Source of the DNA: an uncultured Eubacteriales bacterium
Lineage (GTDB): Bacteria; Bacillota; Clostridia; TANB77; CAG-508
DNA: 64,000 nucleotides
Assembly (NCBI GenBank): GCA_902492015.1
Contig: CABUJR010000006.1
Span: forward strand, 50,421-114,420
Reading direction: 5' to 3'
Part shown: positions 1 to 64,000 of the stretch, piece after piece
Layout of the letters: each line of letters begins with the position of its first letter
Position numbering within the stretch: position 1 is the first letter of the stretch
The notes under the pieces: model-generated
Database searches by the model: none
Told to the model about the DNA's origin: nothing
The model's input: the letters and a program-made list of their open reading frames with translations, nothing else
Program-made: the position numbers and the translations under genes

Positions 1-1035
1 AACAGGATAGATTGGAGTAGATTATTAGAAAAAAGTTTCTTAACAGATGGTGTTCCACTATTTTTTATGATAACAGGATTTTTCTTAGTAAATGGACGAA
101 GTTATAAAAAAATATGGAAAAGCACAGCTTTAAAAATATTATTACCAAGTTTTTTATTTGTTATATTTACACAAGTTTTTTATCCATTTATAGTAAATCA
201 AGAAAGTTTTATGTGGTGTATAAAAAACTTTAACATAAATACTTTAGGTGTTGTGCAGTCTATTTTAAAAGCAGATGTTAAATATTTAAATCCAACTTGC
301 GCACATCTTTGGTACATTTATTCTTATGTGAAAATAGTAATATGGATTCCTGTTCTTTGGCTAGTTTGCAAAGAAACAAAAGAATCAAAGCTTGCAAGAA
401 AAATAATGATAGGTCTTTCTATTTTGAACATAGTTTTAGTAGATATACAAAGATTTGTTACAATACCAAATATTGGGGCAATTAATATTTTAAGTTTAAT
501 TCCAACAGAAATTTTATATGTTTTGTTAGGATATGAGTTATTTGTACATAAAGACAAGATTAAAAATAACAAAAAAATATGTATAATTTCTTTAATGGGA
601 TATATAGGAATTAATTTATTAAGATATAAAATAGAAATGCAATATATGGTACTTAATTATCTTACAGATATTGTAGGTAGAGAAAACTTTATGGAATGGA
701 GATATACTTCAATAAATATAATTTCTGGTTTGTTTTTATTCATGTTCTTATATTCTTTTGAAATAAAAAATAGAAGATTAAATAATATAATTTTATGGAT
801 AAGTAATAAAACTTTTGGAATATATCTAGTACATTACTTAATACTTGCAAAAATTGATTTATATAAATTTGAAAAAATAGAGAAGTTTATATTTGAACTT
901 GCATATTTAGCAATAGGTTTAATTTTAACTTTAATACTTTCAATAGTAATTGTTGTAATTTTGGAGAATATAAAGAAAGCAATAGTAAAATGTATAAAAT
1001 TCTTAAAAATAAAATTACTTGTTGAAAATAGATAG
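1..1035 (+). CDS. Acyltransferase family 3 (OatA-like) membrane protein, 5'-truncated by window edge
   Basis: Frame is open from nt 1 (NRIDWSRLLEKSFLTDGVPLFFMITGFF...). Polytopic hydrophobic protein with an acyltransferase-3-like FFxITGF motif. Confidence 0.55.
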   Translation, partial: NRIDWSRLLEKSFLTDGVPLFFMITGFFLVNGRSYKKIWKSTALKILLPSFLFVIFTQVFYPFIVNQESFMWCIKNFNINTLGVVQSILKADVKYLNPTCAHLWYIYSYVKIVIWIPVLWLVCKETKESKLARKIMIGLSILNIVLVDIQRFVTIPNIGAINILSLIPTEILYVLLGYELFVHKDKIKNNKKICIISLMGYIGINLLRYKIEMQYMVLNYLTDIVGRENFMEWRYTSINIISGLFLFMFLYSFEIKNRRLNNIILWISNKTFGIYLVHYLILAKIDLYKFEKIEKFIFELAYLAIGLILTLILSIVIVVILENIKKAIVKCIKFLKIKLLVENR

Positions 1036-1069
1036 AATAATATAATTTATTTAATTTGGAGAAATAAAT

Positions 1070-2275
1070 ATGAAAGAATCAATAAAAAATATTTTATTTG
1101 AAGTACTAATTTTTTTAGCGATAATAGTAGTAGCTATTATATGTGTATATTTGCAAAGTCATAGTATTATGATTAATTTAGATGACAATTCTACATATAT
1201 AGAAAAAAAGGATGCCAAATTAACATCAGGAGAAAAAATAACTATAGAAAAAGAACAGGGAATTGCATGTATAATTTTAGGAATAACAATTTTATTATTT
1301 ATAGTTAATTTTGATATGATGCATAGAAATGAAAAAACTAAAGAAATTTCAAGAGAAGTGGAAAATTTAATTTCGCCTTCACTTGCAGAAGTTGTAATTG
1401 ATGGAAAAATAGAAATAAAACATTTAATAATGTCAACAATTATAGATTTAAGTCTTAGGGGAAATATAGAGATAATAAATAATGATACTATAAGACTTTT
1501 ATCAACAGGAAATTTAGAACTTTATGAATCAAAAATTATAGATTTAATATTTCAAGATAGTAATGTGGTAGCTTTTAAAGATATTAATAAAATATTTAAA
1601 AAATCTAATAAAAAAACTGTAGAATTTAGTAAGCAAGTTCAGATTATTAAAAAATTAATTGTGGAAAAATTATATAATATTAAGATTTTTTCTGCTGAGA
1701 AAACCTTAATTAATAAAGTTATAACTTCTATATCTTTGTTTTTAATAATAAATTTAATTTTAATACTTTCAGGTTTCTTAAATGCAATAGAAGCTTTAGT
1801 TACAGTTAATATAATTTTAATTGTAGCATACATATATTATTTATATAAAGGTACTTCAATGTTAGAACAAAAAGAAACAAATGCATATAAAAGTGAAAAA
1901 AGAAAATTATATATTTTAATGATATGTATAGTAGTTTCTTTAATTTTAACTATAGGAAAAATCATGATTTATAAACCACAAATGATTCTTCTTGTTTTAC
2001 TAACAGTTGGCTTAAATATAATTATTATAAAAAATAGCAAAGATGTTGTTTTAACAGATAGAGGAAAAATAGAAAAATTAAAATTATTAAGACTTAAAAA
2101 TTATATTAATGAATATAGTCTAATAAAGGATAGAGATTTAAATTCGTCTGTTGTTTGGGATAAATATTTAGCTTATGCGACAGCTTTTGAGATACCAAAC
2201 AAAGTAACAGATTCTATTTATGAATCTTGGTATGACTTAAATCTTACTTTGCAATTTATTGATAGAATTTTGTAG
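1070..2275 (+). CDS. Hypothetical polytopic membrane protein
   Basis: 401-aa ORF with several hydrophobic helices and an aggaaataaat-ATG context. No recognisable catalytic motif. Confidence 0.5.
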   Translation: MKESIKNILFEVLIFLAIIVVAIICVYLQSHSIMINLDDNSTYIEKKDAKLTSGEKITIEKEQGIACIILGITILLFIVNFDMMHRNEKTKEISREVENLISPSLAEVVIDGKIEIKHLIMSTIIDLSLRGNIEIINNDTIRLLSTGNLELYESKIIDLIFQDSNVVAFKDINKIFKKSNKKTVEFSKQVQIIKKLIVEKLYNIKIFSAEKTLINKVITSISLFLIINLILILSGFLNAIEALVTVNIILIVAYIYYLYKGTSMLEQKETNAYKSEKRKLYILMICIVVSLILTIGKIMIYKPQMILLVLLTVGLNIIIIKNSKDVVLTDRGKIEKLKLLRLKNYINEYSLIKDRDLNSSVVWDKYLAYATAFEIPNKVTDSIYESWYDLNLTLQFIDRIL

Positions 2276-2451
2276 TTGAATATATTATGAAGATTAAAAA
2301 AGTTAAATTTATGTGTTAATTATAAAATCAATTTTTAAGATTAATAAAACAAGATATACAAGTTAATATATTTGCTGGACTTTTAAAAATTTATATGATA
2401 AAATGTTTTAAATTAAATTATTGTGTAAAATAAGTATAGGAGGACTAATTT

Positions 2452-2739
2452 ATGGAATTAAAAAGATGTGCTCGTTGTGGTAAATTTTTTGCATCAGATG
2501 TAGATGTATGCAACGAATGTGAGAGAAAAGATGTTGCTGATTTAAGTAAGTTAAAAGTTTTTTTTGAAGGAGGATATTCAAAAGGAATTTCAAAAATGGA
2601 AATTTCAGCTTCAACAGGTATTAGTGCAAGAAATTTAAATCGATATTTAGGCTATGAAGAATTTAGTGGTATATATGTATCAGAAGAAAATGCTGGTAGT
2701 ATAAATGAAAAAATAGTAGACGGAAAGATTAGCTTATAA
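2452..2739 (+). CDS. Small zinc-ribbon (CxxC...CxxC) plus HTH-like protein
   Basis: 95 aa with CARCGK...CNEC N-terminus. RBS aggagga 8 nt upstream. Lies directly upstream of tyrS. Confidence 0.5.
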   Translation: MELKRCARCGKFFASDVDVCNECERKDVADLSKLKVFFEGGYSKGISKMEISASTGISARNLNRYLGYEEFSGIYVSEENAGSINEKIVDGKISL

Positions 2740-2759
2740 TATTAGGAGGAATTACATAG

Positions 2760-3974
2760 ATGACAGATATAATAAAAGAACTTGAAGAAAGAGGATATAT
2801 TGAACAATTAACACATGAAGAAGAAATAAGAAAATTGTTTCAAAAAGAAAGTGTTAGTTTTTACATAGGAATTGACCCAACAGCAAATAGTATGCATATT
2901 GGACATTTTGTGGCATTAATGGTAGCTTCTAGATTACAAAAAGCTGGACACAAACCAATTATATTAATGGGTGGAGGAACAGCAACAATAGGAGATCCAT
3001 CAGGCAGAACAGATATGAGACAAATGCTTACAAGAGAACAATTAGATTCAAATGTTGAAGCAATAAAAAAACAAGCAGAAAGATTTGTTTCTTTTGAAGG
3101 AGAAAATGCAGCAATTATAGTTAATAATGCAGACTGGTTATTAGATTTAAAATACATAGATTTTATGAGAGAAATAGGATCTCATTTTACAGTAAGCAAA
3201 ATGCTTGCTCAAGAATGCTATAAAACAAGACTAGAAACAGGTTTAACATTTTTTGAAATGGGGTACTTATTATTACAAAGTTATGACTTCTTATATTTAC
3301 ATGATAAATATAATTGTAAGTTACAAATTGGTGGAAATGACCAATGGTCTAATATAATCGGCGGTGTTGAATTAATTAGAAAAATTGGTGCAGAAGATTC
3401 TTATGGATTAACATTTAAACTTCTTACAACAGCTGAAGGTAAGAAGATGGGTAAAACAGCAAAAGGTGCTTTATGGTTAAATCCAGAAAAAACTTCACCT
3501 TATGAATTTTATCAATATTGGAGAAATATTGGAGATACAGAGGTTGAAAAAGTACTAAGTTTACTAACTTTTTTACCAATGGATGAAGTAAAAAGATTAT
3601 CTTCATTAAAAGATGAAAAAATAAATGAAGCTAAAAAAATTGCTGCCTATGAAATTACAAAATTAATTCATGGTGAAGAAGAAGCTAAAAAAGCAGAAGA
3701 AGCTGCTGAAGCTTTATTTGGAAATGGTGGAAATATAGATAATATGCCTTCAACAAAATTAGAAAATATTAATATTTCAATATTAGATGCAATAATAACT
3801 GTTGGTATGGCTCCATCAAAAGGACAAGCAAAAACTTTAATTTCACAAGGTGGGATTACTTTAAATGATAATAAAGTAGAAGATATTTCATATATATTAA
3901 GTGAAACAGACTTTAAAGATGGATATGCTATTTTGAAAAAAGGTAAAAAGGTATTTCATAAATTAGAAAAATAG
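2760..3974 (+). CDS. tyrS: Tyrosyl-tRNA synthetase
   Basis: HIGH motif (SMHIGHFVAL), KMSKS-like KMGKT, and a C-terminal S4-like domain. RBS aggagga. Confidence 0.93.
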   Translation: MTDIIKELEERGYIEQLTHEEEIRKLFQKESVSFYIGIDPTANSMHIGHFVALMVASRLQKAGHKPIILMGGGTATIGDPSGRTDMRQMLTREQLDSNVEAIKKQAERFVSFEGENAAIIVNNADWLLDLKYIDFMREIGSHFTVSKMLAQECYKTRLETGLTFFEMGYLLLQSYDFLYLHDKYNCKLQIGGNDQWSNIIGGVELIRKIGAEDSYGLTFKLLTTAEGKKMGKTAKGALWLNPEKTSPYEFYQYWRNIGDTEVEKVLSLLTFLPMDEVKRLSSLKDEKINEAKKIAAYEITKLIHGEEEAKKAEEAAEALFGNGGNIDNMPSTKLENINISILDAIITVGMAPSKGQAKTLISQGGITLNDNKVEDISYILSETDFKDGYAILKKGKKVFHKLEK

Positions 3975-4015
3975 AGTTTATATGAAAACTAATTGAAAAA
4001 AGGATAAATAAAGTT

Positions 4016-4046
4016 CTAGCAAGAATATTTTGCTAGAGCTTTTTTA
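4016..4046 (+). terminator. Rho-independent terminator after tyrS
   Basis: Stem ctagcaa / ttgctag with a 7-nt loop, followed by a T-run. Confidence 0.7.
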
Positions 4047-4083
4047 TTTACTAGGAAAGTGCTCCGTACCTACTACTAAATAA
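4041..4083. repeat. ~40-nt repeat copy A (TTTTTTATTTAcTAGGAAAGTGCTCcGtaCCTaCTaCTAAATA) at left edge of GC-rich islet
   Basis: Near-identical to the 21061-21100 copy and partially to 6756-6792. All three follow a terminator hairpin. Confidence 0.6.
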
Positions 4084-4228
4084 AGGTTTACGCCCAATAT
4101 TGCACACAAGTTTTTTTCAAAAAACTTGGTAGGACGAACAAAGACGTGAACATCTTCATAAAATTTAATCTTTTGCAATTATCATAATGTACACTTTTGT
4201 TCTATGATAGAAAGGACTCTTACTTAAG

Positions 4229-4257
4229 TTGAAAATATTATGTAAATATGTTATAAT
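4229..4257 (+). promoter_or_regulatory. Sigma-A-like promoter for the rSAM islet (TTGAAA-17-TATAAT)
   Basis: TTGAAA at 4229-4234, 17-nt spacer, TATAAT at 4252-4257, about 95 nt upstream of the rSAM start. Confidence 0.5.
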
Positions 4258-4354
4258 AAAAAATGGTAATCTTTGTTAGAGAATAAGACAAGTGGATAAG
4301 CTTGTTAGGTAGATTCTCAAAACAAAAAACACAAAGTATCAAGGAGGAACGAGT

Positions 4355-5728
4355 ATGAAGCTAAGAACAAGGATGTACCTACGGAAAAGACTAAATGAAG
4401 TCAAACACACAACTTTAAACCCAAACGGGCCAGGTGTTGTTCGGATTCATTTGGTGCCACCGAAAGCTGGCAAAGAAGATGCACCAGCAGTAGTAATTAT
4501 TAACGGAAGGGATTTGCTGCCTATTAAACCTTCGTGGAGTTTACTTTTGGCAGAATTCATAACGCAAATAAACTACTATGCTGGAAAATCTCTTTCAGAG
4601 GATGACCTTCGCACAATAAGAGATAACACTTTTGTGCAGGTAACGAAGGTTTTCAGGAAAGTGGATCGCGACCTGTTAAGAGATGACCTGAAATCACTGA
4701 TGGACACGTTATGTAAGATTGCATACGGAGAAGAAGTGGACGAAGACATTCCATATATGTCTATCGGTGAATATGCATCCTACATGAGTGCTCCGCACAG
4801 AATTGATTTAATGATAAGCAGTATGACCAAATCTGGAAAATGGCATTGTAACCAGAGATGTGTTAACTGCTATGCAGCAGGTCAGACTGAAGCGGAAGTC
4901 AATGAACTTTCTACAGAAGAGTGGAAGAAAATCATTGACAAATGCAGAGCCGCATATATACCACAAATTACATTTACCGGTGGAGAACCAACAATGAGAA
5001 ATGACTTGGTAGAACTTATTGACTATTCTCAATGGTTTGTAACCAGGTTAAATACCAATGGTATTCTCCTCTCAAAGGAGCTTTGTAAGCAACTTTATGA
5101 GGCGAGCTTGGATAGTGTACAAATAACTCTATACTCATCTGACGAAGCCGAGCATGAGGCACTTACCGGTAGTTGCGGTACCTTTAAACACACAGTACAA
5201 GGAATAAAAAATGCCATAGAGGCAGGACTGAATGTGAGTATTAATACTCCGCTGTGTAAAGGAAACTCAGATTATGTAAAAACACTCAAGTTTTTGCATA
5301 GCTTGGGAGTAACTTATGTTTCTTGTTCTGGTATTATTTTTACTGGAAATGCGAGAAGCAAGACTGCAAAGGAAAAGCAACTGACAGAAGATGAGCTTTT
5401 CAAGATTCTTAAAGAAGCGACAGCATATTGCTGGCAAAATGATATGGAGATTGCATTTACATCTCCTGGGCAAGTTTCAGAAGAAAAACTTGAACAGCTC
5501 GATCTATCTCTTCCCACATGTGGTGCTTGCCTTAGTAATATGGCTATCGCACCAAATGGCAATGTTGTTCCATGTCAGAGCTGGTTAAATGGCAATTCTG
5601 TATTAGGAAACATGCTGTCTGATCCGTGGAAGAGAATTTGGAATTCCCCTAAAGCCTTAAGTATCAGGGAGTTTTCTGCTCGGATGGAGCATACATGCCC
5701 ATTAAAGACAGTAAAGGAGGACAAATAA
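4355..5728 (+). CDS. Radical SAM enzyme with SPASM/twitch-like C-terminal Cys-rich domain and ~160-aa N-terminal (RRE-like?) extension
   Basis: CNQRCVNCYAAGQ (CX3CX2C) at about aa 165. Later Cys clusters CKGNSDY, SCSG, CGAC...PC, HTCP. Strong RBS aaggaggaacgagt-ATG. About 43% GC against a 27% background. Confidence 0.85.
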   Translation: MKLRTRMYLRKRLNEVKHTTLNPNGPGVVRIHLVPPKAGKEDAPAVVIINGRDLLPIKPSWSLLLAEFITQINYYAGKSLSEDDLRTIRDNTFVQVTKVFRKVDRDLLRDDLKSLMDTLCKIAYGEEVDEDIPYMSIGEYASYMSAPHRIDLMISSMTKSGKWHCNQRCVNCYAAGQTEAEVNELSTEEWKKIIDKCRAAYIPQITFTGGEPTMRNDLVELIDYSQWFVTRLNTNGILLSKELCKQLYEASLDSVQITLYSSDEAEHEALTGSCGTFKHTVQGIKNAIEAGLNVSINTPLCKGNSDYVKTLKFLHSLGVTYVSCSGIIFTGNARSKTAKEKQLTEDELFKILKEATAYCWQNDMEIAFTSPGQVSEEKLEQLDLSLPTCGACLSNMAIAPNGNVVPCQSWLNGNSVLGNMLSDPWKRIWNSPKALSIREFSARMEHTCPLKTVKEDK

Positions 5729-5729
5729 T

Positions 5730-6689
5730 ATGAAAGCAAAAACAATGGTAACACGGATAATTATTGTTTTGGCTGTTATTTTCACTTTACTGCCAATAAC
5801 AGTATATGCCAAAGAACCCCTGGATGAAATCCAGGACTACACAGTAACAGTTGACCTTAGACCTGATGGAACAGCAGATATCAAGTATCATCTGGAATGG
5901 AAGGTACTTGATGACAGTTCAGAAGGCCCTTTGGAATGGGTAAAAATAGGTATTGCAAATGAGAATGTTGATGAAATTACAGCATTAACAAGCAATATAA
6001 GCAAGATCAAATATTACCCAGAGGGATCAGATGATTATGTTCGCATAGATTTTGATAGAAAATACTATGCGGGGGAAGTCATAAATTTTGATTTCTCACT
6101 TCATCAGAGTCATTTGTACGTAATGGATAAAGAAGAGCATCTGCTCAGATATTCTTTTACACCGGGCTGGTTTCCTGAAATTGAGGTAAAAAATATCACT
6201 ATCAAATGGAATAAAAATAATGTGATTAAAACCTCAGCAGAACAAGAAGATAGCAATGGATATTATGTTTGGAATGGAAGCTTAAGCTTTGATGAAAGGC
6301 TTAATGCATCTGTTTCTTATAATCTGGATGCTTATGCTGCTACTGAAGAAGGTCAGGCTCAAGAAAAGGAAGAAGATGGAATACCAACGATTTTGGTAAT
6401 AATTCTTATTGTACTAATTGTTATATTGGTAATAGTAGTTCTTGTAGCTATCTTTTCAAACGATGATGATTATGGTTCTGGTAGAGGTTATGGAGGAGGC
6501 TCTCATTATAGGAGCACATATATCCATACACATCATTCTTCTTGCGTAAGTAGCTGTGCTTGCGTGCATTGTGCATGTGCATGTGCATGCGCAGGCGGTG
6601 GAAGAGCAGGATGTAGCAAGAAAGACTTCTACGGTACTAATCTTAAGAAAGACATGATGGATAAGGTTCTAAGCGAAGAGCTGGACTAG
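5730..6689 (+). CDS. DUF2207-like single-pass membrane protein with cytoplasmic Cys/Gly-rich tail (putative rSAM substrate)
   Basis: Signal peptide, about 190-aa ectodomain (IQDYTVTVDLRPDGTADIKYHLEWKV), TM helix IPTILVIILIVLIVILVIVVLVAIF, and tail ...GGGSHYRSTYIHTHHSSCVSSCACVHCACACACAGGGRAGC. Start is 2 nt after the rSAM stop, with RBS aaggagg. Confidence 0.6.
   Translation: MKAKTMVTRIIIVLAVIFTLLPITVYAKEPLDEIQDYTVTVDLRPDGTADIKYHLEWKVLDDSSEGPLEWVKIGIANENVDEITALTSNISKIKYYPEGSDDYVRIDFDRKYYAGEVINFDFSLHQSHLYVMDKEEHLLRYSFTPGWFPEIEVKNITIKWNKNNVIKTSAEQEDSNGYYVWNGSLSFDERLNASVSYNLDAYAATEEGQAQEKEEDGIPTILVIILIVLIVILVIVVLVAIFSNDDDYGSGRGYGGGSHYRSTYIHTHHSSCVSSCACVHCACACACAGGGRAGCSKKDFYGTNLKKDMMDKVLSEELD
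6570..6593 (+). repeat. (TGYGCA)4 hexanucleotide microsatellite encoding the CACACACA tract
   Basis: tgtgca tgtgca tgtgca tgcgca, in frame as Cys-Ala repeats. Confidence 0.8.
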
Positions 6690-6723
6690 TAAAAGACCAA
6701 AAAAAGATTTAATTTGTGTTAAA

Positions 6724-6765
6724 GATAGCAGGGCGGAGATTTCCGCGCCTGCTATCTTTTTATTA
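6724..6765 (+). terminator. GC-rich rho-independent terminator ending the rSAM islet
   Basis: gatagcagggcgg ... ccgcgcctgctatc stem followed by tttttatta. Confidence 0.75.
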
Positions 6766-6792
6766 TATAATAGGAAAGTCCGCTTGGCTTCC
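6756..6792. repeat. Degenerate repeat copy C (ATAGGAAAGTCCGCTTGGCTTCC) at right edge of islet
   Basis: Shares the T-run plus TAGGAAAGT(G)C core with copies at 4041 and 21061. Confidence 0.4.
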
Positions 6793-6913
6793 AATTCTTA
6801 TAGTGTCCTATTTTGTTCCATTCTTCTTATTATAATTACTTTATAATTACTTGAAAAAAATTTTATAAAATAGTAAAATATTATTGTTATTTAATATTTG
6901 AAAGGAACAAGAT

Positions 6914-7690
6914 ATGAGTAAAAAGTTAAAATTTTTGATAATTATAGTAAGTTTAGCAGTAATAATAGGTTTAACATTCGGGATTATGGCAATATATAGA
7001 TTTTGTGTTATTCAAAGTATTTTTAAAAAGATAGATGAAAATATAGAGATAAAAAATTATTCATTAAAAACTACTTTAACAAATAGCAATGGAGAAAAAA
7101 CTGTTACACAAGCATATTATAAAGATGGAATTGGAAAAAATATTGCTTCAAATGGAGTTTATACTTGGGTAGATGAAAAGGATGCATATATGGTAGATGA
7201 AGATAATAATACACTATATGTTTTAGATATAGAAGGGGAAAATTCTATTTCATTAGTTTCTGATTCTATGTTTGCAAGTTTGGTACCAGGATATAATAAA
7301 AGCTTTTTTGAAAGAATTCTTATGGCATGTGATTTAAATTATAAAATTAAGTCTGAAAAATTAGATGATCAAAAATGTTATGTAATTGAAGATAATGAAC
7401 AAAAAGCTAAGAAAACAGTTTGGATTACTAAAGATAGAAAAAATCCAATTAAAGCAAAAGTAGAATTTGAAAATGGAGAAGTTTTTGAATATGATTATGA
7501 GCTAAAATTTTTAGGAACAAAATTAAGAGATGTTGAACTTCCAGATACCAAAAATTATACTTTGATAAATTATGAAACCGGAGAAGTAATTTTAGATGAA
7601 AATGATAATGTAAATTCAGAAACAAATACTGCTAATGAAAATACTAATACAACAAATACAGATGAAGCAAGTAATGTGGTAGAAAACTAG
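6914..7690 (+). CDS. Hypothetical membrane-anchored/secreted protein
   Basis: N-terminal hydrophobic anchor, RBS aaagga, and an Asn/Thr-rich C-terminus. Confidence 0.5.
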   Translation: MSKKLKFLIIIVSLAVIIGLTFGIMAIYRFCVIQSIFKKIDENIEIKNYSLKTTLTNSNGEKTVTQAYYKDGIGKNIASNGVYTWVDEKDAYMVDEDNNTLYVLDIEGENSISLVSDSMFASLVPGYNKSFFERILMACDLNYKIKSEKLDDQKCYVIEDNEQKAKKTVWITKDRKNPIKAKVEFENGEVFEYDYELKFLGTKLRDVELPDTKNYTLINYETGEVILDENDNVNSETNTANENTNTTNTDEASNVVEN

Positions 7691-7756
7691 AAATATAGTA
7701 TGAAATTGTTTTGTATATAGAATAATTATATTTATATTAAAAATAAATAAATGCAA

Positions 7757-7785
7757 CTATTTTAATAGTTGCATTTATTGTTTTA
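7757..7785. terminator. Bidirectional terminator between convergent genes
   Basis: aaatgcaacta / tagttgcattt hairpin flanked by A- and T-runs. Confidence 0.65.
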
Positions 7786-7851
7786 GTAATAGTCTAGTAT
7801 AAAAACTATATTTGAATAAATAAATTTATATTAATAGATTTTATTTAAATC

Positions 7852-10296
7852 TTAAAATTTTCCATTTGTGTAATCTGGTCCTTCAAAACAGCTACCTTGT
7901 TTAACAGTATCAATAATTTTTTGAATTTCATCAATATTTTCATCTAAAATATCAATACGGATAGAAGTTGATAAAATATCATCATATTTTACAGATAGTG
8001 TTTTACTATTAAACATTGTTGTTATAGTTGAAGTATTATCAGGTAAAATTCTAAACTTAAATCCTAATCTATCTTTTAAATAAAAGATATTATTATTTTT
8101 GCAAAGCTGTTTACAATCTTTATAACATCTGTTAGATTCTCCAAGATAACAATAATTATTTGTCATAACAGGTATTTTTCCATAAACGATTACTTCTGAA
8201 AGTATGCAAGATTTATTTAATACATCATTTATTTCAAATTTATTTAATTCTGGTGAAACAGTATATGCAGAAAAACCTAATTCTTTTAATTTATTTATAG
8301 AATAATTGTTATAAATATTCAAAGTAAAGTTTCCAATGTTTTCTAATTCTAAATCAGATATTTTTTCTAATTGAGATAAATGAGATACAATAAATCCTTT
8401 TATAGAAAAACTTTGTTTAATTTTTTTAAAATCTATATATTTTAGTTTATTATCTTTTATAATGTTCGGAAGATATATGTAAGTATTAAACCTATTTGCA
8501 AGTGATTTAAGTAGGTTTTCATAGTTTTTATCTAAAAAATAATTTAAAGGTATGTAAAGTCTATCTATATTTGATATTTCTAAATAATTAATATCTAATT
8601 TTAATATATTTAAAAGTAGAGATATTTTCTTAGATTTAGAATTATCTAGTAGAGTAGGAGATACATATTGAAGTTCTACATTTTCTAAATTATGCTTATA
8701 TTTATTTAAAACTAATTCTTCTAAAGCATTTAAAACCTTTCTTCTTAGTTCATTAAGAGCTCCAGTTTGTACAAATAAATTTTTATCTAAATTAACAAAA
8801 AGGTTTTCAAATTCAAATTCAGTATTTCCAGTTTTGGAAATTTGCTCTATAAGCTTATCTTTTGTAAGTGGTTGTCTTAAAGCTTTTTGAGGTATAGTAG
8901 AAGTAGTTAAATTCACTTCTAAATCTTTATAAAAACCATCATCTGACCAGACTTTAAGAGAGATTGGAGTTTTTGATTTTACAGTAATTTCTCCATTTAT
9001 TTTGACTTTTTTTAAGTTTTTATCTTCTTTAAAAGAAGGAGCTATGTATTTATTTAATTTTGAATCTTCTATTTTATATATTTTAGAACCAGTATATATT
9101 TTGCCTTTCATTCTACCAATTTTTACAGTATGTCCAGCATCTAGACTTTCATAATTTTGGTTATTTATCATCAATTCAGAAATAGTATAATTTTCATCAT
9201 TAATAGAAATTTTATCTCCAATAGATAAAGAATTTTCAAGAGTTAAAGTTATGTGTCCTTTATTTTCATTTATATTAGAAATAGTTCCAACATAAATACC
9301 CATATTATTTGGCTTTTCTTTGAAAATAATATTTTTATTAGGTGAAGAACTAAAATGTCCACTAGAAAATCCTCCACGATTAAATACTTGAGTTATTTCT
9401 TCTTTATCAGATAGCCCAGTTTCATTATTTATACTTTCTAAGTTTTTATTTATTAATTGTTTTAAAGTTTCATTATCTAAATTCATATTGTTAAAAATTA
9501 AATCAATATATTTTCTATAAAATCTTGTAACAACAGCAACATAAGTTGGAGTTTTCATTCGTCCTTCTATTTTTAAAGAAGATATACCTGATTTTATAAG
9601 TTCAGGTAAAAAAGTGACTCCAAAATTATCTCTAGGACTAAGAATGTATCCTTTATTTAGAACTAATTCTTTATTATCTGCCTCTTCAATAAGTTCATAT
9701 TGCAATCTACATGGTTGTGCACAAAGTCCGCGATTACCAGAACGACCACCTATCATACTAGAAAGTAAGCATTGCCCAGAATATGAAATACAAAGAGCTC
9801 CATGAATAAAAATTTCAAGTTCTAGTTTTGTGTTTTCACGAATATACTGAATTTCTTCTAAAGAAAGTTCACGAGAAAGTACAACTCTAGAGAAACCAGC
9901 TTTCTCGAGTTGATTAACACCGTCTAAATTATGAACTGTCATTTGCGTACTAGCATGTAATGGTATTTCTGGATGATTTTTATGCAAATAGCCTGCAAGT
10001 CCTAAATCTTGAACAATAATTGCATCTACTCCAAAATTATAAGCATTTATGGCTAAGTTTACAGCCTGATTAAATTCATCATTTTTTAACAAAGTATTTA
10101 AAGCAAGATGTACTTTAACATTCCTTAATTTTGCATAACAGATTGCCTCATATAATTCATTATTATCAAAATTTTTTGCTCTAGCTCTGGCACTAAATGT
10201 AGAAGCACCTAAATAAACGGCGTCAGCTCCATTTTGTACAGCAGCTTTTAGACACTCAAAGTCTCCAACAGGAGATAGTAATTCTATTTTTTCCAT
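7852..10296 (-). CDS. Peptidase U32 family protein (collagenase-like PrtC, with C-terminal extension)
   Basis: MEKIELLSPVGDFECLKAAVQNGADAVYLG is a U32 N-terminal signature. Start placed at ATG 10296 (RBS aaagga), not at the longer ORF start 10413. Confidence 0.75.
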   Translation of the reverse strand: MEKIELLSPVGDFECLKAAVQNGADAVYLGASTFSARARAKNFDNNELYEAICYAKLRNVKVHLALNTLLKNDEFNQAVNLAINAYNFGVDAIIVQDLGLAGYLHKNHPEIPLHASTQMTVHNLDGVNQLEKAGFSRVVLSRELSLEEIQYIRENTKLELEIFIHGALCISYSGQCLLSSMIGGRSGNRGLCAQPCRLQYELIEEADNKELVLNKGYILSPRDNFGVTFLPELIKSGISSLKIEGRMKTPTYVAVVTRFYRKYIDLIFNNMNLDNETLKQLINKNLESINNETGLSDKEEITQVFNRGGFSSGHFSSSPNKNIIFKEKPNNMGIYVGTISNINENKGHITLTLENSLSIGDKISINDENYTISELMINNQNYESLDAGHTVKIGRMKGKIYTGSKIYKIEDSKLNKYIAPSFKEDKNLKKVKINGEITVKSKTPISLKVWSDDGFYKDLEVNLTTSTIPQKALRQPLTKDKLIEQISKTGNTEFEFENLFVNLDKNLFVQTGALNELRRKVLNALEELVLNKYKHNLENVELQYVSPTLLDNSKSKKISLLLNILKLDINYLEISNIDRLYIPLNYFLDKNYENLLKSLANRFNTYIYLPNIIKDNKLKYIDFKKIKQSFSIKGFIVSHLSQLEKISDLELENIGNFTLNIYNNYSINKLKELGFSAYTVSPELNKFEINDVLNKSCILSEVIVYGKIPVMTNNYCYLGESNRCYKDCKQLCKNNNIFYLKDRLGFKFRILPDNTSTITTMFNSKTLSVKYDDILSTSIRIDILDENIDEIQKIIDTVKQGSCFEGPDYTNGKF

Positions 10297-10620
10297 ATTT
10301 ATATATCCTTTCAGGCATTTAACGCAAGTTACATCTATTATTAATATATGTACATATATATAATAACTTAAAAATATTAATATATCAACATATATTATAT
10401 TTTTTTGTAACATTTTGAATACAAAATTTTGTTTGGCTTGGCTGTTAGAACAAGTAAAATTTATTATATAGCTGTATATAAAGCGATAATCTAGTAAGAT
10501 GAGTATTTAAGAAAAAAACATTTTGTTGGATATATCACATATGAACTCGACGTGGTAACAGATGGAAATGTTAAGAAGCTTAAAGAGGAAGACTAGGATA
10601 TAAAAAAGTAAAAGAAGAGT

Positions 10621-10645
10621 AGAGCAGATTTCTCGTCTGCTCTAT
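10621..10645 (-). terminator. Terminator for 10667-11455 gene
   Basis: agagcaga...tctgctct hairpin with a T-run on the minus strand. Confidence 0.6.
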
Positions 10646-10666
10646 AAAATATTTGCCATATAAAAT

Positions 10667-11455
10667 TTAATTAGTATCTTTTGAAGAGTTATTTATTATT
10701 GTCTCCTTCATTTCATCACTTAACTCTAAAGAATCTTCAAGGGTATCAAATTGATATCCAGTATATATTTTTGAATATTCTAATTTATTATGATTATTGT
10801 AGTGTTCTTCTTTATTCAATAAACCATTATATGTATTAATATATATTAAAATTTTTTCATAAGTTTCATTACCATTTGTACTTAATCCATCGTTATCTTC
10901 AAATATAAAATCATTATAGTTAAAATCAATTTTTATTATTTTAGTTGGATTTAATAAAAATGAGATATTATAAAATTTTTTTAAGTTTTTATTCACTAAC
11001 TCATAAGGAGAGCTAGATTCATAAGAAAAGCCTTCTTCATAATTGTAATCATGAGTTAAATCTTCAATGCTAGTTAAACCTTGGGCCTCATTAAAGTCAT
11101 AACAATCAGTGTAGCTAGCTTTATTTTCAGGATTTGTATAATACCAAGAATTGACAACTTTATGATAATTAGTTATCGAACATTCAGAAGAAATATCATT
11201 TTTAAATTGAATATTGCTTTCTGTGAAAGATGGTTTATGTATAATTTCATCGTTTTCAATATCAATAGAAGTTATATCAAAATATGCATTACACAAATAC
11301 ATATAATTATTGGAATCCTTTATTTTCCCAATTTTGAAAGATATATAACTCATAATAAAAGCTTTATAAATTATTGTTAAAAAATATAAAATAAGTAATA
11401 TCAAGATTATATTTCTAATTAATTTTAATATACTAAATTTTTTATTCTTTTCCAT
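10667..11455 (-). CDS. Hypothetical membrane-anchored protein
   Basis: 262-aa ORF with an N-terminal TM helix. No recognisable domains. Confidence 0.45.
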   Translation of the reverse strand: MEKNKKFSILKLIRNIILILLILYFLTIIYKAFIMSYISFKIGKIKDSNNYMYLCNAYFDITSIDIENDEIIHKPSFTESNIQFKNDISSECSITNYHKVVNSWYYTNPENKASYTDCYDFNEAQGLTSIEDLTHDYNYEEGFSYESSSPYELVNKNLKKFYNISFLLNPTKIIKIDFNYNDFIFEDNDGLSTNGNETYEKILIYINTYNGLLNKEEHYNNHNKLEYSKIYTGYQFDTLEDSLELSDEMKETIINNSSKDTN

Positions 11456-11646
11456 ATAAATTTCCTCCTTTGTATAAAGAGTCTACATATATATTATACC
11501 ACAATCGGCTTGAAATAGCAAATTATAGAGAGTTTAGAAACATTTAAATAGATTAAAAAATTAATAAATATAAAACTAAAAAATAAGGTTTACAAATTAT
11601 AATTTTATATATAAAATAGATTATATTTGAAAGGTAGGTAATTAAT

Positions 11647-13359
11647 TTGGGAATAGGAAGAAGAGAGGTAGAAAGAAAAGATAGAAAAGTTAATATATTA
11701 AAAATACTTATAGTTATAATACTTATAGTAGCTGTAATTGTTGGAATATATTTTCTTGTAAAAAATCTTGGAAAACAAAGCAATGAGGATTATAATAAAA
11801 AAATTGAAGATGCTTTAGTTGAAGAGGTTGAAGAAGTAGAAAAGAAAACTATTGAAGAAATAGTATCAGAATTTGGCGGAGAAATAAAAGAACAAGTAAA
11901 TGATGATACATATTATATTATGAAAGATGGAAAAGAATATACTGCATACCTAGATGGAGATGTAGTAGAAGGAAGAATTGCAATTTGGAATGGTACTGCA
12001 AGTCAACCTGCTGTTGACGAGGCAGGAAATTTAAATATTTATAATGCAGAAGAATTAAAATGGGTTGCAGATCAAGTTATTTCTGGTGCTAAAAATTTTA
12101 GTGGTGTAACAATTACTTTAAGACAACATATAGATTTAAGTGGAAGAAAAAATGATGATGGTAGTTGGTCTGGTACTATTTGGACACCAATAGTTGGTTT
12201 TTTAGATGAATTACCAAAAACTGAAGATACAAATCAAACACAAAATCAAGTAGTAGAAGACACAACAGTTCAAGATGATTCTGTTAATATAACTAAGGAA
12301 AATTTAAAAAGATTTGCTGGTGTATTTAATGGCAATGGATTTTCTATAAGAGGGTTAAATATTGATTCAGATAAAAGATATGAAGGTTTATTTGGATTTA
12401 ATGCAGGTATAATTTCAAACTTAACAATTAAAAATAGTAACATCAAAGGTGGCACAGGAGTCGGAGCAATAGCAGGTTTGAACAGTGGAACAATAGAAAA
12501 TTGTTATCTTGAAAATGTTGAAGTTAAAGGTAATGAAAAAGTTGGTGGGTTTGCTGGAATTAGTATGGAAAATTCTAGAATAGATGGTTGCAATATAACT
12601 GGAGATAATACTTTTGTTTATGCTGACAAATATGCTGGCGGAATTATTGGTTATACAAATAATAATGCAACAATATTAAACTGTTCTAATAGAGCAAATG
12701 TTACTGGAAAAGATTATGTTGGAGGAATTTCAGGAATTATATTCTATGGTACTACAGTTCAAAGTTCTTCTAATATGGCTATAAATGTTGTTGGTGAAAA
12801 TTATGTTGGAGGTATAGCTGGTTATTCTCTAGCTCAAATTCAAAATAGCTATAATCACAATTCAGAAGACAAAAAAGGTATTGTAAGTGGAAATAATTAT
12901 GTTGGTGGAATAGTGGGATTAAATTATACCATGGGAAATATAACAGATTCTTATAATAGTGGAGAAATAATTATAAAAGCAGATAATGGCGGAGGTATTG
13001 CAGGATTAAATAATGCAAGCATTAGCAATACATATAACACAGGAAAAATAACTGCTGAAGAAGCAACTGGAATTAAGATAGGAGGCATCTGTGGTCAAAA
13101 CATATCTGAAAGCTATATATATACTTCTTATAATATTGGCGATATAATTGTAAAAAATGCTGGTGATGGAGTTGTTGGAGCAAATTTCGGAACAATAGAA
13201 AACTGTTTTTATCTAGATACTACAATTAATTCACAAAATACAGAAAATGCTAAGACTGATAATGATATGAAAACTGGTATTTTATCAAATTTAGGAGAAT
13301 CATTTAAAGAAGATGCTGAAAATAAAAATTCAGGTTATCCAATACTTGCATGGCAATAA
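11647..13359 (+). CDS. Membrane-anchored surface protein with tandem (Y)VGG(I)xG repeats (GLUG-like beta-helix repeats)
   Basis: TTG start with RBS aggtagg. N-terminal TM helix. At least 8 repeats of type NYVGGIAG / DYVGGISG / KVGGFAGI. Confidence 0.6.
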   Translation: MGIGRREVERKDRKVNILKILIVIILIVAVIVGIYFLVKNLGKQSNEDYNKKIEDALVEEVEEVEKKTIEEIVSEFGGEIKEQVNDDTYYIMKDGKEYTAYLDGDVVEGRIAIWNGTASQPAVDEAGNLNIYNAEELKWVADQVISGAKNFSGVTITLRQHIDLSGRKNDDGSWSGTIWTPIVGFLDELPKTEDTNQTQNQVVEDTTVQDDSVNITKENLKRFAGVFNGNGFSIRGLNIDSDKRYEGLFGFNAGIISNLTIKNSNIKGGTGVGAIAGLNSGTIENCYLENVEVKGNEKVGGFAGISMENSRIDGCNITGDNTFVYADKYAGGIIGYTNNNATILNCSNRANVTGKDYVGGISGIIFYGTTVQSSSNMAINVVGENYVGGIAGYSLAQIQNSYNHNSEDKKGIVSGNNYVGGIVGLNYTMGNITDSYNSGEIIIKADNGGGIAGLNNASISNTYNTGKITAEEATGIKIGGICGQNISESYIYTSYNIGDIIVKNAGDGVVGANFGTIENCFYLDTTINSQNTENAKTDNDMKTGILSNLGESFKEDAENKNSGYPILAWQ

Positions 13360-13453
13360 TAAAAAATTTAAAAGTTTGAATTTTACATATTAATAAATTT
13401 AAGAAAAAAGTCGAAAAATAGAGAAAAAACTTTTATAAAACTTTAAAAAAAGC

Positions 13454-13482
13454 TTGCAATTACTGGAAAATAAGTATATAAT
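13454..13482 (+). promoter_or_regulatory. Consensus sigma-A promoter of the rimP-nusA-infB operon (TTGCAA-17-TATAAT)
   Basis: TTGCAA at 13454-13459, 17-nt spacer, TATAAT at 13477-13482. Confidence 0.6.
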
Positions 13483-13509
13483 ATTAATGTCTTAAAATAA
13501 TGTGCTAGA

Positions 13510-13532
13510 AGAGTGGGAGCAAATCCCACTCT
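13510..13532 (+). promoter_or_regulatory. Perfect 9-bp leader hairpin (agagtggga-gcaaa-tcccactct) upstream of rimP
   Basis: Inverted repeat in the predicted 5' leader. No T-run follows. Confidence 0.5.
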
Positions 13533-13567
13533 TTACTAATGTAATCAAGCTTTTAGGAGGTGAAATC

Positions 13568-14029
13568 TTGGCATCAAATAATATAGAAACAAAAGTACAA
13601 AATCTTTTGGAAAATATTATAGAAAATTTAGGTTATGAGTTATATGATGTTAGGTATGAAAAAGAAGGAAAAGATTATTACTTAAGAATAATAATAGATA
13701 AACCAGAAGGAATAGATATTAATGATTGTGAAAGAGTAAACAATGAAATTAATGATGTTTTAGACAAAGCAGATTATATTAAAGAACAATACTTTTTAGA
13801 AGTATCTTCCCCAGGACTTGAAAGAGTTTTAAGAAAAGAAAAACATTTTTTGAGTCAAATAGGAAATGAGATAGTAGTAAAACTTTTTAAACCTATAAAC
13901 AAACAAAAAGAATTAGTTGGTATTTTACAAGAATATAACAATAATGAAATTACTTTAAAACAAGAAGAGGAATTAATTAAAATAAATTTAAAGGATATAG
14001 CTCTTGTTAAAACCACTTTTGAGTGGTAA
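13568..14029 (+). CDS. rimP: Ribosome maturation factor RimP
   Basis: LYDVRYEKEGKDYYLRIIIDKPEGIDINDCERVN is a RimP signature. TTG start with a perfect GGAGGTG RBS. The alternative GTG at 13502 would include the leader hairpin. Confidence 0.8.
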   Translation: MASNNIETKVQNLLENIIENLGYELYDVRYEKEGKDYYLRIIIDKPEGIDINDCERVNNEINDVLDKADYIKEQYFLEVSSPGLERVLRKEKHFLSQIGNEIVVKLFKPINKQKELVGILQEYNNNEITLKQEEELIKINLKDIALVKTTFEW

Positions 14030-14086
14030 AAGATAAATTAAGTAACTAAAATTTTATAAAAAGTGTTTCAAGAAAGGAAATGAAAA

Positions 14087-15226
14087 ATGAAAAAAGTTGA
14101 TGTAAAAGAAATAATTGAAGTTATGGATGAATTAGAAAAAGAAAGAGGAATAAGCAAAGACTATCTTGTATCAGCTTTGGAAGAAGCTTTAGTAAAAGCT
14201 TATAAACAAAATTTTGATGCAGATGAAAATGCTGAAAATGTTAAAGTTACTATAGACAAATCAACAGGTGAAATGCATATTTATTCTGCAAGAGAAGTGG
14301 TTTCTGAATTACCTGTACCAGAACTTGAAATTAGCCTAGAGGATGCTCAAAAAATTGATAAAAATTATAATGTTGGTGATATTGTAAACATCGAAATCGA
14401 GCCTAAAGATTTTGGTAGAATTGCTGCGCAAAAGGCAAAACAAGTAGTTGTTCAAAAAATAAGAGAAGCTGAAAAAGATATGATTTTCACAGAATTTAAT
14501 GATAAAAAAGGAGAAATTGTTTCTGGAATAATCCAAAAAGCTGACGGAAAAATTGTTGTTATGGATTTAGGAAAATTGGAAGGAGTAATGCCTTTAAAAG
14601 AACAGATTCCTACAGAAACATATAGAGTAAATGATAAAATAAGAGGATATGTTTTAGAAGTAGAAAAAGGATTAAAAGGAACACCACAAGTAATTGTTTC
14701 TAGAAGTCATCCAGATTTTGTAAGAAAATTATTTGAATTTGAAATTCCAGAGATATATGAAGGCTTAATTGAAATTAAAAGTGTTTCAAGAGATCCTGGT
14801 TCAAGAAGTAAAGTTGCAGTATATTCAAGAGATGAAAATATAGATCCTGTTGGATCTTGTGTAGGTCAAAAAGGTGTAAGAATTCAAAATATAATAAACG
14901 AGTTAAACGGAGAAAAAATTGATGTTATAGAATGGAATGAAGATCCAGCAATTTATATAGCAGCAGCTTTACTTCCAGCACAAGTTATGGCTGTTGATAT
15001 TAAAGAAGATGAAAAATTTGCCCAAGTAATTGTTCCAGATGATCAATTATCTTTAGCTATAGGTAAATCAGGACAAAATGCAAGACTTGCAGCAAGACTT
15101 ACAAACTGGAAAATAGATATTAAATCAGAATCTCAAATTAGAGAAATTTTACTAAACCAAATGCAAGAAGAAAATGAAGAAGCAGAAAATAATGAAGAAA
15201 ACAGTTCAAAAGATAGTGAAGAATAA
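14087..15226 (+). CDS. nusA: Transcription termination/antitermination factor NusA
   Basis: S1 and KH domain motifs (GSCVGQKGVRIQNI), with an acidic C-terminus. Confidence 0.92.
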   Translation: MKKVDVKEIIEVMDELEKERGISKDYLVSALEEALVKAYKQNFDADENAENVKVTIDKSTGEMHIYSAREVVSELPVPELEISLEDAQKIDKNYNVGDIVNIEIEPKDFGRIAAQKAKQVVVQKIREAEKDMIFTEFNDKKGEIVSGIIQKADGKIVVMDLGKLEGVMPLKEQIPTETYRVNDKIRGYVLEVEKGLKGTPQVIVSRSHPDFVRKLFEFEIPEIYEGLIEIKSVSRDPGSRSKVAVYSRDENIDPVGSCVGQKGVRIQNIINELNGEKIDVIEWNEDPAIYIAAALLPAQVMAVDIKEDEKFAQVIVPDDQLSLAIGKSGQNARLAARLTNWKIDIKSESQIREILLNQMQEENEEAENNEENSSKDSEE

Positions 15227-15274
15227 GCAGTATTTATGAAATAAGAAACAAAAATGAGAATAATTTATTAGGAT

Positions 15275-15550
15275 GTGATTGTTTTGATAAATAAAAAAAA
15301 ACCAGAAAGAACTTGTATAGTTTGTAATGAGCAAAAGGAAAAAAGAGAACTTTTGAGAATTGTTAAATCTAAAGATGGAATTATAGAAGTAGATTTAACA
15401 GGAAAGAAAAATGGTAGAGGAGCTTATATTTGTAAAAAAGAGGAATGCTTAGAAAAATTAATAAAAACCAAAAAACTAGAAAAAGTATTTGAAACAGAGA
15501 TAAGCTCAGAATTATATGAAAATATAAGAGGTGTAATTATTGGTAAATAA
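15275..15550 (+). CDS. ylxR: YlxR/RnpM family RNA-binding protein (DUF448)
   Basis: RTCIVCNEQKEKRELLRIV motif. Conserved position between nusA and ylxQ. Confidence 0.8.
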   Translation: MIVLINKKKPERTCIVCNEQKEKRELLRIVKSKDGIIEVDLTGKKNGRGAYICKKEECLEKLIKTKKLEKVFETEISSELYENIRGVIIGK

Positions 15551-15848
15551 AGTATATGGACTTCTCGGAATTGCATCTAAAGCAGGAAAAGTGATTTCAG
15601 GAACAGATATTATTTTAGAAAAGATGACAAGAAAAAAAGTTAAACTTGTTATTATTGCAGAAGATGCTTCAGAAAAAACTATTAAAAACATGAAGTATTA
15701 TTGTAACAAAGAAAATGTGGAAGTAATTGTATATGGTAATATTTCAGAAAATAGTAAAGCAATAGGAAAAAATAACAGAGCGACTATAGGTATTATAGAT
15801 CAAAATTTAGCTGATGCTATTAAAAAACTAATTCATGGAGGTGAATAA
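15540..15848 (+). CDS. ylxQ: L7Ae-family ribosomal-like protein YlxQ
   Basis: GLLGIASKAGKVISG is an L7Ae signature. Overlaps the ylxR stop. Confidence 0.8.
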   Translation: MVNKVYGLLGIASKAGKVISGTDIILEKMTRKKVKLVIIAEDASEKTIKNMKYYCNKENVEVIVYGNISENSKAIGKNNRATIGIIDQNLADAIKKLIHGGE

Positions 15849-15925
15849 TTTGGAAAAAATTAAAATTCATGAACTGGCTAAAAAGTTAAATGTAGAAACA
15901 AAAAAAGTTTTAGAAGTAGCGAGAA

Positions 15926-18679
15926 ATGCTCGGAATTGAAGTTAAAAGCCACTTAAGTTCAGTTACAGAAGACGAGATGAAAAAAATAGAAAAATTATTA
16001 AATAATAAAGGAGTTTCGAAAACAAAATCTATGGAAAATAAGAAAGAAAAAAATGAAGGACCAGTAATCATTAGAAGAGCAGTAATTATTAATGATGAAG
16101 AAGAAAAACAAGAAGAGAAAAAAAGAAAAGAACAAGCAAGAAAAAAAGATGTAGGATTTATCGAAAACAAGAGAAATAAGGATTATAACATCGTTTATAG
16201 AGATAAGCCAACAAAACCACTTACAGTAAGTGAATTATTAGGTATTGGAAAGAAAAAAGAAGAGAAACCTGAAAAAGCACAAGAAAAAGAGAAAGTTCAG
16301 GTTGAAGAAAAAGTTGTAACTCCAAAAGTAGAAGAGAAAGCTTCTGAAAAAGTAACTTCAGAAACTTCTGTTAATGATGTAAAAAATAAAGCAGAGGTAA
16401 ATTCTGATAAAAAGTTTGAAAATAAAAAAGAAGTAAATAATTTTAATAAATCAAATTATAATAAAGAAAGAAATAATAATTTTTCTAATAAGAGAAACTT
16501 CAATAATAATGGAAATGATCAAAAAAATAATTTCAATAAAAGAGATAATAATCAAGGACGTTCAAATAACGGATCACAAAGAAGATTAGATGATAGAGGA
16601 ATAGATAGAAAAATTAAAAATATCATGGAAGTTGATATTCCTACAGAAAAAGAAAATGTTAGAGACTTTACTAGCAATAAAGCTAAAGATAGAGCAAAGC
16701 AAAATAGACAAGAAGAATCTAAAAATAATAAGAAAGCAAATAATCGTAGAAATAATGATAATGACTTTGATTCAGATAAACTAAATAATTTGAAAAAACA
16801 AAATAAATTATCAAATATGTTTAAAGAAGGCGAAATGCTTGATTATTATGATTTAAGTACAGAAAGAGGAAGAAGAGCTAAAAAGAAAAATACAAAACAA
16901 GAAAATAGAACTAAACAAAAAATATTTAAATTAACTGAAATTACTATTCCTGAAACAATTACAGTTAAAGATTTAGCTGCAGAAATGAAAATAACAAGTA
17001 GTGATGTTATTAAAAAATTATTAAATTTAGGAATTATGGCAACAATAAATAATGAACTTGATTTTGATACAGCATATTTAATTGCACAAGAATATGGAAT
17101 AAATGCAACAAAGAAAAATGTTGTTACAGATGAAGATATATTAATAGATGAAACAGAAGACAGAGAAGAAGATTTAAAACCAAGACCACCAGTTATTGTT
17201 GTTATGGGACACGTTGACCATGGTAAAACTTCTTTACTTGATGCAATTAGAAGTACAAATGTAATCGAAGGTGAGTCTGGTGGTATTACACAACACATAG
17301 GTGCATATCAAGTAAAAATTAATGATAGAGATATAACTTTCTTAGATACACCAGGACATGAAGCATTTACTTCAATGCGTGCAAGAGGAGCAATGATAAC
17401 AGATATAGCAATATTAGTAGTTGCTGCAAATGATGGTGTAATGCCTCAAACAGTTGAAGCTATTAATCACGCAAAAGCTGCAGAAATTCCTATTATAGTT
17501 GCTGTAAATAAAATGGATTTACCAGATGCTAATTTTGAAAAAGTACAACAAGAATTAATGAAATATGAATTAGTACCAGAAGAATGGGGTGGAGATACAA
17601 TATATGTTCCTATTTCTGCTAAGAAAAAAGAAGGTATAGATAATCTTCTTGAAATGGTATTATTACAAGCAGATGTATTAGAATTGAAAGCAAACCCAAC
17701 TAAACAAGCTAAAGGTACAGTAATTGAAGCAAAACTAGATAAATCAAGAGGACCAGTTGCAACAGTTCTTGTTCAAAGAGGAAAATTAGATGTTGGAGAT
17801 ACAATTATAGTTGGTTCTTCTATTGGTAGAATTAGAACTATGCAAAATGATAAAGGTAAAAAAGTAAAAGCAGCAGGACCATCTATGCCAGTTGAAATCA
17901 CAGGTTTAACTTCAGTTCCAGAATCAGGAGATATTTTCTATGAAGTTAAAGATGAAAGAACAGCAAAACATTTAATTGAGAAAAGAAAATATGAAAAACA
18001 TCAAAAAGAAATTGGTGCAAATACAGTTGTTACACTTGATGATTTATTTAGTAAAATTGAAAGTGAAAATTTAAAACAATTAAACTTAATTGTTAAAGCA
18101 GATGTTCAAGGTTCTGTTGAAGCTTTAAAACAATCACTTGAAAAATTATCAAATGAAGAAGTAAAAGTAAAAGTTATTCACTCAAATGTTGGTGGAGTAA
18201 CAGAATCTGATGTTACACTTGCAAGAGTATCAGGAGCAATCGTAATTGCATTTAATGTAAGACCAGAAGTGGTTGCAAAATCTATTGCAGATAAAGAAGG
18301 AGTAGAAATTAAACAATATTCTGTAATTTATGATGCAATAAATGATGTTGAAGCTGCAATGAAAGGTATGCTTGATCCTATTTATAAAGAAGTTGTTATT
18401 GGTACAGCAGAAATAAGACAAACATTTAAAGTTTCAAATGTTGGAACAATAGCTGGTTCTTATGTATTAACAGGTAAAGTAGCAAGAAATGCAGGAATAA
18501 GAGTAATTAGAGATAATATAGTTGTTCATGATGGAAAATTAGTATCTTTAAAGAGATTTAAAGATGATGTTAAAGAAGTTGATAAAGGATATGAATGTGG
18601 ACTTCAAATTGATGGATTTAATGATATTAAAGAAGGAGATCAATTAGAAGTATATGTTATGGAACAAGTGAAAAGATAA
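15926..18679 (+). CDS. infB: Translation initiation factor IF-2; N-terminal 29 codons lie in another frame (15850-15939), so the gene looks frameshifted
   Basis: GTPase G-domain ([27 protein letters not shown]). The upstream short frame starts at TTG 15850 with a GGAGGTG RBS and encodes [29 protein letters not shown]. Confidence 0.9.
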
Positions 18680-18702
18680 TTCCATAAAAAAGGAGAGAAA
18701 TT

Positions 18703-19068
18703 ATGGCATCAAATAGTAATAGAATGAATAAAATAGATGAGGAGATAAAAAAAGAAATTAGTACAATTATTTCTACTGAACTTAAAAACCCTCATTTAAC
18801 AGGATTGATAAGTGTTAGTAAAGTAAAAACTACACCAGATCTTAGATTTGCAAAAGTTTATGTTACAATGATAAATGAAAAGAGTAAAAAGGAAAATTTA
18901 TCTATTTTAAAACAATCTAGTGGATATATTAGAAGTGCAATAGCTAAAAAAATAAATTTAAGATATACACCAGAACTTGTATTTGAATTTGATGAGTCTA
19001 TAGAGTATGGTTCTAGAATAGATGAAATTTTAAAAGATATTACCAAGGATTTAAAAAAAGGAGAATAA
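18703..19068 (+). CDS. rbfA: Ribosome-binding factor A
   Basis: Position after infB, with an RbfA-like sequence (RMNKIDEEIKKEISTII...). Confidence 0.85.
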   Translation: MASNSNRMNKIDEEIKKEISTIISTELKNPHLTGLISVSKVKTTPDLRFAKVYVTMINEKSKKENLSILKQSSGYIRSAIAKKINLRYTPELVFEFDESIEYGSRIDEILKDITKDLKKGE

Positions 19069-19071
19069 TAT

Positions 19072-20028
19072 ATGACTTTAGATGAGATATTAGTAGAAAT
19101 AAAAAAATCAGAAAATATAGCTATAATGGCTCATGAAGCACCAGATGGAGACTCCATAGGAAGTAGTTTGGCTATGTGCTTAGCTTTAAGAGATATGGGA
19201 AAAAATGCAGTAGTTTTAATGAAAGATGATTTTCCAGAAAATTTTTCTTACTTACCAGGTAGAGAATATATTAAAGATGAAGCTGAATTTAAAAAATATG
19301 ATATGTCTATTATTTTGGACTGTCCAAATATAAAAAGAATAAATAATGAATTTATTGAAATATTTGAAAATAGTAAAGTTACAGTCCAAATAGATCATCA
19401 TAATAAAAATGATATGTTTGCTGATTATAATGTGGTAAACCATGTTTCACCAGCAACAGCTCAAATATTAGTATCAAGTTTTCAATATCTGAATATAGAA
19501 ATAACAAAAGATATTGCAACTTGTTTATTAACTGGTGTAATAACAGATACTAATGGTTTTAGAAATTCAAATGTAACAATAGAATCTTTTGAGTTTGCTT
19601 CATGGACTTTAGAAAAAGGACTAAACTTATCTAAAATATATAAACAATCAATGCTTACTATGTCACGTTCAAAATTTGAAGCTCAAAAATTAGCTATGAA
19701 TAGAATGGAATTTTTTGCAGATGGTAAAATCTCTTTTACATATATGACAAAAGCTGATGATAAAGCTCTAGATGTAAAAGCTGGAGAACATGATGGTATT
19801 GTTGAAATTGGAAAAAGCATAGAAGGAGTTGAAGTTTCAATTTTTCTATATGAAAAAGAAAAAGGTTATAAAGCTTCACTTCGTTCTAATGAATATGTAA
19901 ATGTTTCAGAAGTTTGTTTAACTTTTGGAGGTGGAGGACATATAAAGGCTGCAGGAGCTACAATGAATATGTCTTTTGAAGAGGCTAAAAATGCAATTAT
20001 TGCAGAAGTAAAAAAACATTTAAAATAA
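19072..20028 (+). CDS. nrnA: DHH-family phosphoesterase (NrnA-like oligoribonuclease/pAp phosphatase)
   Basis: DHHNKND and GGGH motifs. Confidence 0.8.
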   Translation: MTLDEILVEIKKSENIAIMAHEAPDGDSIGSSLAMCLALRDMGKNAVVLMKDDFPENFSYLPGREYIKDEAEFKKYDMSIILDCPNIKRINNEFIEIFENSKVTVQIDHHNKNDMFADYNVVNHVSPATAQILVSSFQYLNIEITKDIATCLLTGVITDTNGFRNSNVTIESFEFASWTLEKGLNLSKIYKQSMLTMSRSKFEAQKLAMNRMEFFADGKISFTYMTKADDKALDVKAGEHDGIVEIGKSIEGVEVSIFLYEKEKGYKASLRSNEYVNVSEVCLTFGGGGHIKAAGATMNMSFEEAKNAIIAEVKKHLK

Positions 20029-20036
20029 TATAAAAC

Positions 20037-20097
20037 AAACACCTATTTAGTAAGTACATAAATAAAAAATATGTACTACTAATTATAGGTGTTTTTT
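20037..20097 (+). terminator. Operon terminator after nrnA
   Basis: Long cacctat...ataggtg hairpin followed by ttttttt. Confidence 0.7.
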
Positions 20098-20193
20098 TGT
20101 AAGATTTTGTTAATTTAAAAGTAATATTTTTGTTATTGCAAGTAGTCTTTAAATGAATTAGAATAATTATATAATAAAATTATTAATTAGGAG

Positions 20194-21042
20194 ATGCAAA
20201 TGATAAAAAATAAGTTTTTACTTATAAGTATATTAATAATTATTTTTATTAGCTTTAGTTTTAGTAGTTCTTATGCTATAGATGTACCAGAAAAGGATAT
20301 TAATTTAGTTATAAAGAATTTAACTAGAGGTTCAGAAGTATATATGTTGTTACCAGAAGATTTAGTAAGATATAATATGCAAAAATTTATTGATAATAAT
20401 ATAGAAAATGTATACTTAGTTGAAAAACAAAAAGCAGAAAAAATTAAAGATTTTTTAGATAAAAATGATTATATTGGATATTTAAATTATCTTATAGAGC
20501 AAAGTTTTGAATGTGAAGATAATGAAATAGAGATAAGGCATTATTGTTTCTGTATAGGAAAATCTGAAATTATTGATTATATGGAATATGAAGGAGTAAA
20601 ATATATCCAGATAAAAATTCATCTAAATTATAATGATGAATTTAAATTAATAATGAAAGATTATTTAACAGAGTATGATGCTTCAAATATAAAATTTATG
20701 ATTGATGAATATGGTTCTATTAGTTATATACATTTGGCTCCAGCAGAATTTAAAGTCAATCCAGATAAACCTTATATTACTGAATATAATTTGATACATA
20801 CTTTTTATAATAATGAAGACTATGGAGAAATTGAAAGAGCTACTGATTTAGCTTATATAATAATTTGGATTATATTAATTATAATTGGAGTAGTGATATT
20901 TAAAAATATTGAGGTGAAACGAAAAGCTAAAAAAGAAGAAATTGAAGCCAGAAAATTTTGGAAGAAAAAACTATCAAAAGAAGAGATTAAAGTAGCAAAA
21001 TCGCAAGCAAAAAAAGAGAAAAAAGAAAAAAATAAAAAATAG
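20194..21042 (+). CDS. Hypothetical secreted/membrane protein with Lys-rich C-terminal tail
   Basis: Signal peptide, C-terminal TM helix, KRKAKKEE... tail. Confidence 0.45.
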   Translation: MQMIKNKFLLISILIIIFISFSFSSSYAIDVPEKDINLVIKNLTRGSEVYMLLPEDLVRYNMQKFIDNNIENVYLVEKQKAEKIKDFLDKNDYIGYLNYLIEQSFECEDNEIEIRHYCFCIGKSEIIDYMEYEGVKYIQIKIHLNYNDEFKLIMKDYLTEYDASNIKFMIDEYGSISYIHLAPAEFKVNPDKPYITEYNLIHTFYNNEDYGEIERATDLAYIIIWIILIIIGVVIFKNIEVKRKAKKEEIEARKFWKKKLSKEEIKVAKSQAKKEKKEKNKK

Positions 21043-21059
21043 GAAAATTTTATTTTCCT
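21041..21059 (+). terminator. Terminator hairpin (aggaaaat...attttcct) plus T-run
   Basis: Overlaps the stop codon of the 20194 gene. Confidence 0.6.
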
Positions 21060-21060
21060 A

Positions 21061-21100
21061 TTTTTTATTTAGTAGGAAAGTGCTCTGCGCCTCCTAAATA
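21061..21100. repeat. ~40-nt repeat copy B (TTTTTTATTTAgTAGGAAAGTGCTCtGcgCCTcCTAAATA)
   Basis: About 85% identical to the 4041-4083 copy. Confidence 0.6.
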
Positions 21101-21249
21101 TTATTTTGTTAATAAATTCTTAATAATTTCTCTATTTTTTCTTAATAACTTTCTGTTATAATTAAAATAGTTAAAAAGCTTGACGAGGGAGTTATAAATT
21201 TTTATAATGAAATGAATAAAAGTAAATAAATAAGAATAGGGGATTTAAA

Positions 21250-21945
21250 ATGTATAATATTTTAGTGTGTGATGATGACAAAGAAATTGTAAAAGCTATA
21301 GAAATATACTTAAACAAAGAAGGATATAATGTTTTAAAAGCTTATGATGGAAATGAATGCTTAAAAATTCTAAATAATAATACAATTCATTTAGTTGTTT
21401 TAGATATTATGATGCCAAATAAAGATGGAATAGAAACTTTGGATGAAATTAGAAAGACTAGTTCTATACCTGTAATCATGCTTTCAGCAAAATCAGAAGA
21501 TGAAGATAAAATAAATGGTTTAAATTTAGGTGCAGATGATTATGTAACAAAACCTTTTAACCCATTAGAATTAATTGCAAGAGTAAATTCAGGTATAAGA
21601 AGATTTACTAAATTAGGTTCGGCAGACCAAACAGAAGGAAAAAATATATATAGATCTGGTGATTTAATAATTGATGATGATTTGAAAAAAGTAACGGTTG
21701 AAGGAAAAGAAGTCAAATTAACACCTACAGAATATAATATTTTAAAATTTCTATTAAAAAATAAGGGCATTGTATATTCTATAGAACAAATTTATCAAAA
21801 TGTTTGGGATGACGAAGCATATGCTGCTGAAAATATAATTGCAGTACATATAAGGCATATAAGAGAAAAAATTGAAATAAATCCTAAAGAACCAAAATAT
21901 TTAAAAGTTATATGGGGAATAGGATATAAAATAGAAAAATTATAA
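21250..21945 (+). CDS. OmpR-family two-component response regulator
   Basis: Receiver domain (DD...D...K) plus winged-helix C-terminus. Confidence 0.88.
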   Translation: MYNILVCDDDKEIVKAIEIYLNKEGYNVLKAYDGNECLKILNNNTIHLVVLDIMMPNKDGIETLDEIRKTSSIPVIMLSAKSEDEDKINGLNLGADDYVTKPFNPLELIARVNSGIRRFTKLGSADQTEGKNIYRSGDLIIDDDLKKVTVEGKEVKLTPTEYNILKFLLKNKGIVYSIEQIYQNVWDDEAYAAENIIAVHIRHIREKIEINPKEPKYLKVIWGIGYKIEKL

Positions 21946-21958
21946 AGGAGGGTGTGTT

Positions 21959-24136
21959 ATGAGAAAAAGTAAAATTTTAAAATGCTTGAGCTATATAGCA
22001 ATACCAATACTTGTTTTAATCCTGCTTGTAGCAACTTTTTATGAAATAGGAAAAGAAGCTATTAAAGGAGATAATTATAATTCAGACTATTTTCAAACAG
22101 ATGATTTTTTAAATAATTATATGTATATTTTATCAGAGGGGGCTAATGATTTAATTTATAATAATGCTACATATAATTCTGTTAAAGATGGTGAAAATAC
22201 AATACGTTATTATAAATATTTTTCAGAATATGTTTATAATGATATAAAAGATTATTTATTTTTAATACAATATAAAAACTTAGCAATAACAAATGTTGAA
22301 TTAACAGAAAATACTAATACGATTGATGAGATAAAAAATTATATTAATTCTCAAGAAGGGCAAAAGGCTAATATATTAAATGGCAATATTCAATCAAATT
22401 CAGAACTTATTAAAAATAAATCATTACAATATTTTGATAGATTTAATTTTAAATATTATACAGTAAATGTTGATAATACTACTCAAAATGTAAGTGAAGA
22501 TGAAATAGATGTTGAACTTACGGAAGTTCCGGAAGATACATATTATACAGAAGATACTGGAGAAATAATAATAGATTCTTCTGAGAATAAAACTTCTAAT
22601 GAAGTGAGAGAATATCATGAAACTAGTATAGCAGATTTTCAAATATATACAACATATAAAGAAGAAATAATAGAAAGAACAGAAAATATTATAGCAGAAC
22701 AAATAATTGATAAAATAGCACCATATGAATCAACTTTTATATATGTAATGCCAATATCAGCAGTTCTGCTTGCTTTAATACTAATATATTTAATTATAGC
22801 AATAGGTCATTCTAAAGGAAAAGAAGAAATTGATTTAAATGATTTAGATAAAATACCACTAGAAATCGTATATATAATAAGCTTTTTAATAGTAGGGTTG
22901 ATTTTATGTATTCCTATTGCTAACATTGAATATAATCATACAAATTTAAATCTTTTTATTAGCTTATTTTTACTAGCATATTTTGTATCATATATTTTTT
23001 GTATGGCAACAGCTATAACTACAATAAAAAGAATAAAAGCTAAAGTCTTATTAAAAAGTACTATTACTGGAAAGATATTTAAATGGTGTATAAACTTATG
23101 CAAGACTATATTTAGAAAAACAAAAGAAGCATATCATGGTATAACAAATAATTGGAACAGGCTTGGTAAATTATTATTAATTATATTTGGATATATAATG
23201 ATTTCAATAGTATTAATAGCACTATTTTATGTGTTAGGAATAATTATATCAATGGGTATAGGAATATATTTAATATATAAATTTAATATAAGACTAAATT
23301 GTTATCAAAATATAGAAAAACATTTAAAAGCTATTTATGAAGGAGATCATTTAAGCAAATTAAATCCAGATGATTTTACAGAAGAATTTCAAGAAATTGT
23401 AAAATATATAAATGATGTGTCAAGTGGATTTGAAAATGCAATTCAAGAAGGAATTAAAAGTGAAAGATTAAAAACAGAACTTATAACTAATGTTTCACAT
23501 GATATAAAAACACCTTTAACTTCAATTATTAATTATGTAGATTTATTGAAAAAAGAAAATATCGAAAATGAAAAAGCAAAAGAATATATAGAAATTTTAG
23601 ATGGAAAATCACAAAGATTGAAAAAATTAATTGAAGACTTAGTAGAAGCATCAAAAGCTTCTTCTGGAAATGTAAAGTTAAATATAGAAAAAATAAATAT
23701 ATCTGAACTTGTGAAACAAACAACTGGAGAATTTGAAGATAAGTTTAAAGATAAGAATTTAGATATAATAACAAGCTTTCCTGAAGACATTGTTTATATA
23801 AATGCAGATAATAGATATATGTATAGAATTATAGAAAATCTATTTAGCAATATATCAAAATATGCACTAGAAAATTCTAGAGTATATATTGATGTAAAAA
23901 CTAAAGGCAATAAAGTAAAAATTTATATTAAAAATATATCAAAAGAAAAATTAAATATTAGTGCAGACGAGTTAATGCAAAGATTTGTTAGAGGAGATAA
24001 ATCTAGAACTACAGAAGGAAGTGGACTTGGAATTTCAATTTCAAAGAGCTTAACAGAAATTCAAAATGGAAAATTTGAATTGCAAGTAGATGGAGATTTA
24101 TTTAAAGTAGAATTGGAATTTGATATAGTATATTAA
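21959..24136 (+). CDS. Sensor histidine kinase with large extracellular sensor domain
   Basis: Two TM helices, HAMP-like region, H-box HDIKTPLTSI, and an HATPase region. Confidence 0.85.
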   Translation: MRKSKILKCLSYIAIPILVLILLVATFYEIGKEAIKGDNYNSDYFQTDDFLNNYMYILSEGANDLIYNNATYNSVKDGENTIRYYKYFSEYVYNDIKDYLFLIQYKNLAITNVELTENTNTIDEIKNYINSQEGQKANILNGNIQSNSELIKNKSLQYFDRFNFKYYTVNVDNTTQNVSEDEIDVELTEVPEDTYYTEDTGEIIIDSSENKTSNEVREYHETSIADFQIYTTYKEEIIERTENIIAEQIIDKIAPYESTFIYVMPISAVLLALILIYLIIAIGHSKGKEEIDLNDLDKIPLEIVYIISFLIVGLILCIPIANIEYNHTNLNLFISLFLLAYFVSYIFCMATAITTIKRIKAKVLLKSTITGKIFKWCINLCKTIFRKTKEAYHGITNNWNRLGKLLLIIFGYIMISIVLIALFYVLGIIISMGIGIYLIYKFNIRLNCYQNIEKHLKAIYEGDHLSKLNPDDFTEEFQEIVKYINDVSSGFENAIQEGIKSERLKTELITNVSHDIKTPLTSIINYVDLLKKENIENEKAKEYIEILDGKSQRLKKLIEDLVEASKASSGNVKLNIEKINISELVKQTTGEFEDKFKDKNLDIITSFPEDIVYINADNRYMYRIIENLFSNISKYALENSRVYIDVKTKGNKVKIYIKNISKEKLNISADELMQRFVRGDKSRTTEGSGLGISISKSLTEIQNGKFELQVDGDLFKVELEFDIVY

Positions 24137-24149
24137 AATATAGAAAGGA

Positions 24150-24176
24150 TATTTCAGTAGCTGAAATATCCTTTTT
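24150..24176 (+). terminator. Terminator after histidine kinase
   Basis: ggatatttcag / ctgaaatatcc hairpin followed by ttttt. Confidence 0.65.
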
Positions 24177-24283
24177 GTATAATTTAATATTTTATATAAA
24201 GTATTTTCTTAAATATGCACAAAAAAATTTAAAAAAATTATGAAAAATGTATAAATTTCAAAAATTTACCAATAATAAGCTCT

Positions 24284-25024
24284 ATGAAGAAGAGTGTTTT
24301 TTGGAAATTTTTAATTTATTTTATTATTTATAGCATAATAGGATTTATTTTAGAAACTGTATATGGAATATTTACAAAAGGAATGTTAGAAAGTAGACAG
24401 AGTTTTTTATATGGACCTTTTTGCATTGTATATGGAATAGCAGCTATTGTTATGATAATTGTTTTAACAAAATATAAAGATAATACAAAAAAGCTATTTT
24501 TCTATGGAATTTTTGTAGGATGTTTGGTAGAGTATTTAGCCAGTTATATTGGTGAGTTAATGTTTCATGTAAAATGGTGGGATTATTCAAATGACTTTTT
24601 AAATATAAATGGAAGAACTTGTCTTTATTATGCTATTTTATGGGGAATTTTATCTATTATTTTAATAAGATATTTTAATCCTGCTTTAGATAAAGCAATA
24701 AATTTTGTAATAGAAAAAGTATCAAATCTTTTACTTAAACTCGCAATTTCAGTAGTTACATTATTTATGGCGATAGATGGATTAATTACTTGTTATGCTT
24801 TAGATGTTTTTTTAGTAAGAGTTGCCAACGAATACAATATAAATATTAACGGAATTGATAAAGAAGAGGTTAGTAATTTATACTTTGCAGAAGCATTTTC
24901 AGATGAAAAAATGATGATGACATATCCTAATATACTGGTAGTAAATGATAAAGATGAAATTATTCCTTTAGCTACAGTATTAAGTGATATTAAAAATTAT
25001 TATTACAAATTTGGGGACAAATAA
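24284..25024 (+). CDS. Hypothetical polytopic membrane protein (DUF1113-like?)
   Basis: Multiple TM helices; IIYSIIGFILETVY motif. Confidence 0.45.
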   Translation: MKKSVFWKFLIYFIIYSIIGFILETVYGIFTKGMLESRQSFLYGPFCIVYGIAAIVMIIVLTKYKDNTKKLFFYGIFVGCLVEYLASYIGELMFHVKWWDYSNDFLNINGRTCLYYAILWGILSIILIRYFNPALDKAINFVIEKVSNLLLKLAISVVTLFMAIDGLITCYALDVFLVRVANEYNININGIDKEEVSNLYFAEAFSDEKMMMTYPNILVVNDKDEIIPLATVLSDIKNYYYKFGDK

Positions 25025-25280
25025 TATTGTCCTCTTTTTATTTCTGCTTTGAACTTTATGACTTAGAAAGTATTAGAAAATCTTTTATATGAAGATTTTT
25101 AAAAAAAGTAGATAATTTTAAGTTGTCTTGTAATAATTCTGAGTTAATGATAATATAAATTATGTTAAAAGCTTATCTACATTAACTATATTAATAAATA
25201 ATTAATAAGGATTTGAAAAAAATTTAGTAGTTATTACTTATAAGTAAGACAAGTTATTTAAGGTTAAAGGAGATATCTAA

Positions 25281-25784
25281 ATGTACGATAAAATAGCAAT
25301 TATTGGAGCACCAGGCACAGGAAAAACAACTTTAGCAAACAAGCTATCCAAAATATATAATATAGAAGCAACACATATAGATGGAATACATCATCTAGAA
25401 AATTGGGTTCAAAGAGATAAAAAAGAAAGAGATGAATTAATTTTAAATATTGTAAAAAAAGAAAAATGGATAATAGATGGTACATATAAATCAACTTTAA
25501 GAGAGAGATTAGAAAGAGCTGATTTAATAATTTGGTTAGATTTTTCTACTTTCAATCAGTTAAAAGGAGTAATTACTAGATATTTAAAAAATAAGGGAAA
25601 TGAAAAACCAGAAATTCCAGGCTGCAGAGAAAAATTAGATAAAGAATTTTTATTTTATGTTCTTAATTATAATAAAAATAAGAGAAAATATATTGTAGAA
25701 AATTTAGAAAATATAGACAAAGAAAAATTGTTAGTATTTAAAAATAGGAAAATGCTTAATGATTGGTTAGAAAATATAGAATAA
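25281..25784 (+). CDS. P-loop NTPase/nucleotide kinase-like protein (AAA, FlaR/adenylate-kinase-like)
   Basis: Walker A GAPGTGKTT. Confidence 0.6.
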   Translation: MYDKIAIIGAPGTGKTTLANKLSKIYNIEATHIDGIHHLENWVQRDKKERDELILNIVKKEKWIIDGTYKSTLRERLERADLIIWLDFSTFNQLKGVITRYLKNKGNEKPEIPGCREKLDKEFLFYVLNYNKNKRKYIVENLENIDKEKLLVFKNRKMLNDWLENIE

Positions 25785-25970
25785 TCTATAAAAAATATAT
25801 TAGAGTTAATAATTTTGTATTTTTAAAACTAAATTATTTGGCTTGTAAAAATATAATTATAGTGATAATATATATAAGATAAATTTAAAATAAAGAATTT
25901 CTTATCATATAAAAAGGTTTATAGATACCATAAAATCTAAATACACAAGAAAGGTAATAACTAAGTTTTA

Positions 25971-27488
25971 ATGGCAAAGAAAAGTATTACAAGAAATTAT
26001 ATATATAATATGGTATATCAAGTGTTAATACTTATATTACCATTAGTAACAACTCCATATTTGTCTAGAGTTTTAGGAGCTGAAGGAATAGGTATATATA
26101 GTTATACTTATGCAATAGTTACATATTTTATTTTGTTTGGTTCTTTAGGAGTTGCTTTATATGGGCAAAGAGAAATTGCTTATGCACAGGAAAATCCTGA
26201 AAAAAGAAAACAAATTTTTATAGAAGTTGTTCTATTTAGAGCAATAACTATCTTAATTGCAACAATAGTATATTATTTTATTTTTGTTAATGGAAAAGAA
26301 TATCAAATATATTACAAAATTTTAATTCTAGAATTAATTGCTGCAGCTTTTGATATAAGTTGGTTTTTTCAAGGAATAGAAGAATTTAAAAAAACAGTTA
26401 CAAGAAATGTTTTGGTAAGAATTTGTAGTGTAAGCTTGGTTTTTATTTTAGTAAAAAATCAAGAAGATTTGGCAAAATTTACATTAATATATTCACTTGC
26501 AGATTTAATAGGAAATTTATCTTTATGGATATATTTACCTAAATATATTAAAGGAATAAAAATAGATGGTGTAAATATAAAAAGACATATACCTCATATA
26601 GTTTTATTATTTATTCCACAAATTGCAAATCAAATTTATAATATCTTAGATACTACTATGATTGGTTGGCTTATTGATGATAAATCTGAAACAGGTTTTT
26701 ACGAACAAGCTCACAAAGTTATTAGATTATTGCTTACTATAGTAAATTCTTTAGGAGTTGTTATGATTCCAAGAATGGCAAATGCTTTTGCTAATAATGA
26801 TAAGAAACAAATTAACGCTTATATGAGAATGTCTTTTAATTTTACATTCTTTTTATCTTTTCCAATAATGCTCGGAATTGCAAGTATTTCTAGAGAATTT
26901 GTACCAGTATTTTTTGGAGAAGGCTATGATAAAGTAAATTATATTATATATGTATTAAGTCCAATGGTGTTGCTAATGGGACTTGCTAATGTTTTAGGAA
27001 CACAATACTTGTTACCTACAAAAAGACAAAAAGAGTATACTTCTTCAGTTACAATAGGAGTAATAGTTAATTTTATATTAAATTATATTTTTATATCACT
27101 TTGGCAATCAATAGGTGCAGCTATTGCAACAGTACTTTCACAATTAGTAGTAGATGCGCTTCAATATAGACATGTAAAAAATGAAATTTCAATAAAAGAA
27201 TTATTAAAAATGGCTTGGAAATATTTGCTTTCGGCTTTAGTAATGTTTGCAGTTTGTTTCGGCATAAGAAATATTTTAGAAATTAATTTGATTTCTAATG
27301 CTATAGAAACTTTTGCTTCAAATTTAGAAATGAATAAGGTTTATATTTTTAACTGTATTTCAATAGCATGTCAAGTGATTTTAGGAGCAATAACATATTT
27401 AGTTATGCTAATAATTTTAAAAGATTCTTATGTATATAGTTTCTTGAATAAAATAAAAAATAGATTTTTAAAAAAGAAAGAAGTATAA
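25971..27488 (+). CDS. Polysaccharide biosynthesis protein / Wzx-type flippase
   Basis: About 14-TM MOP-superfamily architecture and a typical N-terminus NMVYQVLILILPLVTTPYLSRVLG. Confidence 0.75.
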   Translation: MAKKSITRNYIYNMVYQVLILILPLVTTPYLSRVLGAEGIGIYSYTYAIVTYFILFGSLGVALYGQREIAYAQENPEKRKQIFIEVVLFRAITILIATIVYYFIFVNGKEYQIYYKILILELIAAAFDISWFFQGIEEFKKTVTRNVLVRICSVSLVFILVKNQEDLAKFTLIYSLADLIGNLSLWIYLPKYIKGIKIDGVNIKRHIPHIVLLFIPQIANQIYNILDTTMIGWLIDDKSETGFYEQAHKVIRLLLTIVNSLGVVMIPRMANAFANNDKKQINAYMRMSFNFTFFLSFPIMLGIASISREFVPVFFGEGYDKVNYIIYVLSPMVLLMGLANVLGTQYLLPTKRQKEYTSSVTIGVIVNFILNYIFISLWQSIGAAIATVLSQLVVDALQYRHVKNEISIKELLKMAWKYLLSALVMFAVCFGIRNILEINLISNAIETFASNLEMNKVYIFNCISIACQVILGAITYLVMLIILKDSYVYSFLNKIKNRFLKKKEV

Positions 27489-27489
27489 A

Positions 27490-28095
27490 ATGAAAGAAAA
27501 TAGAATACTTGCAATATTTGGTGGATCTTTTAATCCACCATTAAATTCACATTTTTCACTTGCTCAACAGATAGTGAATGAATATGAAAATATAGAAAAA
27601 GTAATATTTGTACCAGTTAACTCAAAATATGAAAAAAGTGGACTAATCTCAAATGAGCATAGATATAATATGTTAAAACTAGTTTGTGATAAAAATGAAA
27701 ATTTTTTAGTCTCAGACATAGAAATAAAACAAGATAGACAATTATATACTTTAGAAACTTTAGAAATTCTTCAAAATATGTATCCACATAATACTATTTG
27801 TTTTACCCTTGGAACAGATAATTTAAAAGAATTTTCTAAATGGAATGAACCAGAAAAAATTGCATCTAAATTTAAAGTACTTGTTTTAGAACGTGATGAA
27901 GATAGTATGGAAGATATAATAGAAAATGATGAATTTTTAAAAAAATACAGAAACTCTTTTATTAAATTAAAAGAAAATATAAGAAGCAATATAAGTTCAA
28001 GTTTTGTAAGAGAAAAATTAAAGAGAAATAAAAGTATAAGATATTTAACACCTGATGAGGTTTATTATTATATTAAAGAACATAATTTATATTAA
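27490..28095 (+). CDS. nadD: Nicotinate-nucleotide adenylyltransferase
   Basis: GGSFNPPLNSH is the (H/T)xGH nucleotidyltransferase motif. Confidence 0.85.
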   Translation: MKENRILAIFGGSFNPPLNSHFSLAQQIVNEYENIEKVIFVPVNSKYEKSGLISNEHRYNMLKLVCDKNENFLVSDIEIKQDRQLYTLETLEILQNMYPHNTICFTLGTDNLKEFSKWNEPEKIASKFKVLVLERDEDSMEDIIENDEFLKKYRNSFIKLKENIRSNISSSFVREKLKRNKSIRYLTPDEVYYYIKEHNLY

Positions 28096-28192
28096 AATAA
28101 AAAATGCAAATATCGAAAAAAGAATTTAAAATAATAAATAAGGAAAATAATAGTATAAGAAGTATTATTTTGATTTGAAAGGAAAAGAAATA

Positions 28193-28960
28193 ATGTTAGA
28201 AAAACAAAAATTAATTGAAGAGGCAGAAAAAGCAATTTCTTGGATAAGAGAATATGTAGATAAAGTAGGAGCAAGTGGGGTAGTTATTGGAAATAGTGGG
28301 GGAAAGGATTCGGCTACAGTTATAGCAATGGCACACAAGGCTTTAGGAAAAGATAAAATAATTACAGTTGCTATGCCATGCAATTCTATACATGCTGATC
28401 TAGAAGATGCTAAATTGGTTTCAAAAACTTTTGATGTTCCTTTTTTAGAAATAGATTTATCTAATACTTATCAAGAATTAGAAAATGTAATTAATATAAC
28501 AGATATAAATCTAAATTCTGAAGCAAAAATAAATATAAAACCTAGATTGAGAATGACAGCACTATATGCAATAGCTCAATCTTTAAATTATCTAGTACTT
28601 GGTACAGGAAATTTATGTGAAAGAATGGTTGGATATACTACAAAATGGGGAGATAGCGCTTCTGATTTTAATCCTATTGCTAATTTTACAGTTGAAGAAG
28701 TACTTGAGATTGGAAAATACTTAGGAGTTCCCGCAAAAATAATAAAAAAAGCTCCTTCAGATGGATTAGGAACATTAACAGATGAAGAAAAAATGGGAAT
28801 CACTTATAAACAAATTTCAGAATATATAGAAACTGGAAAAACAGATGAAGATGCTATGAAAAAAATTGAATATAAAAATAGAATATCAATGCATAAAAGA
28901 GAACCAATTCCTATATATGATTTTAAGAGAACAAATTTTTTAGAAAAGAATATTAAATAA
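28193..28960 (+). CDS. nadE: NH3-dependent NAD+ synthetase
   Basis: SGGKDS PP-loop. ATG 28193 has RBS aaagga. The longer ORF from TTG 28175 is also possible. Confidence 0.85.
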   Translation: MLEKQKLIEEAEKAISWIREYVDKVGASGVVIGNSGGKDSATVIAMAHKALGKDKIITVAMPCNSIHADLEDAKLVSKTFDVPFLEIDLSNTYQELENVINITDINLNSEAKINIKPRLRMTALYAIAQSLNYLVLGTGNLCERMVGYTTKWGDSASDFNPIANFTVEEVLEIGKYLGVPAKIIKKAPSDGLGTLTDEEKMGITYKQISEYIETGKTDEDAMKKIEYKNRISMHKREPIPIYDFKRTNFLEKNIK

Positions 28961-29102
28961 TAAGTAAAGACGGTATGGATTTAATTCACATATCGTCTTT
29001 ATTTATAGGTATATTATATTTTATATAAAGTATGTCAATTTATATAAATTTTATAAAAATTATATTATAAAATTTAATTTATTCTAAAAAGTTTAAAAAA
29101 TA

Positions 29103-30530
29103 TTAGTGATTTTGTAACATTTCTTGTTTTAAATTCCATAATTTTGGGGATAAGTCCACAAAATATTTATGAGGATTATCTATACGTTTAATTTCTTCCC
29201 AGAAAGTATCTAAATCCTTTTTTGAATATTCAGCAATTTCTTCTAAAGATGGTGGATTATATACTAATTTTCCTTGTTTGAAAATTAAAGTTTGAAGTTC
29301 TTTTACATAGTAGTTATTTAGAGTTTTCTTTTTCCAAGTATCAACTGGGTCAAATATTGTATATTCATTTTCTTCAATTTTTTCATCACTTAAAGTTATT
29401 ACATCAGCTAAAGCTTTATTATCTGATTTTGAATAAAATCTAAAAACTTTTTTATAGCTAGGATTTGTAACTTTTGCAACATTTTCACTTATTTTTATTT
29501 TAGGAATAATAGTTTCGTTTTTTTCTAAAGCTACAAGTTTATAAACTCCTCCGAAAACAGGATCACTTTTAGCTGTTATTAAGTTTTCTCCAACACCGAA
29601 TAAATCAATTTGGGCATCTTGTTCGAATAAGGAAGCAATTAGTTTTTCATCTAAAGAATTTGTTACACAGATTTTGCAGTCCTCATAACCTGCATTATCT
29701 AAAAGCTTCCTAACCTCTTTAGAAAGATAAGCTAAATCACCACTATCTAATCTAACAGCAACAGGTCTTTTTCCTAAAGGCTTTAAAACTTCATTTGAAA
29801 CCCTTATCATATTTGGAATACCACTTTTTAGAGTATTATAAGTATCAACAAGAAAAGTACAGCCATCAGGATAAATTTCTGCATAAGCTTTAAAAGCTTC
29901 ATATTCAGAATCAAAACTTTGTATCCAGCTATGTGCCATTGTTCCACTTACAGGTACATTAAATTCTTTTGCTGAAACAGTGCAAGAAGTTCCAACTGCT
30001 CCACCTATTATAGCAGCTCTTGCGCCTAGAATTGCAGCATCAGGTCCATGTGCTCTTCTTGCACCAAATTCCATAACAGGTCTATTTTTTGCTTGATTTA
30101 CAATTCTTCTAGTTTTTGTTGCAATTAGGCTTTGATGATTAATAGTTAAAAGTAACATGGTTTCCAAAAGTTGAGCTTCAATAATAGGGGCTCTAACAGT
30201 AATTAAAGGTTCATTAGGAAATATAACAGTTCCTTCAGGTATTGCCCAAATATCACCTGTAAATTTAAATTTAGATAAGTAATCTATAAATTTTTCTGAA
30301 AAAATATTTCTTTCTCTTAAATATTTAATATCTTCTTTTGAAAAACTAAAATCTTTTATAAAATTTATAATTTGTTCTAATCCGGCAAAAACAGCAAAAC
30401 CACCATTATCTGGGATTTTTCTAAAAAACACATCAAAATATGCTATATCATTCATGTTTTTTTCTAAATAGCCATTTGCCATAGTAAATTCATAAAAGTC
30501 TGCAATCATCTCTAAATTTCTTTTATCCAT
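29103..30530 (-). CDS. pncB: Nicotinate phosphoribosyltransferase
   Basis: 475 aa with a NAPRTase-like N-terminus MDKRNLEMIADFYEFTMANGY. Confidence 0.8.
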   Translation of the reverse strand: MDKRNLEMIADFYEFTMANGYLEKNMNDIAYFDVFFRKIPDNGGFAVFAGLEQIINFIKDFSFSKEDIKYLRERNIFSEKFIDYLSKFKFTGDIWAIPEGTVIFPNEPLITVRAPIIEAQLLETMLLLTINHQSLIATKTRRIVNQAKNRPVMEFGARRAHGPDAAILGARAAIIGGAVGTSCTVSAKEFNVPVSGTMAHSWIQSFDSEYEAFKAYAEIYPDGCTFLVDTYNTLKSGIPNMIRVSNEVLKPLGKRPVAVRLDSGDLAYLSKEVRKLLDNAGYEDCKICVTNSLDEKLIASLFEQDAQIDLFGVGENLITAKSDPVFGGVYKLVALEKNETIIPKIKISENVAKVTNPSYKKVFRFYSKSDNKALADVITLSDEKIEENEYTIFDPVDTWKKKTLNNYYVKELQTLIFKQGKLVYNPPSLEEIAEYSKKDLDTFWEEIKRIDNPHKYFVDLSPKLWNLKQEMLQNH

Positions 30531-30751
30531 ATATTATCTCCGTTCTTAAAAATTATTAATTAATAGTATATTGCTAAAAGTTATTTTAGTCAATAAATTA
30601 AATTTTATATATTAATCCCAAATAGATATGCTACAACTAATTTGAAAATGAATTACCAAATATTTATAGATTTTCTATAAAATTATATAGACAAAAGATA
30701 GATTTTCGTATAAAATATAAATTGTTAATTTAATAACAGAAAGGATTCAAT

Positions 30752-31972
30752 ATGGAAAATAGTACAATAGATGAAGAATTAGATGAGAGTGTAAAAGTAG
30801 TTAGAAAATCAAGAAGAGCAAGAATTCAAGAAGAAGAAAAGAAAGAAGCAAGTAAAAGAAAAAATTCTAAAAAAGGAAAATCAAATAAAAAAGAAAAAAG
30901 AAATAAAAGTTCAAAAATAAATATAGTATTTACAGTTTTATTTTCTTTAGGTAGTGTTGGTATAATAACTGTACTTGTATTATTATATGGACCATTTAAT
31001 GGCTTTAGAGAATGGCTTGTAACTACTGCAATGACAACAATGACACATCAATATTTTGCAACATGGTTTTATGATGATGAAACAATTCAATACATATTAG
31101 ATAAAAATAGAGTAGTAGAAATTGATGAAACCACAGATGTTAATTCAATAAACTTTGCAAATTCAAATAAAGTAACAGAATATGAAAATGAATATGAAAG
31201 AGCTATTCTAGAAAGAGATGAAAATAATAATGATTATAAAATAATAGAAATTTCAGAAAAATCTTTTGATGGATACTTAGTTGCTGTATATGATCCATCA
31301 AGAATACATACTGTTGTAACAGAAAATTTAGGTAAATCAGGACAATATTTAACTACAATGGCTAAGAACAATGATGCTTTGATTGCTATTAATGGAGGAG
31401 GTTTTGATGATCCAAATTTTAATAGTACAGGAGGTTCACCACTTGGTATAACAGTGTGTAATGGTGAATATGTAACAACAAAATCTTATGCTGGTTCTGG
31501 AGGAATAATTGGCTTTACAGAAGATAATAAATTAGTTTTAGGAAAAATGTCTGTTAGTGAAGCAAAAAAACAAGGAATAAGAGATGCAGTAACTTTTGGT
31601 CCATTTTTAATAGTAAATGGAAAACCATCAGCAGTTTTAGGAAATGGTGGTTGGGGTGATGCCCCTAGAACAGCAATAGCTCAAAGACAAGATGGTATAG
31701 TACTATTTTTAGTATTAAATGGTAGAAAAGCTGGAAAAGTAGGTGCAGATATGAATGACTTAATAGATATACTAGAAAAATATGGAGCATATAATGCAGC
31801 TAACTTAGATGGTGGAACTTCTAGTGTTTTAGTTGTTAATGATGTAATAGTTAATGACCCTATAGATAGTACTGGTGCACATAAAACAAGACCAATTTCT
31901 ACAGGATTTATAGTAACCAAAGACGAAAGTGATGATAGTGATCATTCTTTAGTTGAAGAAAAATTAAAATAA
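30752..31972 (+). CDS. Phosphodiester glycosidase (NAGPA/DUF2233) family membrane-anchored protein
   Basis: Lys-rich N-terminus plus TM helix. GGGFDDPNFNSTGGSPLGITVCNGEYV motif. Confidence 0.55.
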   Translation: MENSTIDEELDESVKVVRKSRRARIQEEEKKEASKRKNSKKGKSNKKEKRNKSSKINIVFTVLFSLGSVGIITVLVLLYGPFNGFREWLVTTAMTTMTHQYFATWFYDDETIQYILDKNRVVEIDETTDVNSINFANSNKVTEYENEYERAILERDENNNDYKIIEISEKSFDGYLVAVYDPSRIHTVVTENLGKSGQYLTTMAKNNDALIAINGGGFDDPNFNSTGGSPLGITVCNGEYVTTKSYAGSGGIIGFTEDNKLVLGKMSVSEAKKQGIRDAVTFGPFLIVNGKPSAVLGNGGWGDAPRTAIAQRQDGIVLFLVLNGRKAGKVGADMNDLIDILEKYGAYNAANLDGGTSSVLVVNDVIVNDPIDSTGAHKTRPISTGFIVTKDESDDSDHSLVEEKLK

Positions 31973-32216
31973 TGTTATAATAATTTTGTTTTCCCAAAAT
32001 ATTAATATAAAAATGATTAGAAGGATATTGTTTTTTTCAATATCCTTTTAGTCTATATATAAAAGAAACTTATTTTTGCAAAGAATATTAATTTTTATAA
32101 CAAAATTAAGTATAAAACCTTTATTTAATTGTATTTGAAAATTTTCTATAGATATTGATTTATATATTTTTTTAAAATATAATAATAAAGAAATTGAAAT
32201 TTATTGAGGAAAAAAT

Positions 32217-33720
32217 ATGCCAGATTTTGAAATATTTAAAGGAAATACTAAAAAAATTTTAAAGATGTTTAAGCCTAAACATACATTAACTATTTTTGTA
32301 ATTTTACTTGCAATAGTTGTAGGGATTTTTTGTGCTAGTGTATTTATGTTTTATACTAGTCAACAAAAAAGTGATACTATTCAATCAGGAGTTTATATAA
32401 AAGGAATAAATGTTTCTGGTTTAACAAATGAAGAAGCAATAGCTCTTATTGAAAACGAGTTAAAAGATAAAATGGAATCACCTTTAGAATTAACCTACAA
32501 AAATAATAAATATTATTTAGAGATAGAGCAAATTGGAGCTAAATTTGATATAAAATCTTCTGTAGAATATGCTCTTTCAATAGCTAAATCTGGAGATTTT
32601 TTTAAAGATTTGCAAGAATATATATCTATATTATTAACAAATATTAACATAGAACCAAATCTTAATTATAATGATGAATCATTAACAATGTATTTGGAAA
32701 ATATTGAAGCTAACTTGCCAGATCAATTAGAAGAACCATCATACTATATTGAAGATGGAGAACTTATCATAACAAATGGAATTGATGGTGTTGGAATAGA
32801 AATGGATTCATTAAAAAAGGTAATTATTGATTCTATTTATGATTTAAGTTTTGCAGATAGTTATATGAAAATACCTACATATACAAAAAAGCCTGAACCA
32901 ATAAATGTTGAAAAAATACATGAGGAAGTTTTCAAACAAGCAGAAAATGCATATTTTACAACAGAACCTTATGCAGTTTTTGCAGATGTTGTTGGTGTAG
33001 ACTTTGATTCTGAAGTAGTAAAACAAATGATTGAAGAAGACCCATCTGCAGAAGAATATGTAACAGATTTAATATATACAACAGCAGATGTAACAGTAAA
33101 TGATTTAGGAGCTGAGGCATTTCCAGATTTACTTGCATCTTTTTCTACTAAATATTCAACTTCTAATGCGGATAGGACTACAAATCTAAGATTAGCAGCA
33201 GAAAAGATTAATGGAACAGTTGTAATGCCAGGAGAAATATTCTCATATAATACAGTTGTTGGTAAAAGAACAATAGCAGCAGGATATAAAGAAGCTGATA
33301 TATATGAAAATGGACAAGTTACTTCTGGACTTGGTGGAGGAATTTGTCAAATTTCTACTACTTTATATAATGCAGCGATTGCTGCAAACATGGAAATAGA
33401 AAGTAGAAGAAATCATATGTTTGTTCCATCTTATGCAGATGCTCGGAAAAGATGCAACAGTAGTATGGGGATCTACAGATTTTAAATTTAAAAATAGAAG
33501 AGATTATCCTGTAAAAATAGAGGCAACAGTTAGTGGTGGAATAGCTAATGTAAAATTTTATGGTTTATTAACAGATGATGAATATGATATTTATATAGGT
33601 ACTAGAGTAAAGAAAAATACATCAAATTCACTTGTCGTAGAATCTTATAGAGTCTACGAAAGAGATGGTGTTGAAGTAAAAAGAGATAAATTATATACAG
33701 ATACATATAAAAAACATTAG
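32217..33720 (+). pseudogene. VanW-family protein, split by a 1-nt frameshift near 33444 (ORFs 32217-33485 and 33421-33720)
   Basis: The VanW domain (GEIFSYN...GGGICQISTTLYNA...NHMFVPSYADA) continues in the +1 frame (GKDATVVWGSTDFKFKN). Removing the C at 33444 restores a single frame. Confidence 0.8.
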
Positions 33721-33794
33721 AATTTAGAAACTAATGTTAGTATTTAGCAAAGTTTTAGAGTGTAAAATTACTGTATTTTTATAAAGAGGTAAAG

Positions 33795-34448
33795 ATGAGA
33801 ATAAGAAGAAAAAAATGGGCAAAAGAAGAATTAGAAAATTCTAAGTTTTACATAGATAAACCAGAAGAATTTAAAGGAAAATGGAAAAATAAATTTAAAA
33901 ATGAAGCACCTCTTCATATAGAATTAGGATGTGGAAAAGGATCTTTTATTGCAGAACTTGCTTCTACTAATAAAACTATAAATTATATAGCTATTGATAT
34001 GATAGAAGCTATGCTTGGATTATCAAAAAGAAATATAGAAAAAGCTTATAATTATGAATATCCTGAAAATTTATTTTTAATTAGACAAAATGTTGAGCAA
34101 ATTTTCAATGTTTTTGACAAAACAGATTTAGTAGAAAGAATTTATATAAATTTTTGTAATCCTTGGCCTAAAAAGAAGCATAATAAGAAAAGATTAACAC
34201 ATATAAGGCAATTAGAAAATTATAAGAAATTTTTAGTATCAGGTGGAGAGATATATTTTAAAACAGATTCAGATGAATTATTTGAAGCAAGTATAGAATA
34301 TTTAGAAACTTCAGGTTTTGAAATAATTAATAAAACTTATGACTTGCATGAAGAAAATATATTTGATAAAAATATTGAAACAGAACATGAAAAAATGTTT
34401 TCTGAAGAAGGGATAAAAATTAAAGCTTTAATCGCTAAATTTAATTAA
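33795..34448 (+). CDS. trmB: tRNA (guanine46-N7)-methyltransferase
   Basis: HIELGCGKGSFIAELA SAM-binding motif; TrmB length. Confidence 0.85.
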   Translation: MRIRRKKWAKEELENSKFYIDKPEEFKGKWKNKFKNEAPLHIELGCGKGSFIAELASTNKTINYIAIDMIEAMLGLSKRNIEKAYNYEYPENLFLIRQNVEQIFNVFDKTDLVERIYINFCNPWPKKKHNKKRLTHIRQLENYKKFLVSGGEIYFKTDSDELFEASIEYLETSGFEIINKTYDLHEENIFDKNIETEHEKMFSEEGIKIKALIAKFN

Positions 34449-34539
34449 TTTAAGTTATCTAATTTTAAAATAATTTAAGATTATTTTAAGGTTAAATATA
34501 TAAAATTCTTATGAATATAAAATAAAGGAGGAAAAGACT

Positions 34540-35670
34540 TTGATAGAGGTAAAAAATGTTACTAAAAAATATGGTAATTTCTATGCAGTTAGAAATATTA
34601 ATTTCGAAGTCAAAGATGGAGAAATAGTTGGATTTCTTGGTCGTAATGGTGCAGGAAAATCTACAACTATGAACATGATTACAGGTTTTATTGAACCAAC
34701 AGAAGGAGAAATCATTGTTGGTGGCTATAATATTGATCAAAAACCTAAAAAAGTAAAATCTCAAATAGGCTATATGCCAGAAGGGACACCTTTATATTCA
34801 GATTTAACAGTTAAAGAATTTGTTAAATATATGGCTGAATTGAAACAAGTTCCTAGAAAACAAATTAAAGAAGCTGTAAAAAATGCCATTGAAAAAACAG
34901 GTCTTGAAAAAGTTCAAGATAATTTAACAAAGAATTTATCTAGAGGATATAAACAAAGGGTAAGTATGGCTGGAGCAATAGTAGGAGATCCTAAGATTTT
35001 AATTTTGGATGAACCAACTGTTGGATTAGACCCAAAACAAGTAATAGAAATAAGAGAGTTAATCAAATCTTTTGGAAAAGACCATACAGTATTAATTAGT
35101 TCACATATACTTTCAGAAGTAAGCCAATTATGTGAAAAAGTAATTATTATAGATAAAGGTGAAATAGTTGCTGTTGATACACCAGAACATTTGGAAAAAG
35201 AAACTTCAGATATAAAAGTTATAAAAGTAACTGTTGATGATATGAATGATAAGTTCACAGAAATAAAAAATGATATTAAAGAAATTGTTGATATAGTTCT
35301 TGATAAGAAAAATGAAGATGAAACTAAAGAATATACAGTAAAAACATCTAAAAAAGCTGATATTAGAAAAAATATTTTCTCTGTGTGTGCTAAGAACAAT
35401 ATTATTATATTAGAAATGAAAGAAGAAGAGCTTTCTTTGGAAAGTGCATTTATAAAACTTGTTGAAGATAGACCAGAATACAGTCAAAAAGAAATTAAGA
35501 AAATGCAATATGAAAAGGAAATTGAAGAATTAAGAGAAGAAGAAAATAGCATAAAAGAAGAAAAAGAATTTATAAAACAAGCTAAAAAAGAAGAAAAAGC
35601 TAGAAAGAAAGCTCAAAAAGAGACAAAAAAAGAGGCAAAGAAAGAAGAGAAAAAAGGAGGGAATATTTAA
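34540..35670 (+). CDS. ABC transporter ATP-binding protein with Lys/Glu-rich C-terminal extension
   Basis: Walker A GRNGAGKST, LSRGYKQR signature, Walker B ILILDEP. TTG start with RBS aggagga. Confidence 0.85.
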   Translation: MIEVKNVTKKYGNFYAVRNINFEVKDGEIVGFLGRNGAGKSTTMNMITGFIEPTEGEIIVGGYNIDQKPKKVKSQIGYMPEGTPLYSDLTVKEFVKYMAELKQVPRKQIKEAVKNAIEKTGLEKVQDNLTKNLSRGYKQRVSMAGAIVGDPKILILDEPTVGLDPKQVIEIRELIKSFGKDHTVLISSHILSEVSQLCEKVIIIDKGEIVAVDTPEHLEKETSDIKVIKVTVDDMNDKFTEIKNDIKEIVDIVLDKKNEDETKEYTVKTSKKADIRKNIFSVCAKNNIIILEMKEEELSLESAFIKLVEDRPEYSQKEIKKMQYEKEIEELREEENSIKEEKEFIKQAKKEEKARKKAQKETKKEAKKEEKKGGNI

Positions 35671-35673
35671 AAA

Positions 35674-36354
35674 ATGTGGTCAGTAATTAAAAAAGAACTA
35701 AAAAGCTATATATTATCTCCAATAGGATATATTTTTATAGGACTATTTTTAATAATGTTTAGCATATTTTTCTATTTAACTATATATCAATCTCAAATTG
35801 TTAATTTTGAATATTTATTTTATAATGGTGCAACAATTTTAACTTTTATAACACCAATTTTAACAATGAGAATGTTTGCAGAAGAAAGAAAAAATGGAAC
35901 AGAACAATTATTATTAACTTCACCTAGAAGTATTACTTCAATAGTTTTAGGAAAATTTATTGCAGCTGCTATAATAATGTTTGTAACAGAACTATGTACT
36001 TTTATGTACTTTGGAATTTTAAAATATTTTGGAAATCCATCTCTAATAGTAGCAATTAATACATTAGCAGGATTTTTCCTATTAAGTTTAGCATACATTT
36101 CTTTTGGTATGTTTGCTTCTAGTTTAACAGAAAATCAAATAGTTGCTTCTGTAATTACAATAGGTGTATTTATTGGAATGTGGTTTTTACCAGGTATTAA
36201 TGAAATATTTGGATTATTTTCTTTAATGGATAAATTTGAAAAATATAGCTATGGATTAATTTCAATTCAAGATGTTATAACATTTGTTTCATTTACTTTA
36301 ATGTTTATACTTCTTACAATAATCACATTACAAAGAAGAAAGAGTATAAAATAG
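35674..36354 (+). CDS. ABC-2 type permease
   Basis: 6-TM permease immediately downstream of the ATPase. Confidence 0.75.
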   Translation: MWSVIKKELKSYILSPIGYIFIGLFLIMFSIFFYLTIYQSQIVNFEYLFYNGATILTFITPILTMRMFAEERKNGTEQLLLTSPRSITSIVLGKFIAAAIIMFVTELCTFMYFGILKYFGNPSLIVAINTLAGFFLLSLAYISFGMFASSLTENQIVASVITIGVFIGMWFLPGINEIFGLFSLMDKFEKYSYGLISIQDVITFVSFTLMFILLTIITLQRRKSIK

Positions 36355-36369
36355 GAGGGAGAAAGCACA

Positions 36370-37848
36370 ATGAAAAATAAAGATGAAAACAAAGTTAAAT
36401 TAAGAGAAAAAATTTCATTAACTTTTAGAAGAAAATGGCTAGTAAATGGAACAAAAACATTTTTAATAGTAGCTATAATAATTGCAGCATATATTGCATT
36501 AAATTTATGGATTAAACAATTAGATTTACCAGAAATAGATATTACTGAAAACCAAATATATACATTATCAGATGCTTCAAAAGAAGCAGTAGCAAAAGTT
36601 GATCAAGAAGTAATTATATATTGTTATGGATTTCAAGAAGATTCAACTTTTGTAGATTTATTAAAACAATATAATAAAGTAAATGATAAAATTAAATATG
36701 AAATGTTAACAGAAGAATCAAATTATGAAATGATTCAAGAACATGATTTACAAGAAGGATATACTGTTTTAATATTAAAATCAGGAGATGCTGAAAAAAT
36801 TGTAGATGCCTCAACAGATTTTACAACTTATGATTTTACAACAGGACAAAGTGTTGATACAACAGAGCAAACAATGACAAATTCAATACTTGCTTTAACT
36901 GAAGAAAATAAACCAAAAATTTATTTTGTACAAGGACATAATGAATATAAGTTAGAAGAAACAACTGTACTTACAACATATTTAACAAATGAAGCATTTG
37001 AATATGATTCTTTAAACTTAGCAACTGCAGGAGCTATACCGGATGATTGTGATATTTTAGCAATATTGTCACCAGATAAAGATATATTAGATACAGAAGC
37101 TCAAGCTATAAAAGATTATATTAATAAAGGTGGAGCAATCTATTTTTCAATGGATGTAGTATCTGAGACTGTTTCTTTACCAAATTTACAATCTGTATTA
37201 GATGAATATGGCGTATCTGTAAAAAATGGATATATATTAGAATATGATGAAGGTAAAGCAAATGAATCATCTCCTTATGTATTTATACCAGAAGTTTCAT
37301 CTACTAATGAAATTACAAGAGATATTTATTCAGATAGTAATTTATGGCTTGTTTATTCAGCAAAACTAGAATTTAAAGATGATGCAACATTAGAAAGTTT
37401 AAATGTTACTAAAGAAACATTAGTTTCTTCTTCAGATGAGGCAGCCTTTATTACAGATATATCTTCAGATATGAAAACAGCTGCACAAACAGCTGAACTT
37501 GGAAAAGCTGAAATAGGTTCTTTATTAACCAAAACAATTGGTGAAGGAGAAGATGCTAAAGAGTCAAAATTAATTATAATGGCCTCAGGAAGTTTTATTT
37601 CAGATGTAATGACTAATGGTGGATATCCTTTATCATATTTAGGAAGTAATAAAGACTTTGTTATAAATGCAATGGCTTATTTAGGAGATAAAGGAAATAA
37701 CCTAACAATAAGAAAAGATATGGCAAATTCAACTTATTTACCAACTGAATCACAAGATAGAATTGTTCTAACAATTATATTTGTAATTCCTGTATTAATT
37801 ATAATAGTTGGAATAGCAATTTGGACATATAGAACTAAAAGAAAATAA
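36370..37848 (+). CDS. GldG-like ABC transporter auxiliary protein
   Basis: N- and C-terminal TM anchors around a large extracytoplasmic domain. Operon with the ABC-2 genes. Confidence 0.65.
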   Translation: MKNKDENKVKLREKISLTFRRKWLVNGTKTFLIVAIIIAAYIALNLWIKQLDLPEIDITENQIYTLSDASKEAVAKVDQEVIIYCYGFQEDSTFVDLLKQYNKVNDKIKYEMLTEESNYEMIQEHDLQEGYTVLILKSGDAEKIVDASTDFTTYDFTTGQSVDTTEQTMTNSILALTEENKPKIYFVQGHNEYKLEETTVLTTYLTNEAFEYDSLNLATAGAIPDDCDILAILSPDKDILDTEAQAIKDYINKGGAIYFSMDVVSETVSLPNLQSVLDEYGVSVKNGYILEYDEGKANESSPYVFIPEVSSTNEITRDIYSDSNLWLVYSAKLEFKDDATLESLNVTKETLVSSSDEAAFITDISSDMKTAAQTAELGKAEIGSLLTKTIGEGEDAKESKLIIMASGSFISDVMTNGGYPLSYLGSNKDFVINAMAYLGDKGNNLTIRKDMANSTYLPTESQDRIVLTIIFVIPVLIIIVGIAIWTYRTKRK

Positions 37849-37877
37849 AAAAGCATAAAATAAAACATGCATATTTG

Positions 37878-37911
37878 CTGAGATTGAATTTATTCAATCT
37901 CAGTTTTTTTC
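37878..37911 (+). terminator. Terminator after ABC operon
   Basis: ctgagattgaa / ttcaatctcag hairpin followed by ttttttt. Confidence 0.75.
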
Positions 37912-38349
37912 TTATATAATAAAAAAAATAGTAAAAAAGTCCTCTAAACTTCTTATTATATAATGGTTTCATAAAATATTATACATGAATTTTATAAACA
38001 ATAAATATTCTTATTTAATTCTTAATTTTTTATTAATTTTACTTAAAATTACTATAAAATATAAGCTTAAAAGTGCCTATTTTACAGCATTTTTAAAAAT
38101 TTTTAAATTAAGATATAAGAAAAAGAGAAAAAACGAGATATAATGAGATGATTTACAAAGAAAATGATATATTATTTGAATAATTGTTTCCAAATTTAGT
38201 ATTTTTTTCTTTTAAAAAGCTTTTTTAGGAAATTGCTTTTTATACAAAATGAGAGTATTATAGTCTTGTAGAAATGCATATATTTTCAAATCTACCCAAA
38301 TTTGAGAGTATGTACATTATTTACTATCTTTAAACAATAGGAGATTTTT

Positions 38350-39369
38350 ATGAAAAGAAAAAAGAAAAAATCAAGACCCCGAACGGTAGAAAACTTTAAT
38401 TTATTTAAAGCTGAAGCGTTCAAACATTATATTAAAGAAATGGAGGAGAGAACACAGGAGTTTACAAAAAACAATCCTAACTTATCGGATGTAAAATTTT
38501 ATTTATTCCAAACAATCAAAAATAGAGACTTATTAAGAGATATGATTTTTAATCTAACATATTTTTATGATACTAATTATACAGGAAATAAAGACTTTAT
38601 TCATATACCAGATATTAGTACTATTTTAGATAATTTGCTAAAACACCCTATAATGTTAGCTACTAGAAAAGATGAGAATAACACAGAAGAAATATTAGGA
38701 GTATGTACAGTAAAACTTGAAAGTAGTACCAATATTTCTAGTAACCCATTTTTCCCAACTAAAAATGAAAATGTTTTAATAATAAGTAATATATTAACTA
38801 AGTTAAATGCAGTAGATAAAAATGGTAATAAAGTAAAAGGAATAGGAAAAGAACTATTTAAAGCTGCAATTAGATCTGCATATAAACTAAATAAAACAAA
38901 TAAACTTAGATTAATATGTGAAGTTGACTGCAGAAATATGCAAAGTTATAGTGCTGTTTCAAAGGCAGTTATAGCCTTAAAAGATGAAGGATTAAACTTA
39001 GATTTAGCTGTTGATGGATACTATGAAATAATAGATAATACTGGAGAGTTAACAGAAGCACCTACTTTTATTTTAGAGATAGGGTTAGATAGCAATAGAG
39101 TCATATCAGACGAAAAACATGAATTTAATTATTTAGATTGTAAAGCTACAGAATTATTTTCAGATTTAAATAGTGTAATAGAAAAAAATACAAAAGAACT
39201 AAGCGAGTTTGTTAATATAAAAGACGAAAAAGTAGTTATTTACCATGAGTTAGAAGCTTTTAATGCTCTAAATGTTGAATTTAATATAGGAAATACTGCT
39301 GAAGGAAATGAAAGAGTTCCACAAATTCAAAGTCTTCAATATCAAACAGCTCAAAATGATATAAAATAA
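38350..39369 (+). CDS. Hypothetical protein with GNAT-like acetyltransferase fold
   Basis: Basic N-terminus. Central region VLIISNILT...KGIGKELFKAAIRSAY resembles GNAT motif A. Confidence 0.4.
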   Translation: MKRKKKKSRPRTVENFNLFKAEAFKHYIKEMEERTQEFTKNNPNLSDVKFYLFQTIKNRDLLRDMIFNLTYFYDTNYTGNKDFIHIPDISTILDNLLKHPIMLATRKDENNTEEILGVCTVKLESSTNISSNPFFPTKNENVLIISNILTKLNAVDKNGNKVKGIGKELFKAAIRSAYKLNKTNKLRLICEVDCRNMQSYSAVSKAVIALKDEGLNLDLAVDGYYEIIDNTGELTEAPTFILEIGLDSNRVISDEKHEFNYLDCKATELFSDLNSVIEKNTKELSEFVNIKDEKVVIYHELEAFNALNVEFNIGNTAEGNERVPQIQSLQYQTAQNDIK

Positions 39370-39391
39370 TTGTAGAAAAGAGAGAATAAAT

Positions 39392-41149
39392 ATGAATCAA
39401 GGAAAATTTAATATTTGTTTAGAAAGAATGGTTTTGAGATGCAACAAGGATAAAAAGATTAGTGCTACAAAATATCCAAAAGCATTTGGAAATAAGGAAA
39501 AAAATAATTTTATTAGAAGTGAGAATGAAGAATATATATTAAAATTAAAATCACCAACTTCTTCAAGTATATCTGAAGCATATTACAAACTTCAAGAAAT
39601 AACTAATGTTGTATATTCAGAATTATATAATTTGAAGGAAATAGTTTGGCCATTTTCTAGTTTTAATAACATAAACTTAAATAGTAAAATTACTTTATCT
39701 ATAAACAAAGCAAATTATGAAGAATTAAAAAAAGTAAATAAAGTTTTACCAGAGAAATTAGAAGATGCTTTTAAAAATTTAAAAAATGAATTTAAAAATA
39801 AAGCTTATATATTAGAAAAATTATATGGAAAATGTACAATAAAAGTTTTAAAAAATAATGTTGAATTATCTGAATTAAAAAATAATTACAAAACAAGAAT
39901 GGGAATGACTTATGATGATGTGTGCTTTTTAGTTACTTTTTTATTTAGTTTATTAGAAAAAAATGAAGCTAAATCAATAAAAGAGGAATTTAAAGTGCTT
40001 GAAAATATAAGTGAAAAATATTCCTTAAAAACTAAAGAATCTTTAAAAAATATCTTATCAGAAATTGAAAGTAAAAAATCAAGACTACAACAAGAAGCAG
40101 AATTGACAGATCAAGAAAAAGCAGATTTAATAGATAAATATATGGAAGAAGGATATGAAACAAGATATGCTCTTTTGAAATATAAGAAACTAGAAAAAGC
40201 TGCTGTTGTTTTAATAAAAGATGCTATATATCAAGGAATTGATTATAAAGTTTTAAATGAATCTAAGAGTATAGTAGAATTTGAATTAAATGGACATAAA
40301 GAGTATGTAATAGAGGGAAATAAAACAGATAGAGATACTTATATTTTTCCAATTATAACTGATGATAAATTAATTTCAAAACAAATAATGGCAGATTATG
40401 GACTAAATGTTCCAAAAGCAATTCTTCTAGATTCAGAAATGGATAAAGAAGATATTGAAGAACTTGCTAGTAAATTTTTTAATAAAACAGCAGTTATAAA
40501 ACCTAGAAATACTAACTATGGTACAGGAATAAGTGTATTTGATAGAAAAGCAAGTAGAGAAGAAATATTAACAGCTATAGAATATGCTTTTAAGTTTGAT
40601 AACAATGTTTTAATAGAAGAATTTGCAAAAGGTATGGAATATAGATTCCTAGTAATTGATGGGAAATGCCTAAGTGTTGCACATAGAAGAGCAGCAAGTG
40701 TAGTTGGAGATGGAAAATCTACTATAAAAGAATTAATGATTCAAAAAAGTAATGAATATTGGCATAGATTAGTTGGTTCTCCTTTAAAAATGGATTTGCC
40801 ATTAGAAGAACATTTAAAATCACAAGGATATAATTATGAAACAGTAATACCAGAAGGAAAAAGAGTATTTTTAAGAACAAATTCAAATTGTTCATCTGGT
40901 GGAGAAGCAGTAGATGTTACAGATGAAATGCCAAATAAATTTAAAAAAATTGCAGAAAAAGCTGCTAAAGCATTTGATGCTAAAATTTGTGGAGTAGATA
41001 TTATAGTTGAAGATTTCAAAAAAGATAACTATTCTATAGTCGAGATAAATGATAATCCAGGATATTCGATTAGTGAATGGCCTTATGAAGGAAAAGAACA
41101 AAAAATAGGTTTAGGTATATTTAAACTTTTAGGATTAGTACAAGAATAG
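39392..41149 (+). CDS. ATP-grasp ligase (RimK/cyanophycin-synthetase-like C-terminal domain) fused to an uncharacterised ~330-aa N-terminal domain
   Basis: C-terminal RTNSNCSSGGEAVDVTDEMP...ICGVDII...VEINDNPGY are ATP-grasp motifs. Co-oriented with and 22 nt after the preceding gene. Confidence 0.6.
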   Translation: MNQGKFNICLERMVLRCNKDKKISATKYPKAFGNKEKNNFIRSENEEYILKLKSPTSSSISEAYYKLQEITNVVYSELYNLKEIVWPFSSFNNINLNSKITLSINKANYEELKKVNKVLPEKLEDAFKNLKNEFKNKAYILEKLYGKCTIKVLKNNVELSELKNNYKTRMGMTYDDVCFLVTFLFSLLEKNEAKSIKEEFKVLENISEKYSLKTKESLKNILSEIESKKSRLQQEAELTDQEKADLIDKYMEEGYETRYALLKYKKLEKAAVVLIKDAIYQGIDYKVLNESKSIVEFELNGHKEYVIEGNKTDRDTYIFPIITDDKLISKQIMADYGLNVPKAILLDSEMDKEDIEELASKFFNKTAVIKPRNTNYGTGISVFDRKASREEILTAIEYAFKFDNNVLIEEFAKGMEYRFLVIDGKCLSVAHRRAASVVGDGKSTIKELMIQKSNEYWHRLVGSPLKMDLPLEEHLKSQGYNYETVIPEGKRVFLRTNSNCSSGGEAVDVTDEMPNKFKKIAEKAAKAFDAKICGVDIIVEDFKKDNYSIVEINDNPGYSISEWPYEGKEQKIGLGIFKLLGLVQE

Positions 41150-41216
41150 TAGAGAATATATAAAATTTTAAATTCGTTATAAATTTTATTTTAATTGAAT
41201 ATGTAAAATATGATAT

Positions 41217-41251
41217 CCCCTTTAATTAAGTTTAAAGGGGACTTTTATTTT
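41217..41251. terminator. Bidirectional terminator
   Basis: cccctttaa...ttaaagggg hairpin flanked by T/A runs. Confidence 0.7.
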
Positions 41252-41279
41252 AGTATAAATATATATAATACTTTTATAT

Positions 41280-41861
41280 TCATAAAAGTATTGGTTGAAT
41301 TTGTTCTTTATCTAAAGCATATTCTAGAGTTTTTATAATATATGTCGGATCAAATACTAGAGAATTTGGTTTAGTTATAGGATTATCTTGTTTAAAAGGC
41401 ACAAAATAATAATTTTTTCTATTAAGTAATTTGCCAATATTTTCAGCTGAGCCAGATAAAGCATTGTTTGTAGATATAGCAATTACAACTGGTCTGTTGT
41501 TTCTTAAATGAGATTTTACTGCCATAGTAACAGGAGTATCAATAATATCATTTGCAAGTTTAGCTATTGTATTTCCAGAACATGGAGCAACAATTAATAT
41601 GTCAAACATTTTTTTTGGTCCAATAGGTTCTGCTGATTGTATTGAGCTTATTATTTTATGACTTGTTAAGTTTTCTATTTTATCAATAAAATCCTGAGCT
41701 TTTCCAAATTTAGTATCCAAATTATAACTATTAAAACTCATGATTGGAGTAATATCAGTATCTTCAATTTGCTTTATTTTTTCAAGTTCAAGGATAGTTT
41801 TTTCAAAAGTGCAAAAAGAACCTGTTAATGCAAATCCAATTTTTTTACCATTTAATTTCAC
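41280..41861 (-). CDS. dpaB: Dipicolinate synthase subunit B (SpoVFB/DpaB flavoprotein)
   Basis: Colinear similarity to B. subtilis SpoVFB recalled from memory: KGKKIGFALTGSFCT, VIAPCSGNTIAKLAN, RNNRPVV..ISTNNAL, PFKQDNPITKPNS, LQPIL. Confidence 0.75.
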   Translation of the reverse strand: MKLNGKKIGFALTGSFCTFEKTILELEKIKQIEDTDITPIMSFNSYNLDTKFGKAQDFIDKIENLTSHKIISSIQSAEPIGPKKMFDILIVAPCSGNTIAKLANDIIDTPVTMAVKSHLRNNRPVVIAISTNNALSGSAENIGKLLNRKNYYFVPFKQDNPITKPNSLVFDPTYIIKTLEYALDKEQIQPILL

Positions 41862-42144
41862 AAATACACCTCCTTTTTATTTATTTAGAGTATATATTTT
41901 TATATTCTCTTATATATTTTATGAATTTATGTTAATTAAGTTATAAGCAAAATATAATTCTTTCATATTTTTTATATTAGAAAAAAGTAATCTTATAATA
42001 ATTAAATATCGAAAAATTTTATGGGATTAATCATGTTTTTTGCTTGAATCCTAAATTTTATTTTAAGAATTATTCACTTGTTTTTTTAAAAATAAGATGA
42101 TATAATTTCATAGATTGTTAAAAATTAATGATTAGAGGTAAATT

Positions 42145-42870
42145 ATGTTTGTAGAACACAAATTTTATGTAGGATTAAGTGATATAAATCCTTTAAAAGA
42201 ATTAAATAATACATGTTTATTAAGATATTTAGAAGATACAGCTGGAATACATTCAGAGATAGCAGGATATGGAATTACAGATATGAATAAAACAAGAAAA
42301 ACTTGGATTTTATTATCTTGGAAAGTTAAAATAAATAAAAGACCACTTATTAATGACACTATAAGTGTAAAAACTTGGTCAAGGTCAATAGATAAGTTTT
42401 ATGCATATCGTGATTTTGAAGTAAAAAATCAGTATAATGAAATTATTGCAATAATAACTTCTAAATGGGTATTTATAGATATAGATAAAAGAAAATTAAT
42501 AAAGGTTTCTGAAGATGTTGCAAAAAGATATGAAACAGAGACTGAAACAGCAGTTTTTGAAGAAAAAGATTTAGAAAAATTATCAGAACCTAAAGAATAT
42601 TCTAGCAGTATTTTATTTAAAATTACTAGAAACATGATAGATTTAAATAAACATCTTCATAATATATATTATTTAGATATTGCAAAAGAAGCTTTGCCAG
42701 AGGAAATTGCTTTTGGAAATGAATTAAATAATTTTGAAATCATGTATAAAAAAGAGATAAAACTAGGAGAAACAGTTAAAGCTTTATATAGTTTTGAAAA
42801 TGGATATCATTATGTAACAATAAAAAGTGAAGACGAAAGTACTATACATTCAATAATAAGACTAAAATAA
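42145..42870 (+). CDS. Acyl-ACP thioesterase
   Basis: About 240-aa hot-dog fold thioesterase; FatA-like N-terminus. Confidence 0.65.
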   Translation: MFVEHKFYVGLSDINPLKELNNTCLLRYLEDTAGIHSEIAGYGITDMNKTRKTWILLSWKVKINKRPLINDTISVKTWSRSIDKFYAYRDFEVKNQYNEIIAIITSKWVFIDIDKRKLIKVSEDVAKRYETETETAVFEEKDLEKLSEPKEYSSSILFKITRNMIDLNKHLHNIYYLDIAKEALPEEIAFGNELNNFEIMYKKEIKLGETVKALYSFENGYHYVTIKSEDESTIHSIIRLK

Positions 42871-42966
42871 ATTATAGACATGATTAAAAGAAAATTTAAT
42901 TTATGAATGTAAAATAATACTTAATAATAAAACTTATAAACAAAAGAATTTTAGAGGGATTTAAAT

Positions 42967-43617
42967 ATGAAATATAAAATAGATAGTATTAAAAAATTTT
43001 TAAGAAAAAATCTGAGATGGATTATATTATTTGTATGCATGCTAATATTTTTAGAAACAGCAGAAGATGTTTTTGAAAATGAAATAATGAAAAGAGATAT
43101 TATAGGTTATAACTTAATATCAACATATTTAATGTCAGATTTTATTACACCAATAGCAAAATTTATTACAAATCTTGGAGGAGCAATATTTTTAATATCT
43201 TTAGCGACAATACTGTTTATAGTAATAAAAAATAAAAGAATAGGAATTTGCATATATCTTAACTTATTTATTGTTACCAGTTTAAATTTAATTTTAAAAA
43301 ATATAGTACAAAGACCTAGACCAACAGAATATAGATTGATAAATGAGTCAGGCTATAGTTTTCCATCAGGACATTCCATGGCAAGTGCTGCTTTTTATGG
43401 TTTTTTAATTTATCTAATATATAAAAAAATAGAAAATAGAAAATTAAAAATAACATTAATAACAATACTTAGTTTATTAATATTATTAATAGGAACAAGT
43501 AGAATATATTTAGGTGTTCATTATACGAGTGATGTTTTTGCTGGATTTTGTGTTTCAATATCTTATCTTGTAATATATACAAATATAATAGATGATTTTA
43601 TAAATAAAAAGAATTAA
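42967..43617 (+). CDS. PAP2-family phosphatase (undecaprenyl-diphosphatase-like)
   Basis: KxxxxxxRP (QRPRP), PSGHS and SRIYLGVHYTSD motifs. Confidence 0.8.
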   Translation: MKYKIDSIKKFLRKNLRWIILFVCMLIFLETAEDVFENEIMKRDIIGYNLISTYLMSDFITPIAKFITNLGGAIFLISLATILFIVIKNKRIGICIYLNLFIVTSLNLILKNIVQRPRPTEYRLINESGYSFPSGHSMASAAFYGFLIYLIYKKIENRKLKITLITILSLLILLIGTSRIYLGVHYTSDVFAGFCVSISYLVIYTNIIDDFINKKN

Positions 43618-43704
43618 TATAAAGAAGATATTTTATACAATAACTCTTTTATACTAAACTTTATAAAAATGAGTTATTTATAATATATCTTTTTTTATAC
43701 GAAA

Positions 43705-43725
43705 TAAAAGCGAACATTTTTTTGT
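43705..43725 (+). promoter_or_regulatory. Possible degenerate LexA/Cheo-like box upstream of dinB
   Basis: aaaagCGAACAttttttTGTTT. Shares the 14-mer AAAAGCGAACATTT with 46902-46915. Confidence 0.3.
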
Positions 43726-43798
43726 TTAATTATTGACTTTTAATAATACTCATGATAAAATCCCAATATAGGAACTAATGTTTGTATAGGAGAGAAAA

Positions 43799-45016
43799 TT
43801 GGAAAGACAAATTTTGCATGTAGATGTTAATAATGCTTTTTTATCTTGGACAGCTGTTAATATGTTAAAAAATGGCTATCCAATAGATATTAGAACAATT
43901 CCATCTATAATTGGAGGAGATGAAGAAAGACGTTCAGGAATTGTACTTGCTAAAAGTCCAGTTGCCAAAAAATTCGGAATAGTAACAGGAGAACCAATAT
44001 ATTTTGCAAAGAAAAAATGCAATAAATTAGAAATTTTTCAAGGTGATTTTGAAGTTTTTAATAAATATTCTAATGATTTATATAATTTACTTTTAGAATA
44101 TACAGATAAAATAGAAAGATTCAGTATAGATGAATGTTTTTTAGACTTAACAGAATTTTTGCAAGGTAGAAGATTGATAGATATTGCAAAAGAAATCAAT
44201 TCTAGAGTTGAAAAAGAATTAGGATTTACTGTAAATGTTGGTGTTTCAACAAATAAATTATTAGCAAAAATGGCTTCAGATTTTGAAAAGCCAAATAAAG
44301 TACATACATTATACGAATATGAGATAGAAGATAAAATGTGGCTACTACCTGTATCTGAATTGTTTATGATAGGCAGAAAAACAGTTCCAAAATTACATAA
44401 TTTAAGAATAAAAACCATAGGAGATTTAGCAAAAACAAATAAAGATATTTTAATAAAACGTTTTGGAAAACATGGATTGCTAATGTGGAACTATGCAAAT
44501 GGAATAGATGATGAAGAGGTAAATTCTAAAATAGAAGCACCAAAAAGTATAGGTAATTCTGTGACTTTGCCAAAAGATATTTCAGGTCTAGAAGATATAT
44601 ATAAAATTGTAATAGCTTTGTGTGAGCAAGTTTCATATAGATTAAGAAAACATAATTTAACAGCAAATACAATAAGTGTGCAACTTAGAACTAAAGACTT
44701 TAAAGATTATTCTCACCAAAGACCATTAAACTATTCTACAGCATCAACAAAAGAACTTTTAAAAATAGCAAAAGAAATTTTAACAGAGATGTATAAAGAT
44801 GAACCTATAAGGCTTGTAGGAGTGAGAGCTGATAATTTAGAAAATAAAGATGAAGTACAATTATCATTTTTTCAAAATGATAATAAACAAGAAAAAATAG
44901 ATAAAGTTTTAGATAATTTAAAAAACCAATATGGATATGGAATAGTAACTAGAGCAGGAGATTTAGAAATAAAAAATATTGTAAAAGGCAAGGATAAAAA
45001 ATTTAAAAACAAGTAG
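43799..45016 (+). CDS. dinB: DNA polymerase IV (Y-family)
   Basis: ILHVDVNNAFLSW and SIDECFLDLT motifs. TTG start with RBS aggagag. Confidence 0.88.
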   Translation: MERQILHVDVNNAFLSWTAVNMLKNGYPIDIRTIPSIIGGDEERRSGIVLAKSPVAKKFGIVTGEPIYFAKKKCNKLEIFQGDFEVFNKYSNDLYNLLLEYTDKIERFSIDECFLDLTEFLQGRRLIDIAKEINSRVEKELGFTVNVGVSTNKLLAKMASDFEKPNKVHTLYEYEIEDKMWLLPVSELFMIGRKTVPKLHNLRIKTIGDLAKTNKDILIKRFGKHGLLMWNYANGIDDEEVNSKIEAPKSIGNSVTLPKDISGLEDIYKIVIALCEQVSYRLRKHNLTANTISVQLRTKDFKDYSHQRPLNYSTASTKELLKIAKEILTEMYKDEPIRLVGVRADNLENKDEVQLSFFQNDNKQEKIDKVLDNLKNQYGYGIVTRAGDLEIKNIVKGKDKKFKNK

Positions 45017-45112
45017 TACAATTCTACTAACAAATTTTGTGCAAAGTTATTGTAACTAAAATAAATTATATATATAATAATAATATAAATTATATTTAAA
45101 AAGGAGCCACAA

Positions 45113-46114
45113 ATGATAGAACCAGACGAAAATCCAGAGTTTGTAAATGATTTTTTAGCATATAGTTTAACAATATTAAATAAATCTCAAAATTCAGTTA
45201 AAGAATACAACTATGATATTGCACATTTCTTGAAATTTATTAAATTTAAGTATAAATTAACAGATGTTAAAGATGAAGAATTTATTAAAATAATAAAAAT
45301 AAATGATTTTGATTTAGATACTTTAAAAAGAGTAACTTTACAGGATATTCATGCATTTTTGCAATATTTAAAAATATGTTATCAAAGTAAACCAGCAACT
45401 CTTGCTAGAAAAGCTTCTACTATACGAATATTTTTTAAATATATGTGTAATAAAACTAAAAAAATTCCAACAAATCCTGCACAAGATTTAGAAACTCCTA
45501 AAATCGGGCAAAGATTACCTAAATATCTTACATTAGAACAAAGTAAAGAATTATTGGAAACAGCAGCTAAACCAAACGCTTCTCATGGTAATCATGATAA
45601 TACAGAAAGAAATTTTGCAATGATAACATTGCTTTTAAATTGTGGTTTGCGTTTATCGGAACTTATAGGAATAAATATTAGTGATATAGATTTTGAAAAT
45701 AATAAACTTAATGTTATAGGAAAAGGTAATAAAGAAAGAACGATTTATTTAAATAATGCTTGTATAAAAGCAATTAATTCCTATTTGGCTGTTAGACAAA
45801 ATGATAGAGTAAAATTTAATTCAAAAGATGCATTGTTTTTAAGTGAACAAAACAAAAGAATAAGCAGAAGAACAGTTCAGTATATTATAAAACAAGAATT
45901 AAAACTTGCAGGAATTGAAAAAGCAGATAAATATTCTGTACATAAATTAAGACACACAGCAGCAACATTGATGTATAAATATGGAAATGTAGATATTAGA
46001 GCTTTACAAGAATTGTTAGGGCATGAATCTATTTCTACTACTCAAATTTATACTCATGTAGATAACGAACAAATAAGGAGTGCTGTTGAAAACAATCCAT
46101 TAGCAGATATGTAA
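45113..46114 (+). CDS. Tyrosine recombinase, XerC/XerD family
   Basis: R...HxxR...Y catalytic region (LRHTAATLMYKYG...LLGHESISTTQIYTHV). Confidence 0.8.
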   Translation: MIEPDENPEFVNDFLAYSLTILNKSQNSVKEYNYDIAHFLKFIKFKYKLTDVKDEEFIKIIKINDFDLDTLKRVTLQDIHAFLQYLKICYQSKPATLARKASTIRIFFKYMCNKTKKIPTNPAQDLETPKIGQRLPKYLTLEQSKELLETAAKPNASHGNHDNTERNFAMITLLLNCGLRLSELIGINISDIDFENNKLNVIGKGNKERTIYLNNACIKAINSYLAVRQNDRVKFNSKDALFLSEQNKRISRRTVQYIIKQELKLAGIEKADKYSVHKLRHTAATLMYKYGNVDIRALQELLGHESISTTQIYTHVDNEQIRSAVENNPLADM

Positions 46115-46194
46115 TTATAGAGAGAAAATAAAAAATATATTCTCTAAAAATTTAGCATTGTTTTAGAAAAATAGTAATTAAAAAGTGAAATGAA

Positions 46195-46611
46195 ATGTTG
46201 AACATAGAATACATAGAAAATGCGAATAAAGAAATTTACAAAATAATAGATGAAGAATTTAATAAATTTGCTACTAAAAATGAAGTTATTTGTAATTATA
46301 AGCCATTTTCTTTTATTGCTAAAGAAAATAATAAAATTGTTGGAATTATAACAGGAAATTCATATTATAAAGAAATTTATATATCTGATTTAATTGTATT
46401 GGAAGAGTATAGAAATAAACATATTGGAAGTAAACTAATAGAAAAAGTTGAAAATTACTTTAGAAATAAAGAATTTGAAAATATAAATTTAACTACTTAT
46501 GCTTTTCAAGCTCCTGAATTTTACCAAAAGTGTGGCTATAAAATAGAATTCGTCAGAAGAAATAAAGAAAATCCAAAACTTGATAAATATTATTTAATTA
46601 AATATTTTTAA
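46195..46611 (+). CDS. GNAT family N-acetyltransferase
   Basis: 138 aa; motif A region RNKHIGSKLIEKVE. Confidence 0.7.
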   Translation: MLNIEYIENANKEIYKIIDEEFNKFATKNEVICNYKPFSFIAKENNKIVGIITGNSYYKEIYISDLIVLEEYRNKHIGSKLIEKVENYFRNKEFENINLTTYAFQAPEFYQKCGYKIEFVRRNKENPKLDKYYLIKYF

Positions 46612-46799
46612 TAATATAAAAATAGTATGTTTTTAGAACATGTAATTTTATTATTTATATAAAAGAGGTAGAGTAGGGGGAATAGTACATTTTTAATATA
46701 TAAAAAATATGAAAATATATTAAAAAATTTTGTGCAATCTCTTAAAAAATTTTTTTAATAATTTAGTAAAAAGAAATTTTAAGAACTAAAATTAATTTA

Positions 46800-46869
46800 C
46801 AGAATTTTATAGAATATAATTTTTAAATTTTACAAAATTTTATAGAATATAATTTTTAAATTTTACAAA
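46800..46869. repeat. 35-bp tandem direct repeat x2 (AATTTTATAGAATATAATTTTTAAATTTTACAAA)
   Basis: Two adjacent near-identical copies. Degenerate copies of AAATTTTATAGAAT at 46927 and inverted at 47120. Confidence 0.8.
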
Positions 46870-48049
46870 TAATTAATAATTTTAAAATTATAATTTCATA
46901 ATATCAAAAAGCGAACATTTGTTGTTTTGTAAATTTTATAGAATTTATATAATATTCTAATTAAAAATTATCGTTTTGTTAAATTTAAAATCGATTTTAA
47001 GCAATTTTAATTATTGAATAATAAAATTAATCGTTATTATATAAAATTTGATTTTAATGAATTATATTTTTAGATTTATATAAATTCAAATTGCATAATT
47101 AAATTTTATATTTTGTCTAATTCTATAAATTTATATAACAATTACAATAACTGTATTACAATATAAAATTATACAAAATAATGACCTTCTAAAATCAAAT
47201 TTAAGCTGTTTTTATTTTTAGGTCGACAAATTACTTGTTTGAAAATTAAAGCTAAATAGTGATTTTAGAAAATCATATTAAAAATGTAGATTTTTATAAA
47301 GAAATCATGGATATATATAAATATACAAAAAAAGCCTAAAAAGTGCTAAAAATACGACGCACGAGAATCGATTTTAAGGCGTTTTTAAAAATTAGCCATA
47401 TAGTTTGTTGTCTATAAAATACGGCAAATATAGAGAATTAGTCATTTTTGAGATTTTTGAAAAAATATAAATATAAATTCAATATATAAATATGAAAATT
47501 ATAATTAGAAAAAATTATAGATATAAATTTAAATTCTAATAAATAAAAATAATATAGTAATGAAATTATATAAGTAAAACAAAAAATGTTTTAAAATTGA
47601 TTTTAGCAAATCATATAAATATTATAGTAATAATTAGTAATGAATATGAAATAAAAATATAATAATAAAATAAAGTTATATAAATGAATATTAGTATATA
47701 ATAAACAGCTAAAAGCCTTGAAATAACAGAAGTATAGGTTTATAGTTGTTTTATATATTAGTCCTACTCCTTTTTGCACAAAACTTTGATTTTGCGCAAT
47801 GTTATATATAATAAAAATACCTTCAAAATTGTTTTAACCCTCTATTCTCCGCTTATTATATAGAATAAATATTAATATTTTTTATAATAAAATAAAATTA
47901 CTTTTTAATTTTATTTGTTTCATTTTATTTTACCTAAAATTCCTAATGTAAATTAAACACCTCTACTTTCCCTATTTGTTATTTGTATAACTTTGCATAT
48001 ATTTAATAATTATATATTCTCATTTTATATTTTACTAATTTTTAACAAA

Positions 48050-48086
48050 AAGCCCCAAGTCAGTATGACTCAGGGCTTTTTGCAGT
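48050..48086. terminator. Bidirectional terminator downstream of ftsH
   Basis: gccccaagtcagtatgactcagggc hairpin flanked by A/T runs. Confidence 0.7.
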
Positions 48087-48098
48087 TTATAGGGTGAT

Positions 48099-49949
48099 TT
48101 ACTTAACGGTATTACCTACCGAAGCATTTTTCTTATATTCTGTAAATAGTGAATCTAGCTCATCTCCCATTACTGTTTCTTGATCTAAAAGAAGTTTTGT
48201 AAGTGCTTTTGTGAGTTCCATATTTCCGTTGATAAGCTCTATCGCCTTCTTTTCAGACTCTTTAAGGATACTTGCCACTTTATTCCAGATTGCGTCAAGA
48301 GTATGTTGACCCAGATAATCGGTACTTGGTGCATCATCTCTAAATGATATAGGTCCTAACTCCTCGTCCATACCATACTGCATAACCATCCTTCGAGCTT
48401 TTTCTGTAGCAACTTCAAGATCGTTTGAAGCTCCTGTAGAGATATCTCCGATTAAGATTGATTCAGCAGCTCTACCAGCAAGCAAAACAATTAAACTTTC
48501 AGTAAATTCCTGTTTGCTGATATATTGTTTATCCTCTGTGCTTTCATGCATAGTGTATCCACCAGCAGTTCCTCTGGGAACGATTGATATTTCCTTTACA
48601 TTTGACTGCGTTGGAAGTAACTTGCCAACTATTGCGTGTCCTGATTCATGAACTGCAGTAATTTTTCTTTCTTTTTCTGAGATAATTCTTCCAGTTTTCT
48701 GAAGTCCTACTAATAATTTCTTTTGGGCTTCATCAATATCAGATTTATGAATAATCTCATGATTGTTCCTTGCAGCCATGAGAGCGGACTCATTAAGCAA
48801 ATTCTCAAGTTCTGCACCTGAATATCCCGCTGTGTTACACGCAATTCTATAGAAATCCACATCCTCGTAGAATTTCTTGTTTCTGGCATGCACGTGTAGA
48901 ATTTCCATTCTACCTTTTACATCAGGCAAATTCACAGTAACTTTTCTGTCGAATCTACCGGGCCTTACTAATGCAGGATCTAAGCTATCAAAGCGGTTGG
49001 TAGCACCAAGAATCACTATATCGGTTCTGTCCTTAAAGCCATCAAGTTCGATTAACAGCTGTTCGAGAGTTTGATTTCTCTCGTCATTGCTGTCTCCTCG
49101 TTTTGCTCCTATAGAATCAATTTCATCAATGAAAATGATACATGGAGCTTGCTTTCTGGCTTCTTTGAACAATCCTCTAATACGTTGAGCTCCAACTCCA
49201 ACATATTTTTCTACGAACTCTGAACCAGATACAGCAAGATATGCTACATCTGCTTCACCAGCCACAGCCTTTGCAAGTAATGTTTTACCAGTTCCAGGGT
49301 TTCCTGAAAGAAGTATTCCTCTAGGGATTTTTGCACCTAACTTTAAATATTTATCAGGATTTTTGATGAAGTCAACAACTTCCTCTAATTCTTTCTTTTC
49401 TTCGTCTAATGCTGCAACATCTGAGAACCGAACATCACTTTTGGTAAGTTTTTCCATAAAGTTAATGTCAGTATTTAGAACATTTGCAAAACTTAGAAAG
49501 TTAGAATTATCTGATTTTTTATTATTTCCTGTAAATTGTTTCGTTAGATATTTAAGCCCCATGATAAGAGCTGATCCCAAGTATACTGAAGCTACCAGAG
49601 TTAACAAGAAACCTAATATCAAATCACTAATGCTTGATTCTTCAGGTATTACTTCTAAATTTACAGGATTACCATAATAGATAATTTCATCCTGTATAAA
49701 ATTTAGAAAAACCTCCTCATTTGGAACTTCAGCCATTACTATTGTGTTATCAAGTAGTATTGCATTCACTAAGCTATCTCCCTCTTGTAGCTCAACAGAA
49801 GCAACTTTTTCTGATTCTATTAAGCTAATAAAGTCAGAGTATGACACGCTAACAGGCTTGGTTTTGGTTGGTGAATTTAAAAGCCGTACTCCTGCAAAGA
49901 TAAGAAGTGCGATTAAACCCATAAATGCTACAATTTTTAATTTTTTCAT
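48099..49949 (-). CDS. ftsH: ATP-dependent zinc metalloprotease FtsH
   Basis: Two TM helices, AAA Walker A GPPGTGKT, SRH, HESGH zinc motif. Confidence 0.92.
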   Translation of the reverse strand: MKKLKIVAFMGLIALLIFAGVRLLNSPTKTKPVSVSYSDFISLIESEKVASVELQEGDSLVNAILLDNTIVMAEVPNEEVFLNFIQDEIIYYGNPVNLEVIPEESSISDLILGFLLTLVASVYLGSALIMGLKYLTKQFTGNNKKSDNSNFLSFANVLNTDINFMEKLTKSDVRFSDVAALDEEKKELEEVVDFIKNPDKYLKLGAKIPRGILLSGNPGTGKTLLAKAVAGEADVAYLAVSGSEFVEKYVGVGAQRIRGLFKEARKQAPCIIFIDEIDSIGAKRGDSNDERNQTLEQLLIELDGFKDRTDIVILGATNRFDSLDPALVRPGRFDRKVTVNLPDVKGRMEILHVHARNKKFYEDVDFYRIACNTAGYSGAELENLLNESALMAARNNHEIIHKSDIDEAQKKLLVGLQKTGRIISEKERKITAVHESGHAIVGKLLPTQSNVKEISIVPRGTAGGYTMHESTEDKQYISKQEFTESLIVLLAGRAAESILIGDISTGASNDLEVATEKARRMVMQYGMDEELGPISFRDDAPSTDYLGQHTLDAIWNKVASILKESEKKAIELINGNMELTKALTKLLLDQETVMGDELDSLFTEYKKNASVGNTVK

Positions 49950-50160
49950 GAAAGTCTCTCCTTTTCTTTTCTTTATTGTAGTTCACATTGCAGCTATCAC
50001 CCTATAAAATTTTCAATGTGCTAACTTTCATATTATAACATAAATTTATGTAAATTACAATCTTATCTTCTTTATTAACTGACAATTTAATTTGCATAAG
50101 GCACTTATAATTTTGGTAATTGTGCTATATATATAAGTTTTGGATGATTTTATATTTTTA

Positions 50161-51903
50161 TTATCCTAAATTTTCATAATAAGAATTATATAATTTTGAA
50201 TAATAGCCGCCTTTTTTAACCAATTCCTTATGATTTCCTTGTTCTATGATTTTACCATTATTTAAAACTATAATTTTATCAACATTAACTATTGTAGATA
50301 ATCTATGTGCTATGAAAATAGCTGTTTTTTGTGCTGACAAAATTTCAATAGATTTTTGAATTAAATGTTCTGTATAAGTATCTATATTAGCTGTAGCTTC
50401 ATCTAAAATAAATATATCAGGATTATGAGCAAATATTCTAGCAAATGCTAATAATTGCTTTTGACCAGCAGAATATGATTCTCCCCTTTCTTTAGATACA
50501 TGATTTATGCCATCTGGAAGAGAATATACAAATTCATCTGCTGATGATAGTTTGATTGCTTTTTTTATATCTTCTTCTGATATTTTTTTATTTAACTTAA
50601 TATTATCTTTTATTGTTCTTGCAAATATAAATGGGTCTTGTAAAACTGTTCCAATATGCTCTCTTAAATTTCTTTTATTTATTTCCTGAATATTAATTCC
50701 ATCTAAAAGAATTTCACCTTTTTGTATATCATAAAATCTATTTAATAAATTGGTTATAGTGGTTTTTCCAGAACCTGTTTTACCTACTAATGCAATGGTT
50801 TCTCCTGGATTTATTTCAAAGCTAATATCTTTTAAAACCCAATTTTCTTTTTCATAGGCAAACCAGACATGTTTAAATTCAATTTTTCCTTTTACTTTTT
50901 CAAGTTTTATTCCTGATTCGAAGTCTTCTAAATATTCAGTATGTTCTAATATGTCATAGATTTTATTCATAGAAACAATAGCTTCTTGAACAACTTCTAT
51001 ATTATCTATTGTTCTATTAATTGGCTCGAATAAAGATTTTATATAACTTACAAATATGTATATTGAACCAACTTCTACGTTTATTCCAAACCAATTATTT
51101 ATAGAAGCTACTATTATTATTGTTATTGCTATATTTTCAAATAAAGACATTAGACCTGGAAATAATCCAGTATAAACATTTATTGGCATTCTTGCTTTGA
51201 AAAATTGGCCTGTTAAATTTTCGCATTCTTCTTGTTTTTCTTTTTGAATATTAAAAATCTTTATTAACTTAACTCCATAAATGGATTCTGCTAAAAATGT
51301 ATTAAGGTTTGTTCTTATTACTTTAGACATATCATAAAACTTATTTAAGACTATTGTTAATAGAACTGATGTTACTATAACAAAAGGTATTATTATGAAG
51401 GATAAAAAGCTTAATTTTATACTAAAATATATCATAATAAAAACAGTTGCAATAATAGAAAAAACATCTTTGAAAATAGTTGTTATAACATCTTTAAAAA
51501 GAGCTGATATATCTTCAACATCATTTGTTATTCTAGCAAAAAGTTTTCCAGCAGGAGTTTTGTCATGAAATTGAATATTTGCATTTTGAGTATATTTATA
51601 TAGTTTATTTCTAATTGTAAATAAAATTTCTTCACCCATAATATTTGTCTTTGTCCTAGTAAAGAAATCTAAAATATTTCCAAATACAACTATTGCAAGA
51701 TATATAATTCCAATTGTTGTTATTGTTATAATACCTTTATTAAAAATATTTTGACTTAAAAAATCATCAATTACTATTTTTACTAAGTATGGCTTAGAAA
51801 TTTCTAATAAATCAATTATAATTGCTAAAACAGATACTAGAAAAATAGTTTTTATATGTGGTTTAGCAATTTTACACCATCTAGAAAAAGTTTTATTTTT
51901 CAT
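50161..51903 (-). CDS. ABC exporter, fused permease/ATPase (heterodimeric multidrug-type)
   Basis: 6-TM domain plus NBD (GKTGSGKTT, LSAGQKQ, ILDEAT). Start trimmed to ATG 51903 (RBS aaaggagt). Confidence 0.8.
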   Translation of the reverse strand: MKNKTFSRWCKIAKPHIKTIFLVSVLAIIIDLLEISKPYLVKIVIDDFLSQNIFNKGIITITTIGIIYLAIVVFGNILDFFTRTKTNIMGEEILFTIRNKLYKYTQNANIQFHDKTPAGKLFARITNDVEDISALFKDVITTIFKDVFSIIATVFIMIYFSIKLSFLSFIIIPFVIVTSVLLTIVLNKFYDMSKVIRTNLNTFLAESIYGVKLIKIFNIQKEKQEECENLTGQFFKARMPINVYTGLFPGLMSLFENIAITIIIVASINNWFGINVEVGSIYIFVSYIKSLFEPINRTIDNIEVVQEAIVSMNKIYDILEHTEYLEDFESGIKLEKVKGKIEFKHVWFAYEKENWVLKDISFEINPGETIALVGKTGSGKTTITNLLNRFYDIQKGEILLDGINIQEINKRNLREHIGTVLQDPFIFARTIKDNIKLNKKISEEDIKKAIKLSSADEFVYSLPDGINHVSKERGESYSAGQKQLLAFARIFAHNPDIFILDEATANIDTYTEHLIQKSIEILSAQKTAIFIAHRLSTIVNVDKIIVLNNGKIIEQGNHKELVKKGGYYSKLYNSYYENLG

Positions 51904-51928
51904 AGCCATACTCCTTTCATTTTCTATA

Positions 51929-53665
51929 TTAAGATAATAAGAAATTTTCTTTTGAAGATTGTTGATTATAAAATTTAGTATATAACCCATTATTTTGTAA
52001 TAATTGTACATGAATACCTTGTTCTACTATTTTTCCAGAATCTAGTACAATTATTTTATCAGCATCCTTTACATCTGATATTCTGTTTGAAATAATTATG
52101 CAAGTTTTTCCTTTTACTAATTCTTTTATATTATTTAATAAATTCTCTTCTGTTTTATTATCTAAAGCAGAAAAAGTATCATCAAAAATTACAATATCAC
52201 TTTTATTTAAGAAAGCACGCGAAATTACAACCCTTTGTTTTTGACCTCCAGAAAGATCTATTCCCCTCTCTCCAATTACTGTATAAATTCCATTTTTCAT
52301 ATTTTTTAGGTCAGAAGAAAGCATAGCTTGTTCTGTACTTTCTTCAATTTCTGAATCTTTAAATCTATTTTGAAATAAACTTATATTTTCTTTGATAGTT
52401 GTTGAAAATAAGAAATTATCCTGTGTTATATAACAAATACTTTTTCTAAGAAATTGTAGGTCAATCTTATTTATATCTGTTCCATTTATAAAAATTTTAT
52501 TATCTGGAACTGGGTAAAGTCTTAAAAGTAAATTCATGAGTGTAGTTTTTCCACTACCTATAGTTCCGATAATTCCAAGTGTCTCTCCTTCTTTTACATG
52601 GATGGTTATATTTTCAAGAACTTTTTCTATATTACCTGGATAATTAAAAGATAAATTATTAATTAATATATTTCCATGTAATTTTGGTTCATTTTTTTCT
52701 GCTAGCATTAAGTTTTCTTTTTCTAAATTAAAGACATTTTCTAATCTTTTATAAGAAATTTTTGCTCTTTTTATTTTTGCTATTATTCCTGGTAACCAAG
52801 AAATTGGAGTAAAAAATAAATCTATATATCCATTAAATGCAACAAAATCTCCTATAGAAATTTCTTTATTTAATACTAATTTTGAACCATATAAAATAGT
52901 AATTCCATAACAGCATCCAAAGCATATATTGACTGATGTAGATAATAAAGTTGAATAAATATCTACAGCAATATTACTTCTTTTTAATAAATTATTTTTT
53001 TTGATAAATTTTTTATACTGATTTATTTCACCAGAATATGCTTTAGTTGTTCTTATTGCATCTGTGCTTTCCTGGACATATTCAGAAAGATTTGTAAAAT
53101 ATTTTTGAGATTTAGCAAAACTTTTTTCTACATATTTTTTTAATATAATTATTATAATTGCTGTTATTACCATTGGACATAATGTAGCTATTGTAAGTTT
53201 AGTATTAACAGTTTGCATTGTGTATGTAGCAATTATTAGAATGAATACTATTCTAGTACCATGAGACAATAGTCTATAAAATAATGTTCTAATTTCTCCA
53301 ATATCTTTTACAAAATAGGACATTATTTCTCCATTTTTTATATTTTGAATACTACTTAATTTTAATTTTAAAAAATTGTCAAAAAGCTTGTCTTTAAGTA
53401 CTTTTTCTAATCTTCTAGTAGTTTTTCCTACTAAGCTTTTCCAGACTACTCTTATTATTAAAGAAAATATAGAAAATAAAATTAAAAATACTATGTATTT
53501 TATGATAGTTGTTTTATGTGCTTCAATGTTATATAGTAAATCAATAATTTTTCCTAAAATTTTAGATGGGAAAGTAAGAAAATAAACATTTAATGCAACA
53601 AAAATAATTATGGCTAATATTGTAAGTCGCTCTTCTTTAAAAAAAGTATTTAAAATCTTTTTCAT
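51929..53665 (-). CDS. ABC exporter, fused permease/ATPase (partner subunit)
   Basis: 6-TM domain plus NBD (GTIGSGKTT, LSGGQKQR, IFDD). Confidence 0.85.
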   Translation of the reverse strand: MKKILNTFFKEERLTILAIIIFVALNVYFLTFPSKILGKIIDLLYNIEAHKTTIIKYIVFLILFSIFSLIIRVVWKSLVGKTTRRLEKVLKDKLFDNFLKLKLSSIQNIKNGEIMSYFVKDIGEIRTLFYRLLSHGTRIVFILIIATYTMQTVNTKLTIATLCPMVITAIIIIILKKYVEKSFAKSQKYFTNLSEYVQESTDAIRTTKAYSGEINQYKKFIKKNNLLKRSNIAVDIYSTLLSTSVNICFGCCYGITILYGSKLVLNKEISIGDFVAFNGYIDLFFTPISWLPGIIAKIKRAKISYKRLENVFNLEKENLMLAEKNEPKLHGNILINNLSFNYPGNIEKVLENITIHVKEGETLGIIGTIGSGKTTLMNLLLRLYPVPDNKIFINGTDINKIDLQFLRKSICYITQDNFLFSTTIKENISLFQNRFKDSEIEESTEQAMLSSDLKNMKNGIYTVIGERGIDLSGGQKQRVVISRAFLNKSDIVIFDDTFSALDNKTEENLLNNIKELVKGKTCIIISNRISDVKDADKIIVLDSGKIVEQGIHVQLLQNNGLYTKFYNQQSSKENFLLS

Positions 53666-53693
53666 CTTTCCCCTCCTTTTTTAGTACAAGGTT

Positions 53694-55013
53694 TTATTTC
53701 AAATAATTATTAATTATTTGTATAAATTCCTTATTGTTTTTGGTATTCATCATTTTATTTAACAATTTTTCTGTTAAATCACTTGTAGTTAAAGTAGCTA
53801 AAGATTTTCTAATTTTGTTAGCAATATCATATTCTTCTTGTGTAAGTAAAAGTTCATCTCTTCTTGTACCAGATTTGCTTACATCTATTGCTGGAAAAAT
53901 TCTTTTTTCAGAAAGACTTCTATCTAAGAATACTTCCATGTTTCCAGTTCCTTTAAATTCTTCAAAGATAACTTCGTCCATTCTACTACCAGTTTCTACT
54001 AAAGCTGTTCCTAATACTGTTAAACTTCCAGCATCTTCTGTATTTCTTGCAGCTCCGAAAAAACGTTTTGGTTTATGAAGAGCAGCTGGATCAAAACCAC
54101 CAGATAAAGTTCTACCAGATGAAGGAATAACTAAGTTATAAGCTCTTGCTAAACGTGTTATACTATCTAATAAAACAACAACATCTTTGTTTTGCTCTGT
54201 TAATCTTTTAGCTCTTTCGATTACCATTTCAGCAACTTTTACATGATGTTCTGGTTGTTCATCAAAAGTAGAATATATAACATCTCCTCTAATAGAACGC
54301 TTCATTTCTGTAACTTCTTCTGGTCTTTCATCTATTAATAATACTATTAAATATACTTCTGGGTTGTTTGTTGTTATACTATTTGCAATTTTCTTTAAAA
54401 TTGTTGTTTTTCCTGCTTTTGGAGGAGCAACAATCATACCTCTTTGTCCTTTTCCAATAGGAGACATTAAATCCATTAATCTCATAGTATAATCTGTTGA
54501 AGTTGTTTCTAATCTTAATCTTTCTTGAGGAAATATAGGAATTAAGTCATCAAAGCTTACTCTTTTCATTGCTTTTTCGGGATGTTCTCCATTTACTTCA
54601 CCTACATATATAAGTGCTGGAAATTTTTCACCATCTTTTGGAGTTCTTTTAATTCCTTTTATCATATCTCCAGTATCTAATTTAAATCTTCTTATTTGAA
54701 CAGGTGAAACATAAACGTCTTTATTAGTAGATAAGTAATTATCTCCTCTTAAAAATCCATATCCATCAGGTAATAATTCTAGAATTCCTTCAACATATTC
54801 ATCATCTTCACCAGTAATTTTATATTCAATTTCATTTTGAGAATCTTGTGAATTTTCAAGTTTTTCTTCTATTTTACCTTCATTTTTATTATTATTATAA
54901 TTTTCTAATATTTTTTCAATTAGCTCTGATTTTTTAAGTTTAGAGATATTAGAAATTCCTTTATCTTTTGCTAAATTTCTTAAATCTACAAGTGATAGAC
55001 TTTCTAATTCCAT
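53694..55013 (-). CDS. rho: Transcription termination factor Rho
   Basis: Rho_N, OB-fold RNA-binding and RecA-like ATPase (Walker A PPKAGKT). Confidence 0.93.
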
Positions 55014-55126
55014 ACGATTGCCCCCTTTAATTTTTTTATTAATTTTATGTGGAATTTTATTAGAAAAAATAAGAAAAGTAATTTAATAATACTATTAAAT
55101 TACTCTATTAAACAAATATATAAAGA

Positions 55127-55420
55127 TTATTTATTACTATCTACATAGACAGTTTCATTAGGTAAGTACATATCTAATTTTTCTCTTGCCACTTTTTCAA
55201 TATATTCTGGAGAATTAACATTTTCTTGAGTAGCTAAAAGTTCTTCTTGCTTATCCTTTAAATCTTCGATTTGACTAGAGTAATATGAAATATCTTGATT
55301 ATAAACATTTAATTTTGATTGTTGATTTATAAAAGTAAAAATTGCATAAATGACAACAAATATTAATATTAAATTGATTATTTTATTAATTTTAAAAATA
55401 TTCATCCTAAGTATCTCCAT
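55127..55420 (-). CDS. divIC: Septum formation initiator DivIC/FtsB
   Basis: N-terminal TM helix plus coiled coil. Position after yabP-yabQ. Confidence 0.7.
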   Translation of the reverse strand: MEILRMNIFKINKIINLILIFVVIYAIFTFINQQSKLNVYNQDISYYSSQIEDLKDKQEELLATQENVNSPEYIEKVAREKLDMYLPNETVYVDSNK

Positions 55421-55457
55421 TAATTATCTTATCTTACTTTATTATTCTACAAAAACA

Positions 55458-55844
55458 TTAAAAATCCTTTTTAATAATGCTTTTTGTTGTTTTTAAAAAC
55501 TTAATTATACACAAAAAAGGAATTTTAAATATTTTTTTACAGATTTTTACAAATTCATAAAAAATTATAACATATAAATTACTTATTGTCAAAGAATATA
55601 TTAATCCTCCAAGAAAAATTCCTAAAAAAAGATAAAATCTTACTTCTCCTCCATTTATTTTTATAATGCCTCCAATTATTAAGATACTACTTATGAATAA
55701 AAAAATTATATCTTCTATTAGAGTAATGAAATCTGTTGTTTTGAAAGATTTTCTTATCACTCTAAAAAAATCAAAGATAAAACCTATAATAATTCCTATA
55801 ATAAAAAAGAATATAAAAATTTGCTCTTGAGAAAAATAATGCAT
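55458..55844 (-). CDS. yabQ: Spore cortex biosynthesis protein YabQ
   Basis: Small multi-TM protein between yabP and divIC. Confidence 0.6.
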   Translation of the reverse strand: MHYFSQEQIFIFFFIIGIIIGFIFDFFRVIRKSFKTTDFITLIEDIIFLFISSILIIGGIIKINGGEVRFYLFLGIFLGGLIYSLTISNLYVIIFYEFVKICKKIFKIPFLCIIKFLKTTKSIIKKDF

Positions 55845-55855
55845 TATAAAACCCC

Positions 55856-56146
55856 TTATTTAAAAATTTTACTTAAAATATTTTTATTCTTTTTACTATT
55901 TATTTCTGAATTAGAATACGCTAAACTATCTATTTTTCCATCAACTGTAAAATCAGAAGTATCAATACTTAATTTATTTATTTTTAAATTTTCTCCTTTT
56001 ATTGTTAATAATCCTAAATCAGTTTCTATTATTATAATTTGGTCATCAAAACTGAATACATCAACAATTCCTGTAATATTAAGTCTTTCTCTATTTTCAA
56101 GCACAATATTTTGAAATGTATTAATGTTCTTTTTTAATTCTTCCAT
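55856..56146 (-). CDS. yabP: Sporulation protein YabP
   Basis: LENRERLNITGIVDVFSFDDQIIIIETDLGLLTIKGENLKI matches YabP family. Confidence 0.75.
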   Translation of the reverse strand: MEELKKNINTFQNIVLENRERLNITGIVDVFSFDDQIIIIETDLGLLTIKGENLKINKLSIDTSDFTVDGKIDSLAYSNSEINSKKNKNILSKIFK

Positions 56147-56356
56147 GTGTTTTTCCTCCTATTTAAAAACTTCTATATTATATTTATTCTGCAAGCTTAA
56201 ATTTAGAACATTAAGCTTTTAAAAGATAAAAGAAGAGTAGATATATAAAAATGGAAATATAATAAATTACTAAATAAGAAACTATATGTAAATATAGGCA
56301 TTTTCATACAAAAAAACAGATAAAGAATAAATCTTTATCTGTTACATATTTTAATA

Positions 56357-57565
56357 TTATTTTCCAAAAAATTTATGATGAATTTTTCTTACTGCTAAAT
56401 CTGCTTGATTAGAATCTACTAATACGGAAATTTTTATTTCTGATGTAGTTACCATGTGCATATTAATATTATTTTCATAAAGAGCTTCAAACATATCTGC
56501 AGCAACACCAGGTTTATTAGCTATTCCAACACCAATTATAGATACTTTTGCTAAATTTTCACTGTGAAGTATTTCTTTTGCTCCTAATTTTTCTTTATTT
56601 TCCTCTAAAACTTTTAAAGTTTTTTCTAAATCATTCATTTTTACAGTAAAAGCAATATCTTTAGTAATATATTCTCCAAAGGATTGTACAATAATATCTA
56701 CATTTATTAAATTTTCTGATAATAATTTAAATAATTTGTAAGTTTTTCCTATTTTATTTTCTAAACCTACAATAGTTATTCTAGAAATATAATCATCCTT
56801 TGTAACGCCATTTATTACCAAATCTTCTAAATTTTTATTATTAACTAATGTACCTATACTATTTTTTTCAAATGTAGATTTTACATATATAGGAACATTA
56901 TATTTTTTTCCTATTTCAACACATCTATTATGAAGGACTTTTGCTCCCATACTAGACATTTCAAGCATCTCATCATAAGATATTGTTTTTAATTTGATTA
57001 CATCTTCTACTATTCTAGGATCAGAAGTATAAACTCCATCTACATCAGTAAAAATATCACATCTTTCTGCTCCTAAACTAGCTGCTAAAGCTACTGCTGT
57101 TGTGTCTGAGCCTCCTCTACCAAAAGTTGTTATGTTTCCATTTTCATCAATACCTTGAAATCCAGCTACAATAACAATATTTCCTGAATCTAGATATTCA
57201 TTAATTGTATCATTATGGATATACCTAATTCTACTGTTAGAAAATTCACTATTTGTTATTATAGGTATTTGCCACCCAGCAAGTGATACTGCTTTATAAT
57301 TTTTTTCAATTAATAACATAGCAAGTTTTGCTATTGTTATTTGTTCACCAGTTGATACTAGTACATCATGCTCCCTTCTATCAGGATTTTTAGTGATTTC
57401 AGCTTCCTCTGCGATTAGTTTATCTGTAGTTTTTCCTTGTGCTGAAACTACTACTACAAGTTTGTTTCCCCTTTCTACTTCTTTAATAATATGTTCTGAG
57501 ACTATTTCTAATTTTTCTAGATTGGCAACAGAACTACCTCCAAATTTTTGTACAATAATTCCCAT
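56357..57565 (-). CDS. Aspartate kinase
   Basis: MGIIVQKFGGSSV N-terminus; amino-acid kinase plus ACT domains. Confidence 0.88.
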   Translation of the reverse strand: MGIIVQKFGGSSVANLEKLEIVSEHIIKEVERGNKLVVVVSAQGKTTDKLIAEEAEITKNPDRREHDVLVSTGEQITIAKLAMLLIEKNYKAVSLAGWQIPIITNSEFSNSRIRYIHNDTINEYLDSGNIVIVAGFQGIDENGNITTFGRGGSDTTAVALAASLGAERCDIFTDVDGVYTSDPRIVEDVIKLKTISYDEMLEMSSMGAKVLHNRCVEIGKKYNVPIYVKSTFEKNSIGTLVNNKNLEDLVINGVTKDDYISRITIVGLENKIGKTYKLFKLLSENLINVDIIVQSFGEYITKDIAFTVKMNDLEKTLKVLEENKEKLGAKEILHSENLAKVSIIGVGIANKPGVAADMFEALYENNINMHMVTTSEIKISVLVDSNQADLAVRKIHHKFFGK

Positions 57566-57764
57566 TTGTTGTACCTCTTTTTGTAATAGTAATAGTAAAT
57601 TTTAAATCTAAAAATTACTATGTAATATTCATAAATAATGTTATAAAAACTTTCTTATTAATAGTATATTACTAAAAAATTAAAAAGTGTTTTATTATAA
57701 ATATTTTATGAATTTCAAACATTATAACATATATTTTAATATAATACCATTTTTTATAAAAAAA

Positions 57765-57787
57765 ATATCTCTTTTATAAGAGATATT
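57765..57787. terminator. Terminator downstream of small Cys-rich ORF
   Basis: atatctctt-ttat-aagagatat hairpin flanked by A/T runs. Confidence 0.6.
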
Positions 57788-57795
57788 TTTAAAAA

Positions 57796-57930
57796 CTATT
57801 TTTTTGCATATTTTCCGCAATCACATTCATCATTGTATTTTTTATATCTGCCTGTTTTATCACAATCTGCTTTTGTAGTAGAGTGATTACCTTTCCAGTA
57901 ATAACAATATTGACACTCTTGAGTTGCCAT
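57796..57930 (-). CDS. Unannotated small cysteine-rich protein (44 aa: MATQECQYCYYWKGNHSTTKADCDKTGRYKKYNDECDCGKYAKK)
   Basis: Perfect RBS GGAGGTG 7 nt upstream of ATG. 5 Cys in CxxC / CxC arrangement. Has its own terminator. Below the 60-aa ORF-track cutoff. Confidence 0.6.
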   Translation of the reverse strand: MATQECQYCYYWKGNHSTTKADCDKTGRYKKYNDECDCGKYAKK

Positions 57931-58071
57931 ATTACTTCACCTCCGATTAGATTGTTCTTAATTAGGTTTAAATGGGCTTTTAATTTTTATGCTAATTTAA
58001 TACCAATTAAACTAAATTTAGAATTATTTCTAATAATTATTTTAACAGAAAAAACATAAAACGTCAACTTT

Positions 58072-58776
58072 CTATAAATCTTCACCTTTTAAAATAATTT
58101 CTGCATTATCATTTGATATTTTTTTAAACTCTTCTTCTGAAATAATTTTTTCAATCCTTTTTATTGCTTTTGGAATTTTAGGATATATACTGTTTTCTCT
58201 GTGAACATCTGATCCTAACAAAGATATTAAGTTTTCTTTAAACATTCTCTTTACAGTTTTTTTTGCTGCTCCTCCATATACTCCTAAAATACTACCATAA
58301 TTACTTTGAAAAATAACTCCTAATTCTTTAAGTTCATAAAGCAAATTAAAATTTTTATGAACTATACTATATCTTTCAGGATGAGCTAAAATTAATTTAT
58401 AATCATTATTTTTTAGGTTATTTAAAACATCCTTTAAATTTGGAAAATTAAGTCTTAAAGGCAATTCTATAAGTATGTAATTAGTTCCATTTATGGTAGA
58501 TGCTTTGTATTCTTTCAATAAATCTACTATATTATAAGTTAAAAATATTTCACTACCTAAAACAATATCTAAAGTTTCTTTTTCTTGTTTTAAATCCTCT
58601 ATTAATTTCTTTCTTTTGTATTCTGGGACTTCAAAACAATCTACAGCATAATGAGAAGTTGAAACTATTTTACTAAATCCGGCTTGTTTTGCTTCTATTA
58701 ATAGCCTTGTACTTTCATCATAATCTTTAGAGCCATCATCAATAGCTGGTAGTATATGAGAATGAAAATCAATCAT
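58072..58776 (-). CDS. Capsular polysaccharide tyrosine-protein phosphatase (CpsB/YwqE PHP family)
   Basis: MIDFHSHILPAIDDG N-terminal motif. Confidence 0.85.
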   Translation of the reverse strand: MIDFHSHILPAIDDGSKDYDESTRLLIEAKQAGFSKIVSTSHYAVDCFEVPEYKRKKLIEDLKQEKETLDIVLGSEIFLTYNIVDLLKEYKASTINGTNYILIELPLRLNFPNLKDVLNNLKNNDYKLILAHPERYSIVHKNFNLLYELKELGVIFQSNYGSILGVYGGAAKKTVKRMFKENLISLLGSDVHRENSIYPKIPKAIKRIEKIISEEEFKKISNDNAEIILKGEDL

Positions 58777-58793
58777 TTTTATTTTGTTTCCTT

Positions 58794-59522
58794 TTACTTT
58801 CTACGTTTTGGTTTAAAATTTGTTAATCTTTCACCATAATAATATGAATTTTCATAAGTTTTTGATGACATTTGAACTTTATTTAAAACAATTCCTGCTA
58901 CTTTTCCACCAACTTTTTCAATAGTGTCTCTAGCTTTTATTAAGTCCTCTTTTTTAGTAATATTTTGAGCAGAAACAATTATATTAAAGTCTACTAATCT
59001 TGATATAATTAGGGCATCAGCAACTATTAAGCAAGGTGGAGCATCAAAAATTATTACATCAAACTTATCCATTAATTTATCTTTTATTTTTTCCATTTTA
59101 GAAGATACTAATAATTCAGATGGATTTGGTGGAACACTTCCAGCTGCAATTAAATACAAATTATCTATATATGTTGCTTGTATATAGTTTTCTATATTAT
59201 CTTTATTACCTTTAAAATCTTGGTCAACAACACCTGATAAATAATTTGATAATCCTGGTCTTGGACGTAAATTGAATAATGTATATTGACGTCCTTTTCT
59301 CATATCTGTATCAATTATTAAAACTTTTTTATCTATTTGCGCAAATGCTGCTGCTAAATTTGCTGATACAAAGCTTTTTCCTTCACCAGGTACTGTACTT
59401 GTTACAACCATAACTTTTTTTTCAGAGTCTGCATTCATAAATTGAATATTTGTTCTTAAGTTTCTAAACATCTCTGCTTCAGGAGATTTTGGAGTTTCAT
59501 AAACTACGATTTCGCTTTTCAT
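58794..59522 (-). CDS. Capsular tyrosine-protein kinase (CpsD/Wze/YwqD)
   Basis: Walker A TSTVPGEGKS, BY-kinase; C-terminal Tyr cluster YYYGERL. Confidence 0.85.
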   Translation of the reverse strand: MKSEIVVYETPKSPEAEMFRNLRTNIQFMNADSEKKVMVVTSTVPGEGKSFVSANLAAAFAQIDKKVLIIDTDMRKGRQYTLFNLRPRPGLSNYLSGVVDQDFKGNKDNIENYIQATYIDNLYLIAAGSVPPNPSELLVSSKMEKIKDKLMDKFDVIIFDAPPCLIVADALIISRLVDFNIIVSAQNITKKEDLIKARDTIEKVGGKVAGIVLNKVQMSSKTYENSYYYGERLTNFKPKRRK

Positions 59523-60361
59523 TATCTCTTTCCTCCTTTTCTTTTTACATTTCTTCTAGATTGTGTTCTCCTTGAATCATCATTTTCATCTTTTCTAGTA
59601 CTAGATTCACGCTCTATATTTTTGAAATCTAATTCTGATAATTTTACATTTTTTGTATATTTTGATTTTTTCTTATAACTGTCATCAGTTAATGCAATAG
59701 AAGCTAGTACTGGTAAATTCAAAGCTTTTTCTATATCTATATCTGATTTTACAGTTGTGTCTAACATATTGATTAATAATATATAGGCAAATACTAATAT
59801 TGCTCCAACAAAAGCAAAAATTAAAACATTTTTTGATAAATGAATATTACATGGCTCTTGTGGTAATTGAGCTTCATCTAATATGTGAACATTTCTTATA
59901 TTATATAATCCCTCAACTTTATCAGCAAAAACTTTAGCAAATTCTGTTGCAATGTCATAAGCAAGTTTAGGATCTTCATTTGTAACTGTAACTCTAATTA
60001 ATTCAGTATCTGAAATAGAATTTACAGCTATGTTTTCTTGTATTTCTGATGTTGGAATATCAAGATGCAAATTTTCTTTTACTGTATCTGCGACAATTCT
60101 ACTTTTTGCAATTTCTCTATAATTTTCAACTAGCTTTGAGTTTATTGTTATATCTGTAGTTGAAATAGATGTTGTTGAATCTGTTGTAGCTTCTGTTCCT
60201 AATTGGACTAAAACTAAACTTATTGAAGCCTCATATTCTGGTACAATAAATTTTAAAGTGTAAATTGCTCCCATTATAGCAAAAATAATTATTACTAAAA
60301 TTATTAGTAATTTTTTTTCTAAAAACATTGATATTAGTTCTTTTAAATCTAGTTCTTCCAT
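59522..60361 (-). CDS. Chain-length determinant/BY-kinase activator (Wzz/CpsC/YwqC)
   Basis: Two TM helices flanking an extracytoplasmic domain. Overlaps the wze start. Confidence 0.75.
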   Translation of the reverse strand: MEELDLKELISMFLEKKLLIILVIIIFAIMGAIYTLKFIVPEYEASISLVLVQLGTEATTDSTTSISTTDITINSKLVENYREIAKSRIVADTVKENLHLDIPTSEIQENIAVNSISDTELIRVTVTNEDPKLAYDIATEFAKVFADKVEGLYNIRNVHILDEAQLPQEPCNIHLSKNVLIFAFVGAILVFAYILLINMLDTTVKSDIDIEKALNLPVLASIALTDDSYKKKSKYTKNVKLSELDFKNIERESSTRKDENDDSRRTQSRRNVKRKGGKR

Positions 60362-60613
60362 GACCCCTCCAATTAAAATAATAGTTAATTAAAAAAAGCA
60401 ACTACTAATAATCAATTAATAGTTGTTTTTTTCCAATTATTATACATCTATTACTGATTTTCATTTGTTCAACCAAATTATATATTATATATATTTTTTT
60501 TGCAATATATTTTTTATTTTTACTATCATAATTTCTTTTTTATTAAAAATTACTTCAAGCTTTATATAAATGAGAAGATTAAAGACGAATTATGTCGTAT
60601 AAAATTTTCATTT

Positions 60614-61714
60614 TTACAAAATTTTTTTCAAATATTCATACATAAATTGATTTAAATCTCCATCCATAACTGCTTCTACATTTCCAACTTCATAATTTGT
60701 TCTATGATCTTTTACCAAAGTATATGGACAAAAAACATAAGAACGTATTTGACTTCCCCAAGCTATGTCCTTTTGTTCTCCTTTTAATTCGTCTATTGTT
60801 TCTTTATTTTGTTTTTCTTTCAAATCTAATAATTTAGATTTTAGCATTTTCATTGCTGTTTCTTTATTCATTGTTTGAGAACGTTCAGATTGACAAGCTA
60901 CAACAATATTTGTTGGAATATGTGTTATTCTTACGGCAGAATCTGTCTTGTTTATATGTTGTCCACCTGCTCCAGAAGCTCTATAAGTATCTATTCTTAA
61001 ATCTTCAGGATTTATTTGTACTTCTAAATCATCTGTTATCTCTGGTAAAACTTCAACAGAAGCAAAAGAAGTATGTCTCCTTCCCCCACTATCAAAAGGA
61101 GATATCCTTACTAATCTATGAACTCCCATTTCCCCTTTTAAATATCCATAGGCATTATCACCAGATATTAAAGCAGTAACACTTTTTATTCCTGCCTCAT
61201 CACCTTCTAAATAATCTAATTCTTTAAGAATAAATCCATTTGATGAAGCCCATTTTCCATACATTCTATATAACATTTGCACCCAGTCCTGTGATTCAGT
61301 GCCACCAGCACCAGGATGTAATGTAATAATTGCATTATTTGAATCATATTTTCCAGAAAACAATGTTTGGATTTCTAAATCTTCTAATTTTTTTTCTATC
61401 TTTTTCGAATTTGAAATTAATTCATTTAATAATTCTTCATCTAATTCTATTTCTAATAATTTATTTATTTCAAACAAATTATTTAATTCGGAAAAAATAT
61501 CTTCAAATGTTTTTATTTTTTTTTGTAAATTTTTTATTTTAGAAAAAATTTTGGTAGAATTTTCAGAATCTTGCCAAAAGTTTTCTTCTAAGGATTTGTT
61601 TTCTAGATTTTTAAGTTCTGATTTTAATTCTTCGATTTTTATAGATTTTTTTATTTCTAAGAGTTTTTTATTTAAATTATTTAAAAATTTAAGATTTTCT
61701 TCTAGCTCTAACAC
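60614..61714 (-). CDS. prfB: Peptide chain release factor 2 (single frame, no programmed +1 frameshift)
   Basis: SPF-like and GGQ motif (RASGAGGQHINK). GTG start. Confidence 0.88.
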   Translation of the reverse strand: MLELEENLKFLNNLNKKLLEIKKSIKIEELKSELKNLENKSLEENFWQDSENSTKIFSKIKNLQKKIKTFEDIFSELNNLFEINKLLEIELDEELLNELISNSKKIEKKLEDLEIQTLFSGKYDSNNAIITLHPGAGGTESQDWVQMLYRMYGKWASSNGFILKELDYLEGDEAGIKSVTALISGDNAYGYLKGEMGVHRLVRISPFDSGGRRHTSFASVEVLPEITDDLEVQINPEDLRIDTYRASGAGGQHINKTDSAVRITHIPTNIVVACQSERSQTMNKETAMKMLKSKLLDLKEKQNKETIDELKGEQKDIAWGSQIRSYVFCPYTLVKDHRTNYEVGNVEAVMDGDLNQFMYEYLKKIL

Positions 61715-61840
61715 TTTAAAAATTATCCTTTCAAAAAATTACTAACATATTATATCATACTGCATAAATGAAAACAAGAATAATAAAGTCAATAGATATA
61801 GTATGATTTTGGACAAAAAAACATATCATTGCATGGAAAA

Positions 61841-61868
61841 GCACCTGCAAGACAAGTCTCACAGGTGC
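61841..61868 (-). terminator. GC-rich hairpin (gcacctg...caggtgc) downstream of 61890-62630 gene
   Basis: 7-bp GC-rich stem, atypical for this genome; short U-run on the minus strand. Confidence 0.45.
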
Positions 61869-61889
61869 ATAGTAACTCTAGAGTTAGAG

Positions 61890-62630
61890 TTAGATTTCCA
61901 TCAATCTAATCATTTCCGATTTTTTTGATGGTTCAATTTTGGCAATCTTAAATACATTAGGTGTGATCCATTCCTTTGCAGGGGAGCTCCCTTGTATTAA
62001 TTCACCAAAGTCGTCTTGCTGCTCGCTCCAGGTCTCCTTGATTTCATCCGGGACAATAAACAGAAACTCTGGCTTGAGTAAAACGTTCCCTCTCACCAGG
62101 TCAGCTTCTTTTAGCTCATTCCAAAGCTCATCAAGCTTTCTTTCTGTTTCTTTCAGTTTCTCCATGTCTATAGGATGTATCCCCATATAGCGGATATAAT
62201 CTTGGCTACGAAATTTGTAATTCAGTTCTATGCATTCGTAAATCTTATCAGAGCACATAATTGCTTTCGTAGCAGTTTCTTTTGATTCTACGTAATCGGA
62301 AGACAACTGTAAAATGAAATTTTCATTTTTCCATTTGGTTTTTACTTCTCCCAAAAATGGAAAAGTTCCTAGTATGGGGATGTCGTCTCCGCCGCTATAG
62401 AAATGGGGCTCCATTTCGTTATAAGATATTTCCAGCAACGTGTGGGAACTTGAATCTAGTGTTGATATACATTCGCCACAACAAAATGCAATTGGAAAAA
62501 TTTCAATCTCTCCTTTTTTATTTACATGGACATTCCGAATAAATGTGATCGGAGTTACTTTGTAGCTGTAGCATTTTTCCATAATTTTCTCCTCCTTGGG
62601 AATAAATGTTTTTATGTTAACTCTAAACAT
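61890..62630 (-). CDS. Hypothetical cytoplasmic protein in GC-elevated islet
   Basis: 246-aa ORF at about 40% GC against a 27% background. No recognisable motifs; FCCGEC Cys cluster. Confidence 0.5.
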   Translation of the reverse strand: MFRVNIKTFIPKEEKIMEKCYSYKVTPITFIRNVHVNKKGEIEIFPIAFCCGECISTLDSSSHTLLEISYNEMEPHFYSGGDDIPILGTFPFLGEVKTKWKNENFILQLSSDYVESKETATKAIMCSDKIYECIELNYKFRSQDYIRYMGIHPIDMEKLKETERKLDELWNELKEADLVRGNVLLKPEFLFIVPDEIKETWSEQQDDFGELIQGSSPAKEWITPNVFKIAKIEPSKKSEMIRLMEI

Positions 62631-62699
62631 TATAACATTTTTTTACATATTTTTCAAGTTACAAGGATTTTCCATTTATTATTGTTTAATATTTCTTTT

Positions 62700-62876
62700 T
62701 TAGCTTGCTCCACTTAAAGAAATTATAAATAGGAAAGGCAATGATAATATTAAGATACATAAAACAACAGATAATGTTATTATTAATAAAATAAATATTA
62801 TTCCAGATATTTTAAACTTTTTATGTTTTTTAAGCCTAGTTATATCTTCTTCTAATTCTTTTTCCCATTTATCCAT
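62700..62876 (-). CDS. Unannotated small membrane protein (58 aa, MDKWEKELEEDITRLKKHKKFKISGIIFILLIITLSVVLCILILSLPFLFIISLSGAS)
   Basis: ATG with aaagga 11 nt upstream. One or two TM helices. Below the ORF-track cutoff. Confidence 0.4.
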   Translation of the reverse strand: MDKWEKELEEDITRLKKHKKFKISGIIFILLIITLSVVLCILILSLPFLFIISLSGAS

Positions 62877-62922
62877 TTATTTTTATATTCCTTTCAAGCT
62901 CAATAGTACATACTGATTTAAA

Positions 62923-63624
62923 TTATTCCATGTTTTCTGTAATTTGATTAGCAGTTAATTGAAATTGATTTTTTGAGTTTAATAAATTGTCATTATATTC
63001 TACTAAATTTTCTGTCCTATTATGTAAAATATATATAATTAGACTAAATGCAATTATTGTTACTAACATGCTTATTATTATCATATTTTTTTTATGTTTA
63101 ATCTTATTGTTTTCTATATTTACAGTATTTAAATATCCTATAAAAATAAGTATTAAACTTATTATTAAAAATTTTATAATATTTATGATTCTTTTGTATA
63201 TATTGGCATTACTCATTATATTTCCTAATGTAGAGTAACCATCATCAAATATATGTATTCTTATAATGCATATATAATTATTATCATCATATTCTTTCTT
63301 ACCTTTAAGTGTCATCTCTGGTGAATCAAAATCTTGCATATACTCTAATTTATTTTTTTCATATTCTTCTTTAGATATTTTAAATATTAATTCTCTATTC
63401 TTACCATGGCTAGACAAATCAGAAAAGCTGTTAGCACTTATTAATTCCAAACTATTAGTATATGTCTTATATAATCCTAGCCAATTTATAATTTGTTCCT
63501 TCATGTTTTCAGAAATAAATTTAAGATTATTTTGAGAATACCAAAGATCTAATCTATAATCAACAAATAAAACAATTATAATGCTAATAATAGCAATAAT
63601 ATTGGCAACATTAATTTTTTTCAT
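62923..63624 (-). CDS. Hypothetical membrane protein
   Basis: N- and C-terminal TM helices. No domains recognised. Confidence 0.45.
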   Translation of the reverse strand: MKKINVANIIAIISIIIVLFVDYRLDLWYSQNNLKFISENMKEQIINWLGLYKTYTNSLELISANSFSDLSSHGKNRELIFKISKEEYEKNKLEYMQDFDSPEMTLKGKKEYDDNNYICIIRIHIFDDGYSTLGNIMSNANIYKRIINIIKFLIISLILIFIGYLNTVNIENNKIKHKKNMIIISMLVTIIAFSLIIYILHNRTENLVEYNDNLLNSKNQFQLTANQITENME

Positions 63625-63742
63625 CTTTTCTCCTATAGCCTATGCATAATTTATAATAATACTTAATTAAATATATATTTATTATAAACTATATTTACCT
63701 CAATATTATCCTTTTAATTTTATTTATTATTGAAATTATGTA

Positions 63743-64000
63743 CTAATAATCAATTCTCTCAATTTTGAAAATAACAGGTCTAGTTCCATCAGAACAACAA
63801 GCTATCATCGTATTTTCTTTTTTCATCCATCCTTTCATAATAGAACCACCTTGTAACCCTGTATAAATATATCTTGAAATTGCATCCCATAATTCTGAAC
63901 AATGTGGCATTTTAGGTCCTCCCGCAACAGTATCAGGATTAGCATTTGTTTTTACTAAGGTATTTAATCCCATATGCCAAAAATCGTCTTTTTCTCCGTC
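63743..64000 (-). CDS. C-terminal part of an unidentified enzyme (ORF continues past window end)
   Basis: Minus-strand frame stays open to nt 64000 (..DGEKDDFWHMGLNTLVK..GGPKMPHCSELW..). Confidence 0.4.
   Translation of the reverse strand, partial: DGEKDDFWHMGLNTLVKTNANPDTVAGGPKMPHCSELWDAISRYIYTGLQGGSIMKGWMKKENTMIACCSDGTRPVIFKIERIDY

Follow-up and report, generated by a model that had tools for sequence, protein, structure and literature searches.

A GC-elevated gene upstream of prfB

On the minus strand of the window, i.e., the whole 64,000-nt stretch of DNA analyzed in this work, an open reading frame (61890-62630) is located between prfB and two small membrane-protein genes. The accessory gene that we place within this frame, the signals surrounding it, and a second, distant gene pair discussed below are listed in Table 1.

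Table 1. Coordinates of the features discussed in the text (positions in the window).
Feature	Position	Strand	Remarks
prfB	60614-61714		Neighboring gene
Intrinsic terminator	61837..61868	(-)	Hairpin 61868..61841; 12-bp stem (6 G-C pairs), 4-nt loop, then TTTT; -18.9 kcal/mol
GC-elevated segment	about 61800..62560	(.)	From the 100-nt GC profile; terminator and coding region
Accessory gene CDS	61890..62582	(-)	Stop codon included; 230-aa soluble acidic protein P0001; GC 37.5%, GC3 0.39
-10-to-ATG stretch, 46 nt, mostly 5' leader	62583..62628	(-)	Shine-Dalgarno AAGGAGGAG at 62589-62597
Sigma-A type promoter (predicted)	62629..62657	(-)	TTGAAA / 17-nt spacer / TGT-TATAAT (extended -10); score 11/12, TG present
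Small membrane-protein gene, upstream neighbor	62700-62876
Small membrane-protein gene, next upstream	62923-63624
rSAM/SPASM + DUF2207-like pair	4355-6689		Same window, 55 kb from the 230-aa gene

The window as a whole has a GC content of 25.6%. Along the GC-elevated segment, the values measured over 100 nt climb from about 0.14-0.27 to 0.34-0.48, and the promoter and the leader of the gene are AT-rich, like the host. The coding sequence has GC1, GC2, and GC3 values of 0.43, 0.31, and 0.39, respectively (GC 0.375 overall), and the GC3 of the flanking genes (prfB, wzz, cpsD, and the membrane genes) is 0.09-0.15. A ranking by GC3 of the 47 ORFs of the window that do not overlap and reach 100 aa (median 0.107, IQR 0.097-0.124) puts the 230-aa gene first (0.389). 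The rSAM gene (0.356) and the gene of its partner (0.281) come next; an FtsH paralogue (0.259) closes the group of outliers, and the first host-like gene below them lies at 0.156. The RSCU correlation between the 230-aa gene and the host genes is 0.48-0.61, versus 0.82-0.95 for the host genes among themselves. The existence of a GC-elevated single-gene islet, which the original prediction had proposed, is therefore borne out; the elevation it described is real, and the figure of about 40% GC that it gave has to be lowered to the measured 37.5%. The same islet junctions were recovered on at least 24 contigs from independent ENA and Logan samples, so that the islet is not an assembly artefact or a chimera.

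Concerning the extent of the product, translation most likely begins at the ATG of position 62582, which AAGGAGGAG precedes by 6 nt. The alternative ATG at 62630, from which a 246-aa protein had been deduced, falls within the -10 box and ahead of the transcription start predicted near 62622; publicly available gene calls as well as the N-terminal ends of the homologues fit 230 aa, and the longer product is consequently abandoned on these grounds together with that of the Shine-Dalgarno sequence.

The hairpin downstream of the gene lies on its own strand and is GC-rich, as had been noticed earlier, and its stem is of 12 bp rather than of the 7 bp originally quoted. Its supposed dissimilarity from the host terminators holds in degree only: the latter, too, form long and strong hairpins within the window, with folding energies of -13.5 to -16.9 kcal/mol, but have just 3-4 G-C pairs versus 6. 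The arrangement of these signals recurs in the relatives of the gene described below. Indeed, a -35 box, a spacer of 17 nt, and a TGnTAtAAT element are found 46-65 nt before the ATG in 6/6 family members; a terminator-type hairpin with a T-run follows each homologue (-13.4 to -22.5 kcal/mol), and every member has a G+C-rich terminator and a strong Shine-Dalgarno sequence. The 5' leader of the 230-aa gene is without significant secondary structure (z = 0.23), the five leaders folded across the family gave z values from -0.5 to +0.7, indicating none, and no Rfam family exceeded the threshold for the leader or the islet; a regulatory 5' leader was thus rejected. A tCC(C)TATAa motif is common to 5/6 of the leaders.

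Having a predicted promoter and a terminator of its own, the gene can be read as a complete monocistronic unit, in which promoter, Shine-Dalgarno sequence, ORF, and terminator would form one cassette. The data support the view that it is a compositionally foreign-looking, self-contained one-gene unit.

The protein and its relatives

No match to the 230-aa protein was found in Pfam, NCBIfam, PADLOC, or the PDB, in agreement with the earlier remark that its sequence holds no recognizable motif. In particular, no Pfam family was retrieved at E <= 1 (the other members of its family gave scattered single weak matches), NCBIfam was negative for all six members, none of the PADLOC-DB 2.0 defence models matched any of the six members at E <= 1, and a sequence profile search of the PDB returned nothing below E = 0.2. 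The Pfam immunity families (Imm, SUKH, and similar) did not match any member, and the weak matches to PHROGs were scattered over the helical region, each in one member and none consistent across the six. A word-indexed search of 5.8 billion clusters retrieved the query itself alone. An exhaustive HMMER scan of 1.84 billion representatives disclosed four relatives (30-41% identity), to which a profile search added a fifth, so that the family comprises six members in the public data (about 15 billion proteins), all of them on contigs of AT-rich Clostridia. As judged from these searches, it is a previously undescribed and extremely rare protein family.

The six proteins are 214-267 aa long and share in the alignment the motifs PHF[FY]S..D and [YF]F[LM]GE...W and an invariant WITPN, the invariant residues being mostly aromatic or hydrophobic. 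Cysteines are absent from the invariant columns. The FCCGEC segment, to which attention had been drawn as a Cys cluster, aligns to gaps or to G/D/Y in the relatives; it is therefore not a family feature, and the idea of a metal-binding protein based on it was discarded since the cysteines vary across the homologues. The protein is hydrophilic, with a pI of 4.9. The acidity attributed to it is thus confirmed, but it resides within residues 139-200 and not at the extreme C-terminus. Neither a transmembrane segment (maximum KD19 1.17) nor a nuclease, NTPase, TIR, Sir2, or similar effector motif, nor any catalytic motif, was detected in it.

The structure models are of uneven quality: that of the 230-aa protein is poor (pLDDT 58), and that of the relative P0002 (pLDDT 73) is confident in its C-terminal half only. 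Their sole recognizable element is a helical hairpin. In the predicted architecture, a part rich in beta structure at the N-terminus is followed by a long antiparallel hairpin of helices and by a small alpha/beta part at the C-terminus, which carries WITPN.

Two members, P0005 and P0006, are syntenic orthologues from different species, the nucleotide sequences of which, flanks included, are 73% identical; their dS is about 1.07 and their dN/dS 0.22. The 230-aa gene is a real gene under purifying selection, and the protein represented by P0005 and P0006 is functional and has long resided at one locus while remaining elevated in GC3. Compositionally, all six members are GC-elevated single-gene islets (gene GC 33-37.5%, GC3 0.27-0.39) embedded in flanks with a GC content of 20-27%, the GC3 of the neighboring genes being 0.05-0.18.

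Distribution, genomic context, and a compositional control

On every contig carrying the 230-aa gene, the encoded protein is 100% identical, and the gene order is always tm233-tm58-gene-prfB. Using an identical prfB as an unbiased anchor, 9/9 contigs carry the gene, and no empty site was observed in any of them. The presence/absence comparison across strains that the original prediction had recommended thus gave no variation among these strains, which, being at least 99.8% identical, have a low power to reveal such a polymorphism. One SNP, a synonymous one, separates them within the gene.

The picture is different among the 80 nearest species-level genomes (prfB identity 65-85%; Clostridia MAGs, Clostridium sp. 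CAG:245/508/567, and Candidatus Scatovivens), in which the gene lies beside prfB in 0/80 cases and the two small membrane-protein genes are likewise missing from the prfB loci. Given these absences and five relatives in about 15 billion proteins, the homologues do not belong to the core gene set of related species, so that the outcome named beforehand as contradicting the original prediction did not arise. The downstream block prfB-wzz-cpsD-cpsB-aspartokinase is conserved in many of the closest relatives, but the upstream side is not. Indeed, the sequences upstream of prfB in the nearest relatives are mutually unrelated, with no homology beyond the start codon, and for this reason neither a clean empty site nor a junction can be defined; in one relative (L038), a MatE gene is found near prfB as in this species, with a different gene in between.

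Overall, the six members occupy three unrelated, non-syntenic genomic sites. P0002 (L091) is flanked by an FAD-dependent oxidoreductase and, in the other direction, by DUF2085 and small genes, and P0005 (L094) has bofA as one neighbor and a gene for a WXG100-domain protein as the other. The three contexts have no conserved partner gene in common.

Signs of mobility were searched for as well. There is no tRNA gene in the window and no integrase/transposase Pfam domain among the neighbors, and the islet borders show only short chance-type repeats of at most 9-15 nt. An octamer, TAACTCTA, seen by eye at both ends was considered as a target-site duplication or terminal repeat and dropped, as the repeat finder did not extend it. 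A mobile-element origin was similarly set aside, no tblastn match being present in the phage or plasmid collections, and pattern scans derived from the profile gave nothing in viral contigs or in JGI metagenome contigs. No donor lineage with a native GC content of 35-40% was found to carry the family, though such Firmicutes have been sampled far more deeply.

The position occupied by the gene deserves some attention. We scanned the loci of 73 AT-rich relatives (median GC3 <=0.2). With a threshold of 120 aa, 27/628 ORFs were GC3 outliers; with one of 100 aa, the ORF directly upstream of prfB was an outlier in 11/72 loci versus 19/608 of the other ORFs (odds ratio 5.6, p about 1e-4), a count that some GC3-high opposite-strand ORFs upstream of prfB, possibly artefacts or shadows, may inflate. 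No Rfam family accounts for these opposite-strand ORFs. The convincing outliers are an F420-ligase-like gene (L012, L013, and L023), a pair of genes encoding 235 aa and roughly 1570 aa with a weak kinase-like domain (L024, L025, and L033), and a 432-aa gene (L014); those of L012, L013, and L033 are outliers at the 120-aa threshold, but the scan at 100 aa did not count them as the ORF directly upstream of prfB. The slot directly upstream of prfB thus appears to hold, repeatedly, compositionally atypical genes in this clade. The FtsH-like islet of the window was also followed up; the scan of JGI metagenomes retrieved generic FtsH proteins only (37-52% identity), and it was uninformative.

The original prediction had also ascribed the gene to a foreign donor shared with the rSAM cassette, and the latter pair can serve as a control for what base composition is able to tell. 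More than 6600 close homologues of the rSAM protein exist, and the pair is syntenic, in the order tyrS-rSAM-partner-~250 aa, in three or more further species (67-77% identity for rSAM, 87-92% for tyrS), in which the GC3 is 0.25-0.38 for the rSAM gene, 0.20-0.38 for the partner, and 0.07-0.14 for the neighbors. At conserved residues of the pair, 46-59% of the codons differ between species, and the G/C-ending positions are shared little above the expectation for independence. Fitting a two-state model of pure decay toward the equilibrium of the host would demand an ancestral GC3 from 0.5 to above 1, inconsistent between species pairs; the same model, applied to the third positions of P0005 and P0006, fits an ancestral GC3 of about 0.49. 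Synteny, together with a complete synonymous turnover at high GC3, argues that the rSAM pair is not a recent import, and its GC3 is either upheld by some force or repeatedly reset. A common foreign donor is accordingly unsupported.

Codon usage does not rescue it: the raw RSCU correlations of the 230-aa gene with the rSAM genes (0.57-0.70) and with the host genes (0.48-0.61) are non-discriminating, and a log-ratio-to-host correlation of 0.89 with the pair was discounted on account of the near-zero host denominators that the two share. The direction of the deviation is alike in all the islets, CTG, CCG, CGG, and CAG being over-used with respect to the host. As for co-occurrence, the rSAM/DUF2207 pair is absent from the examined flanks of P0002 and P0005, and in L098-L102 the 8 kb before and the 8 kb after the rSAM gene contain no family member.

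Since the control keeps its high GC3 under vertical inheritance, composition alone is no proof of transfer, and GC elevation cannot serve, in this clade, as a dependable HGT clock. By the same token, the GC-richness common to the whole orphan family does not prove a recent import. A foreign origin of the 230-aa gene is possible, yet its composition neither dates the transfer nor names the donor.

Possible origin and role of the gene

Based on these data, we suggest, with a probability of roughly 0.5, that the gene is a horizontally spread one-gene accessory cassette, the product of which would most likely be a lone, non-enzymatic protein of a binding or inhibitor type. According to this reading, the cassette would comprise a 230-codon ORF that is transcribed from a strong vegetative sigma-A promoter with an extended -10 element, translated from a strong ribosome-binding site, and closed by an intrinsic terminator; it occupies the variable slot directly upstream of prfB. 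The family may spread horizontally among AT-rich Clostridia as a single gene, this copy having presumably entered the lineage after its split from the nearest sampled relatives, and its codon usage would not have relaxed to that of the host. The protein might work alone, not as an enzyme but in a binding or inhibitory, protective or immunity-like role. Of the whole scheme, this final step is the least secure and should be taken as a guess: the invariant residues are mostly aromatic or hydrophobic, and no catalytic motif, known fold, or conserved partner is evident, a combination for which a lone binding or inhibitor-type protein seems the most likely solution. In favor of the acquisition, one can cite the absence of the gene beside prfB in 80 related species, the non-syntenic sites of the family, and the shared cassette layout and excess of G/C-ending codons; what counts against it is that there are no mobility signatures, no empty site, no phage or plasmid copy, and no GC-matched donor.

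A different explanation, which we consider possible though doubtful, is that the GC elevation is intrinsic and actively maintained, either by selection for G/C-ending codons that are rare in the host (for instance, to tune translation) or by GC-biased gene conversion in a gene that recombines often. In that case the family could be old in AT-rich Clostridia, and its patchiness could derive from loss and rearrangement. The six members, with a mutual identity of 30-35%, retain a GC3 of 0.27-0.39 in hosts at 0.05-0.18, and none occurs in a host of matching GC; P0005 and P0006 are both still elevated at a dS of about 1, and the rSAM pair maintains a GC3 of 0.20-0.38 in four syntenic species in spite of the codon differences and of the ancestral values, up to impossible ones, that pure decay would require. 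Recombination has been reported to be positively linked to the GC content of genes in bacteria (Lassalle et al. 2015, PMC4450053). However, the three lineages are non-syntenic and the gene is missing beside prfB in 80/80 relatives, for P0005 and P0006 a decay from a GC3 of about 0.49 gives an equally good fit, and the gene shows a single synonymous SNP, too little for measuring a fixation bias. Extending the argument, one may tentatively speculate that, in this clade, a small set of genes keeps its GC3 on a plateau of about 0.25-0.5 through synonymous turnover, the rest of the genome being near 0.1. The F420-ligase-like gene that sister species have upstream of prfB would belong to this set, as would the rSAM/SPASM pair, the FtsH paralogue, and the orphan family. 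A plateau surviving complete synonymous turnover would point to a gene-specific force, such as gBGC at recombination-hot genes or rare-codon selection acting as an expression control, and the 230-aa protein might be the founder of a new fold or family always travelling as one-gene cassettes ready for expression.

Other proposals concern the function rather than the composition. It is in our opinion improbable that the protein confers immunity to a secreted polymorphic toxin (e.g., of the type VII/LXG type) and persists as an orphan without that toxin. The protein is small, soluble, non-enzymatic in appearance, rare, patchy, and fast-evolving, as such a protein would be, and P0005 lies 278 nt downstream of a gene whose 203-aa product has a WXG100 domain at its N-terminus (35.8 bits versus a Pfam cut-off of 27.3). 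That WXG100 gene, however, has a host-like GC3 of 0.06, and P0005 has a GC3 of 0.31 and its own promoter; moreover, no toxin-like neighbor is present either in the window, where the two small membrane proteins are found upstream, or in the context of P0002, and no member matches a Pfam immunity family. Even less credit can be given to a standalone single-gene anti-phage defence or abortive-infection protein; a standalone defence gene was, like an immunity function, among the original suggestions. The accessory, patchy, and monocistronic nature of the gene, the constitutive features of its promoter, and its location in a variable slot where relatives hold other atypical genes (e.g., the pair of 235 and roughly 1570 aa) would fit it. 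Against it, no PADLOC model was found for any member, the protein is devoid of the effector motifs listed above and of a transmembrane segment, and the gene is present in every sampled strain without varying among them. Lastly, an assembly chimera, a contamination, or a non-coding GC-rich element bearing a chance ORF, for which only the atypical composition would speak, can be practically dismissed in view of the identical junctions on at least 24 contigs, the conservation of the motifs at 30-35% identity, the dN/dS of 0.22, and the lack of an Rfam match above the threshold.

Whatever the origin of the gene, the family, with its six members in about 15 billion proteins and its conserved cassette, offers a clean structural and functional target in an uncultured gut lineage. 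The rSAM control indicates that GC-rich patches can be long-lived and vertically inherited in very AT-rich genomes, and this makes calls of "recent foreign DNA" or of a "common donor" that are based on composition unsafe in such genomes. The slot upstream of prfB, in turn, is a candidate hot spot of integration or recombination.

It remains to be considered how the one-gene accessory cassette that we favor compares with known systems. According to the model of Lawrence and Ochman, horizontally acquired islets and ORFans undergo amelioration. The 230-aa gene resembles them in its atypical codons, its absence from the prfB loci of close relatives, and its patchy phyletic spread; it differs from them in that it is accompanied by no tRNA gene, integrase, flanking repeats, strain-level variation, or identifiable donor, and in that the GC elevation is equal in six distant members and in syntenic orthologues at a dS of about 1. 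The morons of prophages, described by Hendrix and colleagues, are autonomous units of promoter, gene, and terminator with a deviant base composition, inserted between conserved genes. Similarly, the 230-aa gene is bracketed by a promoter and an intrinsic terminator of its own, has a composition unlike that of both neighbors, and stands between genes otherwise unrelated to each other; its layout recurs in its homologues. Unlike morons, it lies outside any prophage, in the company of prfB, capsule-type genes, a MatE transporter, and small membrane proteins, and neither phage records nor viral contigs nor plasmids match the family.

A comparison with the immunity proteins of toxin systems (T7SS/LXG and CDI) is likewise two-sided. 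No described immunity family is matched and no toxin is adjacent in 2/3 of the contexts, but the small size and solubility, the lack of an enzymatic motif, the rapid divergence, the patchy distribution, and the WXG100 protein adjoining one homologue are all shared with that group. The closest parallel in the window itself is the rSAM pair. It is clade-wide, fixed next to tyrS, and endowed with more than 6600 homologues, whereas the 230-aa gene has five relatives and no fixed position; nevertheless, the two have in common the direction of their codon deviation, the TTGAAA-17-TG-TATAAT type of promoter, and a GC3 elevation that extends across species.

The site upstream of prfB in related species

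In sister species, the site immediately upstream of prfB, which holds the GC-elevated islet gene in the window, is filled by other genes with an elevated GC content at third codon positions (GC3). These code for an F420-ligase-like protein, for a pair of proteins and for a 432-aa protein (see table). According to the formal count, the ORF immediately upstream of prfB was a GC3 outlier in 11 of 72 loci, versus 19 of the 608 remaining ORFs. The outliers that the scan revealed in L012, L013 and L033 were not counted as the immediately upstream ORF. Moreover, in three relatives this ORF lies on the strand opposite to prfB; the three ORFs resemble one another, exhibit an apparent GC3 of 0.5-0.6 and gave no match to any Rfam family, and they may represent shadows of a conserved GC-rich element. 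A 246-aa ORF with a GC3 of 0.70 was also observed near the edge of the otherwise AT-rich contig L071, whose end may be mis-binned or chimeric.

Coordinates of the features in the window and in the comparison loci (L-numbers)
Feature	Location	Strand	Remarks
rSAM/SPASM gene and 319-aa partner	window 4355-6689	+	slot after tyrS
rSAM/SPASM gene and partner, other species	L098 8001-10326; L100 8001-10315; L102 8001-10342		slot after tyrS
Full FtsH, third GC-elevated gene	window 48099-49949	-	FtsH_ext, AAA, Peptidase_M41 domains
prfB	window 60614-61714	-	
233-aa membrane protein	window 62923-63624	-	adjoins islet
396-aa gene	L001 2535-3725		
F420-ligase-like gene	L012 4169-5350; L013 4298-5458; L023 883-2079		upstream of prfB; GC3 0.33-0.51
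235-aa and ~1570-aa pair	L024 348-5864; L025 419-5889; L033 355-5855		upstream of prfB; weak protein-kinase-like match
432-aa protein	L014 4564-5862		upstream of prfB; GC3-elevated; RNA-polymerase alpha CTD-like segment
Opposite-strand ORFs	L056 5299-5775; L058 5251-5736; L060 5334-5750	-	just upstream of prfB
246-aa ORF	L071 428-1168		
203-aa protein	L094 512-1123		N-terminal WXG100 domain (35.8 bits, above cut-off); helical C-terminal half
tCC(C)TATAa leader motif	L091 ~9965-9975; L094 ~1372-1380; L095, L096, L097		20-30 nt upstream of Shine-Dalgarno

Other GC-elevated genes of the window

In at least four species, the slot after tyrS is occupied by the rSAM/SPASM gene together with its partner of 319 aa, and this partner gave a sub-threshold match to the DUF2207 N-terminal domain (22.6 bits, cut-off 24.4). 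In all four species the GC3 of the pair is elevated (0.20-0.38 vs. 0.07-0.14), and it is still so even though synonymous sites are saturated. The pair is a GC islet of long standing rather than a recent import. The FtsH gene has a GC content of 36.5% and a GC3 of 0.26, and its top matches among JGI metagenome contigs are just 37-52% identical, which points to a divergent paralogue or a xenologue.

Homologues of the islet product

In one homologous locus, the gene for family member P0005 lies 278 nt downstream of that of the WXG100-domain protein, a possible type VII secretion substrate, whose gene has a host-like GC3 of 0.06. Of the six family members, five carry the tCC(C)TATAa motif in their 5' leader, where the window copy shows only ttCCCaa; the prediction of RNA structure on the family leaders revealed nothing significant. 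P0005 and a second homologue, P0003 (34% identical), were found on separate contigs (L094 and L096) of one metagenome run, SRR14721876, and thus either stem from two different host species or are paralogues within a single genome.

prfB and the adjoining membrane protein

A segment paralogous to the 233-aa membrane protein, with an identity of 65% in amino acids and 80% in nucleotides, lies within the 396-aa gene, about 6 kb further along the same contig. As for prfB, it is one uninterrupted ORF of 366 codons with a GTG start, both in this species and in the majority of its closest relatives that were examined. Many bacterial prfB genes contain a programmed +1 frameshift; on the basis of its single uninterrupted ORF, the gene analyzed here appears to be without it.
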